From Betaproteobacteria bacterium (GTDB taxonomy: Bacteria; Pseudomonadota; Gammaproteobacteria; Burkholderiales; Rhodocyclaceae), in the NCBI GenBank assembly GCA_009779265.1, contig WREP01000005.1, positions 13,478 to 77,477 on the forward strand: a stretch of DNA of 64,000 bases, read 5' to 3'. A program made the translations under genes and the position numbers. Each line of letters starts with the position of its first letter. Position 1 is the stretch's first letter. Below the pieces are notes generated by a model. The model ran no database searches. It saw nothing but the letters and a program-made list of their open reading frames with translations, and was not told the DNA's origin. Below, in pieces: positions 1-64,000 of this stretch.

Positions 1-297
1 GATGAGGCGGTGGCGCAATTCACCGAGGCGCTGAAGCTGCGCCCGGATTTCGCCTTGGCGGCGAACAACCTCGGCTTCGTCTACTACCGGCAGCAGCGTT
101 ACGCCGAAGCGGCGCGCTGGCTGGAGAACACCTTGAAAATCGACCCGTCGCGCGCGGTGGCTTACCTCAACCTTGGCGACGCCTATTTTCAGGGCGGCGA
201 CAGGGTGAAAGCCAAGCAGGCCTACGCCACCTATCTGGAACTTCAGCCGCAGGGCAGCGGCGCCGACCAGGCGCGCGCCCAATTGCAAAACCTGTAA
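1..297 (+). CDS. TPR-repeat protein, C-terminal fragment (5' end outside the window)
   Basis: Frame is open from base 1; tandem TPR-like helices (ALAANNLGFVYY, AVAYLNLGDAY); stop 3 nt before waaG. Confidence 0.8.
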   Translation, partial: DEAVAQFTEALKLRPDFALAANNLGFVYYRQQRYAEAARWLENTLKIDPSRAVAYLNLGDAYFQGGDRVKAKQAYATYLELQPQGSGADQARAQLQNL

Positions 298-300
298 ACC

Positions 301-1422
301 ATGCAACTCGCTTTCTGTCTCTACAAATATTTCCCCTACGGCGGCCTGCAACGCGATTTCCTGCGCATTGCCCTGGCCTGCCAGGCGCGCGGCCATGCGG
401 TGCGGGTTTATACCCTGAGTTGGAGCGGCGATATTCCAGAAGGCTTTGAGCTTATCCGGGTGCCGGTCAAGGCTCTCACCAATACCCGCCGCTATGCGAA
501 ATTCACCGCCTGGGTGGCGCGCGACTTGCAAGCGCGACCCGCCGGGCGCGTCATCGGCTTCAACAAGATGCCGGGGCTGGATTTTTATTACGCCGCCGAT
601 CCTTGCTATGAAGAAAAGGCACGCACGCTGCGCAATCCCTTCTATCGCCTGTCGGCGCGGTACCGGCATTTCGCCGCCTACGAGCGGGCGGTGTTCGCGC
701 CGCCGAGCCGGACCCGGTTCCTGATGATCTCGCGTATTCAGCAGACCCTGTTCGAAAAGTATTACGGCACCCCGCACGAGCGTTTTCATCTGTTGCCGCC
801 GGGCATTGCCCGCGATCGTCGGGCGCCGCCGGAGGCGCCACGCATTCGCGCCGAATTCCGCGCCGAGTTCGGGCTGGCTGAGAGCGATTTGCTGCTGCTG
901 CAAGTTGGCTCGGATTTCAAAAGAAAGGGCTTGGACCGCTCGTTGCGGGCGCTGGCCGCTCTACCCGACGATCTGCGCCAGCGGGCACGCCTGATCGCCA
1001 TCGGCCAGGACGAACCGAGCGTCTTCCTGAACCTGGCGCGCTCGCTCGGTCTGGGCGAGCAGGTGAGTATCCTGCCGGGACGCGACGACGTGCCGCGCTT
1101 CCTGCTTGGAGCCGACCTTTTTCTGCATCCGGCCTACCACGAAAACACCGGCACCGTGCTGCTCGAAGCCTTGGCCGCCGGCTTGCCGGTGCTGTGCACG
1201 GCGGTTTGCGGTTACGCGCATTACATTGCCGAGGCCGACGGCGGCCTGGTCATTCCCGAACCCTTTGCCCAGGTGGAGATGGATCGCCTGCTCCAGCGCG
1301 CGCTGCGCGACGACGACGAGCGCCGCCACTGGCAGGCCAATGCCTTGGCCTTCGCCGAAACCGCCGACATTTACAGTCTCGTTGAACGGGCGGTGGATCT
1401 GATTCTGGCGGAGCGCGGCTGA
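301..1422 (+). CDS. waaG: LPS core glycosyltransferase, GT4 (WaaG/RfaG)
   Basis: N-terminal LYKYFPYGGLQRDF and ENTGTVLLEA motifs typical of WaaG; overlaps waaP by 1 nt (TGATG). Confidence 0.92.
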   Translation: MQLAFCLYKYFPYGGLQRDFLRIALACQARGHAVRVYTLSWSGDIPEGFELIRVPVKALTNTRRYAKFTAWVARDLQARPAGRVIGFNKMPGLDFYYAADPCYEEKARTLRNPFYRLSARYRHFAAYERAVFAPPSRTRFLMISRIQQTLFEKYYGTPHERFHLLPPGIARDRRAPPEAPRIRAEFRAEFGLAESDLLLLQVGSDFKRKGLDRSLRALAALPDDLRQRARLIAIGQDEPSVFLNLARSLGLGEQVSILPGRDDVPRFLLGADLFLHPAYHENTGTVLLEALAAGLPVLCTAVCGYAHYIAEADGGLVIPEPFAQVEMDRLLQRALRDDDERRHWQANALAFAETADIYSLVERAVDLILAERG

Positions 1423-2240
1423 TGACGGCGGAGCTTGTGCTCGAAGCGCCGTTTGCCGAACTGTGGGCCGGCCAGGATCCCTTCGTCGCTGTCGAGGCGC
1501 TACGCGGCGAGGTTTTCCGCGAACTGGAAGGCCGCCGCACCCTGCGCACCGAGGTCGCCGGGCGCGGCTATTTCGTCAAAATTCATCGCGGCATTGGCTG
1601 GGGCGAGATTTTCAAGAACCTGCTTTCCCTGCGCCTGCCGGTGGTGGGGGCGGCCAACGAATGGCAGGCCAGCCGCCGCCTGACCGATGCCGGCGTTGCC
1701 ACCCTGCGTGCCGTGGCCTATGGCCGGCGCGGCTGGAATCCGGCCCGCCAGCATTCTTTCGTCGTCAGCGAGGAACTGGCGCCGACACTCAGTTTGGCGG
1801 ACTTCTGCCGCGACTGGCCGCAACAGCCGCCGCCCTTAGCCTTGAAACGGGCGCTGATCGCCCGCGTTGCCGACATGGCCGGGCGCATGCACCGCGCCGG
1901 CATCAATCACCGCGATTTCTACATCTGCCATTTCCTGCTGCATCTCGATCCGGCGCCGACGGCGGCGGACTTCCGGCTGTCCCTCATCGACCTGCACCGC
2001 GCTCAGTGCCGGCCGGCGACGCCGCGCCGCTGGCGCAACAAGGATCTGGCCTCGCTGTATTTCTCGGTGCTGGAAATCGGCCTCACCCAGCGCGACTTTC
2101 TGCGCTTTTTGCGCGCCTATTTCCTGCGCCCGCTGCGCGACATCCTGCGCGACGAGACGCCGCTGCTGCGCCATCTCGTCCCCGAAGGCGAACGCCTGCT
2201 GGAACGTTACCGGCGCAAATTCGCCCCGGGCGTGCAATGA
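1422..2240 (+). CDS. waaP: LPS core heptose(I) kinase
   Basis: GEVFRELEGRRTLR, HRDFYICHFLL, LIDLHRA and RWRNKDLASLYFS motifs of WaaP/RfaP. Confidence 0.93.
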   Translation: MTAELVLEAPFAELWAGQDPFVAVEALRGEVFRELEGRRTLRTEVAGRGYFVKIHRGIGWGEIFKNLLSLRLPVVGAANEWQASRRLTDAGVATLRAVAYGRRGWNPARQHSFVVSEELAPTLSLADFCRDWPQQPPPLALKRALIARVADMAGRMHRAGINHRDFYICHFLLHLDPAPTAADFRLSLIDLHRAQCRPATPRRWRNKDLASLYFSVLEIGLTQRDFLRFLRAYFLRPLRDILRDETPLLRHLVPEGERLLERYRRKFAPGVQ

Positions 2241-3688
2241 ATCCGCAGCAAGCCGATCCGGCCTTGCCCGTCGAGGTGTCGCTGGAAGATTTGCGTCAGG
2301 CCGGACGACAGCCGGCCTTGCCCTTCGCGCTGATGCTGGCCGACGGCAGCCGGCTGGAATTCACCCGCCTGCTGCGCCTGCTGCCGGGTAAGCGTCTGGC
2401 CGGCTTGGCACTCTGGAATGGCCAGCCGGTGTTCGCCAAGCTGTTCATCGGTGCCGATGCGCCACGGCATGGCGAACGCGAGCGCGCCGGCCTGGCGGCG
2501 CTGGCGGCCGCTCGCCTGCCGACGCCCGCCGTGCTTTTTGCCGGCAAGGTCGGCGAAGTCGGCTATCTGGTACTCAGCGCGTGGCTCGACGGTGCGGCGA
2601 CACTCAATGAACAAGCCCTGTCGCCGCGCGATCCCGAACCCTTGCTGCCAGCCCTCGTCCTGCTTGGCCGCCTGCACGCAGCAGAGCTGGTGCAACACGA
2701 CGCGCATCTGGACAATTTCCTGCGCCATGATGGGCGGCTGCTGTTGATCGACGGCGACGGCGTGCGTCCGCTCAATACGGAAGGCGATTGCCTCGCCAAC
2801 CTGGCCCACCTGCTGGCGCAACTGATTCCTGCCTGGGACAGGCAGCGCGACCGGCTGTTGCAAGCCTACGGCCATCCGGTCGACGTCGGCGCGCTGGCGG
2901 CGGCGGTGGCGCTCGCCCGGCAGCGGCGGCTGAACCATTTCCTCGCCAAAACCGTGCGCGATTGCAGCCAGTTCGCGGTGTACAAAAACTTCCGGCGCTT
3001 TACCGCTGTGTTGCGTGAAGAAGTGCCGGCGCTGCAAACCCTGCTGCAAGACCCGGATACGGCGATGGCCACCGGGAAATTGCTCAAGGATGGCGGGACC
3101 TGCACGGTTGCCGCCGTCGACATCGGGGGCCGGACGCTGGTGGTCAAGCGCTACAACCTCAAGCACTGGCGTCACGCCCTGTCGCGCCTCTGGCGGCCAA
3201 GCCGCGCCTGGCATTCGTGGCAGGCGGCGCATCGCCTGGCCTATTGCGGTATCGCAACGCCCAAGCCCTTGGCCATGAGCGAAGAGCGCATTGGGCCGCT
3301 GCGCCGTCGCGCCTTCCTCATCACCGAGCATTGCCCCGGCGCTAATTTGCTCTCCCTGCTCGACCCGGCGCAAGAACCCGAATCGGCCATGCAGGCGGCG
3401 CTACGCGAATTATTCGCGACCCTGTACGAATTGCGCATCAGCCACGGCGACCTGAAAGCCACCAACCTGCTCTGGCATGACGGCCAGATCGTACTGATCG
3501 ACCTCGACGCTCTGACCCAGCACCGCTCCGAAAAAGCCTTCGCCCGCCTCTGGCGGCGCGACCGCGCCCGCTTTGTGCGCAACTGGCCGGCGGATTCGGT
3601 GCTGGCACAATGGCTGGAGCGGGTATTGCCCGGCCAGCCCGTGAGGCAAAAGGGGAAGCTTTGCACAAACCACCGCCACACAGCATGA
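2237..3688 (+). CDS. LPS kinase (Kdo/WaaP family) with two tandem kinase domains
   Basis: ATG at 2237 overlaps the waaP stop (ATGA); two catalytic-loop sets, HDAHLDNFL..LIDGDG and HGDLKATNLL..LIDLDA. Confidence 0.8.
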   Translation: MNPQQADPALPVEVSLEDLRQAGRQPALPFALMLADGSRLEFTRLLRLLPGKRLAGLALWNGQPVFAKLFIGADAPRHGERERAGLAALAAARLPTPAVLFAGKVGEVGYLVLSAWLDGAATLNEQALSPRDPEPLLPALVLLGRLHAAELVQHDAHLDNFLRHDGRLLLIDGDGVRPLNTEGDCLANLAHLLAQLIPAWDRQRDRLLQAYGHPVDVGALAAAVALARQRRLNHFLAKTVRDCSQFAVYKNFRRFTAVLREEVPALQTLLQDPDTAMATGKLLKDGGTCTVAAVDIGGRTLVVKRYNLKHWRHALSRLWRPSRAWHSWQAAHRLAYCGIATPKPLAMSEERIGPLRRRAFLITEHCPGANLLSLLDPAQEPESAMQAALRELFATLYELRISHGDLKATNLLWHDGQIVLIDLDALTQHRSEKAFARLWRRDRARFVRNWPADSVLAQWLERVLPGQPVRQKGKLCTNHRHTA

Positions 3689-3878
3689 TTGGGGGCAATC
3701 GAGTCGCAGTCATTCATGGTGTCGAAGTGATGAATCCGATGCCGCCAACCGCGAGCGCGGGACGGTCATCGCACACGCTGATCGCAGCATCTGGCCTCAC
3801 TGGAAACACGGGCAAACAACTGTGTTCCGGAGGTCGTCCCATCGCGGCGGTCAATGGAAAAATCATCTGGGGTAAATA

Positions 3879-5096
3879 ATGGGTTGTTCGTTGCCAAATA
3901 CTTTTTCGTCATGCTCTGAAAAAATCAGTGATTTTCTTGGCTCTCGGGTATTTCCAGTCGGTCTTTTTTTACTGCTGACGGGAATGTTCTGGATTGGCAG
4001 ACATGGGCTTTACCCCAAGGTTTTCTATTGGGCGGTCTTGCTTCCCACTGTGTTCTCGATAGCCAGCTCCCCATGCCGCCTACGGCAGCTCGCGTCATCG
4101 CGGGTTTTCCTGGCTTGCCTCGTGTTTTCCGGCTATGTGATGCTGTCGTCCCTATGGTCGGAAAGCGAGAAGAGCACGATTGACTTGGTAAAGATTCCAT
4201 TTTTTGTTCTGTTGCTTTTTTATTTCGTTATGGAACTGGGGCGCCAACGCTTCGATCTTCTCGTTGCAACGGTAAAGTGGGCGGCTGTATTTGCGGTTGC
4301 TGCTGGAATATATATGCTGGGGATGTTTTTCGGTTTCGGGGGCAGTGACCGGTTTGCAGGCTATGGTGCGTTTTACAATCCGCTATTGGTTTCCCATGTT
4401 TTCGGGTTTTATCTGGCATGGTGGCTGGGCATTTATTTTTCCCGGTGCCAGCTATTCGAGCCTCTGACGCTGGTCATGATTCTGGTTCTGGTCGCTTTGT
4501 TGCTGGCAACTGGGTCACGGACGCCATTGGTTGCCATGACGGCAACGATATTCTGGTTGGCGGCAGTCGCCAGGAATCGCCAGGGGGTGCTGGCCTTCGC
4601 TGCACTGGTAATCGCTGTTGCCGCGATTCTCCTGTTGGCGCCGGAAATGCTCATGCAGCGTGGTTCATCCTATCGCACCGAAATATGGGGGAACGTTCTG
4701 CGGCAAATCGGTGAAGCCCCTTGGTTTGGCCATGGGTTCGATACGCCGCTACGAATATGGATCGAAGGGATTCCTTACCCTTTTTGGGATCCACATAATC
4801 TCACCCTGTCGGTTCTTTTCGATGGCGGCGTCAGCGGCGGCCTGCTTTGGCTGGCGCTTTACCTGACCGTCTTGCTGGAAAGCTGGCGTTGGCGCAGCAA
4901 CCCATGGGTGATGGCCTGCTCGGCAACCGTGATTTACGGGCTGATGGCGGGAATGACCGAGGGCGGGGCCTTTTTCTCCAGGCCGAAAGAACACTGGTTT
5001 TTGATCTGGATACCGTTGGCACTGCTTGCTGCTGTAATTCAGCAGGCGAAAGCGACGGCTGGCGCCACTCAGGAAACGACGGGCGCGAACGGGTAG
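3879..5096 (+). CDS. O-antigen ligase family (WaaL-like) membrane protein
   Basis: About 12 hydrophobic segments; ATGSRTP, SYRTEIW, PWFGHG and DPHN motifs of Wzy_C/O-antigen ligases; visibly AT-richer than its flanks. Confidence 0.8.
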   Translation: MGCSLPNTFSSCSEKISDFLGSRVFPVGLFLLLTGMFWIGRHGLYPKVFYWAVLLPTVFSIASSPCRLRQLASSRVFLACLVFSGYVMLSSLWSESEKSTIDLVKIPFFVLLLFYFVMELGRQRFDLLVATVKWAAVFAVAAGIYMLGMFFGFGGSDRFAGYGAFYNPLLVSHVFGFYLAWWLGIYFSRCQLFEPLTLVMILVLVALLLATGSRTPLVAMTATIFWLAAVARNRQGVLAFAALVIAVAAILLLAPEMLMQRGSSYRTEIWGNVLRQIGEAPWFGHGFDTPLRIWIEGIPYPFWDPHNLTLSVLFDGGVSGGLLWLALYLTVLLESWRWRSNPWVMACSATVIYGLMAGMTEGGAFFSRPKEHWFLIWIPLALLAAVIQQAKATAGATQETTGANG

Positions 5097-5944
5097 CGCA
5101 ACAGACTGGCGAATGTTCGCCTGTTCCAGGCGCGCAACGGGAGTTGCGCCAAAATTTCCCCGGCCAGCTTTTTATCGCGCCGGGAGGATTTGACGAGCAT
5201 GGAATTGAGGAAACGGCAGCGGACCTGTTCGTAGTCCGGGTGGTCGGCATAATCCTGATAAATGCGCAGAACGCTTTCCGTCATGAAACGAATGTTCTTG
5301 TACGTATTTGTCGGGTGTTTCCGGTAGCGGGCGCAAAGATGATTGAGAGCGTCGATGACGTAGCCGGCGTGGGTGATCTTGAGTTGGATGTAGAGATCTT
5401 CCAGCCGTATCTCCGGGTTGAAGCCGCCAACCCGGTCAAAAGCCTCGCGCCGGATGAGCATTGTCGGGGCGGGGATGAAGATTTTTTGTTCGAGGAAGAC
5501 ATCCTCGAAATTCAAGCGGCGGTGAGGCGCGTCCCGGTCTTGTGCCGCATCGGGGTAGAGTGTTCCGTCGGCGTGCATCAGTTCGATGTTGCCGCCGCAG
5601 ATGCCGACCTCGGGCTTGTCGGCGATATAGGCCATTTGAACCGCCAGACGATCGGGATACATGATGTCGTCGGAGCCGAAAGGTGCGAAAAAAGCCCCCT
5701 GGCTGCGGGCGACGGTTTCGTTGAGGGTACGCGTCAGTCCCTTGTTTTTTTGCACGCGAAAGTCGAATGGGTGCGATTCGCGCAGTTTTTCGATGCGTTT
5801 TACGCTGTCGTCCGACGATCCATCGTCCACAACGAAAAGTTCGACATGCGGGTAACTCTGATCGAGCACGCTCATGATGGCCTCTTCGATGTAGGGGCCA
5901 TGGTTGTAGGAAGCGATGATGACCGAGACGAGATCGTTGTTCAT
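5069..5944 (-). CDS. Glycosyltransferase family 2
   Basis: MNNDLVSVIIASYNHG, VVDDGSSDDS, GSDD (DxD-like) and EDLY motifs; start taken at ATG 5944 (alternative 5998). Confidence 0.88.
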   Translation of the reverse strand: MNNDLVSVIIASYNHGPYIEEAIMSVLDQSYPHVELFVVDDGSSDDSVKRIEKLRESHPFDFRVQKNKGLTRTLNETVARSQGAFFAPFGSDDIMYPDRLAVQMAYIADKPEVGICGGNIELMHADGTLYPDAAQDRDAPHRRLNFEDVFLEQKIFIPAPTMLIRREAFDRVGGFNPEIRLEDLYIQLKITHAGYVIDALNHLCARYRKHPTNTYKNIRFMTESVLRIYQDYADHPDYEQVRCRFLNSMLVKSSRRDKKLAGEILAQLPLRAWNRRTFASLLRYPFAPVVS

Positions 5945-5978
5945 TGCGAAGTTGCTTGCTCGGGGAAAGGGATATGTC

Positions 5979-7148
5979 TCATTCAGCCATGACGCCATGC
6001 GCCGCGAGCGCCTGCTCGACGAGCGCGCGGTAGGCCGCCCGGTATTGCTCGATGGTGTGATGCGCTTCCAGGTAAGCGTAAGCCTGCTCGCCCTTGCGCC
6101 GAAGGGCTTTCTCGTCAAGACCCAGATATTGGGCGAGCGCGGCTGCCAGGGCGTCGGCGTCTTCTGGCGGCACGGAAATGCCGCCCGCGCCATCGACGAA
6201 TGTTTGCATGGCCGGGATGTCGGAGGCGATGACCGGCAACCGACCGCACGCTCCTTCCAGCAAGGCGCGTGCAAATCCTTCAACCAGCGACGGCATGGCC
6301 CAGATATCGAAGGCGCGGATGTAACGCATGGCGCGAGTTCGCCAGCCGAGCAGATGAATCCGGTCGGCGAGGCCATGTTGTGCCACAGTTTCGCGCAATA
6401 CGGCTTCCTCCCTGCCTTCGCCAATGATGGCGAGATGGGCGTCGGGGTAGCGGGTGGCCATGGCGGCGAAGGCCCGAATCAGATACACATGCCCCTTGGC
6501 GGGCGTCAGGCGTCCGATGGTGCCGATCAGCCGGGCTTCCTGGGGTAGCCCCAGCTCCGCCCTGGCTTCTTCGCGATGTAACAACATGTCCTCGACGAGT
6601 TTGATGTCTATGGCATTGGTGATGGCGACCGTGTTGTCGCGGGCAAAGCCGCAACCCAGGCCGGTCAGGTAATCGCGCACCGCTGGCGAAACGCCGACGA
6701 AGCGCCAGTTGGGGCGAAGCGAGGCGGCGAAGCGGCGGCGGCGCTGGAAAGTATCGTACTCGCCGGAGATATGCGAAATGCCGATGCAGACCGGAATGCG
6801 CCACCAGCGGTTGATGGTCATCAGCAGGTTGACGGGCTTGTAGCGATTGCAGATGACGACGTCGAATTTCCCCGCGCGGCAATAGCGCCACAGGGCGTGG
6901 AGCGCACCGAGGCGCAGCCCGCGCATTGCCCTGTCCGGCAACTCGAAGTAATGGACGTGCTCGGCGCAGCTTTTGGGCTGATCGGGCGTGGGCCGTCCTT
7001 GCAGGAAGGCCGAGGTGACTTCATAGCGATCCCTGGGGAAGGCGGCGACGATCTGCTCGGCGAGATCGGTGGGGTCGTGCGAGCGGTCGTGGCATTCCGG
7101 CTGCAATTGCAGGATGCGGATACGCTGGGATATTGGCTTTTCGCTCAT
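5979..7148 (-). CDS. Glycosyltransferase family 4
   Basis: GT-B C-terminal motifs IGRLTPAKG and PSLVEGFARALLEG. Confidence 0.88.
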   Translation of the reverse strand: MSEKPISQRIRILQLQPECHDRSHDPTDLAEQIVAAFPRDRYEVTSAFLQGRPTPDQPKSCAEHVHYFELPDRAMRGLRLGALHALWRYCRAGKFDVVICNRYKPVNLLMTINRWWRIPVCIGISHISGEYDTFQRRRRFAASLRPNWRFVGVSPAVRDYLTGLGCGFARDNTVAITNAIDIKLVEDMLLHREEARAELGLPQEARLIGTIGRLTPAKGHVYLIRAFAAMATRYPDAHLAIIGEGREEAVLRETVAQHGLADRIHLLGWRTRAMRYIRAFDIWAMPSLVEGFARALLEGACGRLPVIASDIPAMQTFVDGAGGISVPPEDADALAAALAQYLGLDEKALRRKGEQAYAYLEAHHTIEQYRAAYRALVEQALAAHGVMAE

Positions 7149-7149
7149 G

Positions 7150-8187
7150 TCAATCTGCTATCGAAGCAAGCATGTCTGTCGCGCGCTGCCGCCAGGTGTG
7201 CGCCTTGCAGAAGGCGGCGTGGCCGTTCAGAGCGATTTGCTGGCGTTCTTCGGGGTGGGCGAGATAGTAGCGTACCTTGTCGGCCAGTTCGGCGGCCGAG
7301 CGATAGGTTTCGATTTCCTCGCCGACCTTGAACAGTATGGCCAGTTCGTCGCAATGGTCGGTGAGTAAAAAACAGCCAGCGGCCAATGCCTCGAAGATGC
7401 GCAGGTTGATGCCGGTTTCGGCGCCGTAGAAATCGGCGCGCGTGATGTTGAGGACGATTTTGGCCTGCCCGAGCAGCCGGTGCAGTTCCGCGCCCCAGAC
7501 CGGGCGGTCGTCGACGCGCGCCCACAGCGCCGCCGACATCAGCGGCTTGTTGCGCCGCCAGCGGTTGCCCCGGATGCCGACATGGTCGCGGATACCTTCG
7601 AGCAGGAAGATGCGCCGCAAATCGCAACTGCCGACGAACAGGACATCGATGGAGGGTTCGTCAGCAATGCCCTCGATCGGCTGTGCGCCAAAAGGTAGGA
7701 AGCTGGCTTTCAGGTTGCGGGTATCGCGGAAAAAACGGGTGGTGACCTGGGAGCAGGAAAAGATGTGGTCGTAGGCCGGCAATTCCTGTTCGATGAAGAA
7801 AATGAATTCCCGCCGCCGCCTGAAAAGATTGCAGGTGTCGGTATCGTAAAGCAGCAGCTTGGCGCCCGCCTGATCGGCCAGCCGGCGCAGCAGTTCAGGA
7901 TCGAAAAACTTGTAGATGAAGCCGACGACCAAGATGTGGCTGGGCTGTTCGCGGGCGATCAGTTGCCGGAGATCCTGCTCCCGCAACTTGGGCAGGAAGG
8001 TGAAGCCATCCCTATCCGCCATGCGGTTGCGTGTTTTGGCGTAGGCCGAACGGATGCCGTAAAGCGGGCGCGCGGTTTGCCGCAGACAATCGAAATGGGC
8101 GCAGGCAACACCGAGTTCCGAAAAGGTCTCGGTTAGTTCCCGGCCAAGCGGAACGCCGCTGATGCCGTCGAGGAAAAGAAATTTCAT
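7150..8187 (-). CDS. CgeB-like (Glyco_trans_1_2 type) glycosyltransferase
   Basis: ATG at 8187 overlaps the upstream stop (ATGA); DVLFVGS, KIVLNI, NLRIFEALAAGCFLLTD and GEEIETY motifs. Confidence 0.78.
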   Translation of the reverse strand: MKFLFLDGISGVPLGRELTETFSELGVACAHFDCLRQTARPLYGIRSAYAKTRNRMADRDGFTFLPKLREQDLRQLIAREQPSHILVVGFIYKFFDPELLRRLADQAGAKLLLYDTDTCNLFRRRREFIFFIEQELPAYDHIFSCSQVTTRFFRDTRNLKASFLPFGAQPIEGIADEPSIDVLFVGSCDLRRIFLLEGIRDHVGIRGNRWRRNKPLMSAALWARVDDRPVWGAELHRLLGQAKIVLNITRADFYGAETGINLRIFEALAAGCFLLTDHCDELAILFKVGEEIETYRSAAELADKVRYYLAHPEERQQIALNGHAAFCKAHTWRQRATDMLASIAD

Positions 8188-9224
8188 GATCGGGATGGCG
8201 GCGCGTAACGATCCACCGCAGCGAGTATTTGGCGTACCGGGATGAAGGGTTTCCAAGCGTTTTCACCGAACCGGGACAACGTCAGCAGCGGGCAAATCAC
8301 CGTGCCCGCGGACCAGTCGGGACGCCAATTGAATCGCGGATTTTTCTTGCGGTAAAGGGTGATGGTCGGAATGCCGAGAAAGGAGGCGAGATGGCCGTTG
8401 CCGGAATCGTTGGCGACCAGGCAGCGCGATTCGAAAATGAAGGCCGCCAGGGCGTCGATGGTGTCGAAACGGGGAACGGGGAAGTTCCCTTGGGCCAGAT
8501 CCCGCCAGCGGTCGTGATTTTTCGGCGCGACCACGATGTGCGGCTCATAGCCGCGAGCGCTCAGGCGACGGCATAGTTTCAGGAAACGCCACGGCGTCCA
8601 GTCCTTCTTTTCCGGGCCGGCGGAATCGGGGCTGACCACGACCCGGCGGTGGTATCGGCGATGCGCCAGATCGGGCGGCGGCGTCAGGGGAACCTGTTTG
8701 TCCGCGTGGGTCAGGCCCATCCGTGCGCGCATGTAGTCCACCGTGATGGCGACGACGCTTTCGCCGTCGAAGTGTTTGTAGCGGATGGAACCGGCGCTTT
8801 TCAGCAATTTGCCGAGTTGCGCGTGCACGGCTGCCGGGCAGCGCTCCCGGTTGCTTTCCGTATGGTCGTGAACCCAGGTTTCGGGCGCTTTCTGGCAGAC
8901 CAGCAGCCATTTTTGGCGCAGTATTTCGATGCTTTCCGGCGTCATGGCGTCGCGCATGAATTGCGGTGGGCTGCAAATGACCAGATCGAAGCCGGCAAGC
9001 GCCTGATCGAATTCGTCGCGCGCCGGATAGGGCCGGATATCGAGTTGCGGCAGCCAGCCGCGCATCTGGTGGAGCAGATCGCCGAAATAAGTGACCGCGA
9101 AGCCGGCGCGTTGCAGATTGACGGCCATCATCGCGTACAGCAGACCGTCGCCCAGCGAATTGAAGGCGACGATGGCGATGCGGGCGGACGTTGCCGCCGA
9201 CGGCTGGCTGGGGTTGGCGTTCAT
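8184..9224 (-). CDS. Glycosyltransferase family 9 (heptosyltransferase-like)
   Basis: SLGDGLL near the N-terminus; KKDW and VANDSGNGHLASFLGIPTITLY GT9 motifs. Confidence 0.8.
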   Translation of the reverse strand: MNANPSQPSAATSARIAIVAFNSLGDGLLYAMMAVNLQRAGFAVTYFGDLLHQMRGWLPQLDIRPYPARDEFDQALAGFDLVICSPPQFMRDAMTPESIEILRQKWLLVCQKAPETWVHDHTESNRERCPAAVHAQLGKLLKSAGSIRYKHFDGESVVAITVDYMRARMGLTHADKQVPLTPPPDLAHRRYHRRVVVSPDSAGPEKKDWTPWRFLKLCRRLSARGYEPHIVVAPKNHDRWRDLAQGNFPVPRFDTIDALAAFIFESRCLVANDSGNGHLASFLGIPTITLYRKKNPRFNWRPDWSAGTVICPLLTLSRFGENAWKPFIPVRQILAAVDRYAPPSRS

Positions 9225-10324
9225 GAGCCGAGCGCCCTTTGCGCCATCGGCAGGGCGAAGAAACGTCGTCGCGCCGCTTCGTCGGAGAAACCTTCCTTCA
9301 GGCGATCGAGGGGGGGCTCTCCGGTCGGTGGTGTTGAGAAGAATGCAATGAGCTTTTCCGCCAACGTTCGGCTGTCGCCAAGTGGGAAGAGGGCGTTGCC
9401 ATCGGCGACAATTTCCGGAGCGCCGCCGCAGTCGGTGGCCATGATGGGTACATTGGCCGCCATGGCTTCCAGCAACACCATGCCGAAAGGTTCGTGGTCG
9501 GAACTGAGGACGAACAGGTCAAAGGCAGCGAACAGTCGTCGTATCTCCGGCACCTGGCCGAGAAATACCACCCGTTCCGCAATGCCCGATGCCTGGGCCT
9601 GTGTCCTGAGGTCGCTCTCCAGCCGACCGCTGCCGGCAATCGCCAGCAGGGTGCCGGGAGGCAGATGCGGCAGGGCTTGGGCAAAGCCGGCCAGCAGCGT
9701 TTTCTGATCTTTGTCCGGGTGCAGGCGGCCGACGTTGCCGATAATTTTGGCGTCTTGCGGTAGGTTCAAGGCGGTGCGGGCGTCTTTTCTGGCAAGAATT
9801 CCCCGCTGGCTGGCTTCGACGTCGATGCGATTGTGCAGGGTTTCGATCCGGTCGGCGGGCCAGTTGGGCAGATAGCGGCGCATGTCGTCGCGCACGGCAT
9901 CCGAGACGCCGAGCAGCGACAGGCGCTGACTAAACCGGTTGACGAACCAGCGCCGCGATGCCCGGTGGAAATCGCCAAAGGAATGATGTACGCCGATGAC
10001 CGGCAGCTTGGTGGCGAGGCAGGCGACGTAGATGGGCTTGGCGCGGTGAGCGATGACCAGGGCGAAATCCCGACTGGCGGTGATTTTACGCAGGGCGCGG
10101 ATGGCCGCCAGCTTGAGGCCGGCAACAGCCTTGCTGGAGAAGCCGAGAAAAATCACCTCATCCGAAGCGCCGTCGTTCTTTGCTGCCTCGGTCGGCTCGC
10201 CGGTCAGGTAGACGGTCAGTACCTTGTAGGGCGAATCCTTGAACAGCGCGGCGTATTGCCGGGCGACATCGAGGAATGGCCCGTAATGGCAGTGGCAGAA
10301 TTGCAGGATCCAGCGTTCGCTCAT
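9221..10324 (-). CDS. Glycosyltransferase family 4 (similar in type to Pseudomonas WapH)
   Basis: VGRLHPDKDQKTLL and SSDHEPFGMVLLEAMA motifs; directly downstream of the carbamoyltransferase. Confidence 0.88.
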   Translation of the reverse strand: MSERWILQFCHCHYGPFLDVARQYAALFKDSPYKVLTVYLTGEPTEAAKNDGASDEVIFLGFSSKAVAGLKLAAIRALRKITASRDFALVIAHRAKPIYVACLATKLPVIGVHHSFGDFHRASRRWFVNRFSQRLSLLGVSDAVRDDMRRYLPNWPADRIETLHNRIDVEASQRGILARKDARTALNLPQDAKIIGNVGRLHPDKDQKTLLAGFAQALPHLPPGTLLAIAGSGRLESDLRTQAQASGIAERVVFLGQVPEIRRLFAAFDLFVLSSDHEPFGMVLLEAMAANVPIMATDCGGAPEIVADGNALFPLGDSRTLAEKLIAFFSTPPTGEPPLDRLKEGFSDEAARRRFFALPMAQRALGS

Positions 10325-10327
10325 GGT

Positions 10328-12076
10328 CTAGGCCGGGGCTTTCACGACCAGCACATCCTGCATGATGAGATATTGCAGGTCGGAGCCGTAGAACATGTTC
10401 AGCGCGTCGGTCGGCGAGCAGATCATGGGTTCGCCGCGGCGGTTGAGGGAGGTGTTGAGCACCACGCCGTTGCCGGTGAGTTTTTCCATTTCCTTCATCA
10501 GGTCGTAGTAGCGCGGGTTGTGTTCGCGCTGCAAGACCTGGGCGCGCGAGGTGCCGTCCTCGTGCACGACTTCCGGCACGCGGCTTTTCCATTCCTCGTT
10601 CACCGCGAAGGTGAAGGTCATGAAGGGCGCCGGGTGGTCGCTGCCGAGCATGTGCGGGCCGACGGTGTCTAGCATGCTCGGGCAGAAGGGTCGCCAGCGT
10701 TCGCGGAATTTGATCTGCTCGTTGATGCGGTCGGCGACGCCGGGGGCGCTCGGGCAGCCGAGGATGGAGCGCCCGCCCAAGGCGCGCGGGCCGAATTCCA
10801 TGCGCCCCTGGAACCAGGCGACCGGGTTGCCGTCGGCGAGAATGCGGGCGATGCGCTCCGGCACGGCGGCGTCGCCGTCGGCGATGACTTCCCATTGCGG
10901 CTTGGCCGGGTGGCGGGCGCAGGCGGCGATGATGTCCTCGTTGCGGTATTCGGGGCCGAGATAGACATGTTCCATTTTCTCGACCGGCACGCCGCGCGCG
11001 ACCGAAAGCCAGGCGGCAGCGCCGATGGCCGTGCCGGCGTCGCCGGAGGCGGGCTGGACGAACAATTCCTTGAGTTCCGGGCGGGCGATGATCTTCTGGT
11101 TGAGCTTGACGTTGAGCGCGCCGCCGCCGGCGAAGGCAAGGCGGCCGGTTTCCCGGATGATGTCGCCGAGGTAATAATCCATCATTTGCAGCGACAAGTC
11201 CTCGAACAGCTTTTGCATACTCGCCGCGTAATGGATGTAGGGGTCGTCGGCGATGTCGCCGTGGCGCATCGGGCCAAGCCAGTCGATCAGTTTGGGCGAG
11301 AAGTAGTAGCCCTTGCCCTGTTCCTTGTAGCGGCGAAAGCCAATGACGTTGGCGTAATCGGTATTGACGATCAGCTCGCCATTCTCGAAGCGGGCGAGGC
11401 GAGAAAAATCATAGCGGGTCGGGTCGCCGTAGGGGGCCATGCCCATGACCTTGTATTCGCCATCGAGCATCTCGAAGCCGAGGTACTCGGTCAGCGCGCC
11501 GTACAGGCCGCCGAGCGAATCGGGGTCGTAAAACTCCTTGATCTTGCGAATCCTGCCCTTCTCGCCGACGCCGAAAAAGGTGGTGGCGTACTCGCCCTTG
11601 CCGTCGATGCCGAGAATGGCCGTTTTTTCCTGGAAGCCGGAGCAGTGGTAGGCGGAGGAAGCGTGCGCCAGATGATGCTCGACCGGCACGATTTCGGTCT
11701 TGCCAAGATCGAAGCCGAGCTGCTGCAAGCACCACTCGATGCGCTTCTTGTAGCGCCGGAAGCGCCGGTTGCCGGTGAACAGCGCGTCGAGGGCGCGATC
11801 CGGCGCGTACCAGTAACGTTTGGCGTAGTGCCAGCGGGCCTTGTCGGCGAGGCTGATGGGGGCGAAGGGAATGGCCACGGCGCTGACATCCTTGGGCCGG
11901 ATGCCGGCGAAATCCAGGCAGAAGCGCGCCGCCTCGTAGGGCATGCGGTTCTTGGCGTGCTTGTCGCGGACGAAACGCTCCTCCTCGGCGGCGGCGACCA
12001 GCTTGCCGTCAATGTAGAGGGCGGCCGAGGGATCGTGCGTCAGGGCGCCGGAAAGTCCAAGAATGGTGAGGGCCAA
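10328..12076 (-). CDS. Carbamoyltransferase, NodU/CmcH family
   Basis: Likely TTG start (LALTILGLSGALTHDPSAAL); AAEEERF, EHHLAHA, DGKGE, EYKVMGMAPYG, EFGPRALG and LNTSLN motifs. Confidence 0.9.
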   Translation of the reverse strand: MALTILGLSGALTHDPSAALYIDGKLVAAAEEERFVRDKHAKNRMPYEAARFCLDFAGIRPKDVSAVAIPFAPISLADKARWHYAKRYWYAPDRALDALFTGNRRFRRYKKRIEWCLQQLGFDLGKTEIVPVEHHLAHASSAYHCSGFQEKTAILGIDGKGEYATTFFGVGEKGRIRKIKEFYDPDSLGGLYGALTEYLGFEMLDGEYKVMGMAPYGDPTRYDFSRLARFENGELIVNTDYANVIGFRRYKEQGKGYYFSPKLIDWLGPMRHGDIADDPYIHYAASMQKLFEDLSLQMMDYYLGDIIRETGRLAFAGGGALNVKLNQKIIARPELKELFVQPASGDAGTAIGAAAWLSVARGVPVEKMEHVYLGPEYRNEDIIAACARHPAKPQWEVIADGDAAVPERIARILADGNPVAWFQGRMEFGPRALGGRSILGCPSAPGVADRINEQIKFRERWRPFCPSMLDTVGPHMLGSDHPAPFMTFTFAVNEEWKSRVPEVVHEDGTSRAQVLQREHNPRYYDLMKEMEKLTGNGVVLNTSLNRRGEPMICSPTDALNMFYGSDLQYLIMQDVLVVKAPA

Positions 12077-12181
12077 GGTCGGGTTCTCTTTGCGGGTAGC
12101 GGGAATCAGGAAGGAAGTATACCCGGCATCGCCAGCCGCCGGCTTGGCCGGCCGCACTGGTTCGGGTTCAGCGGGCCGCCT

Positions 12182-13069
12182 TCAGTAAGGTCTGGCCTCG
12201 CCGAGCGGCCGCGTCTTGAAGCGGCGATGCACCCAGTAATACTGCTCCGGCATGGTGCGGATCATGCCTTCCAGCCAGGCATTCATGCGGGCGGCGTCGG
12301 CTACCGGGTCGCTGCTCGGATAATCGGCCCAGGCTTCGCCGATTTCAACCCGGTAGCCGACGCCGCCCGGCAGCGTGCGGGTGACGCAGGGTAGCACCAC
12401 GGCGCCGGCAACGCGAGCGAGGCGAGGCAGGCCGGTATTGGTGGCGGCCGGAACGCCGAAAAAAGGCACGAAAACCGCGTCGCGGCGGCGGGCGTTGAGA
12501 TCGGGCAGGTAGTAGAAGGGCCGCCCCGACTTCATCGCCTTGATCGTGGCGCGCGTGCCATCCTGGCGCGACAGCAGCAACTGATCGCCAAAACGCTGGC
12601 GGCCGCGCAGCAGCAGGCGGTCGAACAGCGGGTTGCGCTGCGCGGCGTAGAGGGAAACCGAGTCATGGCGCATGGCGATGCCGACGCCGCCGGCATCGAG
12701 GCCGAGAAAATGCGGGGCGAGCAGGATGACCGGGCGGCCGGCGGCCAGTTGCGCTTGCAGATGCTGTTCGCCCTCGACCTGGATCAGCTTTTTCAGCCGT
12801 CGGCTACTACCCCACCAGAGAATGCCGCGTTCGAGAAAACTGCGGCCAAGCGCCTCGAAATGGCGGCGGGCGAGATCGCCGCGCGCCGCCGTGTCGAGTT
12901 CGGGAAAACACCAGAGCAGATTCAGCGCCACCACGGCCCGCCGTTTTTTGCCGATGCGCATCAGCAGGCGGCCCAAGCCGCGCCCGATGGCGGCGAGCGC
13001 GGACAGCGGCAGGAAATGAAGCAGCCAGAGCAGGGCGGCGAGCGGCAGACTGTAGACGGCGCTCAACAT
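12182..13069 (-). CDS. Lipid A late acyltransferase (LpxL/HtrB family)
   Basis: HxxxxD motif (PHFLGLD), PEQYYWVHRRFKTRP C-terminus, N-terminal membrane anchor. Confidence 0.88.
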   Translation of the reverse strand: MLSAVYSLPLAALLWLLHFLPLSALAAIGRGLGRLLMRIGKKRRAVVALNLLWCFPELDTAARGDLARRHFEALGRSFLERGILWWGSSRRLKKLIQVEGEQHLQAQLAAGRPVILLAPHFLGLDAGGVGIAMRHDSVSLYAAQRNPLFDRLLLRGRQRFGDQLLLSRQDGTRATIKAMKSGRPFYYLPDLNARRRDAVFVPFFGVPAATNTGLPRLARVAGAVVLPCVTRTLPGGVGYRVEIGEAWADYPSSDPVADAARMNAWLEGMIRTMPEQYYWVHRRFKTRPLGEARPY

Positions 13070-13221
13070 GCAAGGGGCGACACGGAAGGAAGGGGGGGCG
13101 ACATTGCGGGAGAAGGACGATTGGTCGCGCCGGCGCGGCTGGATGGAAAGGCGGCCATGTTAACGCAAGAGCGGGCGCCGGCCAAAATCCGGGGGGAACA
13201 CCAAAGATCAGCGGCTCGGGT

Positions 13222-13692
13222 TTACTTGAAGAGCGCATGGTGCGCAATGAGAGCCGTAGTCGGGTACGTGAGAGCTACGATGACCGTACAAAAAATACCT
13301 TGCTTTTGCGACAACCACGCTTGAGATGACACCACATACTGAAACCAGATCCACGTGACGGCAAGCAGGACAATCAGACCCGCCAGTGCGGAATGAAGTG
13401 AAGTGGAACTGGCCGCGCCCCAAGTGATACCGAAAATGATGGCAGCCAATACAGCGACGAAAGTACTGGTTGATTGGGAGGTGGAGCCAGCCGGTGAAGG
13501 CCGGGCTACTTCTTCCCAAATGGCTCCAGGCAGGAAGCCAAGCGTCGCGAAGAGGATAGCCTGGAGGCCGTTAAACCAAGGGAAGAAATAAACCAGCAGG
13601 AGCGCTCCGAGGCTGCTGACGGCCAAACACAAAACGATACGCCACCACAGCAACAGGCCACCGACTATACCCGCCACATCGTAGAAGTGCAT
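13222..13692 (-). CDS. Hypothetical membrane protein (156 aa, multiple hydrophobic segments)
   Basis: ATG at 13692, 19 nt after the ahpF stop; strongly hydrophobic; AT-richer than its flanks; no family recognised. Confidence 0.65.
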   Translation of the reverse strand: MHFYDVAGIVGGLLLWWRIVLCLAVSSLGALLLVYFFPWFNGLQAILFATLGFLPGAIWEEVARPSPAGSTSQSTSTFVAVLAAIIFGITWGAASSTSLHSALAGLIVLLAVTWIWFQYVVSSQAWLSQKQGIFCTVIVALTYPTTALIAHHALFK

Positions 13693-13711
13693 AACCGCGA
13701 ATGCAGCCTGC

Positions 13712-15253
13712 CTAACTGCGAACCAGATAATCAAATGCCGACAGCGAAGCGGTGGCGCCGGAGCCCATGGCAATGATGATCTGCTTGTAGGGCGTGATCG
13801 TGCAGTCGCCAGCGGCGAAGACGCCGGGCAGCGAGGTGTGGCCCTTGGCGTCGATGACGATTTCGCCGGAGGGCGAGAGTTCGAGCGCGCCTTGCAGCCA
13901 TTCGGTGTTGGGCAGGAGGCCGATCTGGACGAAGATGCCTTCCAGTTCGAGGCGCTTGATTTCGTTGCTGACGAGATCTTGATAAGCGATGCCGTTGACC
14001 TTCTCGCCGTCGCCGGTGACTTCGATGATCCGCGCCGGTTTGATGACGCTGACGTTGGGCAAACTGTTGAGCTTGTTTTGCAGCACGGCGTCGGCGCGCA
14101 GGGTGTCGCGGCGGTGGAACAGGGTGACATGGCCGACGATGCCGGCGAGGTCGATGGCCGCTTCGACGCTGGAATTGCCGCCGCCGATCATCGCCACCCG
14201 CTTGCCCTTGAACAGCGGGCCGTCGCAGTGCGGGCAGAAGCAGATGCCCTTGGCCTTGTATTCCTTTTCGCCGGGCACGTTCATTTCGCGCCAGCGGGCG
14301 CCGGTGGCGAGAATCACCGTTTTCGATTTCAGGATCGCGCCGCTTTCCAGGTGCACTTCGACCAGTTCGCCCGGCGTCAGTTTGGTGGCGCGTTGCAGGG
14401 TCATCACATCGACGCCGTAGTGTTTGACGTGCTGTTCCAGCGCCGCCGCCAGCTTCGGCCCTTCGGTTTCCTTGACCGAGATGAAATTTTCAATGCTCAG
14501 GGTATCCAGCACCTGGCCGCCGAAACGCTCGGCCAGCACGCCGGTGCGGATGCCCTTGCGCGCGGCGTAGATGGCCGCCGCGGCGCCGGCCGGGCCGCCG
14601 CCGACGACCAGCACGTCGAACGGCGCTTTTTTGCCCAGTTCTTCGGCGGCGCGGGCGGCGGCGCCGGTGTCGAGCTTGGCCAGGATTTCCTCGACCGTCA
14701 TCCGGCCCTGACCGAATTCCGCGCCATTCAGATAGACGATCGGCACGGCCATGATCTGGCGGCTGTTCACTTCGTCCTGGAACAGCGCGCCGTCGATCAT
14801 CGTGCAGCTCACGCCCGGGTTGAGCACGGCCATCAGATTGAAAGCCTGCACGACATCGGGGCAGTTGTGGCAGGACAGCGAAATGAAAGCCTCGACCTGG
14901 AAGCGGCCCGACAAGTTCTTGATCTGCTCGATCAGCGCCGGCTCAAGCTTGGGCGGGTGGCCGCCGGTCTGCAAGAGGGCAAGGACCAGCGAGGTGAATT
15001 CGTGGCCTAGCGGCAGGCCGGCGAAGTGGATGCGCGGCGCTTCGCCGGGGAGGCCGATGGCGAAGGAGGGGCGGCGGGCGGCGTCGCCATTTTCGCGCAG
15101 GCTGATCTTGTCCGACAGGGCGGCGATGTCGGTCAGCAGGCCGCGCATTTCCTGGGCCTTGGCGCTGTCGTCGAGGGAAGCGACGAGTTCGATCGGGCGC
15201 TGCAATTTTTCCAGGTAGGACTTGAGTTGTTCCTTGATGGCGTCGTCGAGCAT
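13712..15253 (-). CDS. ahpF: Alkyl hydroperoxide reductase subunit F
   Basis: N-terminal domain CHNC, FAD motif GGGPAG, CPHCDG redox centre; follows ahpC. Confidence 0.95.
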
Positions 15254-15328
15254 GGGTTTTCCAATCAGGTAAGTCGCTGGACACTGGCCGCTGATCGCGA
15301 TTGATCAACAGCCAGGAGCCAGAAACCG

Positions 15329-15348
15329 GGGCGGACGGGCGTCCGCCC
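15329..15348. other. Hairpin between ahpC and ahpF
   Basis: GGGCGGAC-gggc-GTCCGCCC 8-bp inverted repeat just after the ahpC stop. Confidence 0.5.
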
Positions 15349-15363
15349 TTCAGGTTGTCAGAC

Positions 15364-15927
15364 TTAGATCTTGCCGACCAGATCCAGCGACGGCTTCAGG
15401 GTTTCGGCGCCTTCCTGCCACTTGGCCGGGCAGACTTCGCCGGGGTGCGAGGCGACGTACTGGGCAGCCTTGACCTTGCGCAGCAGTTCGGAGGCGTCGC
15501 GGCCAATGCCCAGGTCATGAATCTCGGCCACCTTGATCTCGCCTTCCGGATTGACCAGGAAGGTGCCGCGCAGGGCCAGGCCCGCTTCCTCGATCATCAC
15601 GTCGAAATTGCGGGTGATGGCGCCGGTCGGGTCGCCGAGCATGAAGTATTTGATCTTCTTGATGGTGTCGGAGGCGTCGTGCCAGGCTTTGTGGGTGAAG
15701 TGGGTGTCGGTCGAGACCGAATACACCTCGACGCCCAGCTTCTGGAACTCGGGGTAGAGATCGGCCATGTCGCCCAACTCGGTCGGGCAGACGAAGGTGA
15801 AGTCAGCCGGGTAGAAAAAGAACACGGACCACTTGCCCTTCAGATCGCTGTCGGAAACGCTGACGAACTGGCCATTGCGATAGGCTTGGGTGGCGAAGGG
15901 CTTGATTTTGCTATTGATGATGGACAT
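15364..15927 (-). CDS. ahpC: Alkyl hydroperoxide reductase subunit C (2-Cys peroxiredoxin)
   Basis: 187 aa from ATG 15927; FTFVCPTE and GEVCPAKW motifs; GGAG ribosome-binding site. Confidence 0.97.
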
Positions 15928-16007
15928 GTGAGGTTTCTCCAAGTGGTTGGTGGTGGGCTGCTCAAGTGAGACAAGTGCATAGTAGGACCAAGTCAGTAAT
16001 TGCGCCA

Positions 16008-16044
16008 ATTGATTGACTAAATTTTCCGCATAGCAAGCGGCTAT
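16008..16044 (-). promoter_or_regulatory. OxyR-like binding site upstream of ahpC
   Basis: Minus strand reads ATAG-N7-CTAT-N7-ATTT-N7-CAAT; the first half matches the OxyR ATAG-N7-CTAT consensus exactly. Confidence 0.7.
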
Positions 16045-16193
16045 TGCTGGCTGGTCTGGGTTTGAGCATCGGCGCCGGGGGGCGAGACCGAAGTCCTCGT
16101 TTGCCGGCGGGTTCCATCGCCCATATTACCTAATCCAAAAGTGCTATTTCGGCGCTTGCATTGGGACTAGGGTTTATCCATCCACACTTTCAC

Positions 16194-16207
16194 TTGATGC
16201 GTATCAA
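16194..16207 (+). promoter_or_regulatory. FNR/Anr-family box of the nap promoter
   Basis: Perfect TTGAT-gcgt-ATCAA; AATAAT -10-like hexamer at 16231-16236 fits class II spacing. Confidence 0.85.
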
Positions 16208-16287
16208 GTCGTGCCTTCGGCGCGGATGGGAATAATAACGCCCCGTGAGTCCTTGCCCCCCACTGTTTGCGGAAGGAATTAAACCCA

Positions 16288-16551
16288 ATGAACATATCGA
16301 GCGCCATTTTATATGTCGCCCCGGCGCGTCTCGACGAGGCTTGCGCCCTGCTCGGCGCCATGCCCGGCGTGGAAATCCATGCCCGTTCGGCGGCCGGCAA
16401 GGTGGTGGTGACGCTCGATGAGGACGACGCAGAAACGGCCGCGAATCGTTACGTGGCCTTGCATGGTGTACCCGGTGTCGCATCGGTGGCCATGGTTTAT
16501 CAATACAGCGACGACACGTCAGATACAGATACCAAGGAGGTAGAGTCGTGA
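16288..16551 (+). CDS. napD: NapD chaperone for periplasmic nitrate reductase
   Basis: [19 protein letters not shown] and SVAMVYQY; GGAAGGA ribosome-binding site; overlaps the napA start (GTGA). Confidence 0.88.
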
Positions 16552-19052
16552 AACTCAATCGACGGGATTTCATCAAGGCCAATGCGGCGGCGGCGGCCAT
16601 GGCTACTGCCGGCCTGCCGGTCGGTAGCGCCCTCGCGGCGGACGAGATACGCTGGGACAAGGCGCCCTGCCGCTTCTGCGGCACCGGTTGCAGCGTCCTG
16701 GTCGGCACTCAGAACGGGCGCGTCGTCGCCACCCAGGGCGACCCGGACGCCCCGGTCAATCGCGGCCTGAATTGCATCAAGGGCTATTTCCTGTCAAAGA
16801 TCATGTACGGTCACGATCGCCTGAAAACGCCGATGCTGCGCATGAGCGACGGGAAATACGACAAGAATGGCGAGTTCGCGCCCATTTCCTGGAAACAGGC
16901 CTTCGACATCATGGAAGAGAAGGTCAAGGCGACGCTCAAGGCCAAGGGGCCGGACGGTGTGGCGATGTTCGGTTCGGGCCAGTGGGCGATCTGGGATGGC
17001 TATGCCGCCGTCAAGTTCATGAAGGCCGGGCTGCGCACCAATAACCTCGATCCCAATGCCCGTCACTGCATGGCCTCGGCCGTCGTCGGCTTCATGCGCA
17101 CTTTCGGTATCGACGAGCCGATGGGCTGCTACGACGACATCGAGCATGCTGACGCCTTCGTGCTGTGGGGCTCGAACATGGCCGAGATGCACCCGATCCT
17201 GTGGACGCGCCTGACCGACCGCAAGCTGTCGAACAAGCATGTCAAGGTTGCCGTGCTCTCCACCTTCGAGCATCGCAGCTACGAGCTGGCCGACATTCCG
17301 ATGATCTTCACGCCGCAGACGGATCTGGCGATTCTCAATTACATCGCCAATTACATCATCCAGAACGGCAAGGTGAATCAGGCTTTCATCGACAAGAACG
17401 TCAATTTCAAGCAGGGCGAAACCGACATCGGCTACGGCCTGCGGCCGACCCACGAGCTGGAAAAGGGCGCCAGCAACAACGGCTACCCCGGCGAGGACGG
17501 CAAGCCCAAGGGCAACCCGATGGCGGCCAGCGACATCAGCTTCGATGATTTCAAGAAGTTCGTCGCCGAATACACGCTTGAGAAAGTTTCCAAACTGTCC
17601 GGCGTCGCCGCGAAGGATTTGAAGGCGCTGGCCGAGTTGTACGCCGACCCCAAGATCAAGGTCACCTCGTTCTGGACCATGGGCTTCAACCAGCACACGC
17701 GCGGCACCTGGGCGAACAACCTCATCTACAACATCCATCTGCTGACCGGCAAGATTTCCGAGCCGGGCAACAGCCCCTTCTCGCTGACCGGCCAGCCGTC
17801 GGCCTGCGGCACGGCGCGCGAGGTCGGCACCTTCGCCCACCGCCTGCCGGCCGACATGGTCGTCACCAATCCCGAGCACCGCAAGCACGCCGAGAAATTG
17901 TGGGGCCTGCCAGATGGCGCGCTGCCGGAGAAGGTTGGCCTGCACGCCGTCGCCATGCAGCGCGCGCTGAAGGACGGCAAGCTCAATTTCTACTGGCAGC
18001 AGTGCAACAACAACATGCAGGCTGGCCCGAACATCAATGAAGAGATGTATCCCGGCTGGCGCAATCCGGACAACTTCATCGTCGTCTCCGATCCCTATCC
18101 GACCGTCTCCGGCATGGCCGCCGACCTCATCCTGCCGACCGCCATGTGGGTCGAGAAGGAAGGCGCTTACGGCAACGCCGAGCGCCGCACGCAGTTCTGG
18201 CGGCAGCAGATCAAGGCGCCGGGCGAGGCGCGTTCCGATGTCTGGCAGATCATGGAATTCGCCAAGCGCTTCAAGGTCGAGGAAGTCTGGCCGGCCGAAC
18301 TGCTCGCCAAGGCGCCGCAGTTCAAGGGCAAGACCCTGTACGACGTGCTCTTCGCCAACGGCGTGGTCGACAAGTACAAGCTGAGCGAACTGGCGCCGGG
18401 CTTCGACAATGACGAATCGAAGTATTTCGGCTTCTATGTGCAAAAGGGCCTGTTCGAGGAATACGCCGCTTTCGGCCGCGGCCATGGCCACGATCTGGCG
18501 GCGTTCGACCTGTATCACCAGGCGCGCGGCCTGCGCTGGCCGGTGGTCGACGGCAAGGAAACCCTGTGGCGCTTCCGCGAAGGCTACGATCCCTACGTCA
18601 AGAAAGGCGAGGGGGTCAGGTTTTACGGCCACAAGGACGGCAAGGCGGTGATTTTCGCGCTGCCTTACCAGAAACCGGCCGAAGCGCCGGACAATGAATA
18701 CAACCTCTGGCTGTGCACCGGCCGCGTGCTGGAACACTGGCACACCGGCTCGATGACCCGGCGCGTGCCCGAGCTGTACAAGTCCTTCCCGGATGCCGTC
18801 GTCTTCATGCATCCGGACGATGCCAAAAAACGCGGCTTGCAACGCGGCATGGAGGTCAAGGTCAGCTCGCGGCGCGGCGAGATTACGTTGCGCGTCGAGA
18901 CGCGGGGGCGCAACAAGCCGCCGCGCGGCCTGGTCTTCATTCCTTTCTTCGATGCCGGGCGTCTGGTCAACAAGCTGACGCTGGACGCCACCTGTCCGTT
19001 GTCGAAGGAAACCGATTACAAGAAGTGCGCGGTCAAGGTCGTCCGCGCCTGA
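16548..19052 (+). CDS. napA: Periplasmic nitrate reductase catalytic subunit
   Basis: Tat signal RRDFIK; [13 protein letters not shown] 4Fe-4S motif; RHCMASAV Mo ligand; [10 protein letters not shown]-terminus. Confidence 0.97.
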
Positions 19053-19083
19053 GTGCCTGAACATGAGCGAAAGGTAAGCAATC

Positions 19084-19524
19084 ATGAGATTCATCACTGC
19101 GCTGACCCTGGCATCCGCCCTGCTCCTGTCCGGAGCGGGTCTTGCGGGCGCCCAGGAAAAACTGCTGTCGGAGCGGGGCGACGTGGCAATTGACGAGGAA
19201 ATGAAGGTGGATATGTTCCGTCCGGAAAAGGATTCGGATCTCATTCCCCGCGATTTCCAGAAGCAGCCGCCGCTGATTCCGCACACCGTCAAGGGCTACA
19301 ACATCACCCAGAACTTCAACAAGTGCATGGACTGCCATTCCAAGGAACGCGCCGAGGAAACCGGCGCCACCCTGGTCGCCAAGTCGCACTACCTGGATCG
19401 TGAAGCCAACAAATTGAAAAACATCTCGCCGCGGCGCTATTTCTGCATGCAGTGCCATGTACCGCAGTTCGACGCCAAGCCGCTCGTCGAAAATACCTAC
19501 AAGCCGGCCAGGAGGGAGGAATGA
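19084..19524 (+). CDS. napB: Diheme cytochrome c subunit NapB
   Basis: Signal peptide; QPPLIPH; CMDCH and CMQCH heme motifs; ISPRRYFC. Confidence 0.95.
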
Positions 19525-20171
19525 TGAGACTCGACAAATACATGCCGGCCTGGCTCAAGCGCATCGGTCTGACCTCCGCCCTGCTGTTGTTCGTCGCCGG
19601 CATCGTCTTCTGGGGCGGCTTCAACTGGGCGCTGGAATGGACCAACCGGGAAGCTTTCTGCATCTCCTGCCACGAGATGGAGGAAAACGTCTTCCGCGAG
19701 TACCAGAACACCATCCACTACACCAACCGCACCGGCGTGCGCGCCACCTGCCCGGATTGCCATGTGCCGAAGGAGTGGGTGCCGAAGATCATCCGCAAGA
19801 TTCAGGCGTCCAACGAGGTTTTCCACAAAGTCCTCGGCACCATCAGCACGCCGGAGAAATTCAACGCCAAGCGCAGCCAGTTGTCGCAAAACGAGTGGCG
19901 GCGGATGAAGGCCAACGATTCTCAGGAATGCCGCAACTGCCACAACTACGACTACATGGACTACACCGAGCAGGGCAAGCGGGCGGCTAAACAGCATCCC
20001 GAGGCCTTCGTCGCCGGCAAGACCTGTATTGATTGCCACAAAGGCATCGCTCACCAGTTGCCGGCCATCGATCAGCACATTGGCGTCCAGAACGAAGGCG
20101 CTGTCGTCATGAGCCACGGCGAGGAGGATGAGGCCGAGAAGCCGCCGGCCGAGGGCGAAGGGCAGAACTGA
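19521..20171 (+). CDS. napC: Tetraheme quinol dehydrogenase NapC/NirT
   Basis: N-terminal TM helix with FWGGFN; CISCH, CPDCH, CRNCH and CIDCH motifs; ATGA overlap with napB. Confidence 0.95.
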
Positions 20172-20187
20172 GCAGATAAGGGTGATG

Positions 20188-20210
20188 CCCCGGCCTGGCC
20201 GGGGTTCTTC
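20188..20210 (+). terminator. Probable nap operon terminator
   Basis: CCCCGGCC-t-GGCCGGGG inverted repeat followed by TTCTTC, 16 nt after the napC stop. Confidence 0.55.
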
Positions 20211-20311
20211 CTCCGCATCTGCCGTGTTTAAAGCGCAAAATTGCGGCGGAGCCCATGAAAAAGCGCCTTGCGGCGCAACATTTCAACCACAAGGTATGTT
20301 ACTTTTCCCGT

Positions 20312-20339
20312 ACTGCCGTTCCGACGGCCAGTTTTTTTT
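20312..20339 (+). terminator. Terminator-like hairpin upstream of the HU gene
   Basis: ACTGCCGT-TCCG-ACGG(C)CAGT followed by a T8 run, 30 nt before the HU ATG. Confidence 0.5.
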
Positions 20340-20369
20340 ATTCAACACAGGTAACTAGGAGGCACTTAG

Positions 20370-20669
20370 ATGAACAAATCCGAGCTGGTCGAAGTTGCTG
20401 CAAAAGAAGCTGGTATCACCAAGGCTGCCGCCGACAAGGCCTTGTCGGCCATCGTCCAGGCGGTCGTCAAGACCGTGACCAAGGGGGAGTCGGTCACGCT
20501 CGTCGGATTCGGCACGTTCAAGTCTGCCAAGCGCGCCGCGCGCACCGGCAAGAATCCGAAAACCGGCGCCACGCTGAAGATTCCGGCCACCACGGTGCCG
20601 AAATTCACGGCCGGCACGGCCTTCAAGGCCGCTGTCGCCGCCAAGAAGCCTGCTGCCAAGAAGAAATAA
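20370..20669 (+). CDS. hup: Histone-like DNA-binding protein HU
   Basis: MNKSELVE, VTLVGFGTF, RTGKNPKTG and PKFTAG motifs; Lys/Ala-rich tail; AGGAGG ribosome-binding site. Confidence 0.95.
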   Translation: MNKSELVEVAAKEAGITKAAADKALSAIVQAVVKTVTKGESVTLVGFGTFKSAKRAARTGKNPKTGATLKIPATTVPKFTAGTAFKAAVAAKKPAAKKK

Positions 20670-20690
20670 GCTGGCGTTTTTATTCCTGCT

Positions 20691-20726
20691 GCGGGGTCCG
20701 TGACGAACGGGCTCCGCTTTTGTTTT
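20691..20726 (+). terminator. Intrinsic terminator after HU
   Basis: GCGGGGTCCGT / ACGGGCTCCGC 11-bp stem with GU pairs, then TTTTGTTTT. Confidence 0.7.
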
Positions 20727-20733
20727 ATTTGCG

Positions 20734-21060
20734 ATGACCCAATCAGACACCGAAAATCCTTCCGAAATCCCGAACGTCGCGCCGCAGCCCAACGATGGCC
20801 GGCGTCGCCTGCGCGAACTCCTGTCGATCCCGGAGCGCGACCGCAGCGATGAACAATGGGATGAAATCATCGAGCTGGAAATCCAGCTCGCGCCCGGCAA
20901 CCGCATCTCGGGTAACGAGTCCGGCCCGGGCGGTCGCCCGCCCATGCCCCAGGGTAAACCCGGGGGCGGTGGTAATGCCCAGAAGAAACATCGCCCGCGC
21001 GCCAACAATAATCGGCGTTCGCGCCAGAACAGGCCGCCCTCTGGCGGCAATGCCGCCTGA
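20734..21060 (+). CDS. Hypothetical protein (108 aa)
   Basis: Plausible helical core RRRLRELLSIPERDRSDEQWDEIIELEIQLAPGNR with a Gly/Arg/Asn-rich tail; fills the hup-dsbC gap. Confidence 0.7.
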   Translation: MTQSDTENPSEIPNVAPQPNDGRRRLRELLSIPERDRSDEQWDEIIELEIQLAPGNRISGNESGPGGRPPMPQGKPGGGGNAQKKHRPRANNNRRSRQNRPPSGGNAA

Positions 21061-21231
21061 GCCGGTGCGCGTCGTCGTCCGCTCGTGCCGCGCGGCGTCC
21101 GGCGGCATAGCCTGCGTCCCGTTTGCCGGGATGCCTGGCGGTGCGGCTGCGGGCCGAACTTGACCGGGCGTCCCTCCTTCGTCAAAAATGCCCTGATGCG
21201 CTGTGTGTTTGGCGTCTTCTAGGAGAATTGC

Positions 21232-21936
21232 ATGTTGAAGAAGTTGTTGGCCTTGGCTTGTGTCGTCCTTGCCTCTCCCCTGTTCGCGGCCACCGAGGAC
21301 GATATCAGCAAGGCCATGGAGGGATATCTCGGCATCAAGATCGAGAGCGTCGTCAAGGCCGGCTATTTCGGCCTCTACGAGGTGTACGCCGACGGCAATA
21401 TTTTCTACACCGACGAGAAGGTCAGCGCCATCATGGTGCGCGGCGAGTTGTACGATCCCCGCAGCAAGAAGAATGTCACCGAGGAACGCCTGCTCAAGCT
21501 GACCGCCATCCGCTTCGGCGACTTGCCGTTCGCCCAGGCGATCAAACTGGTGCGCGGCGACGGCAAACGGCAACTGGCCAGTTTCGAGGACCCCAATTGC
21601 GGTTATTGCAAACGGCTGGCCAGGGAGTTGCAGAAGCTCGACAACGTCACCATCCATGTTTTCCTTTACCCGATCCTGTCCGAGGATTCGCTGCGCAAGT
21701 CGCGGCAGATCTGGTGCTCGGCCGATCGCGCCAAGGCCTGGACCGACTGGATGGTCGATGGCAAGGAGCCGAGCGGGCGCGAGGACTGCGATACCTCGGC
21801 GCTGACGCGCAACCAAGCCTATGGCAGGCGCCTCAACATTTCCGGTACGCCGACCCTGTTCTTCGCCGATGGCGAGCGGGTGCCGGGGGCGATCCCCCTG
21901 GCGCGCATCGAGCAGAAGTTGACCCAGGCGCGGTAG
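21232..21936 (+). CDS. dsbC: DsbC-family thiol:disulfide isomerase
   Basis: Signal peptide, dimerisation domain, FEDPNCGYC active site, cis-Pro loop SGTPTL; AGGAG ribosome-binding site. Confidence 0.9.
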   Translation: MLKKLLALACVVLASPLFAATEDDISKAMEGYLGIKIESVVKAGYFGLYEVYADGNIFYTDEKVSAIMVRGELYDPRSKKNVTEERLLKLTAIRFGDLPFAQAIKLVRGDGKRQLASFEDPNCGYCKRLARELQKLDNVTIHVFLYPILSEDSLRKSRQIWCSADRAKAWTDWMVDGKEPSGREDCDTSALTRNQAYGRRLNISGTPTLFFADGERVPGAIPLARIEQKLTQAR

Positions 21937-22006
21937 CGCCGCCTTCCCACGGCGCCGACGGAGCGACAACCGCCACAGGGCGTTAAGGCGATTCCGGAAG
22001 ACCTTC

Positions 22007-23971
22007 ATGTCCGAACCTGTTCCGCAACTTGTGCAACCCAGCCATTGGCGAGGGCGCCGGCTACTCGCCGTCTTCGTCGCCACCGTGGTTGGCGCCGTCT
22101 TGTTGCTCGGCCTGGTGCTTGGCGAGGTCTATCGGCAAGCCGGCCGCCAGGCCGAGGCGGATGCCGACGATCTCGCCGTGGCGCTCGAGGATCGCTTGGG
22201 CAGCGTCTTGCGCCGCCTGCAGGCCGATCTCGAATATCTGGCGGTGGCGCTGCCGGTCGAAGCCCTGGCGCCGGGCGGCGACAAACAGTGGGAGCTGGTG
22301 GTCGAGCGCCAGTTGGCGCTGGAGGCCGCGCGTTTTCCCGAAATTCTCGGCTACCGGCTGCTCGATGGCACAGGCCGCTTGCGCTATTCCTCGCACCCTG
22401 GCCGGATACCGCTCGACGCCAGCGATCGCGACTATTTCACCGCTTTGCGCGACGATCCGAGCTTGCGGCTATTTTTTTCACAGGTACTGACTAGCCGCTA
22501 CAACGGTCGGCCGATGTTGGCCGTTGCCGTGCCCCTGCGCGATGCGCGCGGCGTTTTTCGCGGCGTACTGATGGCGCCGCTCGCCCTCGATTATTTGCAG
22601 CGCCTGCTCGACGCGGCCCGGCTCGGCGAAAACAGCGTCCTCGCCCTGCTCCGCAGCGACAACGAAAGTCTGATACTGAGTCGGCAACAGCGCTTGAAGG
22701 AGGGCGAGCACGTGCTGACCGGCAACCCTTTGCAAGGCCGCTTAGAGGCCGGCGAGCGCGCTGGCAACATCTCCTTTCGGGGCTTGCGCGACGGCGTTCA
22801 GCGGCAGTATGCCTGGCGCCAGGTTAGCGACTATCCGTTCTACGTTGTCGCCGGCATTGCCGCCGAGGATTATCTGGCCAACTGGCGGGCGCTGGTGCTG
22901 CTGACCGGCCTGTTTGCCTTGTTCCTGGCGCTGGTCCTGGGCCTCTTGCTGCGCCGCCTGTTGCGTGTCGAGCGCGAGGATGCGGTGATCGGCGCCCGTC
23001 TCGCCGACAGCGAGGAGCGCTATCGCCTCTTGGCCGAGAACAGCCACGACGTGATCTGGACCCTCGATATCGCCTCGCGCAGCCTCACCTATGTCAGTCC
23101 GTCGGTGCTTAACCTGCGCGGCTATACGCCCGATGAAGCCGTCGGGCAAACGCTGGAACAGTGGTTGACGCCCAATTCGGCCAGCCGCCTGGGGGGCGAG
23201 ATCAAGCGGCATCTCAAGCGCATCGCCGCCGGCGACCATGCGGCGCAGATCGTCACCTGCGAACTGGAGCAACTGCGCCGCGATGGCGGCAGCGTGCCGA
23301 CCGAAGTGGTTGCCAGCTACCTGTTCGACGCCGAAGGCGTGCCGCGCCAGATGCTCGGCATTACCCGCGATGTCAGTGAAAGGAAGCAAGCCGAAGAAAC
23401 GCTGCGCGAGAGTAACCGGCAATTGCAACTGCGTCTCGACGAGATCGGCCGCCTGCAGTCGGCGCTACAGGAACAAGCCCTGCGTGACGGCCTGACCCAC
23501 CTGTACAACCGGCGCTATCTCGACGGCATGCTCGAGCGCGAAGTGTCGCGGGTGCGCCGCGAGGGTACGCACTTGTCTCTGGTGATGCTCGATATTGATC
23601 ATTTCAAGCAGGTTAACGACACCTACGGCCATCAGGCCGGCGACGAGGTGCTGCGCGTTCTGGCGGCCACCTTGCTGGCCGACATCCGTGCCGAGGATAC
23701 GGCCTGTCGCTACGGCGGCGAGGAATTCCTCATCCTGCTGCCCAACATGCCGCTGGAGGCGGCCATTCAGCGCGCCGAAAACTGGCGGCTGGCGGTCGAG
23801 GGGCTGACGGTGGAGCACGGCGAATTCAGCATTGCCTTTACCATCTCGCTTGGCGTTGCCGCCTATCCCGAGCACGGCAAGACTTCCGACGACCTGATTC
23901 GTTGCGCCGATCAGGCGCTGTACCAAGCCAAGGCCGCCGGTCGCAACCGGGTACTGGCCTACGCCGCCTGA
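22007..23971 (+). CDS. Membrane diguanylate cyclase (Cache-like periplasmic sensor, PAS, GGDEF)
   Basis: Two TM segments around a Cache-like region (DRDYF); PAS (YVSPS); DGLTHLYNRRY, DIDHFK, RYGGEEF; RxxD I-site (RAED). Confidence 0.9.
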   Translation: MSEPVPQLVQPSHWRGRRLLAVFVATVVGAVLLLGLVLGEVYRQAGRQAEADADDLAVALEDRLGSVLRRLQADLEYLAVALPVEALAPGGDKQWELVVERQLALEAARFPEILGYRLLDGTGRLRYSSHPGRIPLDASDRDYFTALRDDPSLRLFFSQVLTSRYNGRPMLAVAVPLRDARGVFRGVLMAPLALDYLQRLLDAARLGENSVLALLRSDNESLILSRQQRLKEGEHVLTGNPLQGRLEAGERAGNISFRGLRDGVQRQYAWRQVSDYPFYVVAGIAAEDYLANWRALVLLTGLFALFLALVLGLLLRRLLRVEREDAVIGARLADSEERYRLLAENSHDVIWTLDIASRSLTYVSPSVLNLRGYTPDEAVGQTLEQWLTPNSASRLGGEIKRHLKRIAAGDHAAQIVTCELEQLRRDGGSVPTEVVASYLFDAEGVPRQMLGITRDVSERKQAEETLRESNRQLQLRLDEIGRLQSALQEQALRDGLTHLYNRRYLDGMLEREVSRVRREGTHLSLVMLDIDHFKQVNDTYGHQAGDEVLRVLAATLLADIRAEDTACRYGGEEFLILLPNMPLEAAIQRAENWRLAVEGLTVEHGEFSIAFTISLGVAAYPEHGKTSDDLIRCADQALYQAKAAGRNRVLAYAA

Positions 23972-24184
23972 GCCTTTTCCGGGCGCTCTCGATTCCTCCC
24001 ACTTGAGTTTGTCGCTACCCGGTTGGAATGACCGGCAAGGCTGGGCGCGCGCCCGCGCAAACTGCTTATAAATCACTTTAAGAGTCGTTTTCCAGCCATT
24101 GATTTTTAAGGATTAATTTTTCAAAAACTGCCTCACAAAACGCCCCTAAGTCATTGTTGCGTAAGAAAAAAATTCACTTTTACC

Positions 24185-24213
24185 TTGACGCTGTTGGCGC
24201 CTTGTCCTAAAGT
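24185..24213 (+). promoter_or_regulatory. Sigma70 promoter of the dcw cluster
   Basis: TTGACG-N17-TAAAGT preceded by an AT-rich upstream region. Confidence 0.8.
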
Positions 24214-24246
24214 GGGAAAATGTGTTGAAAAGTGGGTAAACAGGGG
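24212..24246 (+). promoter_or_regulatory. MraZ-binding direct repeats
   Basis: GTGGG (24212), GTGTT (24222), GTGGG (24232) and AGGGG (24242) at 10-bp periodicity, as known for MraZ operators. Confidence 0.75.
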
Positions 24247-24251
24247 TGGCG

Positions 24252-24701
24252 ATGTTCGAAGGGGCGACGGCGCTCAGTCTGGATGCGAAGGGGCGGCTTG
24301 CCATACCGGCAAGGCACCGCGAGTCCCTGCTCGCCGCCGCCGAGGGCTCGCTGGTTCTGACCGCGCATCCGCACCGTTGTCTGCTGCTTTACCCGGCCCC
24401 GGCCTGGCAGCCGATCCGCGCCCAAGTGCTGAAGGCTTCCAGCCTCGATCCGCGGGCGGCGGCGATCAAGCGCGTGCTGGTCGGCAATGCGCGCACCGAG
24501 GAGCTCGATTCGGCCGGGCGCCTCCTTATCGCGCCCGAGTTGCGCGCTTACGCCCAGCTTGAAAAGACCATCTATCTGGTCGGCATGGGCAGTCATTTCG
24601 AGATCTGGAGCGAGGCCGCCTGGCAGCAACAGAACGATCTTGCCGCCGAAATCATGAGCAGCGGCGAGTTGCCGGACTGTTTCGGAGATCTGGCGCTATG
24701 A
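24252..24701 (+). CDS. mraZ: Division/cell-wall cluster transcriptional repressor MraZ
   Basis: [29 protein letters not shown] and FEIWS motifs. Confidence 0.95.
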
Positions 24702-25624
24702 GCGCCGCTGGCGCCCACGTCGCGGTATTGCTCGACAAGGCGGTGGAGTCCCTGGCAATCAAGGCCGACGGCATCTATATCGATGCCACTTTTGGCCGCG
24801 GCGGCCACAGTCGCCGCATTCTCGCCGCGCTCGGCGCGGGCGGTCGGCTACTGGCTCTCGACCGCGACCCGGAAGCCATTGCCGCTGGCGCGGCCATCGA
24901 GGACGCGCGCTTTTGCCTGCGTCATCGGGCCTTTGGCGAATTGGCCGAGGCCGCGCGCGAGGCGGGGTTTTCCGGGGTGGATGGAATTTTGTTCGATGTC
25001 GGGGTGTCGTCGCCGCAAATCGACGACGGGAAGCGCGGCTTCAGCTTCCGCCACGACGCGCCGCTCGACATGCGGATGGATACGACGCAGGGAGAGACGG
25101 CAGCGGAGTGGCTGGCGCGGGCCGAGTTGAGGGAAATTACGGAGGTCATCAGAAACCATGGCGAAGAACGGTTTGCTTTCCAGATTGCAAAGAAGGTTGT
25201 GGCTGCTCGGCTCGAACAGCCTATTGTCAGCACAGCACAGTTCGCGGCCCTCGTACGCGCGGCCGTGCGCACCCGTGAACCAGGGCAGGACGCGGCGACG
25301 CGCAGCTTTCAGGCTCTACGGATTCATATCAATCAGGAGCTCCGCCAGTTGGCGTTAGCCTTGCCGCAGGCGCTCGATTTGCTGAAACCGGGCGGGCGGC
25401 TGGTGGTGATCAGCTTCCATTCGCTGGAAGACCGCATCGTCAAGAACTTCATGCGCGCCCAGGCGACGCCCGACACGCTGCCCAAGGCCATGCCGCTGCG
25501 CGCCGACCAGTTGCCGCCGCCGAAGCTGCGCTGCATCGGCCGGGCGATCCGTGCCGATGCCGCCGAGACGGCGGCCAATCCGCGCGCGCGCAGCGCCGTC
25601 ATGCGGGTCGCGGAGAAGCTCTGA
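24698..25624 (+). CDS. rsmH: 16S rRNA m4C1402 methyltransferase
   Basis: [39 protein letters not shown] and NPRARSA motifs. Confidence 0.97.
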
Positions 25625-25899
25625 TGCTGCGTTTCAATATGAGTCTCCTGCTCATCCTCGTGGTCTGCGCGCTGGCGCTGGTGACCTCGCAGCACCGGGC
25701 GCGCAAGCTGTTCCAGGAACTTGAACAGGATCAGGAGCGGGCGCGCCAGTTCGAGGTCGAATACGGCCAGTTGCAACTGGAAATGTCGACCTGGGCCACG
25801 CATGCGCGCATCGAGAAAATCGCCCGCGACCGTCTGCGCATGATCCAGCCGGACGCCGCCGGTCGTCCGCTGGCGCTCAAGACGGCGGGAGGGCGCTGA
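25624..25899 (+). CDS. ftsL: Cell division protein FtsL
   Basis: Short N-terminal TM helix plus coiled coil (EYGQLQLEMSTW..RIEKIA) between rsmH and ftsI. Confidence 0.92.
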   Translation: MLRFNMSLLLILVVCALALVTSQHRARKLFQELEQDQERARQFEVEYGQLQLEMSTWATHARIEKIARDRLRMIQPDAAGRPLALKTAGGR

Positions 25900-27644
25900 T
25901 GGTCGTTCGCCGTCGTCCGCAACGCGGTCATCGCTATACCGAAAGTCCGGTGCTGGAACTGGCGCTGCAAGGCTGGCGCTCGCGCATGGTTGGCCTGTTG
26001 CTGATGGCCGCGCTATTCGCCCTGATCATTCGCGCCTTCTATTTGCAAGTGATCCAGAACGATTTCCTGCAGGAAAAGGGCGATTCCCGCTATCGCCGCG
26101 ACATCGAGGTATCGGCCTCGCGCGGGCGCATCGTCGACCGCCACGGCGACATGCTGGCGGTGTCGACGCCGATGCAGTCGATCTGGGCCATTCCCGCCGA
26201 TGCGCGGACCATGACGGCGACGCAGAAGCAGCAACTGGCCGGCATGCTGGAGATGACTGCGCGCGAACTGGATGGCCGGATCGCCGCCGACAAGAATTTC
26301 GTCTACCTCCGCCGTCAGGTTTCGCCGGAAAGCGGCGAGCGCATCGCCGCGCTCAAGCTACCGGGCATCCACCAGGAAAAGGAATACCGCCGTTTCTATC
26401 CGGCCGGCGACATGACGGCGCACATCGTCGGTTTCACCGGCGTCGACGACAAGGGCCTGGAAGGCGTCGAACTGGCCTTCCAGCAGAGCCTGCTCGGGCG
26501 GCCCGGCAACCGCACGGTGATTCGCGACCGGCGCGGCAATATTGTCGAGGATGTCGGCGCCATGCGGCCGCCGCAGGATGGCAAGGACATCCGCCTGGCG
26601 CTCGATTCGAAAATACAGTACCTGGCCTACAGTCAATTGAAGGCGACCGTCGACGCGCACCGCGCCAAGGCCGGCGGCGCCGTCGTCATCGACGCCCGCA
26701 GCGGGGAAATCCTGGCCCTCGCCAACTGGCCGGCCTACAACCCGAACAACCGGCAGAACCTGTCCGGCGCGCCGCTGCGCAATCGCGCCATCACCGACGC
26801 CTTCGAACCCGGCTCGGTGCTGAAGCCCTTTATCGCCGCCCTGGCGCTGGAACAGGGCAAGCTCACCATCAATACGCCGATCCACACCGAGCCGGGGCGG
26901 ATGACCCTCAACGGCGCGACCATTACCGATCCCTATCCGCATGGCGTCTTGACCGTTGCCGGCGTTATCCAGAAATCGTCCAACATCGGCTCCGCCAAAA
27001 TCGCCCTCGGCTTCTCGCCGCGCGAGATGTGGGAGTTGTACGACAAGCTCGGTTTCGGCCAGACGCCCAGCCTCGGCTTTCCCGGCGAGATTGGTGGCCG
27101 CCTGCGGCCGTGGAAAAGCTGGCGGCCCATCGAGCAGGCGACCATGTCTTACGGTCACGGCATTTCCGTCAGTCTGATCCAGTTGGCGCGCGCTTACACC
27201 GTGTTCGCCAACGATGGCGAGGTGATGCCGCTCTCCCTGTTGCAAGTCGATGAGATGCCGGTGCGCGGCGAACGTGTCTTTTCCCCCCAGACCGTGCGCG
27301 AAACCCGACTGATGCTGGAAATGGTCGTGCAGCCGGGCGGCACCGCGCCGCGCGCGCGCGTCGCCGGCTACCGGGTCGGCGGCAAGAGCGGCACCGCCTA
27401 CAAAATCGAGGACGGCGCCTATGCCCGCAAATACGTTGCTTCCTTCGTCGGCGTCGCGCCCATCAGCGACCCGCGCCTGGTCATCGCCGTCATGATCGAC
27501 GAGCCCTCGCTCGGCCATTACGGCGGCGATGTTGCTGGCCCCGCATTTTCGCGCATCGCCGCCGGCGCCCTGCGCAGCCTCGGCGTGCCGCTTGACGCGC
27601 CGCTTCAGTTGGCCGCCGCCGACAGCGGCAAGGAGCCGCTATGA
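25899..27644 (+). CDS. ftsI: Peptidoglycan D,D-transpeptidase FtsI (PBP3)
   Basis: RGRIVDR, FEPGSVLKP (SxxK), KSSNIG (SxN) and GGKSGTA (KSG) motifs. Confidence 0.96.
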   Translation: MVVRRRPQRGHRYTESPVLELALQGWRSRMVGLLLMAALFALIIRAFYLQVIQNDFLQEKGDSRYRRDIEVSASRGRIVDRHGDMLAVSTPMQSIWAIPADARTMTATQKQQLAGMLEMTARELDGRIAADKNFVYLRRQVSPESGERIAALKLPGIHQEKEYRRFYPAGDMTAHIVGFTGVDDKGLEGVELAFQQSLLGRPGNRTVIRDRRGNIVEDVGAMRPPQDGKDIRLALDSKIQYLAYSQLKATVDAHRAKAGGAVVIDARSGEILALANWPAYNPNNRQNLSGAPLRNRAITDAFEPGSVLKPFIAALALEQGKLTINTPIHTEPGRMTLNGATITDPYPHGVLTVAGVIQKSSNIGSAKIALGFSPREMWELYDKLGFGQTPSLGFPGEIGGRLRPWKSWRPIEQATMSYGHGISVSLIQLARAYTVFANDGEVMPLSLLQVDEMPVRGERVFSPQTVRETRLMLEMVVQPGGTAPRARVAGYRVGGKSGTAYKIEDGAYARKYVASFVGVAPISDPRLVIAVMIDEPSLGHYGGDVAGPAFSRIAAGALRSLGVPLDAPLQLAAADSGKEPL

Positions 27645-29116
27645 GTACGGCGTACGACCTGATCGACGCGCTCGGCGTCGCCCTGAGTGGCGCCGCGGAC
27701 GATAGCCGCCAAGTGCGCCCGGGCGATTTGTTCATCGCCTATCCCGGCGATCTGGCCGACGGCCGCCGCTATATCGCCGACGCCATCGAGCGCGGCGCCG
27801 CCGCCGTGCTCTGGCAGCCGGGCGGCGATTTCGTCTGGGATGCGGCGTGGCAACTGCCCAATCGCCCGGTCGAGGACCTGCGCCCGCTGGCCGGGCCGCT
27901 CGCCCACGCCATTTACGCCCATCCGAGCGAATCCCTGTCGCTTATTGCCATCACCGGCACCAATGGCAAGACCACCGTTAGCCAGTGCCTGGCCCAGGCG
28001 TATGCCAAGCCCTGCGCCATTATTGGCACGCTCGGCGCGGGTTTTCCCGGCGAACTGGCCGAAACCGGCTTCACCACGCCGGAAGCGACGGTGCTGATGC
28101 GCTGCCTCGCCGAATTCCGCGCCCGCGGAGCCGCCGCCTGCGCCCTGGAGGCCAGTTCCATCGGCATCGAGGAGGGGCGGCTGAACGGCGCCCGCGTCGA
28201 TGTGGCGGTATTCACCAATATCACCCGCGATCATCTCGATTATCACGGCAGCATGGAAGCCTACGCGGCGGCCAAGGAAAAACTGTTCCGCTGGCCGCGC
28301 CTGCGCACCGCCGTCGTCAATCTCGACGATGCGCTCGGGCCGCGCCTGGCCGCCGAAACCACCGCCCTGCGCGTGCTCGGCTACGGCATTGGCGGCGAGC
28401 GCCGCGATTTCTTTGCCCAGGTGCGCGCCGAAAATCTGGAGGAAACGCCGTTCGGCCAGCGTTTCACGCTGATCCTGCCGAATGGACGCGGCACCGTCGA
28501 TAGCACCCTGGTCGGTCGCTACAACGTTTCCAACCTGTTGGCCGTGGCCGCCGTGCTGCACGACGCCGGTTTGGCGGCGGCCGATGTCGTCCGCCGTCTG
28601 GCCGAACTGACGCCGCCGCCGGGGCGCATGCAGCGGCTCGGCGGCAATGGCGAGCCGCTGCTGGTCATCGACTATGCCCACACGCCGGATGCCCTGGACA
28701 ACGCGCTGGCCGCGCTGCGCGCCGTGGCTGACGGGCGCGGCGGCCGGCTGGCCGTGGTTTTCGGCTGCGGCGGCGACCGCGATCGCGGCAAGCGTCCGCA
28801 AATGGCCGAAGTCGCCTGCCGCCGCGCCGACCGCGTGCTGGTGACCAGCGACAATCCGCGCGGCGAGGCGCCGGCGGCCATCGTCGCCGACATCATGGCC
28901 GGCCTCACCCATGGCGAAGCTGAAATCGACCGTGCGGCGGCCATCGTCAGGGCGGTGCGCGAGGCCGACGCGCGCGACGTCATCCTGCTGGCCGGCAAGG
29001 GACATGAGGCTTATCAGGAAATCGCCGGCATCCGTTATCCCTTCTCCGACATCGAAGAAGCGCAAAAGGCGCTGGCCGCGCGGCGCGGCGACGATAGCCA
29101 GGAGGTCGCCGCATGA
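27641..29116 (+). CDS. murE: UDP-MurNAc-dipeptide:meso-DAP ligase
   Basis: ITGTNGKTT, TTPE, FTNITRDHLDYH, DYAHTPDAL, GCGGDRD and DNPR (DAP-specific) motifs. Confidence 0.96.
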   Translation: MSTAYDLIDALGVALSGAADDSRQVRPGDLFIAYPGDLADGRRYIADAIERGAAAVLWQPGGDFVWDAAWQLPNRPVEDLRPLAGPLAHAIYAHPSESLSLIAITGTNGKTTVSQCLAQAYAKPCAIIGTLGAGFPGELAETGFTTPEATVLMRCLAEFRARGAAACALEASSIGIEEGRLNGARVDVAVFTNITRDHLDYHGSMEAYAAAKEKLFRWPRLRTAVVNLDDALGPRLAAETTALRVLGYGIGGERRDFFAQVRAENLEETPFGQRFTLILPNGRGTVDSTLVGRYNVSNLLAVAAVLHDAGLAAADVVRRLAELTPPPGRMQRLGGNGEPLLVIDYAHTPDALDNALAALRAVADGRGGRLAVVFGCGGDRDRGKRPQMAEVACRRADRVLVTSDNPRGEAPAAIVADIMAGLTHGEAEIDRAAAIVRAVREADARDVILLAGKGHEAYQEIAGIRYPFSDIEEAQKALAARRGDDSQEVAA

Positions 29117-30480
29117 ACTGGCTGCTTTCCCGCGTCGCGAGTGTCACCGGCGGCCGTCTGATCGGCGCCGACACAGCCCTGCACGGCGTCAGCACCGACA
29201 CGCGCGGCGTGCGCCCCGGTCAGTTGTTCATCGCCCTGCGCGGCGAGCGTTTCGACGCCCACAATTTTCTCGCCCAGGCCGTCGCCGCTGGCGCCGCCGC
29301 CCTGCTGGTCAGTGACGAAACGAAGCTGCCGGCGGAGGCGCCGGCCGTCGTCGTCGCCGATACCCGGCTTGCCCTCGGCGCCCTGGCTGGCGCCTGGCGG
29401 GCGGCGTTGGCGCTGCCGTTGATCGCCGTCACCGGCTCCAATGGCAAGACGACGACCAAGGAAATGATCGCCGCCATCCTCAAGGCCGCCGTTGGCGAGG
29501 CGGCAGTGCTGGCGACGCGCGGCAATTTCAACAACGACATCGGCCTGCCGCTGACCCTCTTGGAACTGCATGCTGGCCATCACGCGGCGGTGATCGAGCT
29601 GGGCATGAATCATCCCGGCGAGATCGGCTATCTGACGGGCGTGGCGAAGCCGACGGTGGCGCTGGTGACCAACGCCCAGCGCGCCCACCTCGCCGGCATG
29701 GGCGATCTCGACGAGGTGGCCCGCGAAAAAGGCAGCATTTTCTCCGGCCTTGCCGCCGACGGTATTGCCGTCATCAATGCCGATGACGTCCATGCTGGCC
29801 TCTGGCGCGAAATGGCGGCGCCCCATGCCGTGCGCAGTTTCGCCATCGACCGCGACGCCGATGTGCGCGGCCATGTCCGCCTGCATGGCCTGAGCACCGA
29901 ACTGACGCTGACATCCGCTGCCGGCGAGGCGACGCTCAAGCTCTCCGTCCCCGGCCGGCACAATGCCCGCAACGCCGTGGCCGCCGCCGCCGCCTGCCTC
30001 GCCGCCGGCCTGCCGCTGGCCGCCGTGGTTGCCGGCCTGGCATCCTTTGCTGGCGTCAAGGGCCGCCTGCAACGGCGCGCTGGGCGCAAGGGGGCGGAAA
30101 TTCTCGACGACACCTACAACGCCAATCCCGATTCGGTGCGCGCCGGCATCGACGTGCTGGCCGCCACCATCGGTCGCAAGATTCTCGTCCTCGGCGACAT
30201 GGGCGAAATCGGCGAAACCAGCGGCCAGTGCCATGACGAGATCGGCGGTTATGCCAGGAGCCAGGGCATCGACCGCCTGTTCGCGCTGGGCGAGGCGAGC
30301 CGCCAGGCGGTGCGCAATTTCGGCGAGGGCGCCCGCCATTTCTGCCAGGTGGAAAAGCTGCTCGCCGCCGTGGACAAGGAACTGGGGCCGGAAACCACCG
30401 TGCTGGTCAAAGGCTCGCGCTTCATGAAGATGGAACGGGTGGCCGACGCGCTCGCCGCCGCCCCGGAGGAGAAGGACTAA
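29113..30480 (+). CDS. murF: UDP-MurNAc-tripeptide:D-Ala-D-Ala ligase
   Basis: [39 protein letters not shown] and VKGSR motifs. Confidence 0.96.
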
Positions 30481-31580
30481 TGCTGCTCGCGCTGGCGCAA
30501 TGGCTCGCCCAGGATATTCGCTTTTTCAATGTCTTCAATTACATCACGCTGCGTACCGTGCTGGCGGCGATGACGGCCTTGCTCATTTCCTTCGCCGCCG
30601 GGCCGCGCGTCATCCGCTGGCTGGCGGCGAAAAAAATCGGCCAGGCGGTGCGTACCGATGGGCCACAGACCCATCTCGTCAAATCCGGCACGCCGACCAT
30701 GGGCGGCGTGCTGATCCTCATCGCCATCGGCATCACGACCCTGCTCTGGGGCGACCTCTCCAACAAATACGTGTGGACCGTGCTGGTGGTCACCCTCGGC
30801 TTCGGCATCGTCGGCTGGTACGACGACTGGAAGAAGGTGGTGTACCGCGACCCGAACGGCCTCTCCGCCCGCTGGAAATTTTTCTGGCAATCGGCGCTCG
30901 GCATCGGCGCCGCGCTGTTCCTCGCTTATTCCGGCGCGCCAGCGCAGACCGAACTGATCGTGCCCTTTTTCAAATCCGTCGCCTATCCGCTGGGCATCGT
31001 CGGCTTCATCGTGCTGACCTATTTCGTCATCGTCGGCACCAGCAATGCGGTCAATCTGACCGACGGCCTCGACGGCCTGGCCATCATGCCAACCGTCATG
31101 ATTGCCGGCGCTTTCGTGCTTTTCGCCTACGTCACCGGCCACGCCATTTACGCCAAATACCTGCTCATTCCCCATGTGCCGGGCGCTGGCGAATTGTGCA
31201 TCCTGCTCGGCGCCATCGCCGGGGCCGGCCTTGGCTTTTTGTGGTTCAACGCCTATCCGGCCGAGGTTTTCATGGGCGATGTCGGCGCCCTGGCGCTGGG
31301 CGCCGCGCTTGGCACCGTCGCCGTCATCCTGCGCCAGGAAATCGTGCTGCTCATCATGGGCGGCGTTTTTGTCGTCGAAACCCTGTCGGTGATGCTGCAG
31401 GTCACCTGGTTCAAGTACACCCGGAAAAAATTCGGCGAGGGCCGGCGCATTCTGCGCATGGCGCCGCTACACCACCATTTCGAACAGAGCGGCTGGAAGG
31501 AAACGCAAGTCGTCGTCCGCTTCTGGATCATTACCATCATGCTCGTGCTGATCGGGCTGTCTACCTTGAAGCTGCGCTAA
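30480..31580 (+). CDS. mraY: Phospho-MurNAc-pentapeptide transferase
   Basis: [31 protein letters not shown] and MAPLHHHFE motifs. Confidence 0.97.
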
Positions 31581-31582
31581 CC

Positions 31583-32935
31583 ATGGACCTCCAGGGCAAA
31601 CGGGCGGTCGTGGTCGGGCTTGGCGAGTCCGGGCTGGCCATGGCCAAGTGGCTGCATCGCCAGGGCGCTGGCGTGCGCGTCGTCGATTCGCGCGCCACGC
31701 CGCCCAATGCCGAGGCCCTGTTCCAGGCGGCGCCGGATGCCGAACTGGCGGCCGGGCCGTTCGCCGCCGCCGCCTTCGCCGATGCCGACCTGGTGGCCCT
31801 GTCGCCGGGCGTCGCCAAGGCCACGCCGGTCATCGCCGAACTGGCCGTGCCGGTGATTTCGGAAATCGAATTATTCGCCGCCGCGACGCGCGCCCTGGCC
31901 CCGGCGAGCAAAATCCTCGCCATCACGGGCAGCAATGGCAAGAGCACGACCACGGCGCTGGCCGCGCATCTGCTCAACGGCGCCGGCATTCCCGCCGTCG
32001 CTTGCGGCAATCTTTCGCCGTCGGCGCTCGATGCGCTGATGGCGGCGCTCGATGCCGACGCCCTGCCGGCGGCCTGGGTGGTCGAACTGTCCAGTTTTCA
32101 ACTGGAAACGACGCATTGCCTGAATGCCGCCGCCGCCACCGTGCTCAATGTCACGGAAGACCATCTCGACCGCTACGACGGCAGCCTGGCCGACTACGCC
32201 GCCGCCAAGGCGCGCGTTTTCCAGGGCCAGGGCGCGATGATTTTGAATCGCGACGACGACTGGTCGATGGCCAATGGCCGCTGCGGGCGGCGCATCGTCA
32301 CCTTCGGCCTGAACCCGCCGCCGCGCGCCGCCGATTACGGCCTCAGCGACGGCGCCATCGCCCGCGGCCAGGAAATTCTCGTCGCCCTCGCCGATCTGCG
32401 TCTGGCCGGTCTGCACAACGCCGCCAATGTCATGGCCGCGCTGGCTTTGTGCGAAGCCTTTGGCACCGTGCCGGCGGATCTGCTCGCCCCGCTGAAAACT
32501 TTTCGCGGCCTGCCGCATCGCGTTGAGACGGTGGCCGAGATCGGCGGCGTGCTTTACGTCGACGATTCCAAGGGCACCAATGTTGGCGCCACGTTGGCCG
32601 CCATCGCCGGCATGGGCCGGCCGGTCGCCGTTATTCTCGGCGGCGACGGCAAGGGCCAGGATTTTGCGCCGCTCGCCCCGGCGCTGGCGCGGCATGGCCG
32701 CGCCGTGGCTTCGATTGGCCGCGACGCGCCGCGCATCGAAGCGGCCATCGCCGCTTGCGGCTTGCCGCTGCGCCGTTGCGCCGACATGACCGAAGCCGTG
32801 ACTTGGCTGGCCGGCCAGGCTATTGCCGGCGACTGCGTGCTGCTCTCGCCGGCCTGCGCCAGCCTCGATATGTATCGCGACTACGCTCAGCGCGCCGCGG
32901 CTTTCATCGCCGCCGTCGGGGAACTGCCATGCTGA
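31583..32935 (+). CDS. murD: UDP-MurNAc-L-Ala:D-Glu ligase
   Basis: ATG at 31583; [30 protein letters not shown] and DDSKGTN motifs. Confidence 0.96.
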
Positions 32936-34092
32936 TCGCGGCGCTCGACGCTCCCCGCCGGCAACTGGCCGAAATCGACCACGCCCTCCTGTGGAGCGCG
33001 CTGCTCTTGCTGTTCGCCGGTCTGGTGATGGTTTATTCGGCCTCGATCGCCATTGCCGAGGGCAATCGTTTCACCAACAATCAGCCGGCCTATTTTCTCG
33101 TGCGCCACGGCGTTTTTTTGTGCATCGCCCTGGTCGCCGCCGCTGCCGCTTTTCAGGTGCCGCTGACGCTGTGGCAGAAATGCGCGCCCTGGCTGTTCCT
33201 GGTCGGCGTCGTGCTGCTTGTCATCGTGCTGATTCCCGGCATCGGGCGCGACATCAATGGCGCCCGCCGCTGGCTGTCGCTCGGCTTCGCCAATTTCCAG
33301 CCGTCCGAATTGATGAAGCTGTTCGTCGTGCTCTACGCGGCCGACTACACGGTGCGCAAAATCAATGTCATGCACAAGCTGGGGCAGGCTTTTCTGCCGA
33401 TGTTCGGGGCCATGGCCGTGGTCGGCATGCTGCTGTTGAAGGAGCCGGATTTCGGCGCCCTCGTCGTCATCATCGTCGTCGCCATGGGCATCCTTTTCCT
33501 CGGCGGCCTCAAGGCGCGCCTATTCACCCTGCTGATCATCGGCCTGCTGGTCGCCTTCACGATCCTGATCATCGTCTCGCCCTACCGCCGTGACCGCATT
33601 TTCGGCTTCATGGACCCGTGGGCCGACGCCTACGGGCGCGGTTACCAGTTGTCGCATGCGCTGATCGCCTTTGGCCGTGGCGAATTATTCGGCGTCGGCC
33701 TCGGCGGCTCGGTCGAAAAGCTGTTCTACCTGCCGGAAGCGCATACCGATTTCCTGCTCGCGGTGATTGCCGAGGAGCTTGGCTTCGTCGGCGTGCTGAC
33801 GGTGATCCTGCTGTTCGCCGTGCTCGTCCAGCGCGCCTTCGCCATCGGCCGCCAGTGCGTGCAGCTCGACCGCCTCTATCCGGCGCTGGTGGCGATGGGC
33901 ATCGGCATCTGGCTGGGCGTCCAGTCCTTCGTCAACATGGGCGTCAACATGGGTCTCCTGCCGACCAAGGGACTGACCCTGCCGTTGATGAGCTTCGGCG
34001 GCTCCGGCCTCTTCGCCAACTGCGTGACCCTCGCCATTCTCCTCCGGGTGGATTGGGAAAACAGGCAGCTCATGCGCGGAGGAAAACTATGA
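32929..34092 (+). CDS. ftsW: SEDS peptidoglycan glycosyltransferase FtsW
   Basis: [23 protein letters not shown] and [15 protein letters not shown] motifs. Confidence 0.96.
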
Positions 34093-34199
34093 CTGCGTTG
34101 GCGCTGCCTGTTTCGTCGCAGGCTAACTTGCGCAGCAAGTTAAGGGCGCAGCCCGGCCGGAGACAAAATCGCCAATTGATGCGCGGAGGCAAATTATGA
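34057..34199 (+). repeat. Diverged 36-nt direct repeat of the ftsW 3' end flanking a palindrome
   Basis: 34057-34092 vs 34164-34199 are 27/36 identical; internal inverted repeat TAACTTGC-GCA-GCAAGTTA at 34124-34142. Confidence 0.85.
34089..34199 (+). CDS. Putative 36-aa peptide ending in a recoded copy of the FtsW C-terminus
   Basis: ATG overlaps the ftsW stop (ATGA) with GGAGG 6 nt upstream; translates [36 protein letters not shown]. Expression is unproven. Confidence 0.4.
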
Positions 34200-34241
34200 G
34201 GCCAATGCGCTTTGAGGCAGCTCCTTTCAAGGAGGCTCATC

Positions 34242-35300
34242 ATGTCTAAAACCATCCTGGTCATGGCTGGCGGCACCGGCGGGCACATCTTTCCGGCGCT
34301 GACTGTCGCCCACAAGATGCGCAATGCCGGGTGGCGGGTGGTCTGGCTGGGCAGTCCGGAGGGCATGGAGGCGCGGCTGGTGCCGCAGCACGGCTTCGAG
34401 ATGGCCTGGGTGCGCTTCGCGGCGCTGCGCGGCAAGGGGCTTTTGCGCAAACTGCTGCTGCCGCTCAATCTGCTGCGCGCTTTCTGGCAGGCTTTGCAGG
34501 CGCTGCGTCAGGCGCGGCCGGACGTGGTGCTCGGCATGGGCGGCTATATCTCCTTCCCTGGCGGCATGATGGCGGCTCTGACCGGCGTGCCGCTGGTGCT
34601 GCACGAGCAGAATGCCGTGGCCGGGCTGGCCAATCGCGTCCTGGCCGGCGTCGCCGACCGCATCGTCACCGGCTTTCCGGGAACCCTGGCCAAGGGCCGC
34701 TGCCTGGGTAATCCGGTGCGCGACGAGGTGGCCGCGCTGGCGCCGCCGGTCGAGCGTTTTACCAAGCGCGAGGGCGCCCTGCATCTGCTGGTCATCGGCG
34801 GCAGTCTCGGCGCGCAAGCCCTGAACGAGGCGGTGCCGCAAGCCATGGCGCAATTGCCGGCCAACGAGCGGCCGTGCATCGTGCATCAGGCCGGCGAGAA
34901 GATGATTGAGGCTCTGAAAGCCAATTACGCGGCGGCCGGCGTCGAGGCCGATTGCCTGCCCTTCATCGAGGACATGGCCAGCGCCTATGCCTGGGCTGAT
35001 CTGGTCATCTGCCGCGCTGGCGCGCTGACCATCGCCGAACTGGCGGCGGCGGGCGTGCCCGGCGTCCTGGTGCCCTTCCCGCACGCGGTGGATGACCACC
35101 AGACCGCCAATGCCCGTTATCTGGTCAGTATCGGCGGCGCTTTCCTGCTGCCGCAGGAGGAATTGAGCGCCGACAGCATCGCCCTGATCCGCAATTACAG
35201 CCGCCACCAATTGCTGGAAATGGCGGAGAAGGCGCGCAGTCTGGCGCGGCCCGAGGCCGCTTCCGAGTTGGCGGATATCTGCGCCGAGGCGGCGAAATGA
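34242..35300 (+). CDS. murG: Undecaprenyl-PP-MurNAc-pentapeptide GlcNAc transferase
   Basis: [25 protein letters not shown] and DDHQTANA motifs; AAGGAGG ribosome-binding site before ATG 34242. Confidence 0.96.
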
Positions 35301-35316
35301 ACACGAAAGACAGGAC

Positions 35317-36708
35317 ATGAAACACAAGGTCAAAAATATCCATTTCGTCGGCGTCGGCGGTTCGGGCATGAGCGGCATCGCCGAGGTGCTGGCCCATCTC
35401 GATTTCACGGTCAGCGGTTCCGACCTCGCCGCCAGCGCCACGACGCGCCGTTTGCAGGACGAGGGCGTCAAGGTGACGATCGGCCATGATGCCGCCAATA
35501 TCGGCGGCGCCGACGCCGTCGTGGTGTCGACGGCGGTCAAGGCCGATAACCCGGAAGTGGTCGCCGCCCGCGCGCGCAAAATCCCGGTCGTGCCGCGCGC
35601 CCAGATGCTGGCCGAACTGATGCGCCTGAAGCGCGGCATCGCCATCGCCGGCACGCACGGCAAAACCACCACCACCAGTCTGGTCACCAGCATCCTGGCG
35701 GCGGGCGGCGCCGATCCGACCTTCGTCATCGGCGGCCGGCTGAACGCCGCTGGCGCCAATGCCCGCCTCGGCAGGGGCGATTTTCTCGTAGCCGAGGCCG
35801 ACGAGTCCGACGCCTCCTTTCTGTTCCTGTCGCCGGTGGTATCGGTGGTCACCAATATCGACGCCGACCACATGGAGACCTATGGCCACGATTTCGCGCG
35901 CCTGAAGGGGGCTTTCACCGATTTTCTCAATCGCCTGCCGTTTTACGGCGTCGCCATTCTCTGCGCCGACGACCAGAATGTGCGCGAAATCATGCCGCAG
36001 GTCAGCCGCCAGATTGTCACCTACGGCCTGACGCCGGATTGCAATTTCTACGCTGAAAACATCGTCGCCGACGGCTGCCGCATGCACTTTGACTGCGTGC
36101 GCGTCAATAGCCGCACCAGCCGCCTGCCGATCACCCTCAACACGCCGGGCCGGCACAATGTGCTCAACGCCCTGGCGGCGATCGCCGTCGCCAGCGAGGT
36201 GCAGATTGACGATGCCGCCATCGTCGCGGCCCTGGCCGAATTCAGCGGCGTCGGTCGGCGCTTCCAGCGTTACGGCGAGGTGGCATTGCCGGCGGGCGGG
36301 GGCTTCACGCTGATCGACGATTACGGCCATCATCCGGCGGAAATGGCTGCGACCCTGGCCGCCGCCCGCGACGCTTTTCCCGGCCGGCGCTTGTTGCTGG
36401 CTTTCCAGCCGCACCGCTACACACGCACCCGCGATTGTTTCGAGGATTTCGTCAAGGTCCTGAGCGGCGTTGATGCGCTCTGTCTGGCCGAAGTCTATGC
36501 CGCTGGCGAGGCGCCCATCGTCGCCGCCGACGGTCGCTCGCTGGCGCGCGCTGTGCGCGTCGCCGGCAAGGTCGAGCCGGTGTTCGTCGAGGACATCGCG
36601 GCGCTGCCGGCAACGATCATGGAAGTCGCCCGCGACGGCGACGTGGTGTTGATCATGGGCGCCGGCTCCATCGGCGCCGTGGCGGGCCGGCTGACGGAGG
36701 GGCAATGA
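35317..36708 (+). CDS. murC: UDP-MurNAc:L-Ala ligase
   Basis: [34 protein letters not shown] and FQPHRYTRT motifs. Confidence 0.97.
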
Positions 36709-37610
36709 AAAGTTTCGGCAAAGTGGCGGTGCTGTTCGGCGGAACTTCCGGCGAGCGCGAGATTTCCCTGAATAGCGGCGCGCGCGTGCTGGCCGCCCTG
36801 CAAGGGCAGGGCATCGACGCCCAGGGCTTCGATCCGGCGCGCGAACCGTTGGCCGCGCTCAAGGCTTACGACCGCGTTTTCATCGCCCTGCATGGACGCT
36901 ACGGCGAGGATGGCACGATCCAGGGGGCGCTTGAATTGCTGCGCATCCCCTATACCGGCTCCGGCGTCCTGGCTTCGGCGCTGGGCATGGACAAATTCCG
37001 CAGCAAGCTCCTCTGGCAGGCCGCCGGCCTGCCGGTTCCCGATTACGCGCTGCTCGCCGCCGACAGCGATTTCGCCGCCGTCGAGGCGGCGCTCGGCCTG
37101 CCGCTGTTCGTCAAGCCGGCGCGCGAAGGCTCGTCGATCGGCATCAGCAAGGTCGAGGCGCCCGGCGCGCTGGCCGCGGCCCATGCCGAGGCGGCTCGCC
37201 ACGATGCGCTGGTGCTGGCCGAGCGCGCCATTCTGGGCGGCGAATACACGGTCGGCATCGTCGGCGGTGAAACGCTGCCCATCGTCAAGATTGAGCCGGC
37301 AACTGGCTGGTACGACTACGAGGCCAAATATAACCGCGACGACACGCGCTATCTCTGCCCCTGCGGCTTGCCGCCGGAGCAGGAGGCGGAAATCCGCCGT
37401 CAGGCGCTGGAAGCTTTCCGCCTGCTCGGCGGGCGCGGCTGGGGGCGGGTCGATTTCCTGATGGACGAGGCCGGCCAACATTACTTCCTGGAAGTGAATA
37501 CCGCGCCGGGCATGACCGATCACTCGCTGTTGCCGATGGCCGCCCGCGCCGCCGGCATGGACTACCCGGCGCTGGTGCGGCGCGTGCTCGAACTGGCCGC
37601 CAACGACTGA
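36705..37610 (+). CDS. ddl: D-Ala-D-Ala ligase
   Basis: [33 protein letters not shown] and EVNTAPGMT motifs. Confidence 0.96.
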
Positions 37611-37618
37611 GACGATGA

Positions 37619-38359
37619 ATGTGGCACAAAGCACACCTGCTCAACGCCCTGGCCGATCTGCTGCTCTTGGCGGGCACAGCGGTTCTGCTGGCGGCCGGCG
37701 CCGTCTGGCTGGCGCGCGTGCCGGCCTGGCCGGTTGCGCGGGTGGATTTCGCCGAAGCGCTGGTCAACACCCGGCGCGCGGAAGTGGAACAGGTGCTGCA
37801 ACCGGCGCTCAAGGGCAATTTTTTCAGCGTCAATCTGGACACGGCGCGCACCGCGCTGGAGCGCCTGCCCTGGGTGCGCAAGGCGGAGGTGCGGCGGGTC
37901 TGGCCGGCGCGCCTGCTCGTGCGGGTCGAGGAACATCGCGCCGCGGCGCGCTGGGGCGAAGGGCGGGGCGAGCTGGTCAACAGCTATGGCGAGGTATTCG
38001 TCGCCCTGAGCAGCGCCGAGCGGCTGGCGGCCTTGCCGCTACTGCACGGGCCGGCGGGAACGGCGCCGGAAGTGCTGGCCCGCTACGCCGATCTGGTTGG
38101 CCGCTTCGCGCCCCTCGGCGAGCGGCCGGCGCAATTGCTGCTGACGCCGCGCCTGGCCTGGCAACTGAAACTGGCCAGCGGCATGGCGCTGAATCTTGGC
38201 CGCGAACAGCCCAAGGCGCCGTTGAGCGCGCGCTTGCAGCGTTTCATCGCGGTCTGGCCGCAGACCATCGGCAAGCTGGCGGCGCGTCCGGAAAAGGTCG
38301 ATTTGCGGTATCCGAATGGTTTTGCCATGCGTCTTGCGGGCGAGGGGAAGGGAAATTAG
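37619..38359 (+). CDS. ftsQ: Cell division protein FtsQ
   Basis: TM helix plus POTRA domain (LPWVRKAEVRRVWP); DLRYPNGFA C-terminus. Confidence 0.92.
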   Translation: MWHKAHLLNALADLLLLAGTAVLLAAGAVWLARVPAWPVARVDFAEALVNTRRAEVEQVLQPALKGNFFSVNLDTARTALERLPWVRKAEVRRVWPARLLVRVEEHRAAARWGEGRGELVNSYGEVFVALSSAERLAALPLLHGPAGTAPEVLARYADLVGRFAPLGERPAQLLLTPRLAWQLKLASGMALNLGREQPKAPLSARLQRFIAVWPQTIGKLAARPEKVDLRYPNGFAMRLAGEGKGN

Positions 38360-38363
38360 AAAC

Positions 38364-39593
38364 ATGAGCAGGGATAACAAGGATTTGATCGTCGGACTGG
38401 ATATCGGCACCTCGAAAACCCTCGCGCTGGTCGCCGAGATCGATGCCGAGGGCCATCTCAACGTGATCGGCATGGGTTCGCAGGATTCGCGCGGCTTGAA
38501 AAAGGGCGTCGTGGTCAATATCGAGGAAACCGTGCACGCCATCAGCCGGGTGATCCAGGAAGTCGAACTGATGGCCGACTGCAAGGTGCGCGAGGTGTAT
38601 ACCGGCATCGCTGGCAGTCACATCAAGAGCTTCAACTCCAACGGCATGGTGGCGATCAAGGACAAGGAAGTGACCCAGGCCGACATCGAGCGCGTCATCG
38701 AAACGGCCAAGGCGATGCCAATACAAGCCGAGCAGGAAATCCTGCACATCCTTCCTCAGGAATTTGTCATCGACGGCCAGGACGGTATCCGCGAGCCGAT
38801 CGGCATGAGCGGCATGCGTCTGGAAGTAAAGACTCACATCGTCACCGGCGCCGTCTCGGCGGCCCAGAATATCGTCAAGTGCGTGCGCCGCTGCGGCCTG
38901 GAGGTGAATGATTTGGTGCTGCAACCGCTGGCTTCCAGCTATGCCGTGCTCTCCGAGGACGAAAAGGAGCTTGGCGTCTGTCTGGTCGATATCGGCGGCG
39001 GCACCACCGATCTCGCCGTGTGGACCCAGGGCGCGATTCGCCATACCTCGGTGATTCCCATTGCCGGCGACCAGGTCACCAACGACATCGCCATGGCCCT
39101 GCGCACGCCGACGCGCGAGGCCGAGGACATCAAGTGCAAATACGGCTGCGCCTTGCCGCAGATGGCCGATGCCGATGCCCATATCGACGTGGCCGGCGTC
39201 GACGAACGGCCAAGCCGCAAGCTGTCGCGCAAGGCGCTGGCCGACGTGATCCAGCCGCGCGTCGAGGAACTCTACGAATTGATCCAGAACGAGTTGCGCC
39301 GTGCCGGCTTCGAGGACGTGCTGTCCTCCGGCATCGTGCTCACCGGCGGCGCCAGCGTGATGCCGGGCATGGTCGAACTGGGCGAGGAAATTTTTCACAT
39401 GCCGGTGCGTCTGGGCAGCCCCAAATACGCCGGCAGTCTGGCCGACGTGGTGCAAAGCCCGCGCTTCGCCACCGCCTGCGGCTTGCTGCTCGAAGCCCAG
39501 GCACAGCGTCGGCGCGGCCAGAAGATTCAGGAAAAGCAGGGGTTTACCGACATCCTGCGGCGCATGAAGTCGTGGTTGGCAAAGAATTTTTGA
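38364..39593 (+). CDS. ftsA: Cell division protein FtsA
   Basis: GLDIGTSK, DIGGGTTD and GIVLTGGAS motifs; C-terminal amphipathic helix. Confidence 0.96.
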   Translation: MSRDNKDLIVGLDIGTSKTLALVAEIDAEGHLNVIGMGSQDSRGLKKGVVVNIEETVHAISRVIQEVELMADCKVREVYTGIAGSHIKSFNSNGMVAIKDKEVTQADIERVIETAKAMPIQAEQEILHILPQEFVIDGQDGIREPIGMSGMRLEVKTHIVTGAVSAAQNIVKCVRRCGLEVNDLVLQPLASSYAVLSEDEKELGVCLVDIGGGTTDLAVWTQGAIRHTSVIPIAGDQVTNDIAMALRTPTREAEDIKCKYGCALPQMADADAHIDVAGVDERPSRKLSRKALADVIQPRVEELYELIQNELRRAGFEDVLSSGIVLTGGASVMPGMVELGEEIFHMPVRLGSPKYAGSLADVVQSPRFATACGLLLEAQAQRRRGQKIQEKQGFTDILRRMKSWLAKNF

Positions 39594-39631
39594 TTGCATC
39601 TGGCAAGCTTTTTCAGAGGAGGTAGTAAGTC

Positions 39632-40807
39632 ATGTTTGAAATCATCGACAAGGAAGAAAGCGGCACCATCATCAAGGTGTTCGGCGTCGGCGGGGCCGGC
39701 GGGAATGCTATCGAGCACATGATTCGCGAAGGGGTCAACGGCGTCGAATTCGTCGCCGCCAATACCGATGCCCAGGCGCTGGCGCGCAATACCGCGCCGA
39801 ACCGCCTGACGCTCGGCGGCAGCGGTCTGGGCGCCGGCGCCAAGCCGGAGAAGGGGCGGGAAGCGGCGCACGAGCATCGCGACGAGATCCGCGCCAATCT
39901 CGAAGGCGCGCACATGGTCTTCATCACCGCCGGCATGGGCGGCGGCACCGGCACCGGCGCCGCCCCGGTGGTCGCCGAGGTGGCCCGCGAAATGGGCGTG
40001 CTGACCGTCGGCGTGGTCACCAAGCCCTTCTCCTTTGAAGGCGGCAAGCGCATGAAGGCCGCCGAGGCCGGCATCGCCGAATTGACCAAGCATGTCGATT
40101 CGCTGATCGTCATCCTCAACGACAAGCTGATGGAAGTCATGGGCGATGACGCTGATGCCGACGCCTGCTTCAAGGCGGCTGACGACGTGCTGAAAAACGC
40201 GGTCGGCGGCATTGCCGAAATCATCAACTACCCCGGCATGATGAACGTCGATTTCGAGGACGTGCGCACGGTCATGGGCGAACCGGGCCGCGCCATGATG
40301 GGTTCTGCCGCCGTTTCCGGCGTCGACCGCGCCCGTCTCGCCGCCGAGCAGGCGGTTGCCTCGCCGCTGCTGGAAGGCGTCAATCTGAACGGCGCGCGCG
40401 GCGTGCTGGTCAACATCACCGCATCCAAGGGCAACCTGAAGATGAAGGAATATTACGAGGTGATGAACGCCATCAAGAGCTTCGCCGCCGAGGATGCCCA
40501 CATCATCGTCGGCGCCGTCTATGACGAGTTGATGGGCGACGCCCTGCGCGTCACCGTGATCGCCACCGGCCTCGGCCAGGCCGCTGTCGCCAGGCGGCAA
40601 AGCTTCGAGGTCGTCAATACCCCGGTGATTCAGGCGACCGGCACCAGCGACGCTGTTGCGTTCGGCAATCTGCCGCAGATCGACTACGCCCAGATCGCCG
40701 AAGTGCCGGCCGTGGTGCGCAAGCGCAATGCCACCGTCGAGGCGCTGACCAACAGCGGCGTCGATCGCTACGACATCCCGGCCTTCCTGCGCAAGCAGGC
40801 GGATTGA
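39632..40807 (+). CDS. ftsZ: Cell division protein FtsZ
   Basis: GVGGAGGNA, GMGGGTGTG tubulin signature and C-terminal DIPAFLRKQAD. Confidence 0.98.
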   Translation: MFEIIDKEESGTIIKVFGVGGAGGNAIEHMIREGVNGVEFVAANTDAQALARNTAPNRLTLGGSGLGAGAKPEKGREAAHEHRDEIRANLEGAHMVFITAGMGGGTGTGAAPVVAEVAREMGVLTVGVVTKPFSFEGGKRMKAAEAGIAELTKHVDSLIVILNDKLMEVMGDDADADACFKAADDVLKNAVGGIAEIINYPGMMNVDFEDVRTVMGEPGRAMMGSAAVSGVDRARLAAEQAVASPLLEGVNLNGARGVLVNITASKGNLKMKEYYEVMNAIKSFAAEDAHIIVGAVYDELMGDALRVTVIATGLGQAAVARRQSFEVVNTPVIQATGTSDAVAFGNLPQIDYAQIAEVPAVVRKRNATVEALTNSGVDRYDIPAFLRKQAD

Positions 40808-40886
40808 GGCGTCGCGCCTTCTCTGAAAAAGGGGAGCGCCGTGCTACAATACGGCGCTTTCCCCAGACACTTTCTAGGCATCCGGC

Positions 40887-41801
40887 ATGCTCAAGCAACG
40901 CACCTTGAAGTCCGTGATCCGCGCCTCCGGCGTCGGCCTGCACGGCGGTTTCAAGGTCAACATGACCCTGCGCCCGGCTGCCCCGGATAGCGGCATCGTT
41001 TTTCGTCGCACCGATCTGCCGGAACCGGTGGATATTCCCGCTGCCGCCCTCCTGGTTGGCGATACGCGCATGTGTTCCTGCCTGGAAAAGGACGGTGTCA
41101 AGGTTGGCACCATCGAGCACCTGATGTCCGCCTTCGCCGGACTCGGTATCGACAACGCCTGGGTCGATCTGGATGCGCCGGAAGTGCCCATCCTCGACGG
41201 CTCGGCCGCGCCCTTCGTGTTCCTCATCCAGTCCGCCGGCATCGAGGAGCAGAACGCCGCCAAGCAATTTATTCGCGTCACCCGTCCGGTCGAGGTCCGC
41301 GACGGCGACAAGTGGGCGCGTTTTGAACCTTACGACGGCTACAGCCTGACTTTTTCCATCATTTTCAACCATCCGGCCATCGACAAGTCGGCGCAGCGCG
41401 CCGAGATCGACTTTGCCCGTCATTCCTACATCCGCGAAGTCGCCCGCGCCCGCACCTTCGGCTTCATGCAGGAAGTCGAATACCTGCGCGAGCACGGTCT
41501 GGCGCTCGGCGGCGGTCTGGAAAACGCCATCGTCCTCGACGAATTCCGCGTCCTCAACCAGGACGGCCTGCGCTACGGCGACGAATTCGTCAAACACAAG
41601 ATTCTTGACGCGGTGGGCGATCTCTATCTGATCGGCCATCCGCTGCTCGCCGCCTATTCCTCGCACAAGGGCGGCCACGCGCTGAACAATCTCCTCGCCC
41701 GCGAACTGCTCAACCGGCAGGATGCCTGGGAAACGGTCAGCTTCGCCGACGCCGCCACGGCGCCCGCCGGCATCACCCGCTGGCTGACCCAGGCCGCTTG
41801 A
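40887..41801 (+). CDS. lpxC: UDP-3-O-acyl-GlcNAc deacetylase
   Basis: [27 protein letters not shown] and HKILDAVGD motifs. Confidence 0.97.
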
Positions 41802-41807
41802 TCGCCG

Positions 41808-41996
41808 ATGTGGCTGCTGCGCCTTCTGGCAGTCATTCTGCTCATTGCCATCGGCGCTGGCCTCGTGCTTTACGCTCTGACCCGGGATCGTTCCTGGCTG
41901 GCGCTGTCCTGGCGCCTGTTTCGCTGGGGCATCGTCTTTGCGCTGATCGTATTCGCCCTGATGTTCGTCGAGCGCCTCGCCGTCATTCCGATCTGA
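41808..41996 (+). CDS. Small hypothetical membrane protein (62 aa, two TM segments)
   Basis: Two hydrophobic helices joined by TRDRSW; starts 6 nt after lpxC; no strong SD seen. Confidence 0.6.
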   Translation: MWLLRLLAVILLIAIGAGLVLYALTRDRSWLALSWRLFRWGIVFALIVFALMFVERLAVIPI

Positions 41997-42414
41997 CGCG
42001 CCCCAGCAGCGCCGCCAGCGCATCTTTCAGCGAGCCGGCCGGCAGATCGCCATACACCGTTTCCAGACTGGCAACGGCTTGGGCGGAAAGCGACTTTGGC
42101 GGAACACTGGCTGGTCGCGCGGGCAGTTGCCGGGGTTGAACTTTTACCACCATGTCGCTACACTTAAATTTCGAACTGGATAAATCGTCGCACAAGCGCA
42201 GGCTCATCTGGCGCAACTTGGCGGCGACCGCGCCGTTTTCGGCGTGAATAATAAGAGTCCCCGACTTGTAATTGGCAACATGGGCGGCGTGCCGCAAACC
42301 TGCAGGAACGAGTGCCGCAAAGCGCTGGGAAAGCTTGAGCAGCAGTCTGGCATGAGCCATCAGCCGTGAGGTGTTGGCGTCGCTGTCGAGATACTGTTCT
42401 GGCCCTTGGTACAT
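41983..42414 (-). CDS. DciA/DUF721-family protein (helicase loader-like)
   Basis: LIIHAENGAVAAKLRQ..VKVQP pattern and the position between lpxC and M23/secA are typical of DUF721; start uncertain (42414 or 42360). Confidence 0.75.
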   Translation of the reverse strand: MYQGPEQYLDSDANTSRLMAHARLLLKLSQRFAALVPAGLRHAAHVANYKSGTLIIHAENGAVAAKLRQMSLRLCDDLSSSKFKCSDMVVKVQPRQLPARPASVPPKSLSAQAVASLETVYGDLPAGSLKDALAALLGRVRSE

Positions 42415-42427
42415 GGGAGGTATTTGC

Positions 42428-43384
42428 ATGCAGATCATTCTGGTGTCCCGCCATTTTCGCACGGCGCGCACGATCGCCATTATGCCCCGGCATGTTCTTC
42501 TGGCGGCGGCTGGTTTCGTCGCGCTGGTGCTGTCCACCTCCCTGCTCTTGTCCTGGCTGTCGGTGCACTGGCGTCTGCCCCTGGTCGAGAATCTGGTCAT
42601 GGATGTGTACCTGAAGGAAAGCCAGCGCATCGACGATCACGTCAGCAACAATCTGCGCCTGCTGGCCAACAGGCTGGGCGAACTGCAAGGGAAGCTGATG
42701 CAACTCGACAGCCTTGGCGGGCGCGTCGCCAGTCTGACCGACAGCAAGCCTGCGCCCGCCGCCGCCCCCGCCCCGGCCCTGGCGACCCTGCCGAACGTCT
42801 TGGCGCCGCGCGCAGGGCAGGGCGGCCCGTTCATGCCGGTGCCCCTGAATGCTACTGAATTGCAGCAGGAAATCGAGCGCCTGGCAGCCGCCGTCGACAA
42901 TCGCGCGGCGGATCTGGAGGCGCTCGAATTCCAGTTGCTCGAAGAGCGGGTTCGCAATCGCCTGTTGCCGACCACGCTGCCGGTCAAGGCGGCCTATTTT
43001 GGCTCCTCCTTCGGCGTGCGCACTGATCCGATTGTCGGCGAGCAGGCTCGCCACGAGGGCATCGACTTCGTCGCCCCGGCCGGCACGCCTATCGTCGCCG
43101 CCGCCGATGGCGTGGTGCTGACGGCCGGGTTTCATCCGGAATTCGGCAATATGATCGACATCGATCACAGCGGCGGCCTGACTTCGCGTTATGCCCACCT
43201 CTCCCGCATCAATGTGGCGCCCGGCGCCCTGGTCAAGCATGGCGAGCGCATCGGCGCGGTTGGCAGCACTGGACGCTCGACCGGCCCGCATCTGCATTTC
43301 GAGGTGCGTATGCTCGGCGTGGCCCAGAATCCGGCGCTATTTCTCAAGCAGAACAGCGAGTTCGCGCGCTTCGCGCGGCGCTGA
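42428..43384 (+). CDS. M23-family metallopeptidase
   Basis: TM helix plus coiled coil; HEGIDF (HxxxD), YAHLS and STGPHLHFEV motifs. Confidence 0.9.
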   Translation: MQIILVSRHFRTARTIAIMPRHVLLAAAGFVALVLSTSLLLSWLSVHWRLPLVENLVMDVYLKESQRIDDHVSNNLRLLANRLGELQGKLMQLDSLGGRVASLTDSKPAPAAAPAPALATLPNVLAPRAGQGGPFMPVPLNATELQQEIERLAAAVDNRAADLEALEFQLLEERVRNRLLPTTLPVKAAYFGSSFGVRTDPIVGEQARHEGIDFVAPAGTPIVAAADGVVLTAGFHPEFGNMIDIDHSGGLTSRYAHLSRINVAPGALVKHGERIGAVGSTGRSTGPHLHFEVRMLGVAQNPALFLKQNSEFARFARR

Positions 43385-43477
43385 TTCGCCGTCGGCGATC
43401 CTTCGTTTCCCGGCGCGCCGGGGTGGCATGCTAAAATCCGCATTTTGCCGCGCTTGGCGCCACCATTACGGATTGCG

Positions 43478-46198
<2,721 letters not shown>

Positions 46199-46260
46199 TG
46201 TCCCTTACCGCCGCTCGCCAGTCGACCTGGCGCGCGGCAACATGATTCCGAATCGTCCCC

Positions 46261-47487
46261 ATGCCCGTCAATTACGCCACCCCTGCCGCCGATCAACTCT
46301 TGCCGGTCGCCGGCATCCGCCTTGGCGTCGCCGCGGCGGAAATCCGTAAGAAAAACCACCGCGACCTGACCCTGCTTGCGCTCGACGCCGGGTGTACCGT
46401 GGCCGGAGTGTTTACCAGCAACCGCTTTTGCGCCGCGCCGGTGCAATTGTGCCGCCAGCACCTCGCCGGCAGCGGGGAAATCCGCGCCCTGGTGATCAAC
46501 ACCGGCAATGCCAATGCCGGCACCGGCGAGCCGGGATGCCGCGCCGCCCAGGCGACTTGCGACGCGGTGGCCGGCCTCTTCGGCGTGGCGGCGGAGCAGG
46601 TGCTGCCTTTCTCCACCGGCGTCATTCTCGAACCGTTGCCGGTCGAGCGCCTCATCGCCGGCCTGCCGGCGGCCCAGGCCGATTTGCGCGGCGACAACTG
46701 GCACGCCGCCGCGCATGCCATCATGACCACCGACACCGTCGCCAAGGCCGCCTCGCGCAGCCTCGTCAGCAATGGCCGCAAGGTTGTCATCACCGGCATC
46801 TCCAAGGGCGCCGGCATGATCAAGCCGAACATGGCGACCATGCTCGGCTTCCTCGCCACCGACGCCGGCATCGCCCAGCCGCTGCTCGACCGTCTGGTCA
46901 AGGAGGCGGCGGATGCCTCCTTCAACTGCATCACCGTCGATGGCGACACCTCGACCAACGACTCCTTCGTCATGATCGCCAGCGGCCAATCCGGCGTCAG
47001 TTTCGCCAGCGAGGGCGACGCCGGCTGGGCCGAATTCAAGGCCGCGATCATTGCCGTGGCGATTGAATTGGCCCAAGCCATCGTGCGTGACGGCGAAGGT
47101 GCGACCAAGTTCATCACCGTCGCCGTCGAAGGCGGCAAGAATGTCGAAGAATGCCGCCAGGTCGGCTATGCCATCGGCCACTCGCCGCTGGTCAAGACCG
47201 CCTTCTTTGCCTCCGATCCCAACCTCGGGCGCATCCTGGCGGCCATCGGCTATGCCGGCATAGCCGATCTCGACGTCGACGCCGTCCGGGTCTGGCTCGA
47301 CGACGTGCTGGTCGCCGAAGCGGGCGGTCGCGCCGCCACCTACCGCGAAGAGGACGGCGCCCGCGTCATGGCCGGCGCCGAAATCACCGTGCGCGTCAAT
47401 CTCGGCCGCGGCCCTGCGGCGGCGCAGGTTTATACCTGCGACCTGTCCTACGACTACGTCAAGATCAACGCCGACTACCGCAGCTAG
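46261..47487 (+). CDS. argJ: Ornithine acetyltransferase / N-acetylglutamate synthase
   Basis: [30 protein letters not shown] and [10 protein letters not shown] motifs. Confidence 0.96.
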
Positions 47488-47512
47488 TCAAAACAGCCCG
47501 GACAATGCCAGC

Positions 47513-47538
47513 AAGCCCGCGAAAATGCGGGCTTTTTT
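47513..47538 (+). terminator. Intrinsic terminator after argJ
   Basis: AAGCCCGC-gaaaat-GCGGGCTT followed by TTTT. Confidence 0.8.
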
Positions 47539-47569
47539 GGCTGTGGCGAATGCTTTATGACTTTCGCCG

Positions 47570-48925
47570 TCAGCCGCAGACCGCCGCGCGCACGACCTCG
47601 GCCAGTTGTTCGGCCATTGCCGCGACTTCGCCGGCATCCTCGCCTTCGACCATGACGCGCAGCAGGGGTTCGGTGCCGGAGGCGCGCAGCAGTACCCGGC
47701 CACGGCCGTTCATCCGCGCTTCCACCGCCGCCAGTCCGGCGGCAATGCGGGCGTCGGTGCGCCAGGGGAAATCCTTGCTGATCGGCACGTTGATGAGTTT
47801 TTGCGGATAAAGCACCAGCCCGCCGAGGAGCGAACGCAGATCGCCGCCGTTTTGGCGCAGCGCGGCCAGCGTCTGCAAGGCGGCAATGGTGCCGTCGCCG
47901 GTGGTGTGGCGGTCGAGAGCGAGGATATGGCCGGAGTTCTCGCCGCCGTACAGCCAGCCCTTTTCGTTGAGCATTTCCAGCACATAGCGGTCGCCCACCG
48001 CCGCCCGGGCGAAAGGTACGCCCATCTTGGCCAGTGCGTGTTCGAGCGCGAGATTGCTCATCAGCGTGCCGGCGACGCCCTTGACCGGGGCCAGCCGGGC
48101 GCGGCTGCGGACAATGGCGTAGAGCACCTGGTCGCCGTCGTAGAGATTGCCTTCGGCGTCGACCATCTGGACGCGGTCGGCATCGCCGTCGAGGGCGACG
48201 CCGAGATCAGCGCCGTGGGCGATGACGGCCTCGGCCAGCGCCCTGGGCGCCGTGGCGCCGACGCCGTCGTTGATGTTCAGGCCGTTCGGCTGCACGCCGA
48301 TACTGACGACCTCGGCGCCGAGTTCGTGGAAGATGCTGGGCGCCGTGTGGTAGGCCGCGCCGTGGGCGCAATCGACGACAATTTTCAGGCCGCGCAGATC
48401 GAGATCATTGGGGAAAGTGCTTTTGCAGAACTCGATGTAACGGCCGCGCGCATCCTCGATGCGGCGCACCCGCCCAAGGCCGTCCGCCGGCGCGCAGGCG
48501 ATGGGCTGGTCGATCGCGGCTTCGATGGCGCGCTCGACCTCATCCGGCAGCTTCGTCCCTTGGGCGGAGAAAAATTTGATGCCGTTGTCTTGATACGGGT
48601 TGTGCGAGGCCGAAATAACGATGCCCGCCTGCAAGCGCAGCGCCCGCGTCAGGTAGGCGACCGCTGGCGTCGGCAGCGGCCCGGTCAGGATGACATCGAC
48701 GCCCGCCGCCGAAAACCCGGCTTCGAGCGCCGATTCGAGCATGTAGCCGGAGAGCCGGGTGTCCTTGCCGATCAACACCTGTGGCCGCTCGCCAGCCGGC
48801 ATCTGGCTTTCGCCGATGAGGACGCGGCCGGCGGCATAGCCCAGGCGCATGACGAAATCCGGTGTGATCGGTGTTGCGCCGACCCGTCCGCGCACCCCGT
48901 CGGTGCCAAAATATTTTCTGCTCAT
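47570..48925 (-). CDS. glmM: Phosphoglucosamine mutase
   Basis: [29 protein letters not shown] and RASGTEP motifs. Confidence 0.97.
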
Positions 48926-49725
48926 GGTGATTCTCCTTGATTTTCCTTGCCGCCTGGTTTCTCGACTCGCGCCCGCCTTTCCACCATTCTGGCGATCAGG
49001 GTATCCGCCACTGGCAGCAGCAAAAGGAGCAGCGAAAGGAGTAGCAAGGTTTTTTGATAACTGTTTAAGGCTTTATTGACACTCTGGCTGACGATGCTAT
49101 TAACAAAATTGCCTAACAGCAATTCAGTCACGCTCTGCCGCCACAATTTTGAAAGATTTTCCTTGTCCAGGCCGGAAACATCGGAAATTTTCTTGTTGAA
49201 CTCGTCCGTCACGTAATTGACAAGCGTTTCAGATGCCTTTTCCATGAACGGGACAGGCAGCTTGTTGATGAGGTCGCCAAGGCTGTTCGCCGCATCCGTA
49301 TCCTTGAAACGCAGTTCGATCTCATTTTGCATTTGCCTTTTGAGCGCGGGCAGTGAGAGATTGCTGCCGACCTCCGGCGGGATATCCTGAAGAAATTCGA
49401 GCGCCGCTTGCTTGAAAGGCTGCAAGAGGACGTTGACGACGCCCTCGTTGATTTCTTTTGCATGGTGCAGCAAGCCAAAACCGGCGCCAGCGCCAAGGCA
49501 AACGATGGGAATATAAAGCAAATACAACTTGGCGGCGATATTCCAGTACCTGTTTCGCCGCCAGAAAAATTTGAATTTCGCACCGACAATCAGTGCCGCC
49601 AAGGCCAGAGCGAAGCCCAATGCCGCGAACTTGGCGCTACTCCAAAGAGCATCCAGCGGGCTGGAAAAAATACTCGAATGCCCAAGTAATGAAAGGAAGG
49701 AAAACCAGGATTCAAGACCAAACAT
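48922..49725 (-). CDS. Hypothetical membrane protein (267 aa)
   Basis: N-terminal TM segments, helical soluble middle, C-terminal TM; AT-richer; stop overlaps the glmM ATG. Confidence 0.7.
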
Positions 49726-49788
49726 GGCGCATATTCCGGTTGTGGTGGGAATAAGAAGGTGATCTTGGTGCGCCTGGAATCGCGGGTT

Positions 49789-50625
49789 TCAAGTGTCGTC
49801 TCCAGATTCAAGCGCCGCCCAGACGGCCAAGGCATCGCGGGTCGCGGCGACATCGTGCACGCGCAGAATGCGCGCGCCCTTGCCGGCGGCCAGCACGGCT
49901 GCCGCGACGCTGGCCGGCAGGCGCTCGCCGACTGGCCGGCCGGTCAGTTCGCCAAGCATCGACTTGCGCGAAACGCCGGCCAGCAGTGGCAAATCGTCGA
50001 CGGTCACGGCCGTCAGGCGGCGAAACAGGGTCAGATTATGGGCGAGCGATTTGCCGAAACCAAAGCCCGGATCGAGCAGCAGGCGGTTGTCGGCGATGCC
50101 GGCGCGGCGGCAGCGCGCCACCGCCGCCGCGAGAAAGGCGCCGACTTCGGCCACGACATCGCGATAGGCCGGCGCCCGCTGCATGGCGTCCGGCTCGCCC
50201 TGCATGTGCATCAGGCAGACAGCGCAATCGCTGGCGGCCACCGCCGCCAGCGCCTCGGGCTGGGCCATGGCGGTGATGTCGTTGATCATCGCCGCGCCGG
50301 CCGCCAGCGCCGCGCGCATCACGGCGGGCTTGCGCGTATCGACAGAAATCGGCATGCCCCAGGTGGCGACTTCTTCCAGCACCGGCAGCAGGCGGCGCAA
50401 TTCCTCGTCTTCCGGCGCTGGCATGGCGCCGGGGCGCGTCGATTCGGCGCCGAGATCAAGCACATCCGCGCCCGCGTCGCGCTGCATCCGGGCATGGGCG
50501 ATGGCGCGCTCAAGGTCGCCATTCAGGCCGTCGCCGGAAAAGGAGTCGGACGTCAGGTTGACGATGCCCATGACCAGCGGGCGTTGCAAGGGTAGGCGGT
50601 AAGGCCCGCAATGAAGAAAACGCAT
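49789..50625 (-). CDS. folP: Dihydropteroate synthase
   Basis: MGIVNLTSDSFSGDG, GAESTRPG, ISVDT, DPGFGFGK, SRKS and RVHDV motifs; start at ATG 50625. Confidence 0.95.
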   Translation of the reverse strand: MRFLHCGPYRLPLQRPLVMGIVNLTSDSFSGDGLNGDLERAIAHARMQRDAGADVLDLGAESTRPGAMPAPEDEELRRLLPVLEEVATWGMPISVDTRKPAVMRAALAAGAAMINDITAMAQPEALAAVAASDCAVCLMHMQGEPDAMQRAPAYRDVVAEVGAFLAAAVARCRRAGIADNRLLLDPGFGFGKSLAHNLTLFRRLTAVTVDDLPLLAGVSRKSMLGELTGRPVGERLPASVAAAVLAAGKGARILRVHDVAATRDALAVWAALESGDDT

Positions 50626-50660
50626 GGTAGGGCAGTTTTGATTTAAATCCGCACGAAACG

Positions 50661-50730
50661 GGATTGCTTCGCGGCGCTCGCGTGACGGCTGGGCCTTGTC
50701 ATTGCGCGGCGCGAAGCGGCGAAGCAATCC
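50661..50730. repeat. CGTC-type REP-like palindromic dimer
   Basis: GGATTGCTTCGC (50661-50672) and GCGAAGCAATCC (50719-50730) form a perfect 12-bp outer inverted repeat, with inner GTGAC/GTCATTGCG ends; related copy at 63945-64000. Confidence 0.75.
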
Positions 50731-50773
50731 AGAAATGTGAGTATTTGAACAAAATTTGTGCTGGATGAAAATG

Positions 50774-50797
50774 AAAAGGCCGGGTTTTGCCCCCGGC
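50774..50797 (-). terminator. Intrinsic terminator after ftsH
   Basis: GGCCGGG/CCCGGCC stem followed by TTTT on the minus strand. Confidence 0.65.
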
Positions 50798-50818
50798 CCA
50801 TGATGTTTTCCGCCCGGC

Positions 50819-52714
<1,896 letters not shown>

Positions 52715-52768
52715 GCAGGCTCTCCTTCTACAACGTCGAGCGGCAAAATAGCCATTTTAACGCTTCTA

Positions 52769-53386
52769 TTAGCGTAAGGTACGGCCGAGCAGATAAAGCT
52801 CGGCGCTGCGGTCGCGCGAGGCGTCGGGCTTGCGCACCGCCACCGTGCGGAAAGTTTCGCGCATGGCGCGCAGAAATGCTTCGTAATCCGTCCCCTGAAA
52901 CACCTTGACGAGAAACGCGCCGTCCGCTTGCAGCCGCGCCCGGCAGAATTCGAGGCCCAGTTCGGCCAGATGCATGACGCGCGCCTGATCGACCAGCGGC
53001 ACGCCGGACATGTTGGGCGCCATGTCCGACAGGACGAGGCCGACCCGGCGTTCGCCGAGTTGCGCTTCCAGTTGCGCCAGCACGGCCTCCTCGCGGAAAT
53101 CGCCTTGAATGAAGCTGACGCCGGGGAGGGGCGGCATTTCCAGCAGATCGAGGGCGAATACCAGGCCGCCAGCGCCCACCCGCTTGGCCGCCACCTGCGA
53201 CCAGCCACCGGGCGCGGCGCCGAGATCGACCACCACCGCGCCGGGCTTGAGGAGCTTGTCCTTGTCGTCGATTTCCATCAGCTTGAAAGCGGCGCGCGAA
53301 CGCCAGCCTTCCTTCCTGGCAAGCTGGACGTAGGGATCGTTGACGTGTTCCTGCATCCACGCCTTACTGGTTCGGGTGCGTTTCAT
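52769..53386 (-). CDS. rlmE: 23S rRNA Um2552 methyltransferase
   Basis: [29 protein letters not shown] and SRDRSAE motifs. Confidence 0.96.
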
Positions 53387-53421
53387 TCGATAGTAAAATA
53401 TGGTTTTTCAAGAATTTTCAC

Positions 53422-53772
53422 ATGCAACAACTGACTTCCGCCCAAGTGCGCGAACTACGCGCCAAAGCCCACGCCCTGAACCCGGTCGTGTCTATTTCCG
53501 ACAAGGGACTCAGCGCGGCGGTGCTGAAGGAAATCGACACCTGCCTCAAGGCGCACGAGTTGATCAAGGTCCGCGTCCACGGCGACGACCGCGAACACCG
53601 CCTGGCCTGCCTGGAAACCATCTGCCGGGAACTCGACGCCGCGCCGGTACAGCATATCGGCAAACTGCTGGTGGTCTACCGGGAAAATCCCGAAAAACCC
53701 GCCGCCGCCAAGGCGCCGGCCAAACCGCGCGCCGCCGCGCCCCGGCGCAGCAAGCGCAGTTTTCAGGGTTGA
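53422..53772 (+). CDS. yhbY: CRM-domain RNA-binding protein YhbY
   Basis: LRAKAHALNPVV, HELIKV and QHIGKLLVVYR motifs; divergent from rlmE as usual. Confidence 0.92.
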   Translation: MQQLTSAQVRELRAKAHALNPVVSISDKGLSAAVLKEIDTCLKAHELIKVRVHGDDREHRLACLETICRELDAAPVQHIGKLLVVYRENPEKPAAAKAPAKPRAAAPRRSKRSFQG

Positions 53773-53806
53773 GGATAAGCGCACGAAGGGGAAAGATGCG
53801 GCGCGC

Positions 53807-53834
53807 GTAGGGGCGAATAATTATTCGCCCCTAC
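53807..53834. repeat. GTAG-type REP palindrome
   Basis: Perfect 28-bp palindrome GTAGGGGCGAATAATTATTCGCCCCTAC between convergent yhbY and greA. Confidence 0.85.
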
Positions 53835-53854
53835 ATCGACCATGATCGCTCCGC

Positions 53855-54331
53855 TCACTCGTAGCGAACGTCAATAATCTCGTACTCGCGGATGCCGCCG
53901 GGTGCCTGGACCTGGGCGATGTCGCCGGCGTATTTGCCGATCAGGGCGCGGGCCATGGGCGAGGCGACGGACAGCTTGCCGTTCTTGATGTCGGCCTCGT
54001 CCTCGCCGACGATCTGGTAAGTCACGGTATCGCCGCTGTTTTGTTCTTCAAGTTCGACGGTGGCGCCGAAAACGCAGCGGCCGTCGGCGTCGAGCAGCCG
54101 GGGGTCGATGATCTGGGCGTTGCTGAGCTTGCCCTCGACCTCCTTGATGCGCCCTTCGAGGAAAGCCTGACGCTCCTTGGCCGCGTCGTATTCGGCGTTT
54201 TCCGACAAATCGCCGTGCGAGCGCGCCTCGGCGATGGCGGCGATGACATTGGGGCGATCCACCGTCTTCATGCGATGCAGTTCGGCGCGCAGTTTCTCGG
54301 CGCCGGCCACGGTCAGGGGAACTTTGCTCAT
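53855..54331 (-). CDS. greA: Transcription elongation factor GreA
   Basis: 158 aa; [14 protein letters not shown] and [10 protein letters not shown] motifs; follows carB. Confidence 0.96.
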
Positions 54332-54396
54332 TATTTCATCCGGCAAAAGCAAACCGCCGGCGCCCGCAATGGGCGGCCCGGCGGCTCGGGTTGATT

Positions 54397-57603
<3,207 letters not shown>

Positions 57604-57629
57604 GGGATGGTTCTCGCTGATTGCGCCCG

Positions 57630-58775
57630 TTACAGGGCCGCGACGCCGCGCGTCATGGTGTCGAGGAAGCGGTCGAACAGATCGACCACGTCATGCGGGC
57701 CGGAACTGGCCTCCGGATGTCCCTGGAAGGAGAAGGCCGGCACGTCGGTGCGGGCGATGCCTTGCAGGGAACCGTCGAACAAGGACACATGGGTGGCGCG
57801 CAGATTGTCCGGCAGCGAATCGGGATCGACCGCGAAACCGTGGTTCTGGCTGGTGATCAGCACCTTGCCGTTATCCAGATCCTTGACCGGATGGTTGGCG
57901 CCGTGGTGGCCGAATTTCATCTTCACCGTCCGGGCGCCGGAGGCCAGGGCCAGCAGTTGGTGGCCGAGGCAGATGCCGAAAAGCGGCACGCCGCGATCGA
58001 GGAATTCGCGGATGGCGGCGATGGCGTAATCGCAGGGTTGCGGATCACCCGGGCCGTTGGAAAGGAAAACGCCGTCGGGATTCATCGCCAGTACCTCGGC
58101 GGCTGGCGTCCAGGCCGGCACGACAGTCAGCCGCACGCCGCGTTCGGCCAGCATGCGCAGGATGTTGCGCTTGACGCCGAGATCATAGACGACGACATGG
58201 AAGCGTTGTTCGCTCGCCGTCTGGTAGCCTTGCAGGGTCCACCCGGCTTCGTCCCAGGTGTAGCTCTCCTTGACCGACACCAGTTTCGCCAGATCCATGC
58301 CGGCCAGCCCGGGAAAGGCGCGGGCGGTGGCCAGCGCCTTCGCCTCGTCGGCGCTGCCGGCGAGGATGCAGCCGGACTGGGCGCCCTTGTCGCGCAGGAT
58401 GCGGGTCAGCTTGCGCGTGTCGATGCCGGCGATGGCAACCATGCCGCGCTTCTTCAGCCAAGAGGACAAATCCTCCTGGCTGCGCCAGTTCGAGGCCAGC
58501 GGCGGCAGATCGCGAATGACCAGACCGGCGGCGAAATTTCCCGCCGACTCGAAGTCTTCCGCATTGCAGCCGGTATTGCCGATGTGCGGATAAGTCAGCG
58601 TGACGATCTGCCGGGAGTAGGACGGGTCGGTCAGGATTTCCTGATAACCCGACATCGAAGTATTAAACACCACCTCGCCGCTGGCCATGCCGTCGGCGCC
58701 GATGGAGTGGCCCGTGAAAACCGTTCCGTCGGCGAGAGCGAGAATGGCGGGGATAGATGAGGGCAACAGCGGCAT
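57630..58775 (-). CDS. carA: Carbamoyl-phosphate synthase small subunit
   Basis: [29 protein letters not shown] and QGHPE motifs; GGAG ribosome-binding site. Confidence 0.97.
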
Positions 58776-58812
58776 GTCGGCTCTCCTGTAATTTTTCTGT
58801 TCGTTTACACGC

Positions 58813-58866
58813 CAAGCGGGAAGGCTTTTGCCTCCCCGCTTGTGTTTTTTTAACTCTAAGATTCTA
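58813..58866 (-). promoter_or_regulatory. carA leader hairpin and -10 element
   Basis: Minus-strand TAGAAT (58861-58866), then CAAGCGGGGAGGC-AAAA-GCCTTCCCGCTTG, a 13-bp stem with one GU pair. Confidence 0.6.
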
Positions 58867-58924
58867 CCCCGAAACCGTCTTTTAAGCCATCCCGGCCTTC
58901 CGGTTTGGGATTTTCTGGCCGCAT

Positions 58925-62749
<3,825 letters not shown>

Positions 62750-62858
62750 GCGGGTTTCCGGAATTTCTATCGGTCACGAAGCGGTATATCATAACCGAAT
62801 TCCCTTTGCCGCCCGCGCTGCCGCGCGCCTTGAAAGCATCCCCCTGAAAGCCTCACCC

Positions 62859-63305
62859 ATGAGCGATCCCAAAAGTCTTCAGAACATGGGCCTGAAAGCC
62901 ACCTACCCGCGCCTGAAAATTCTTGAACTGTTTGAAAAAAGCGACCGCCGCCACCTCTCGGCGGAAGACGTCTACCGCGTGCTCGTCGCCGAAAACATGG
63001 ATATTGGACTGGCCACTGTCTACCGCGTGCTGACGCAATTCGAGCAGGCCGGGCTGCTCGAACGCCACTTTTTCGAATCCGGCAAGGCCGTGTTCGAGAT
63101 TAATCGCGGCAAGCATCACGACCATCTGGTGTGCGTCGACTGCGGCCGCGTCGAGGAATTCTACGATGCCGAAATCGAGCGCCGGCAACACGCCATCGCC
63201 AAGGAACGCGGCTTCGCCATCCAGGACCACGCCCTCTACCTCTACGCCCAGTGCACCAAGGAAACCTGCCCGCACCGCGCCGCAGCGGATGACAAAACCG
63301 CCTGA
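62859..63305 (+). CDS. fur: Ferric uptake regulator
   Basis: [22 protein letters not shown] and HHDHLVC motifs. Confidence 0.96.
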
Positions 63306-63311
63306 CGCGCC

Positions 63312-63902
63312 ATGAGCGAAACCGCCGCTGCCGGCGCCTGGCTCTCGTCGGCCGGCGCCACTTTTCTGCTCATCGCCCTGGCCGAATTCGGCGACAAGAG
63401 CCAACTCGTCTGCATGACCCTGGCCGCCCGTCATCGCGGCCTGCCGGTGGCGCTCGGCGCTGTCGCCGCCTTCGCCCTGCTCAACTTGCTCGCCGTCCTG
63501 TTCGGCGCCGCCGTTGCCGCCTGGCTGCCGCAATGGGTCGTCATCGCCGCCGTCGCCGTACTGTTCGCAGTTTTCGGCATCAACGCCCTGCGCTACCGCG
63601 AAGAAAGCGAGGACGATGAAGTCGAGGAAAAATCCGGCCACGGCGTTTTCGCCACCACCTTTCTGCTCATTTTTCTCGCTGAATTCGGCGACAAGACGCA
63701 AATCGCCGTTGCCGGTCTCGGCAGCGCCGCCGACGCCGCCGCCGTCTGGTCCGGCGCCACCCTGGCCCTGACCGCCACTTCGCTACTCGGCGTCTACGCC
63801 GGCCGCCGCCTTCTCAAGCGCCTGCCGCTGCTCTGGATCCACCGCGTCAGCGGCATTCTCTTCCTGCTTCTCGCCGCCTACGCGGTGATGCAGTTGTTTT
63901 AG
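63312..63902 (+). CDS. TMEM165/GDT1 (UPF0016) putative Mn/Ca transporter
   Basis: Two family signature motifs, EFGDKSQ and EFGDKTQ; about six TM segments. Confidence 0.92.
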   Translation: MSETAAAGAWLSSAGATFLLIALAEFGDKSQLVCMTLAARHRGLPVALGAVAAFALLNLLAVLFGAAVAAWLPQWVVIAAVAVLFAVFGINALRYREESEDDEVEEKSGHGVFATTFLLIFLAEFGDKTQIAVAGLGSAADAAAVWSGATLALTATSLLGVYAGRRLLKRLPLLWIHRVSGILFLLLAAYAVMQLF

Positions 63903-63918
63903 GGCGGATTTACTTCAC

Positions 63919-63942
63919 GGCTGTACGAAAGGCTGTACGAAA
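63919..63942 (+). repeat. Perfect 12-bp tandem duplication
   Basis: GGCTGTACGAAA occurs twice, head to tail. Confidence 0.9.
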
Positions 63943-63944
63943 CT

Positions 63945-64000
63945 GGATTGCTGCGCTCGCAGTGACATCAACTTCAGCGCCGTCATTGCGAGGAGCGAAG
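63945..64000. repeat. CGTC-type REP-like palindromic dimer (cut by the window end)
   Basis: GGATTGCTGCGCTCGCAGTGAC then CGTCATTGCGAGGAGCGAAG; same layout as 50661-50730. Confidence 0.7.

Follow-up and report, generated by a model that had tools for sequence, protein, structure and literature searches.

A betaproteobacterial AhpF with a thioredoxin reductase-like nucleotide site and a predicted preference for NADPH

To our knowledge, AhpF is driven by NADH in every bacterium studied, and it is the textbook NADH:peroxiredoxin oxidoreductase. In the NADH-type enzyme, the Glu that ends the second strand (beta-2) of the pyridine-nucleotide domain binds the ribose hydroxyls of the adenosine and repels a 2'-phosphate. 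The loop after beta-2 is the classical position at which Rossmann-type domains discriminate between NAD and NADP. Reynolds and Poole reportedly constructed, in 2000, a laboratory chimera in which the N-terminal domain of AhpF was placed on the thioredoxin reductase (TrxR) of E. coli.

The cofactor preferences of the two related E. coli enzymes were determined in vitro and are NADH for AhpF and NADPH for TrxB (PMC4960239). The signature of the NADPH-dependent TrxRs is a GxGxxA fingerprint combined with HRRxxxR (PMC10880999), and the HRRD motif of these enzymes is selective for the 2'-phosphate of NADPH (PMC5627308). The NTRC protein of chloroplasts and cyanobacteria passes electrons within a single polypeptide from NADPH to a TrxR module, from there to a fused thioredoxin-fold module and then to a 2-Cys peroxiredoxin (PMC3454380). 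In Helicobacter pylori, AhpC is reduced via TrxR and thioredoxin, as cited in PMC8139631. No characterised AhpF of the NADPH type was found in the searchable full-text literature, a scope that leaves subscription-only papers aside, and within that literature the novelty claimed for such an enzyme stands.

The ahpC-ahpF pair and its nucleotide site

The window analysed here is a stretch of 64,000 nucleotides of a betaproteobacterial contig (WREP01000005.1, positions 13,478 to 77,477). On its minus strand, at 13712..15253 including the stop codon, it carries a full-length ahpF of 513 codons, identified by its match to TIGR03140 and by end-to-end alignment. In the profile search the protein scored 773.7 bits (cut-off 502.9) over model positions 1-514 of 515, and in phmmer it aligned over its entire length with the AhpFs of E. 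coli (4o5q) and Salmonella (1hyu) at E values of about 1e-213. An AlphaFold2 model computed from a 54-sequence alignment had a mean pLDDT of 90.4; the top structures retrieved with it by Foldseek were E. coli 4xvg and 4o5q, followed by Salmonella 1hyu, with TrxR structures also among the matches. Upstream of ahpF on the same strand, at a distance of 113 nt, is the ahpC gene (15364..15927, stop codon included), which ahpF directly follows. The 187-residue AhpC, the 2-Cys peroxiredoxin that AhpF would reduce, was recognised by TIGR03137 (345.9 bits, cut-off 272) and contains the peroxidatic and resolving Cys in FVCPTE and EVCPAKW. Two Azonexus-like loci (L025 and L026) with an NADH-type AhpF encode an AhpC of 91-92% identity to it.

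The redox centres along the polypeptide are those of a regular AhpF. The tandem thioredoxin-fold domain is recognisable from the match of residues 1-200 to structure 1zyn, which comprises the N-terminal domain alone (E = 5.8e-74), and the translation of this region contains the CHNC centre (C128 and C131; 14861..14872, minus strand) that would hand electrons to AhpC. The FAD-binding fingerprint GGGPAG (G218-G223), also read from the translation, is encoded at 14585..14602 on the minus strand, and the redox-active disulfide CPHC of the TrxR-like half (C340 and C343) was read in the codons at 14225..14236 of the same strand. Both Cys of the first centre, residues G218, G220, P221 and A222 of the fingerprint and all four residues of CPHC are invariant in the 54 aligned AhpFs. 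No second AhpF was found in the assembly to which the window belongs (2.5 Mb, 75 contigs), where the next-best match is TrxB; since this is the sole AhpF of the assembly, AhpC turnover would depend on it. Every structural criterion applied places the protein in the AhpF family. What it lacks is only the NADH-type site, consisting of GxGxxG and an acidic residue that ends beta-2, a feature shared by the characterised AhpFs and lying outside the HMM definition. To judge from its sequence, this AhpF is ordinary and intact except at the pyridine-nucleotide site.

At that site the codons confirm both motifs named in the initial annotation. The second dinucleotide fingerprint is GGGNSS (G357-S362; 14168..14185, minus strand; GGC GGC GGC AAT TCC AGC), in which the final Gly has become Ser, and it is followed by HRRDTLR (H380-R386; 14096..14116, minus strand; CAC CGC CGC GAC ACC CTG CGC), where the pocket that receives the 2'-phosphate of NADPH is predicted. 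In the phmmer alignment the counterpart in E. coli AhpF (4o5q) is GGGNSG...HVTLLEFAPEMKAD, and HRRDTLR pairs with EFAPEMK; the initial annotation had described the enterobacterial site as GGGNSG with an acidic, LEFAPE-like strand end, and the E. coli protein indeed has GGGNSG and LLEFAPEMK. The AlphaFold2 model places beta-1 at 352-356, the fingerprint helix at 360-370 and beta-2 at 375-379, with HRRDTLRAD forming the loop straight after beta-2. Five residues of the motifs are substituted (G362S, L379F, E380H, F381R and A382R). The last Arg of HRRxxxR, R386, is ancestral, every NADH-type AhpF examined having either Arg or Lys there, so that of the HRRDxxR motif only HRR is a new gain. Likewise, the proposed resemblance of the fingerprint to that of TrxR holds with respect to the loss of Gly and fails with respect to its outcome, which is GxGxxS, away from Gly yet not the Ala of GxGxxA.

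The TrxR-type HRRxxxR after beta-2 is present in this AhpF, and the likeness extends to the TrxR of the same genome. Its TrxB (L002:1516-2472) reads HVTLIHRRDKLRAE in the aligned stretch, where 11 of 14 residues are identical to those of AhpF and the other three are conservative replacements; HRRDTLR aligns with HRRDKLR. Over the C-terminal 300 residues the identity between the two proteins is 34%.

Distribution and origin of the altered site

The motif combination was sought in a collection of 5.8 billion protein clusters, from which the best 120 of 8000 scored candidates were inspected. Among these, GGGNSS with LFHRRD occurred only in the query itself (P0001) and in two metagenome proteins (P0003 and P0004) with 90-91% identity, and the remaining matches, from 85% down to 79% identity, had GGGNSG with LLEFADTLRAD or a near variant; the NADH-type matches listed came from Azonexus, Dechloromonas, Zoogloea, Aquaspirillum and Rivihabitans. 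A search with residues 345-395 alone brought one additional member, the fragment P0121, to the matches listed, among which the HRR variant is apparently confined to these four proteins. In an alignment of 182 close AhpFs, all have Gly at 362, 181 have Glu at 380, 181 have Phe or Tyr at 381, and no more than one has Arg at 382. Since the motif columns are nearly invariant in these relatives, the HRR pattern is not a product of chance.

DNA was surveyed with a pattern degenerate in its codons and strict in its residues (exact AAIDLAG, eight codons, then His-Arg-Arg/Ser). Applied to one genome each of 185,579 species it gave 15 matches, four of them AhpFs, all from Sutterella or Sutterellaceae-like bacteria, and applied to metagenome contigs it gave 17 matches with five AhpFs, namely the P0004 contig, three Sutterella types and one AhpF/TrxB hybrid. 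On these sequence data the motif is clearly rare, the figures giving a lower-bound impression drawn from lists of top matches and a strict pattern rather than a census.

P0003 comes from the IMG metagenome 3300009784, sampled from the hindgut (segment P4) of a higher termite, Embiratermes neotenicus (PMC7800795); at least one of the three related metagenome proteins is therefore of termite-gut origin. P0004 corresponds to NCBI MCL2635891.1, deposited as 'MAG: Betaproteobacteria bacterium'. Automatic annotation has attached the label 'NADH-dependent peroxiredoxin subunit F' to close relatives of the window protein (P0018, P0129 and P0154); none of the Sutterella AhpFs among the matches listed carries it.

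The altered residues are not limited to the two motifs. When positions were counted as lineage-specific if fixed in the clade of HRR proteins and found in no more than 2% of the 182 relatives, 18 such positions emerged in AhpF, 12 of them within residues 355-427 (V355M, G362S, E380H, F381R, A382R, T402S, S406P, Q408R, T409I, T410I, A423 and R427L). Under a binomial model such clustering has a probability of 5.5e-7, or of 1.5e-4 when the domain is preset as residues 322-444. Several of the replaced residues are otherwise very stable, with Val355 in 181, Thr409 in 180 and Thr410 in 177 of the 182 relatives. Five of the changes (T402S, S406P, Q408R, T409I and T410I) fall in S402-I410 (14024..14050, minus strand), a segment that comprises strand beta-3 and the start of beta-4; in the alignment of the 182 relatives each of these residues, fixed in the HRR clade, is present in at most 0.5%. 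In the model beta-3 spans 401-404 and beta-4 407-414, and from Rossmann topology the end of beta-3 (401-408) should adjoin the end of beta-2, so that Q408R and S406P may be part of the same pocket as HRR. At L427 (13973..13975, minus strand) a basic residue has been lost, the position being Arg in 179 of the 182 relatives. The 'two concerted changes' of the initial annotation are therefore real, in that both the fingerprint and the strand end are altered, and the count is too low, since there are five motif changes and about seven others in the domain.

The history of the site was examined in a maximum-likelihood tree of 65 AhpFs from which position 362 and positions 378-387 had been removed. 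Without the motif columns, the three HRR proteins form one clade (100/100 support), which together with five AhpFs of the NADH type makes up a clade of eight sequences (100/96), and they are nested within the NADH-type AhpFs of Azonexus, Dechloromonas and Zoogloea. The Azonexus orthologues, which have Gly and Glu-Phe at the decisive positions, are 85% identical to the window protein. The gene order of the window recurs at the NADH-type loci L025 and L026, with napA-napD on one strand and ahpC-ahpF-lipid A acyltransferase-carbamoyltransferase on the other; the NADH-type loci with this order belong to P0006 (Azonexus sp.) and P0005. Because synteny is shared with NADH-type loci and the clade is nested among their AhpFs, the motif change is concluded to have arisen in place and not by gene transfer; the horizontal acquisition of another ahpF was ruled out on these grounds. 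The change is derived, recent and limited to one lineage. Glu to His (GAA to CAC) and Phe to Arg (TTC to CGC) each require two nucleotide exchanges, and Gly to Ser is GGC to AGC.

Another conceivable source of the motif, which concerns its origin and not its function, is a short gene conversion from the resident trxB, or else an ahpF/trxB chimera created during assembly. The codons CAC CGC CGC GAC are the same in ahpF and in the trxB of this genome, with 16 consecutive nucleotides matching, and a clear AhpF/TrxB hybrid open reading frame on a human-gut contig (L038, 2.9x coverage) demonstrates that such joins occur, at least in assemblies. However, the shared codons are simply those that a GC-rich genome prefers, the sequences flanking the motif follow the ahpF lineage rather than trxB, and G362S and the changes at 402-427 are unlike TrxB. 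We consider this explanation extremely improbable; with preferred codons and ahpF-like flanks, gene conversion cannot be proved and is not required. The occurrence of the motif in four independent assemblies with synonymous differences between them effectively excludes an artefact of assembly.

Substitution rates in the nucleotide domain suggest an episode of rapid change followed by constraint. For this domain, dN amounts to 0.102 when the window gene is compared with its Azonexus counterpart, and to 0.040 for two NADH-type genes at similar dS. Within the HRR clade dN/dS is 0.17-0.24 at a dS of 0.12-0.22, with 0.17 for the nucleotide domain alone, and the HRR motif is unchanged. Because dN/dS is this low and the motif is constant, the new site is concluded to be maintained by purifying selection after a burst of amino-acid change.

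The same data bear on the reading in which function has not changed at all, neutral or compensatory drift in a gut lineage with a small genome having altered the site of an enzyme that still prefers NADH. The genome is indeed small (2.5 Mb), and the lineage also accumulated substitutions outside the pocket. Drift would, however, have had to replace positions that are invariant or nearly so in 182 relatives, to take two nucleotide steps per codon change, to arrive at a known functional motif instead of random residues and to leave a site that is then conserved in the clade at a dS of about 0.2 and a dN/dS of about 0.2. Furthermore, a fold without the Glu has no known means of favouring NADH. 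We therefore regard drift without functional consequence as highly improbable.

Predicted cofactor use and its recurrence in other lineages

In the reading that we prefer, the exchange of Glu-Phe-Ala for His-Arg-Arg would have rebuilt the pyridine-nucleotide site from the NADH type to the NADPH type. The phosphate-repelling Glu is gone, and His380, Arg381 and Arg382, together with the pre-existing Arg386, would clamp the 2'-phosphate in the way the HRRxxxR of TrxR does. The electron path would then run from NADPH via FAD, C340/C343, C128/C131 and AhpC, in this order, to peroxide. NADPH would be preferred over NADH, and a single protein would be functionally analogous to the TrxR-thioredoxin pair or to the plant NTRC. 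The switch to, or addition of, NADPH use that had been suggested from the motifs is supported by all of the comparative tests run, and the window AhpF probably prefers NADPH, a kinetic property that is predicted here from its sequence.

A milder form of the change is dual specificity, in which efficient use of NADPH was gained while NADH is still used well, such that either pool could serve peroxide reduction. In the engineering of cofactor specificity in Rossmann folds, removal of the acidic residue and addition of basic ones typically relaxes specificity before it is inverted. In addition, the GxGxxS fingerprint is intermediate between the G and A forms, partial versions of the motif (QFD and QSP) occur in other AhpF lineages, and His and Arg side chains do not bar NADH. 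Nonetheless, the window AhpF reproduces the full HRRDxLRA of the NADPH-selective TrxR family, and the approximately seven further substitutions in the domain seem to go beyond what mere relaxation would need. Dual specificity is accordingly a reading to be kept in mind, although we think it rather unlikely, and a preference for NADPH remains the one favoured here.

Loss of the strand-end Glu is not unique to this lineage. A search started from a Sutterella AhpF retrieved an entire clade without it, which is represented by 20 sequences in the tree, with 100% support; its clusters include one of 1202 member sequences and one that bears the name Sutterella parvirubra. In place of the strand-end residues these proteins have HRR, QRR, QRG, QRS, RRG or QSP, and two of them, one from the Sutterella parvirubra cluster, have the TrxR-type fingerprint GGGNSA. 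Their ahpF adjoins ahpC, as exemplified by P0350, P0351, P0358 and P0385 (loci L008-L010 and L015). Studies of Sutterella AhpF were not found in the searchable full-text literature, again with subscription-only papers outside it. Among 73 AhpFs, residues other than Gly at position 362 are confined to lineages without the Glu, with Ser in the HRR clade and Ala in the two Sutterella-clade proteins. Scattered losses of Glu were also seen in a relative of the Thiobacillus-type AhpFs (QSR) and in deep branches (QSR, QRN and VRS). R427L and K454Q were considered as general partners of the switch and dismissed, as position 427 is still Arg or Lys in the Sutterella clade and the changes are lineage-specific.

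According to the 65-AhpF tree, the family lost the Glu on at least four independent occasions, a count with which 200 of 200 bootstrap trees agree; the Sutterella clade is the largest case. A single origin of the HRR clade and the Sutterella clade was rejected by the AU test (p = 1.5e-53). In four of the five phylogenetically independent contrasts the loss of Glu coincided with an Arg or Lys one or two residues further on, and the reverse was never seen; with only five contrasts in existence the sign test gives p = 0.125, so that a significant association was dismissed and the pattern is suggestive only. No single motif defines a class of non-acidic AhpFs, given that the Sutterella residues differ (QRG, QRS, QSP) and Arg386 is often lost.

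A more far-reaching proposal holds that a complete and adaptive switch from NADH to NADPH took place repeatedly in gut betaproteobacteria, in a termite-gut relative of Azonexus and independently in the Sutterella clade, which is abundant in animal guts. We put it forward with considerable doubt. If it is true, peroxide defence in microoxic guts would no longer be coupled to the NADH pool of respiration and fermentation.

The nucleotide pool on which the scavenging of H2O2 draws shapes the links of oxidative stress to catabolism and biosynthesis. A natural NADPH-using AhpF, should the prediction be true, would mean that cofactor choice can evolve within the family, and it would connect the AhpF and the TrxR/NTRC solutions. 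The NADH-type orthologue with 85% identity and the same gene neighbourhood would then be a well-matched partner for working out what determines cofactor specificity, and if the switch is true, the lineage would be a natural minimal-mutation series for the rewriting of cofactor use in flavoenzymes of the TrxR fold. The much larger, independent Sutterella clade suggests that the matter is relevant to common commensals of the human gut.

Comparison with described systems

The closest characterised relatives of the window protein are the AhpFs of E. coli and Salmonella typhimurium, with which it shares about 63% identity, the N-terminal CxxC, the FAD site, the CxxC of the TrxR half, an adjacent ahpC and membership in TIGR03140. 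It differs from the NADH-preferring E. coli enzyme in having GGGNSS and LFHRRDTLR where the latter has GGGNSG and LLEFAPEMK. On the strength of these residues the protein is best filed as an AhpF variant and not as a standard NADH:peroxiredoxin oxidoreductase. The AhpFs of Sutterella and other Sutterellaceae resemble it in being full-length, encoded beside ahpC, devoid of the strand-end Glu and derived from gut-associated betaproteobacterial hosts. In contrast to it, they have a separate origin, are only 52-56% identical, mostly keep GGGNSG and in many cases lack Arg386.

The low-Mr NADPH-dependent TrxRs have the fold of the C-terminal 300 residues of AhpF, share the HRRDxLRA loop except for its variable position and begin their fingerprint, as AhpF does, with GGGN. 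However, TrxB lacks the N-terminal domain of 200 residues, acts on thioredoxin instead of AhpC and has the fingerprint GGGNTA and the disulfide CATC, whereas that of AhpF is CPHC.

NTRC does the job that is predicted for the window AhpF. Its thioredoxin domain is single and C-terminal, whereas AhpF has a tandem fold at the N-terminus, and NTRC evolved from TrxR and not from AhpF. The relay of H. pylori indicates that NADPH-driven turnover of AhpC is known to work; it consists of two proteins, TrxR and thioredoxin, whereas the window AhpF would arrive there through point substitutions within a native AhpF. The chimera of the AhpF N-terminal domain with TrxR is an engineered fusion, and the window AhpF would reach the same predicted end by point substitutions.

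Losses of the strand-end glutamate in other AhpFs

The glutamate that ends the second-fold β-strand of NADH-type AhpFs is absent throughout an AhpF clade of Sutterella and other Sutterellaceae, which comprises proteins P0350-P0369, P0371, P0379, P0381 and P0385 and is represented by loci L008, L009, L010, L015, L028, L042 and L043. The position is occupied instead by HRR, QRR, QRG, QRS, RRG or QSP. Arg/Lys386, the last basic residue of the HRRxxxR motif, has also been lost in many of these proteins, and two of them carry a GGGNSA fingerprint. One cluster of the clade contains 1202 member sequences. All members are annotated as plain AhpF, and, to judge from full-text searches of the openly accessible literature, none of them seems to have been the subject of a study.

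The glutamate was also lost elsewhere. P0152 (516 aa, encoded on a 279-kb contig) is an isolated AhpF among NADH-type Thiobacillus-like relatives; it reads LLQSRETLRAD and is a further independent loss in which Ser-Arg follows. In P0376 (LLQFDPELRAD) the replacement of Glu by Gln is the sole change.

Genes flanking ahpF and ahpC

In the window, approximately 640 nt lie between ahpF and the gene for the lipid A acyltransferase, and this space is occupied by an ORF on the minus strand (13222-13689) that encodes a strongly hydrophobic protein of 155 aa (MHFYDVAGIVGG...) with no match in Pfam. Related loci (L023, L025 and L026) have only 59-136 nt between the same two genes, which suggests that the ORF is a gene for a small membrane protein inserted specifically in this lineage. 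On the other side, a divergent intergenic region of 340 nt (15928-16266) lies between ahpC and napD-napA, which encodes the periplasmic nitrate reductase. L025 and L026, both of the Azonexus type, retain this back-to-back arrangement of ahpC and napD.

Interrupted and composite reading frames

The HRR clade has P0121 as its fourth protein, which gene calling split into two ORFs, 199 and 300 aa long (L027:1-1515, on a 1.8-kb contig); its ahpF is either frameshifted or mis-assembled. A single open frame on the human-gut metagenome contig L038 (4857-6672) links a Sutterella-type AhpF, with the N-terminal domain and the FAD part, to the C-terminal part of a typical TrxB (HRRDTFRAEPIL...GHKPNTDLF...AAGDVQD...YRQAVTSA), the junction falling precisely on the conserved fingerprint. 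Coverage of the contig is low (2.9x), which makes an assembly chimera of the two genes, ahpF and trxB, the probable explanation; a genuine frame would amount to a naturally occurring hybrid of AhpF and TrxR.

Follow-up and report, generated by a model that had tools for sequence, protein, structure and literature searches.

A hairpin-rich repeat unit at the ftsW–murG junction that may have brought its own ftsW end

The ftsW–murG junction in the stretch of betaproteobacterial DNA analyzed here (the window; 64,000 nt) probably harbors a small piece of horizontally moving DNA that arrived carrying a replacement for the end of ftsW, a reading to which we give a probability of about 60% on the strength of sequence comparisons. 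The AAAA-bounded segment from 34062 to 34168 is one unit of a hairpin-rich, protein-less family of betaproteobacterial repeats, made up of a putative replacement ftsW end (10 codons, a stop, an SD sequence and an ATG), a 10-nt spacer, a complementary arm, and a 58-nt core that ends in CAAAA. The unit sits at a GAAAA (Glu-Asn codons) of ftsW, with FtsW presumably being finished by the unit-borne tail and the former end of the gene displaced 107 nt downstream.

The ftsW gene is located at 32755–34092 on the plus strand (PF01098, E=1e-102), counted as the open reading frame from its first possible start, the true start lying later. As the PF01098 profile stops at FtsW residue 437 of 445, the duplicated tail lies beyond the FtsW domain. 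The final codons of the gene (34057–34092) read GAA AAC AGG CAG CTC ATG CGC GGA GGA AAA CTA TGA, and a direct repeat of 35 nt, 27/35 identical and with a spacing of 107 nt, comprises 34058–34092 and 34165–34199. From AAC to TGA there are eight base differences across six codons, all of which are synonymous, and the same 10-residue peptide is encoded by both copies; the ninth difference (GAA/CAA) is the border base, i.e., the last C of the repeat core. The peptide was kept in none of 200,000 simulated sets of eight random substitutions. Repeat alignment and simulations together bear out the claim, made earlier from the sequence alone, that the FtsW tail is encoded twice and that eight of nine differences are synonymous.

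The first copy (34058–34092, plus strand) is the working ftsW end, here called X, consisting of AAAA, 10 codons and TGA, and including GGAGG and the ATG of a first relay ORF (see below). Its allele class, AAC AGG CAR CTC, is the one linked to subtype-A units, and it is 30/33 identical to the native end of the insertion-free relative G008. The second copy (34165–34199, plus strand), AAAA followed by AAT CGC CAA TTG ATG CGC GGA GGC AAA TTA TGA, is the displaced end; it belongs to the commonest natural allele class in the genus and is 32/33 identical to the working end of G111, 31/33 to G092 and 30/33 to the insertion-free G013. By these identities both copies in the window match natural, functional ftsW alleles of the genus. 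The differences would then be synonymous because the displaced codons represent another natural allele of the ten that now finish ftsW. Alleles of real genes under selection differ from each other synonymously, and the pattern calls for no selection on the orphan copy.

The junction without the unit is seen in relatives. Of 24 genomes of the same genus, chosen irrespective of the element, 17 have ftsW with the ending ...AAYCGNCARYTNATGCGNGGAGGNAARYTATGA / ...TGGGARAAYCGNCARYTNATGCGNGGAGGNAARYTATGA continuing directly into murG (ATGAGCAAAACC), and in relatives lacking the unit the stop of ftsW and the start of murG overlap in ATGA. Six of the surveyed genomes, as well as the window genome, have 107–125 extra bases after GGGAAAA, and removal of 34062–34168 in silico restores the common empty junction. 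A metagenome scan for same-species contigs with an empty allele gave no match. The alignment of ftsW–murG junctions across relatives, which had been proposed as a way to see which copy is ancestral, thus revealed the empty site, whereas the resident allele of the window genome is not fixed by phylogeny because all sampled flanks are 82–89% identical to its own.

The unit has a well-defined anatomy, all of it on the plus strand. The 5' arm of a hairpin, H0, is AAACAGGCAGC at 34059–34069, complementary at 11/11 positions to 34103–34113; the pairing is present in minimum-energy folds of both RNA and DNA and covaries across more than 30 junctions. Within the H0 loop lies the 10-nt spacer CTGCGTTGGC (34093–34102), and it is followed by the arm X' (GCTGCCTGTTT, 34103–34113), the reverse complement of the start of X, whose last TTT constitutes the first 3 nt of the core. 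The 58-nt core (34111–34168) is a three-way junction with a score of 82.6 bits (E=2e-23) against our covariance model R1 and reads TTTCG-GTC-GCA-GGC / P2 / AG / P3 / G-GCC-GGA-GAC-AAAA; R1 has no other match in the window. Hairpin P2, TAACTTGC-GCA-GCAAGTTA with a C-GNA-G triloop, is located at 34124–34142 and is the palindrome previously noticed inside the mini-ORF, while hairpin P3, GGGC-GCA-GCCC, is located at 34144–34154. The sequence-only reading had mentioned neither the perfect complementarity of the 34103–34113 arm to the start of the working copy nor the fact that the core between the two ftsW-end copies is a member of a repeat family. The 107-nt unit holds only a 36-codon relay ORF, the peptide of which has no Pfam match, and it encodes no integrase.

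The core is shared by a family of repeats. Sixteen aligned copies of 58–64 nt gave the consensus TTTCG-GNC-GCA-GGC-TAAC[hairpin]GTTAAG[hairpin]G-GCC-GNA-GNC-AAAA, which RNAalifold folds into a three-way junction with compensatory changes in 7 of 19 pairs; the outer pair of the core is U-A in seven copies, G-C in seven and C-G in one. With the R1 model, 1–12 copies per genome were found in 68 of 101 genomes of the genus (Azonexus/Dechloromonas, in GTDB terms), the window genome having one. Outside the genus, an exact-pattern scan of species genomes located the core in Thiobacillus, Gallionella, Sideroxydans, Methylophilaceae and Sulfuritalea, and further in Accumulibacter, Cupriavidus, Paraburkholderia, Hylemonella, Pigmentiphaga and others. 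A BLAST search with the unit found no match among plasmids and phages, and the family therefore looks chromosomal. The inner hairpins of 148 distinct cores have C-GNA-G triloops in 84 and 64 cases, respectively. Such loops are a signature of very stable single-stranded DNA mini-hairpins. A keyword search of the literature found no description of gene-end-carrying mini-repeats, and this family of hairpin-forming, protein-less betaproteobacterial repeats is apparently undescribed so far.

At other loci the same anatomy recurs: GAAAA is followed by X, a spacer, X', a core ending in CAAAA and a second copy of X, with X' complementary to the first 8–18 nt of X. It was found at livH/livM, serS, acs and metK and at the 5' ends of a thiolase gene and a HAD gene, with duplicates of 15–104 nt that extend from AAAA to approximately the gene stop, or to the start where the element faces the opposite way, and tandem arrays are common. 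A class-wide sample of about 120 loci contained approximately 25 at ftsW–murG, 9 behind acs and about 7 behind metK. No cluster of transposase-like ORFs was found beside the approximately 120 cores, and no enzyme gene near the window unit. The family also occupies tRNA genes, where the target is GAAAA or CAAAA in the anticodon loop of tRNA-Ser(UGA), Ser(CGA), Leu(CAA) or Phe(GAA). At these loci the intact 3' half is preceded by a second copy of the promoter and 5' half, which is why ARAGORN still finds one whole tRNA. The left junction of the tRNA loci is GACAA, and a subfamily with the core end ACAA sits at GACAA and has a compensating TTG at the 5' end of the core.

Nearly all members of the family lie between two copies of a gene end, one working and the other displaced. 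At the 33 loci with a clear frame these copies differ in 96 synonymous and 29 non-synonymous codons, with synonymous differences only at 16 of the 33. The "synonymous recoding" is a rule of the family, and not a peculiarity of the window locus. At several young loci the copies are 96–100% identical except for the 6–10 nt adjoining the core. No ftsW-type unit was seen outside ftsW, and homology-dependent spread consequently fits better than free transposition. There are 217 GAAAA sites in the 64-kb window; the codon-phase bias of GAAAA (8/8) is only mildly unusual, as 53% is expected, and it is largely an effect of codon usage.

Several observations favor the arrival of the unit together with its own ftsW end. 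Subtype-A units (P2 CTTGCGCAGCAAG, P3 GGGCGCAGCCC) are accompanied by the AACAGGCAR allele and a matched X' (GYTGCCTG against CAGGCARC) in every A genome seen, while subtype-B units have AATCGCCAATTGATGCG with CGCATCAATTGGCGA. Among five genomes (G070, G073, G093, G098, and G091) the unit is 95–100% identical from AAAA to CAAA, against 81–96% (mean 88%) in the adjacent upstream 48 nt and 82–94% in the distal flanks. As the adjacent 48 nt are no more alike than the distal flanks, the unit has sharp borders and no co-transferred flank. On a tree built from the flanks (600+600 nt) the insert states show no more clustering than shuffled labels do, and subtype A takes five changes for five rows, forced by well-supported branches; the supported pairs join G011 (A) with G007 (B), G086 (A) with G017/G014 (none), and G000 (A) with G022 (none). 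In G098 and G091 an A unit is located upstream of another unit and the working end is of A class, and what is left of a B-class working end with its X' arm (AAAATC...TTGGCGATTT) lies between the two cores. The native end of the nearest insertion-free neighbor of G092 is 2 nt away from the displaced end of G092 and 8 nt away from the working end, and the displaced end of G011 is the same as the working end of its sister G007 (35/35). Counting against import, most B-type genomes gave the opposite nearest-neighbor result, and decay has set in over the first five codons of their displaced ends; this test is underpowered because the flanks are 10–20% diverged and the B-type displaced ends decayed.

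Also counting against import, the copies at young loci are near-identical, which looks like duplication in place. It is conceivable that the core was inserted at GAAAA with a long and variable target-site duplication formed in place, and that one copy was later overwritten by other ftsW alleles. Besides the young loci with their 96–100% identical copies, this would account for tandem arrays, for duplicate lengths that vary from 15 to 104 nt, for the likeness of the tRNA loci to local duplications, and for the R2 parts of both copies, which co-vary within genomes (G010, G055: GGGCGACCGTGA / GGGCGGCCATGA). On the other hand, it requires short recombination patches whose crossovers fall within 35 nt, and it gives no account of the strict linkage of AACAGGCAR and a matched X' to subtype-A cores across unrelated flanks, or of A and B tandems in which the class of the working end changed on arrival of the A unit. 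As an explanation of the window locus we find it rather unlikely. Our reading of the observations as a whole is that both processes occur, i.e., that a unit first arises through a local event at the end of a gene and is afterwards passed on to that gene in further species. One candidate for the choice of site, targeting by pairing of X' with the site, was rejected: X' matches the displaced end in the window at only 5/11 positions and fails in G092 too, and pairing does not, therefore, explain site choice.

The first relay ORF (34089–34199, plus strand, 36 codons) has a start ATG that overlaps the ftsW TGA and uses the old ftsW stop as its own; it is the 36-aa ORF that had been described as beginning in the ftsW stop (ATGA) behind GGAGG, and this description holds. 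Overlooked at the time was that the mini-ORF does not abut murG, which starts at 34242 and not at 34196 (34242–35300, plus strand; PF03033 and PF04101), and that the gap to murG is bridged by 34196–34249 via ATGA and ATGTCTAA overlaps. This second relay ORF (plus strand, 17 codons) starts with the old murG ATG in ATGA, its TAA stop overlaps the present murG start (ATGTCTAA), and its CATGTCTAA ending recurs in G088 and G080. The 42 extra nt at 34200–34241 (plus strand), which include a new SD (GGAGG, 34231–34235), could represent another gene-end replacement, this one lacking a core, at the start of murG. Ribosomes ending ftsW would restart on the first relay ORF (34089), then end at the old ATGA and restart on the second (34196), and then end on the TAA that overlaps the murG ATG (34242).

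All 34 occupied ftsW–murG junctions that were fetched have relay ORFs with stop/start overlaps, the relay starting on the ATGA or GTGA of the ftsW stop and staying open until a stop that overlaps the murG start. The inserts at these junctions are 107, 119, 122, 125, 136, 182, 196, 260, or 278 nt long and contain one to three units each; only in the window does the first relay ORF end early, and there the second takes over. The core is open in one frame only, as the TAA in GGCTAAC or GTTAAG closes the other two. That frame and overlaps have been kept through about nine length classes argues that the translational coupling of murG to ftsW, presumably kept up by the relay ORFs, is under selection.

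It is possible to regard the unit in another way, as a structure in RNA or DNA that is kept mainly for regulation in cis, acting on the ftsW:murG ratio or on mRNA stability or processing. The pairs of the conserved structure covary, the unit in the window is more stably folded than shuffled sequences (z −2.8 as RNA and −3.5 as DNA), and approximately 20% of the class-wide copies are found at the ftsW–murG junction. Many B-type junctions have covarying anti-SD/SD hairpins (CCTCC/GGAGG, CCCCC/GGGGG); in the window, an SD-sequestering hairpin before murG is no better than shuffles (z +0.75). Against such a role, 17 of the 24 genus genomes are without the unit, and the same core is present at unrelated gene ends and in tRNA genes. 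Furthermore, an Rfam scan of 33500–34800 (E<=10) gave no match overlapping 34050–34250, and a promoter and terminator scan of the locus gave no signal. Cis-regulation as the main reason for the presence of the unit thus seems improbable, and it is compatible with, rather than exclusive of, the import of a unit with its own ftsW end.

The sequence-only reading had also suggested a peptide that mimics the cytoplasmic tail of FtsW and could modulate division. In favor of a functional 36-aa product, the relay ORF is open in 34/34 junctions and subtype-A relays mostly end in the 10-residue FtsW-tail peptide. Against this, the "FtsW tail" part of the relay ORF in subtype B, which is the commoner one, varies freely (NILLS, NPALM, NGQSM, NVALM and others), and in the B and C subtypes alike the tail varies non-synonymously, RGGKL alone, which overlaps the SD and ATGA, being kept. 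The architecture is general, the same one being found at unrelated genes and in tRNA genes, where no peptide comes into play, and the peptide belongs to no Pfam family. By these comparisons the relay peptide has no conservation beyond the demands of the DNA structure and the SD, and a function as FtsW mimic is very improbable. Finally, a neutral, decaying tandem duplication of the junction without any element would account for the direct repeat itself, has next to no chance of being correct, and is refuted by the synonymous-only divergence (0/200,000 here; 96:29 family-wide) and by the membership of the core in a repeat family (E=2e-23). Two of the signs by which neutral decay was to be recognized, no conservation and no other copies, are clearly absent.

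Unit-borne replacement of the ftsW end is therefore the reading that we carry forward. It agrees largely with the earlier proposal of a small palindromic element that rebuilds the junction, the SD/ATGA junction being indeed rebuilt. The alternative proposal, the scar of an element that inserts at gene 3' ends and carries a replacement terminus, appears right about the element and the terminus and was wrong about the scar, as the unit is an intact member of its family; taken together, the two proposals are close to what we find. Movement would proceed via single-stranded DNA or site-specific recombination at AAAA and involve a trans-acting enzyme, and two models may be considered. First, the unit could move by single-strand transposition of the IS200/IS605 type beside a short target. 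Second, the CAAAA end of the core could undergo site-specific recombination with a GAAAA site, which would also explain the capture of the stretch from GAAAA to the core, the tandem arrays and precise loss.

It is tempting to speculate that the family is a new class of trans-mobilized, protein-less "gene-end replacement cassettes." In such cassettes a structured core of about 60 nt would recombine, probably in the form of single-stranded or circular DNA, at (G/C)AAAA, capture the last or first codons of a gene or half of a tRNA, and spread between species into the same gene harmlessly, leaving the native end as an orphan while relay ORFs bridge the operon. We put this wider proposal forward tentatively, at somewhat less than even odds. 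If it is true, essential and conserved genes throughout the class (ftsW, murG, metK, serS, acs, and tRNAs) are regular hosts to a tiny element that compensates for its entry with a spare gene end, which would amount to a novel way of inserting into essential DNA and a source of allele replacement at gene termini. It would likewise give rise to annotation artifacts in the form of orphan gene ends, spurious mini-ORFs and split tRNAs. The relay ORFs offer a natural experiment on selection for translational coupling in the dcw cluster, and a trans-acting enzyme that works at GAAAA beside a three-way DNA junction could represent a new site-specific recombination activity.

Among known systems, the unit resembles elements that bring a replacement gene end with them. 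A gene end of this e14/icd type was reportedly described by Hill et al. in 1989. In prophage e14 and phage 21, which use the icd gene of E. coli, and in tRNA-targeting islands the attP site carries the replacement end, so that element-borne and mostly synonymous codons complete the gene and the native end is left as an orphan on the far side (PMC6379469). The working and orphan ends of our unit likewise differ mainly synonymously (8/8 here and 96:29 family-wide), and excision would restore the gene. However, elements of the e14 type are kilobases long, have their own integrase and use one fixed att site, whereas the unit, about 107 nt in length, contains no enzyme-encoding ORF and belongs to a family that occupies many genes, each with a matching gene end.

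A second likeness is to the single-strand transposons of the IS200/IS605 group and to PATEs, the derivatives of these that lack genes, with which the unit shares hairpin-rich ends and C-GNA-G loops as in stable single-stranded DNA hairpins. As in that group, insertion is beside a target of 4–5 nt, here GAAAA (GACAA in the ACAA subfamily), the unit end CAAAA resembles that target, and there is no duplication of fixed length. In PATEs, TnpA recognizes conserved subterminal hairpins at either end; in the unit, the hairpins of the right part (P2 and P3) are conserved and the left one (X:X') is gene-specific. Unlike the unit, IS200/IS605 elements have no host gene ends, and the copy number of the unit is low.

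REP, BIME and REPIN sequences are 20–40 nt long, extragenic and present in hundreds of copies (Di Nocera et al., 2013; PMC3733652), and the REP transposase acts in trans, with none known for the CGTC class (PMC3733652). They resemble the unit in being small GC-rich palindromic repeats that are often found behind genes, some of them inside genes, and REP-like tags are present in the unit, i.e., CGTC at 34114–34117 and CCGTAGCC in most relatives. On inspection CGTC is at the 5' side of the core and G(N)AG at its 3' side, and the core is a 58-nt three-way junction and not a single palindrome. In contrast to REPs, the family has 1–12 copies per genome and is located inside gene ends, and REPs have not been reported with recoded gene-end duplicates or relay ORFs. 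A classical MITE, which would have terminal inverted repeats, a short target duplication of constant length and a parent IS, was rejected as well, given duplicates of 15–104 nt that run to the gene end and no parent element in sight.

Of the small repeats published for Betaproteobacteria, the nearest is the Beta-proteobacterial repeat element, BRE, of Bordetella, a chromosomal repeat of about 90 bp that forms tandem arrays, has some copies overlapping the ends of ORFs and is transcribed in Bordetella (Hot et al., 2011; PMC3110155). It is thus like the unit in being a short chromosomal repeat with tandem arrays, and its description contains no gene-end duplication (PMC3110155). That the two are the same family was rejected, since the published BREs contain no GGCTAA/GTTAAG and align to the core no better than shuffled sequences do. 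The Rickettsia palindromic elements (RPE) are small palindromic repeats that are tolerated inside protein genes, where they leave the reading frame open and are translated as part of the host protein. In contrast to the arrangement found with RPE, the host protein FtsW ends before the element, and it is a separate relay ORF that crosses the unit.

The GAAAA motif at which the 58-nt repeat core sits lay in the codon phase GAA-AAN in all of the different protein-gene targets seen (8/8), the share expected from the codon usage of all coding ORFs of the window being 53% (46/86). In other Betaproteobacteria the core was found within the anticodon loop (GAAAA/CAAAA) of genes for tRNA-Ser(UGA), tRNA-Ser(CGA), tRNA-Leu(CAA) and tRNA-Phe(GAA) (loci L109, L099, L171, L188, and L176). 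At these loci the left partial tRNA ends in GACAA plus a short hairpin, with tRNA-Phe as the exception (GCAAC), and the core is followed on its 3' side by AAAA, by 10–12 nt of 3' flank and then by a second promoter and 5' half, which are joined to the intact 3' half.

At five loci (L208, L204, L097, L157, and L163) the working end, which finishes the gene 5' of the core, and the displaced end 3' of it are 96–100% identical across at least 50 nt. The 6–10 nt immediately 3' of core-AAAA in the displaced copy are wholly unlike, of unchanged length and frequently pyrimidine-rich. At the ftsW-murG junctions L011, L015, L049, and L058, all of the commoner subtype B, the displaced end now opens with an anti-SD stretch complementary to the murG SD, and the pairs covary (CCTCC/GGAGG, CCCCC/GGGGG, and CCTCCTCC/GAGGTGG). 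If the predicted pairing forms, initiation at murG would hinge on the ribosome translating the relay ORF, i.e., the short ORF that bridges the ftsW stop and the murG start.

Among the junctions fetched, only the window has 42 extra nt separating murG from the displaced ftsW end (in the region 34200–34249). Its murG begins ATG TCT AAA ACC as opposed to the genus-typical ATG AGC AAA ACC and is preceded by a new GGAGG (34231–34235). The old start, ATGAG, persists at 34196, where relay ORF 2 begins. The murG start ATGTCTAAAACC is common to the window and three sampled genomes (G088, G080, and G091), and in those three it lies directly 3' of the core plus about 45 nt. The extra 42 nt may represent a second, core-less gene-end replacement at the CAAAA of murG.

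In G030 (L035), a genome from another family of the order, the ftsW-murG junction holds a short-core variant with a unit of 96 nt, present three times in tandem and spanned by a single relay ORF of 93 codons. At this junction in G039 (L034), likewise from another family of the order, three units, each about 122 nt long and without the AGGCTAA core, lie in tandem, every one repeating GGAGGTGCCAGCATGAGCCACCCGGCGAG and the hairpin CCCCGC-GCAA-GCGGGG; these may belong to a distinct repeat family that behaves in the same way at this site.
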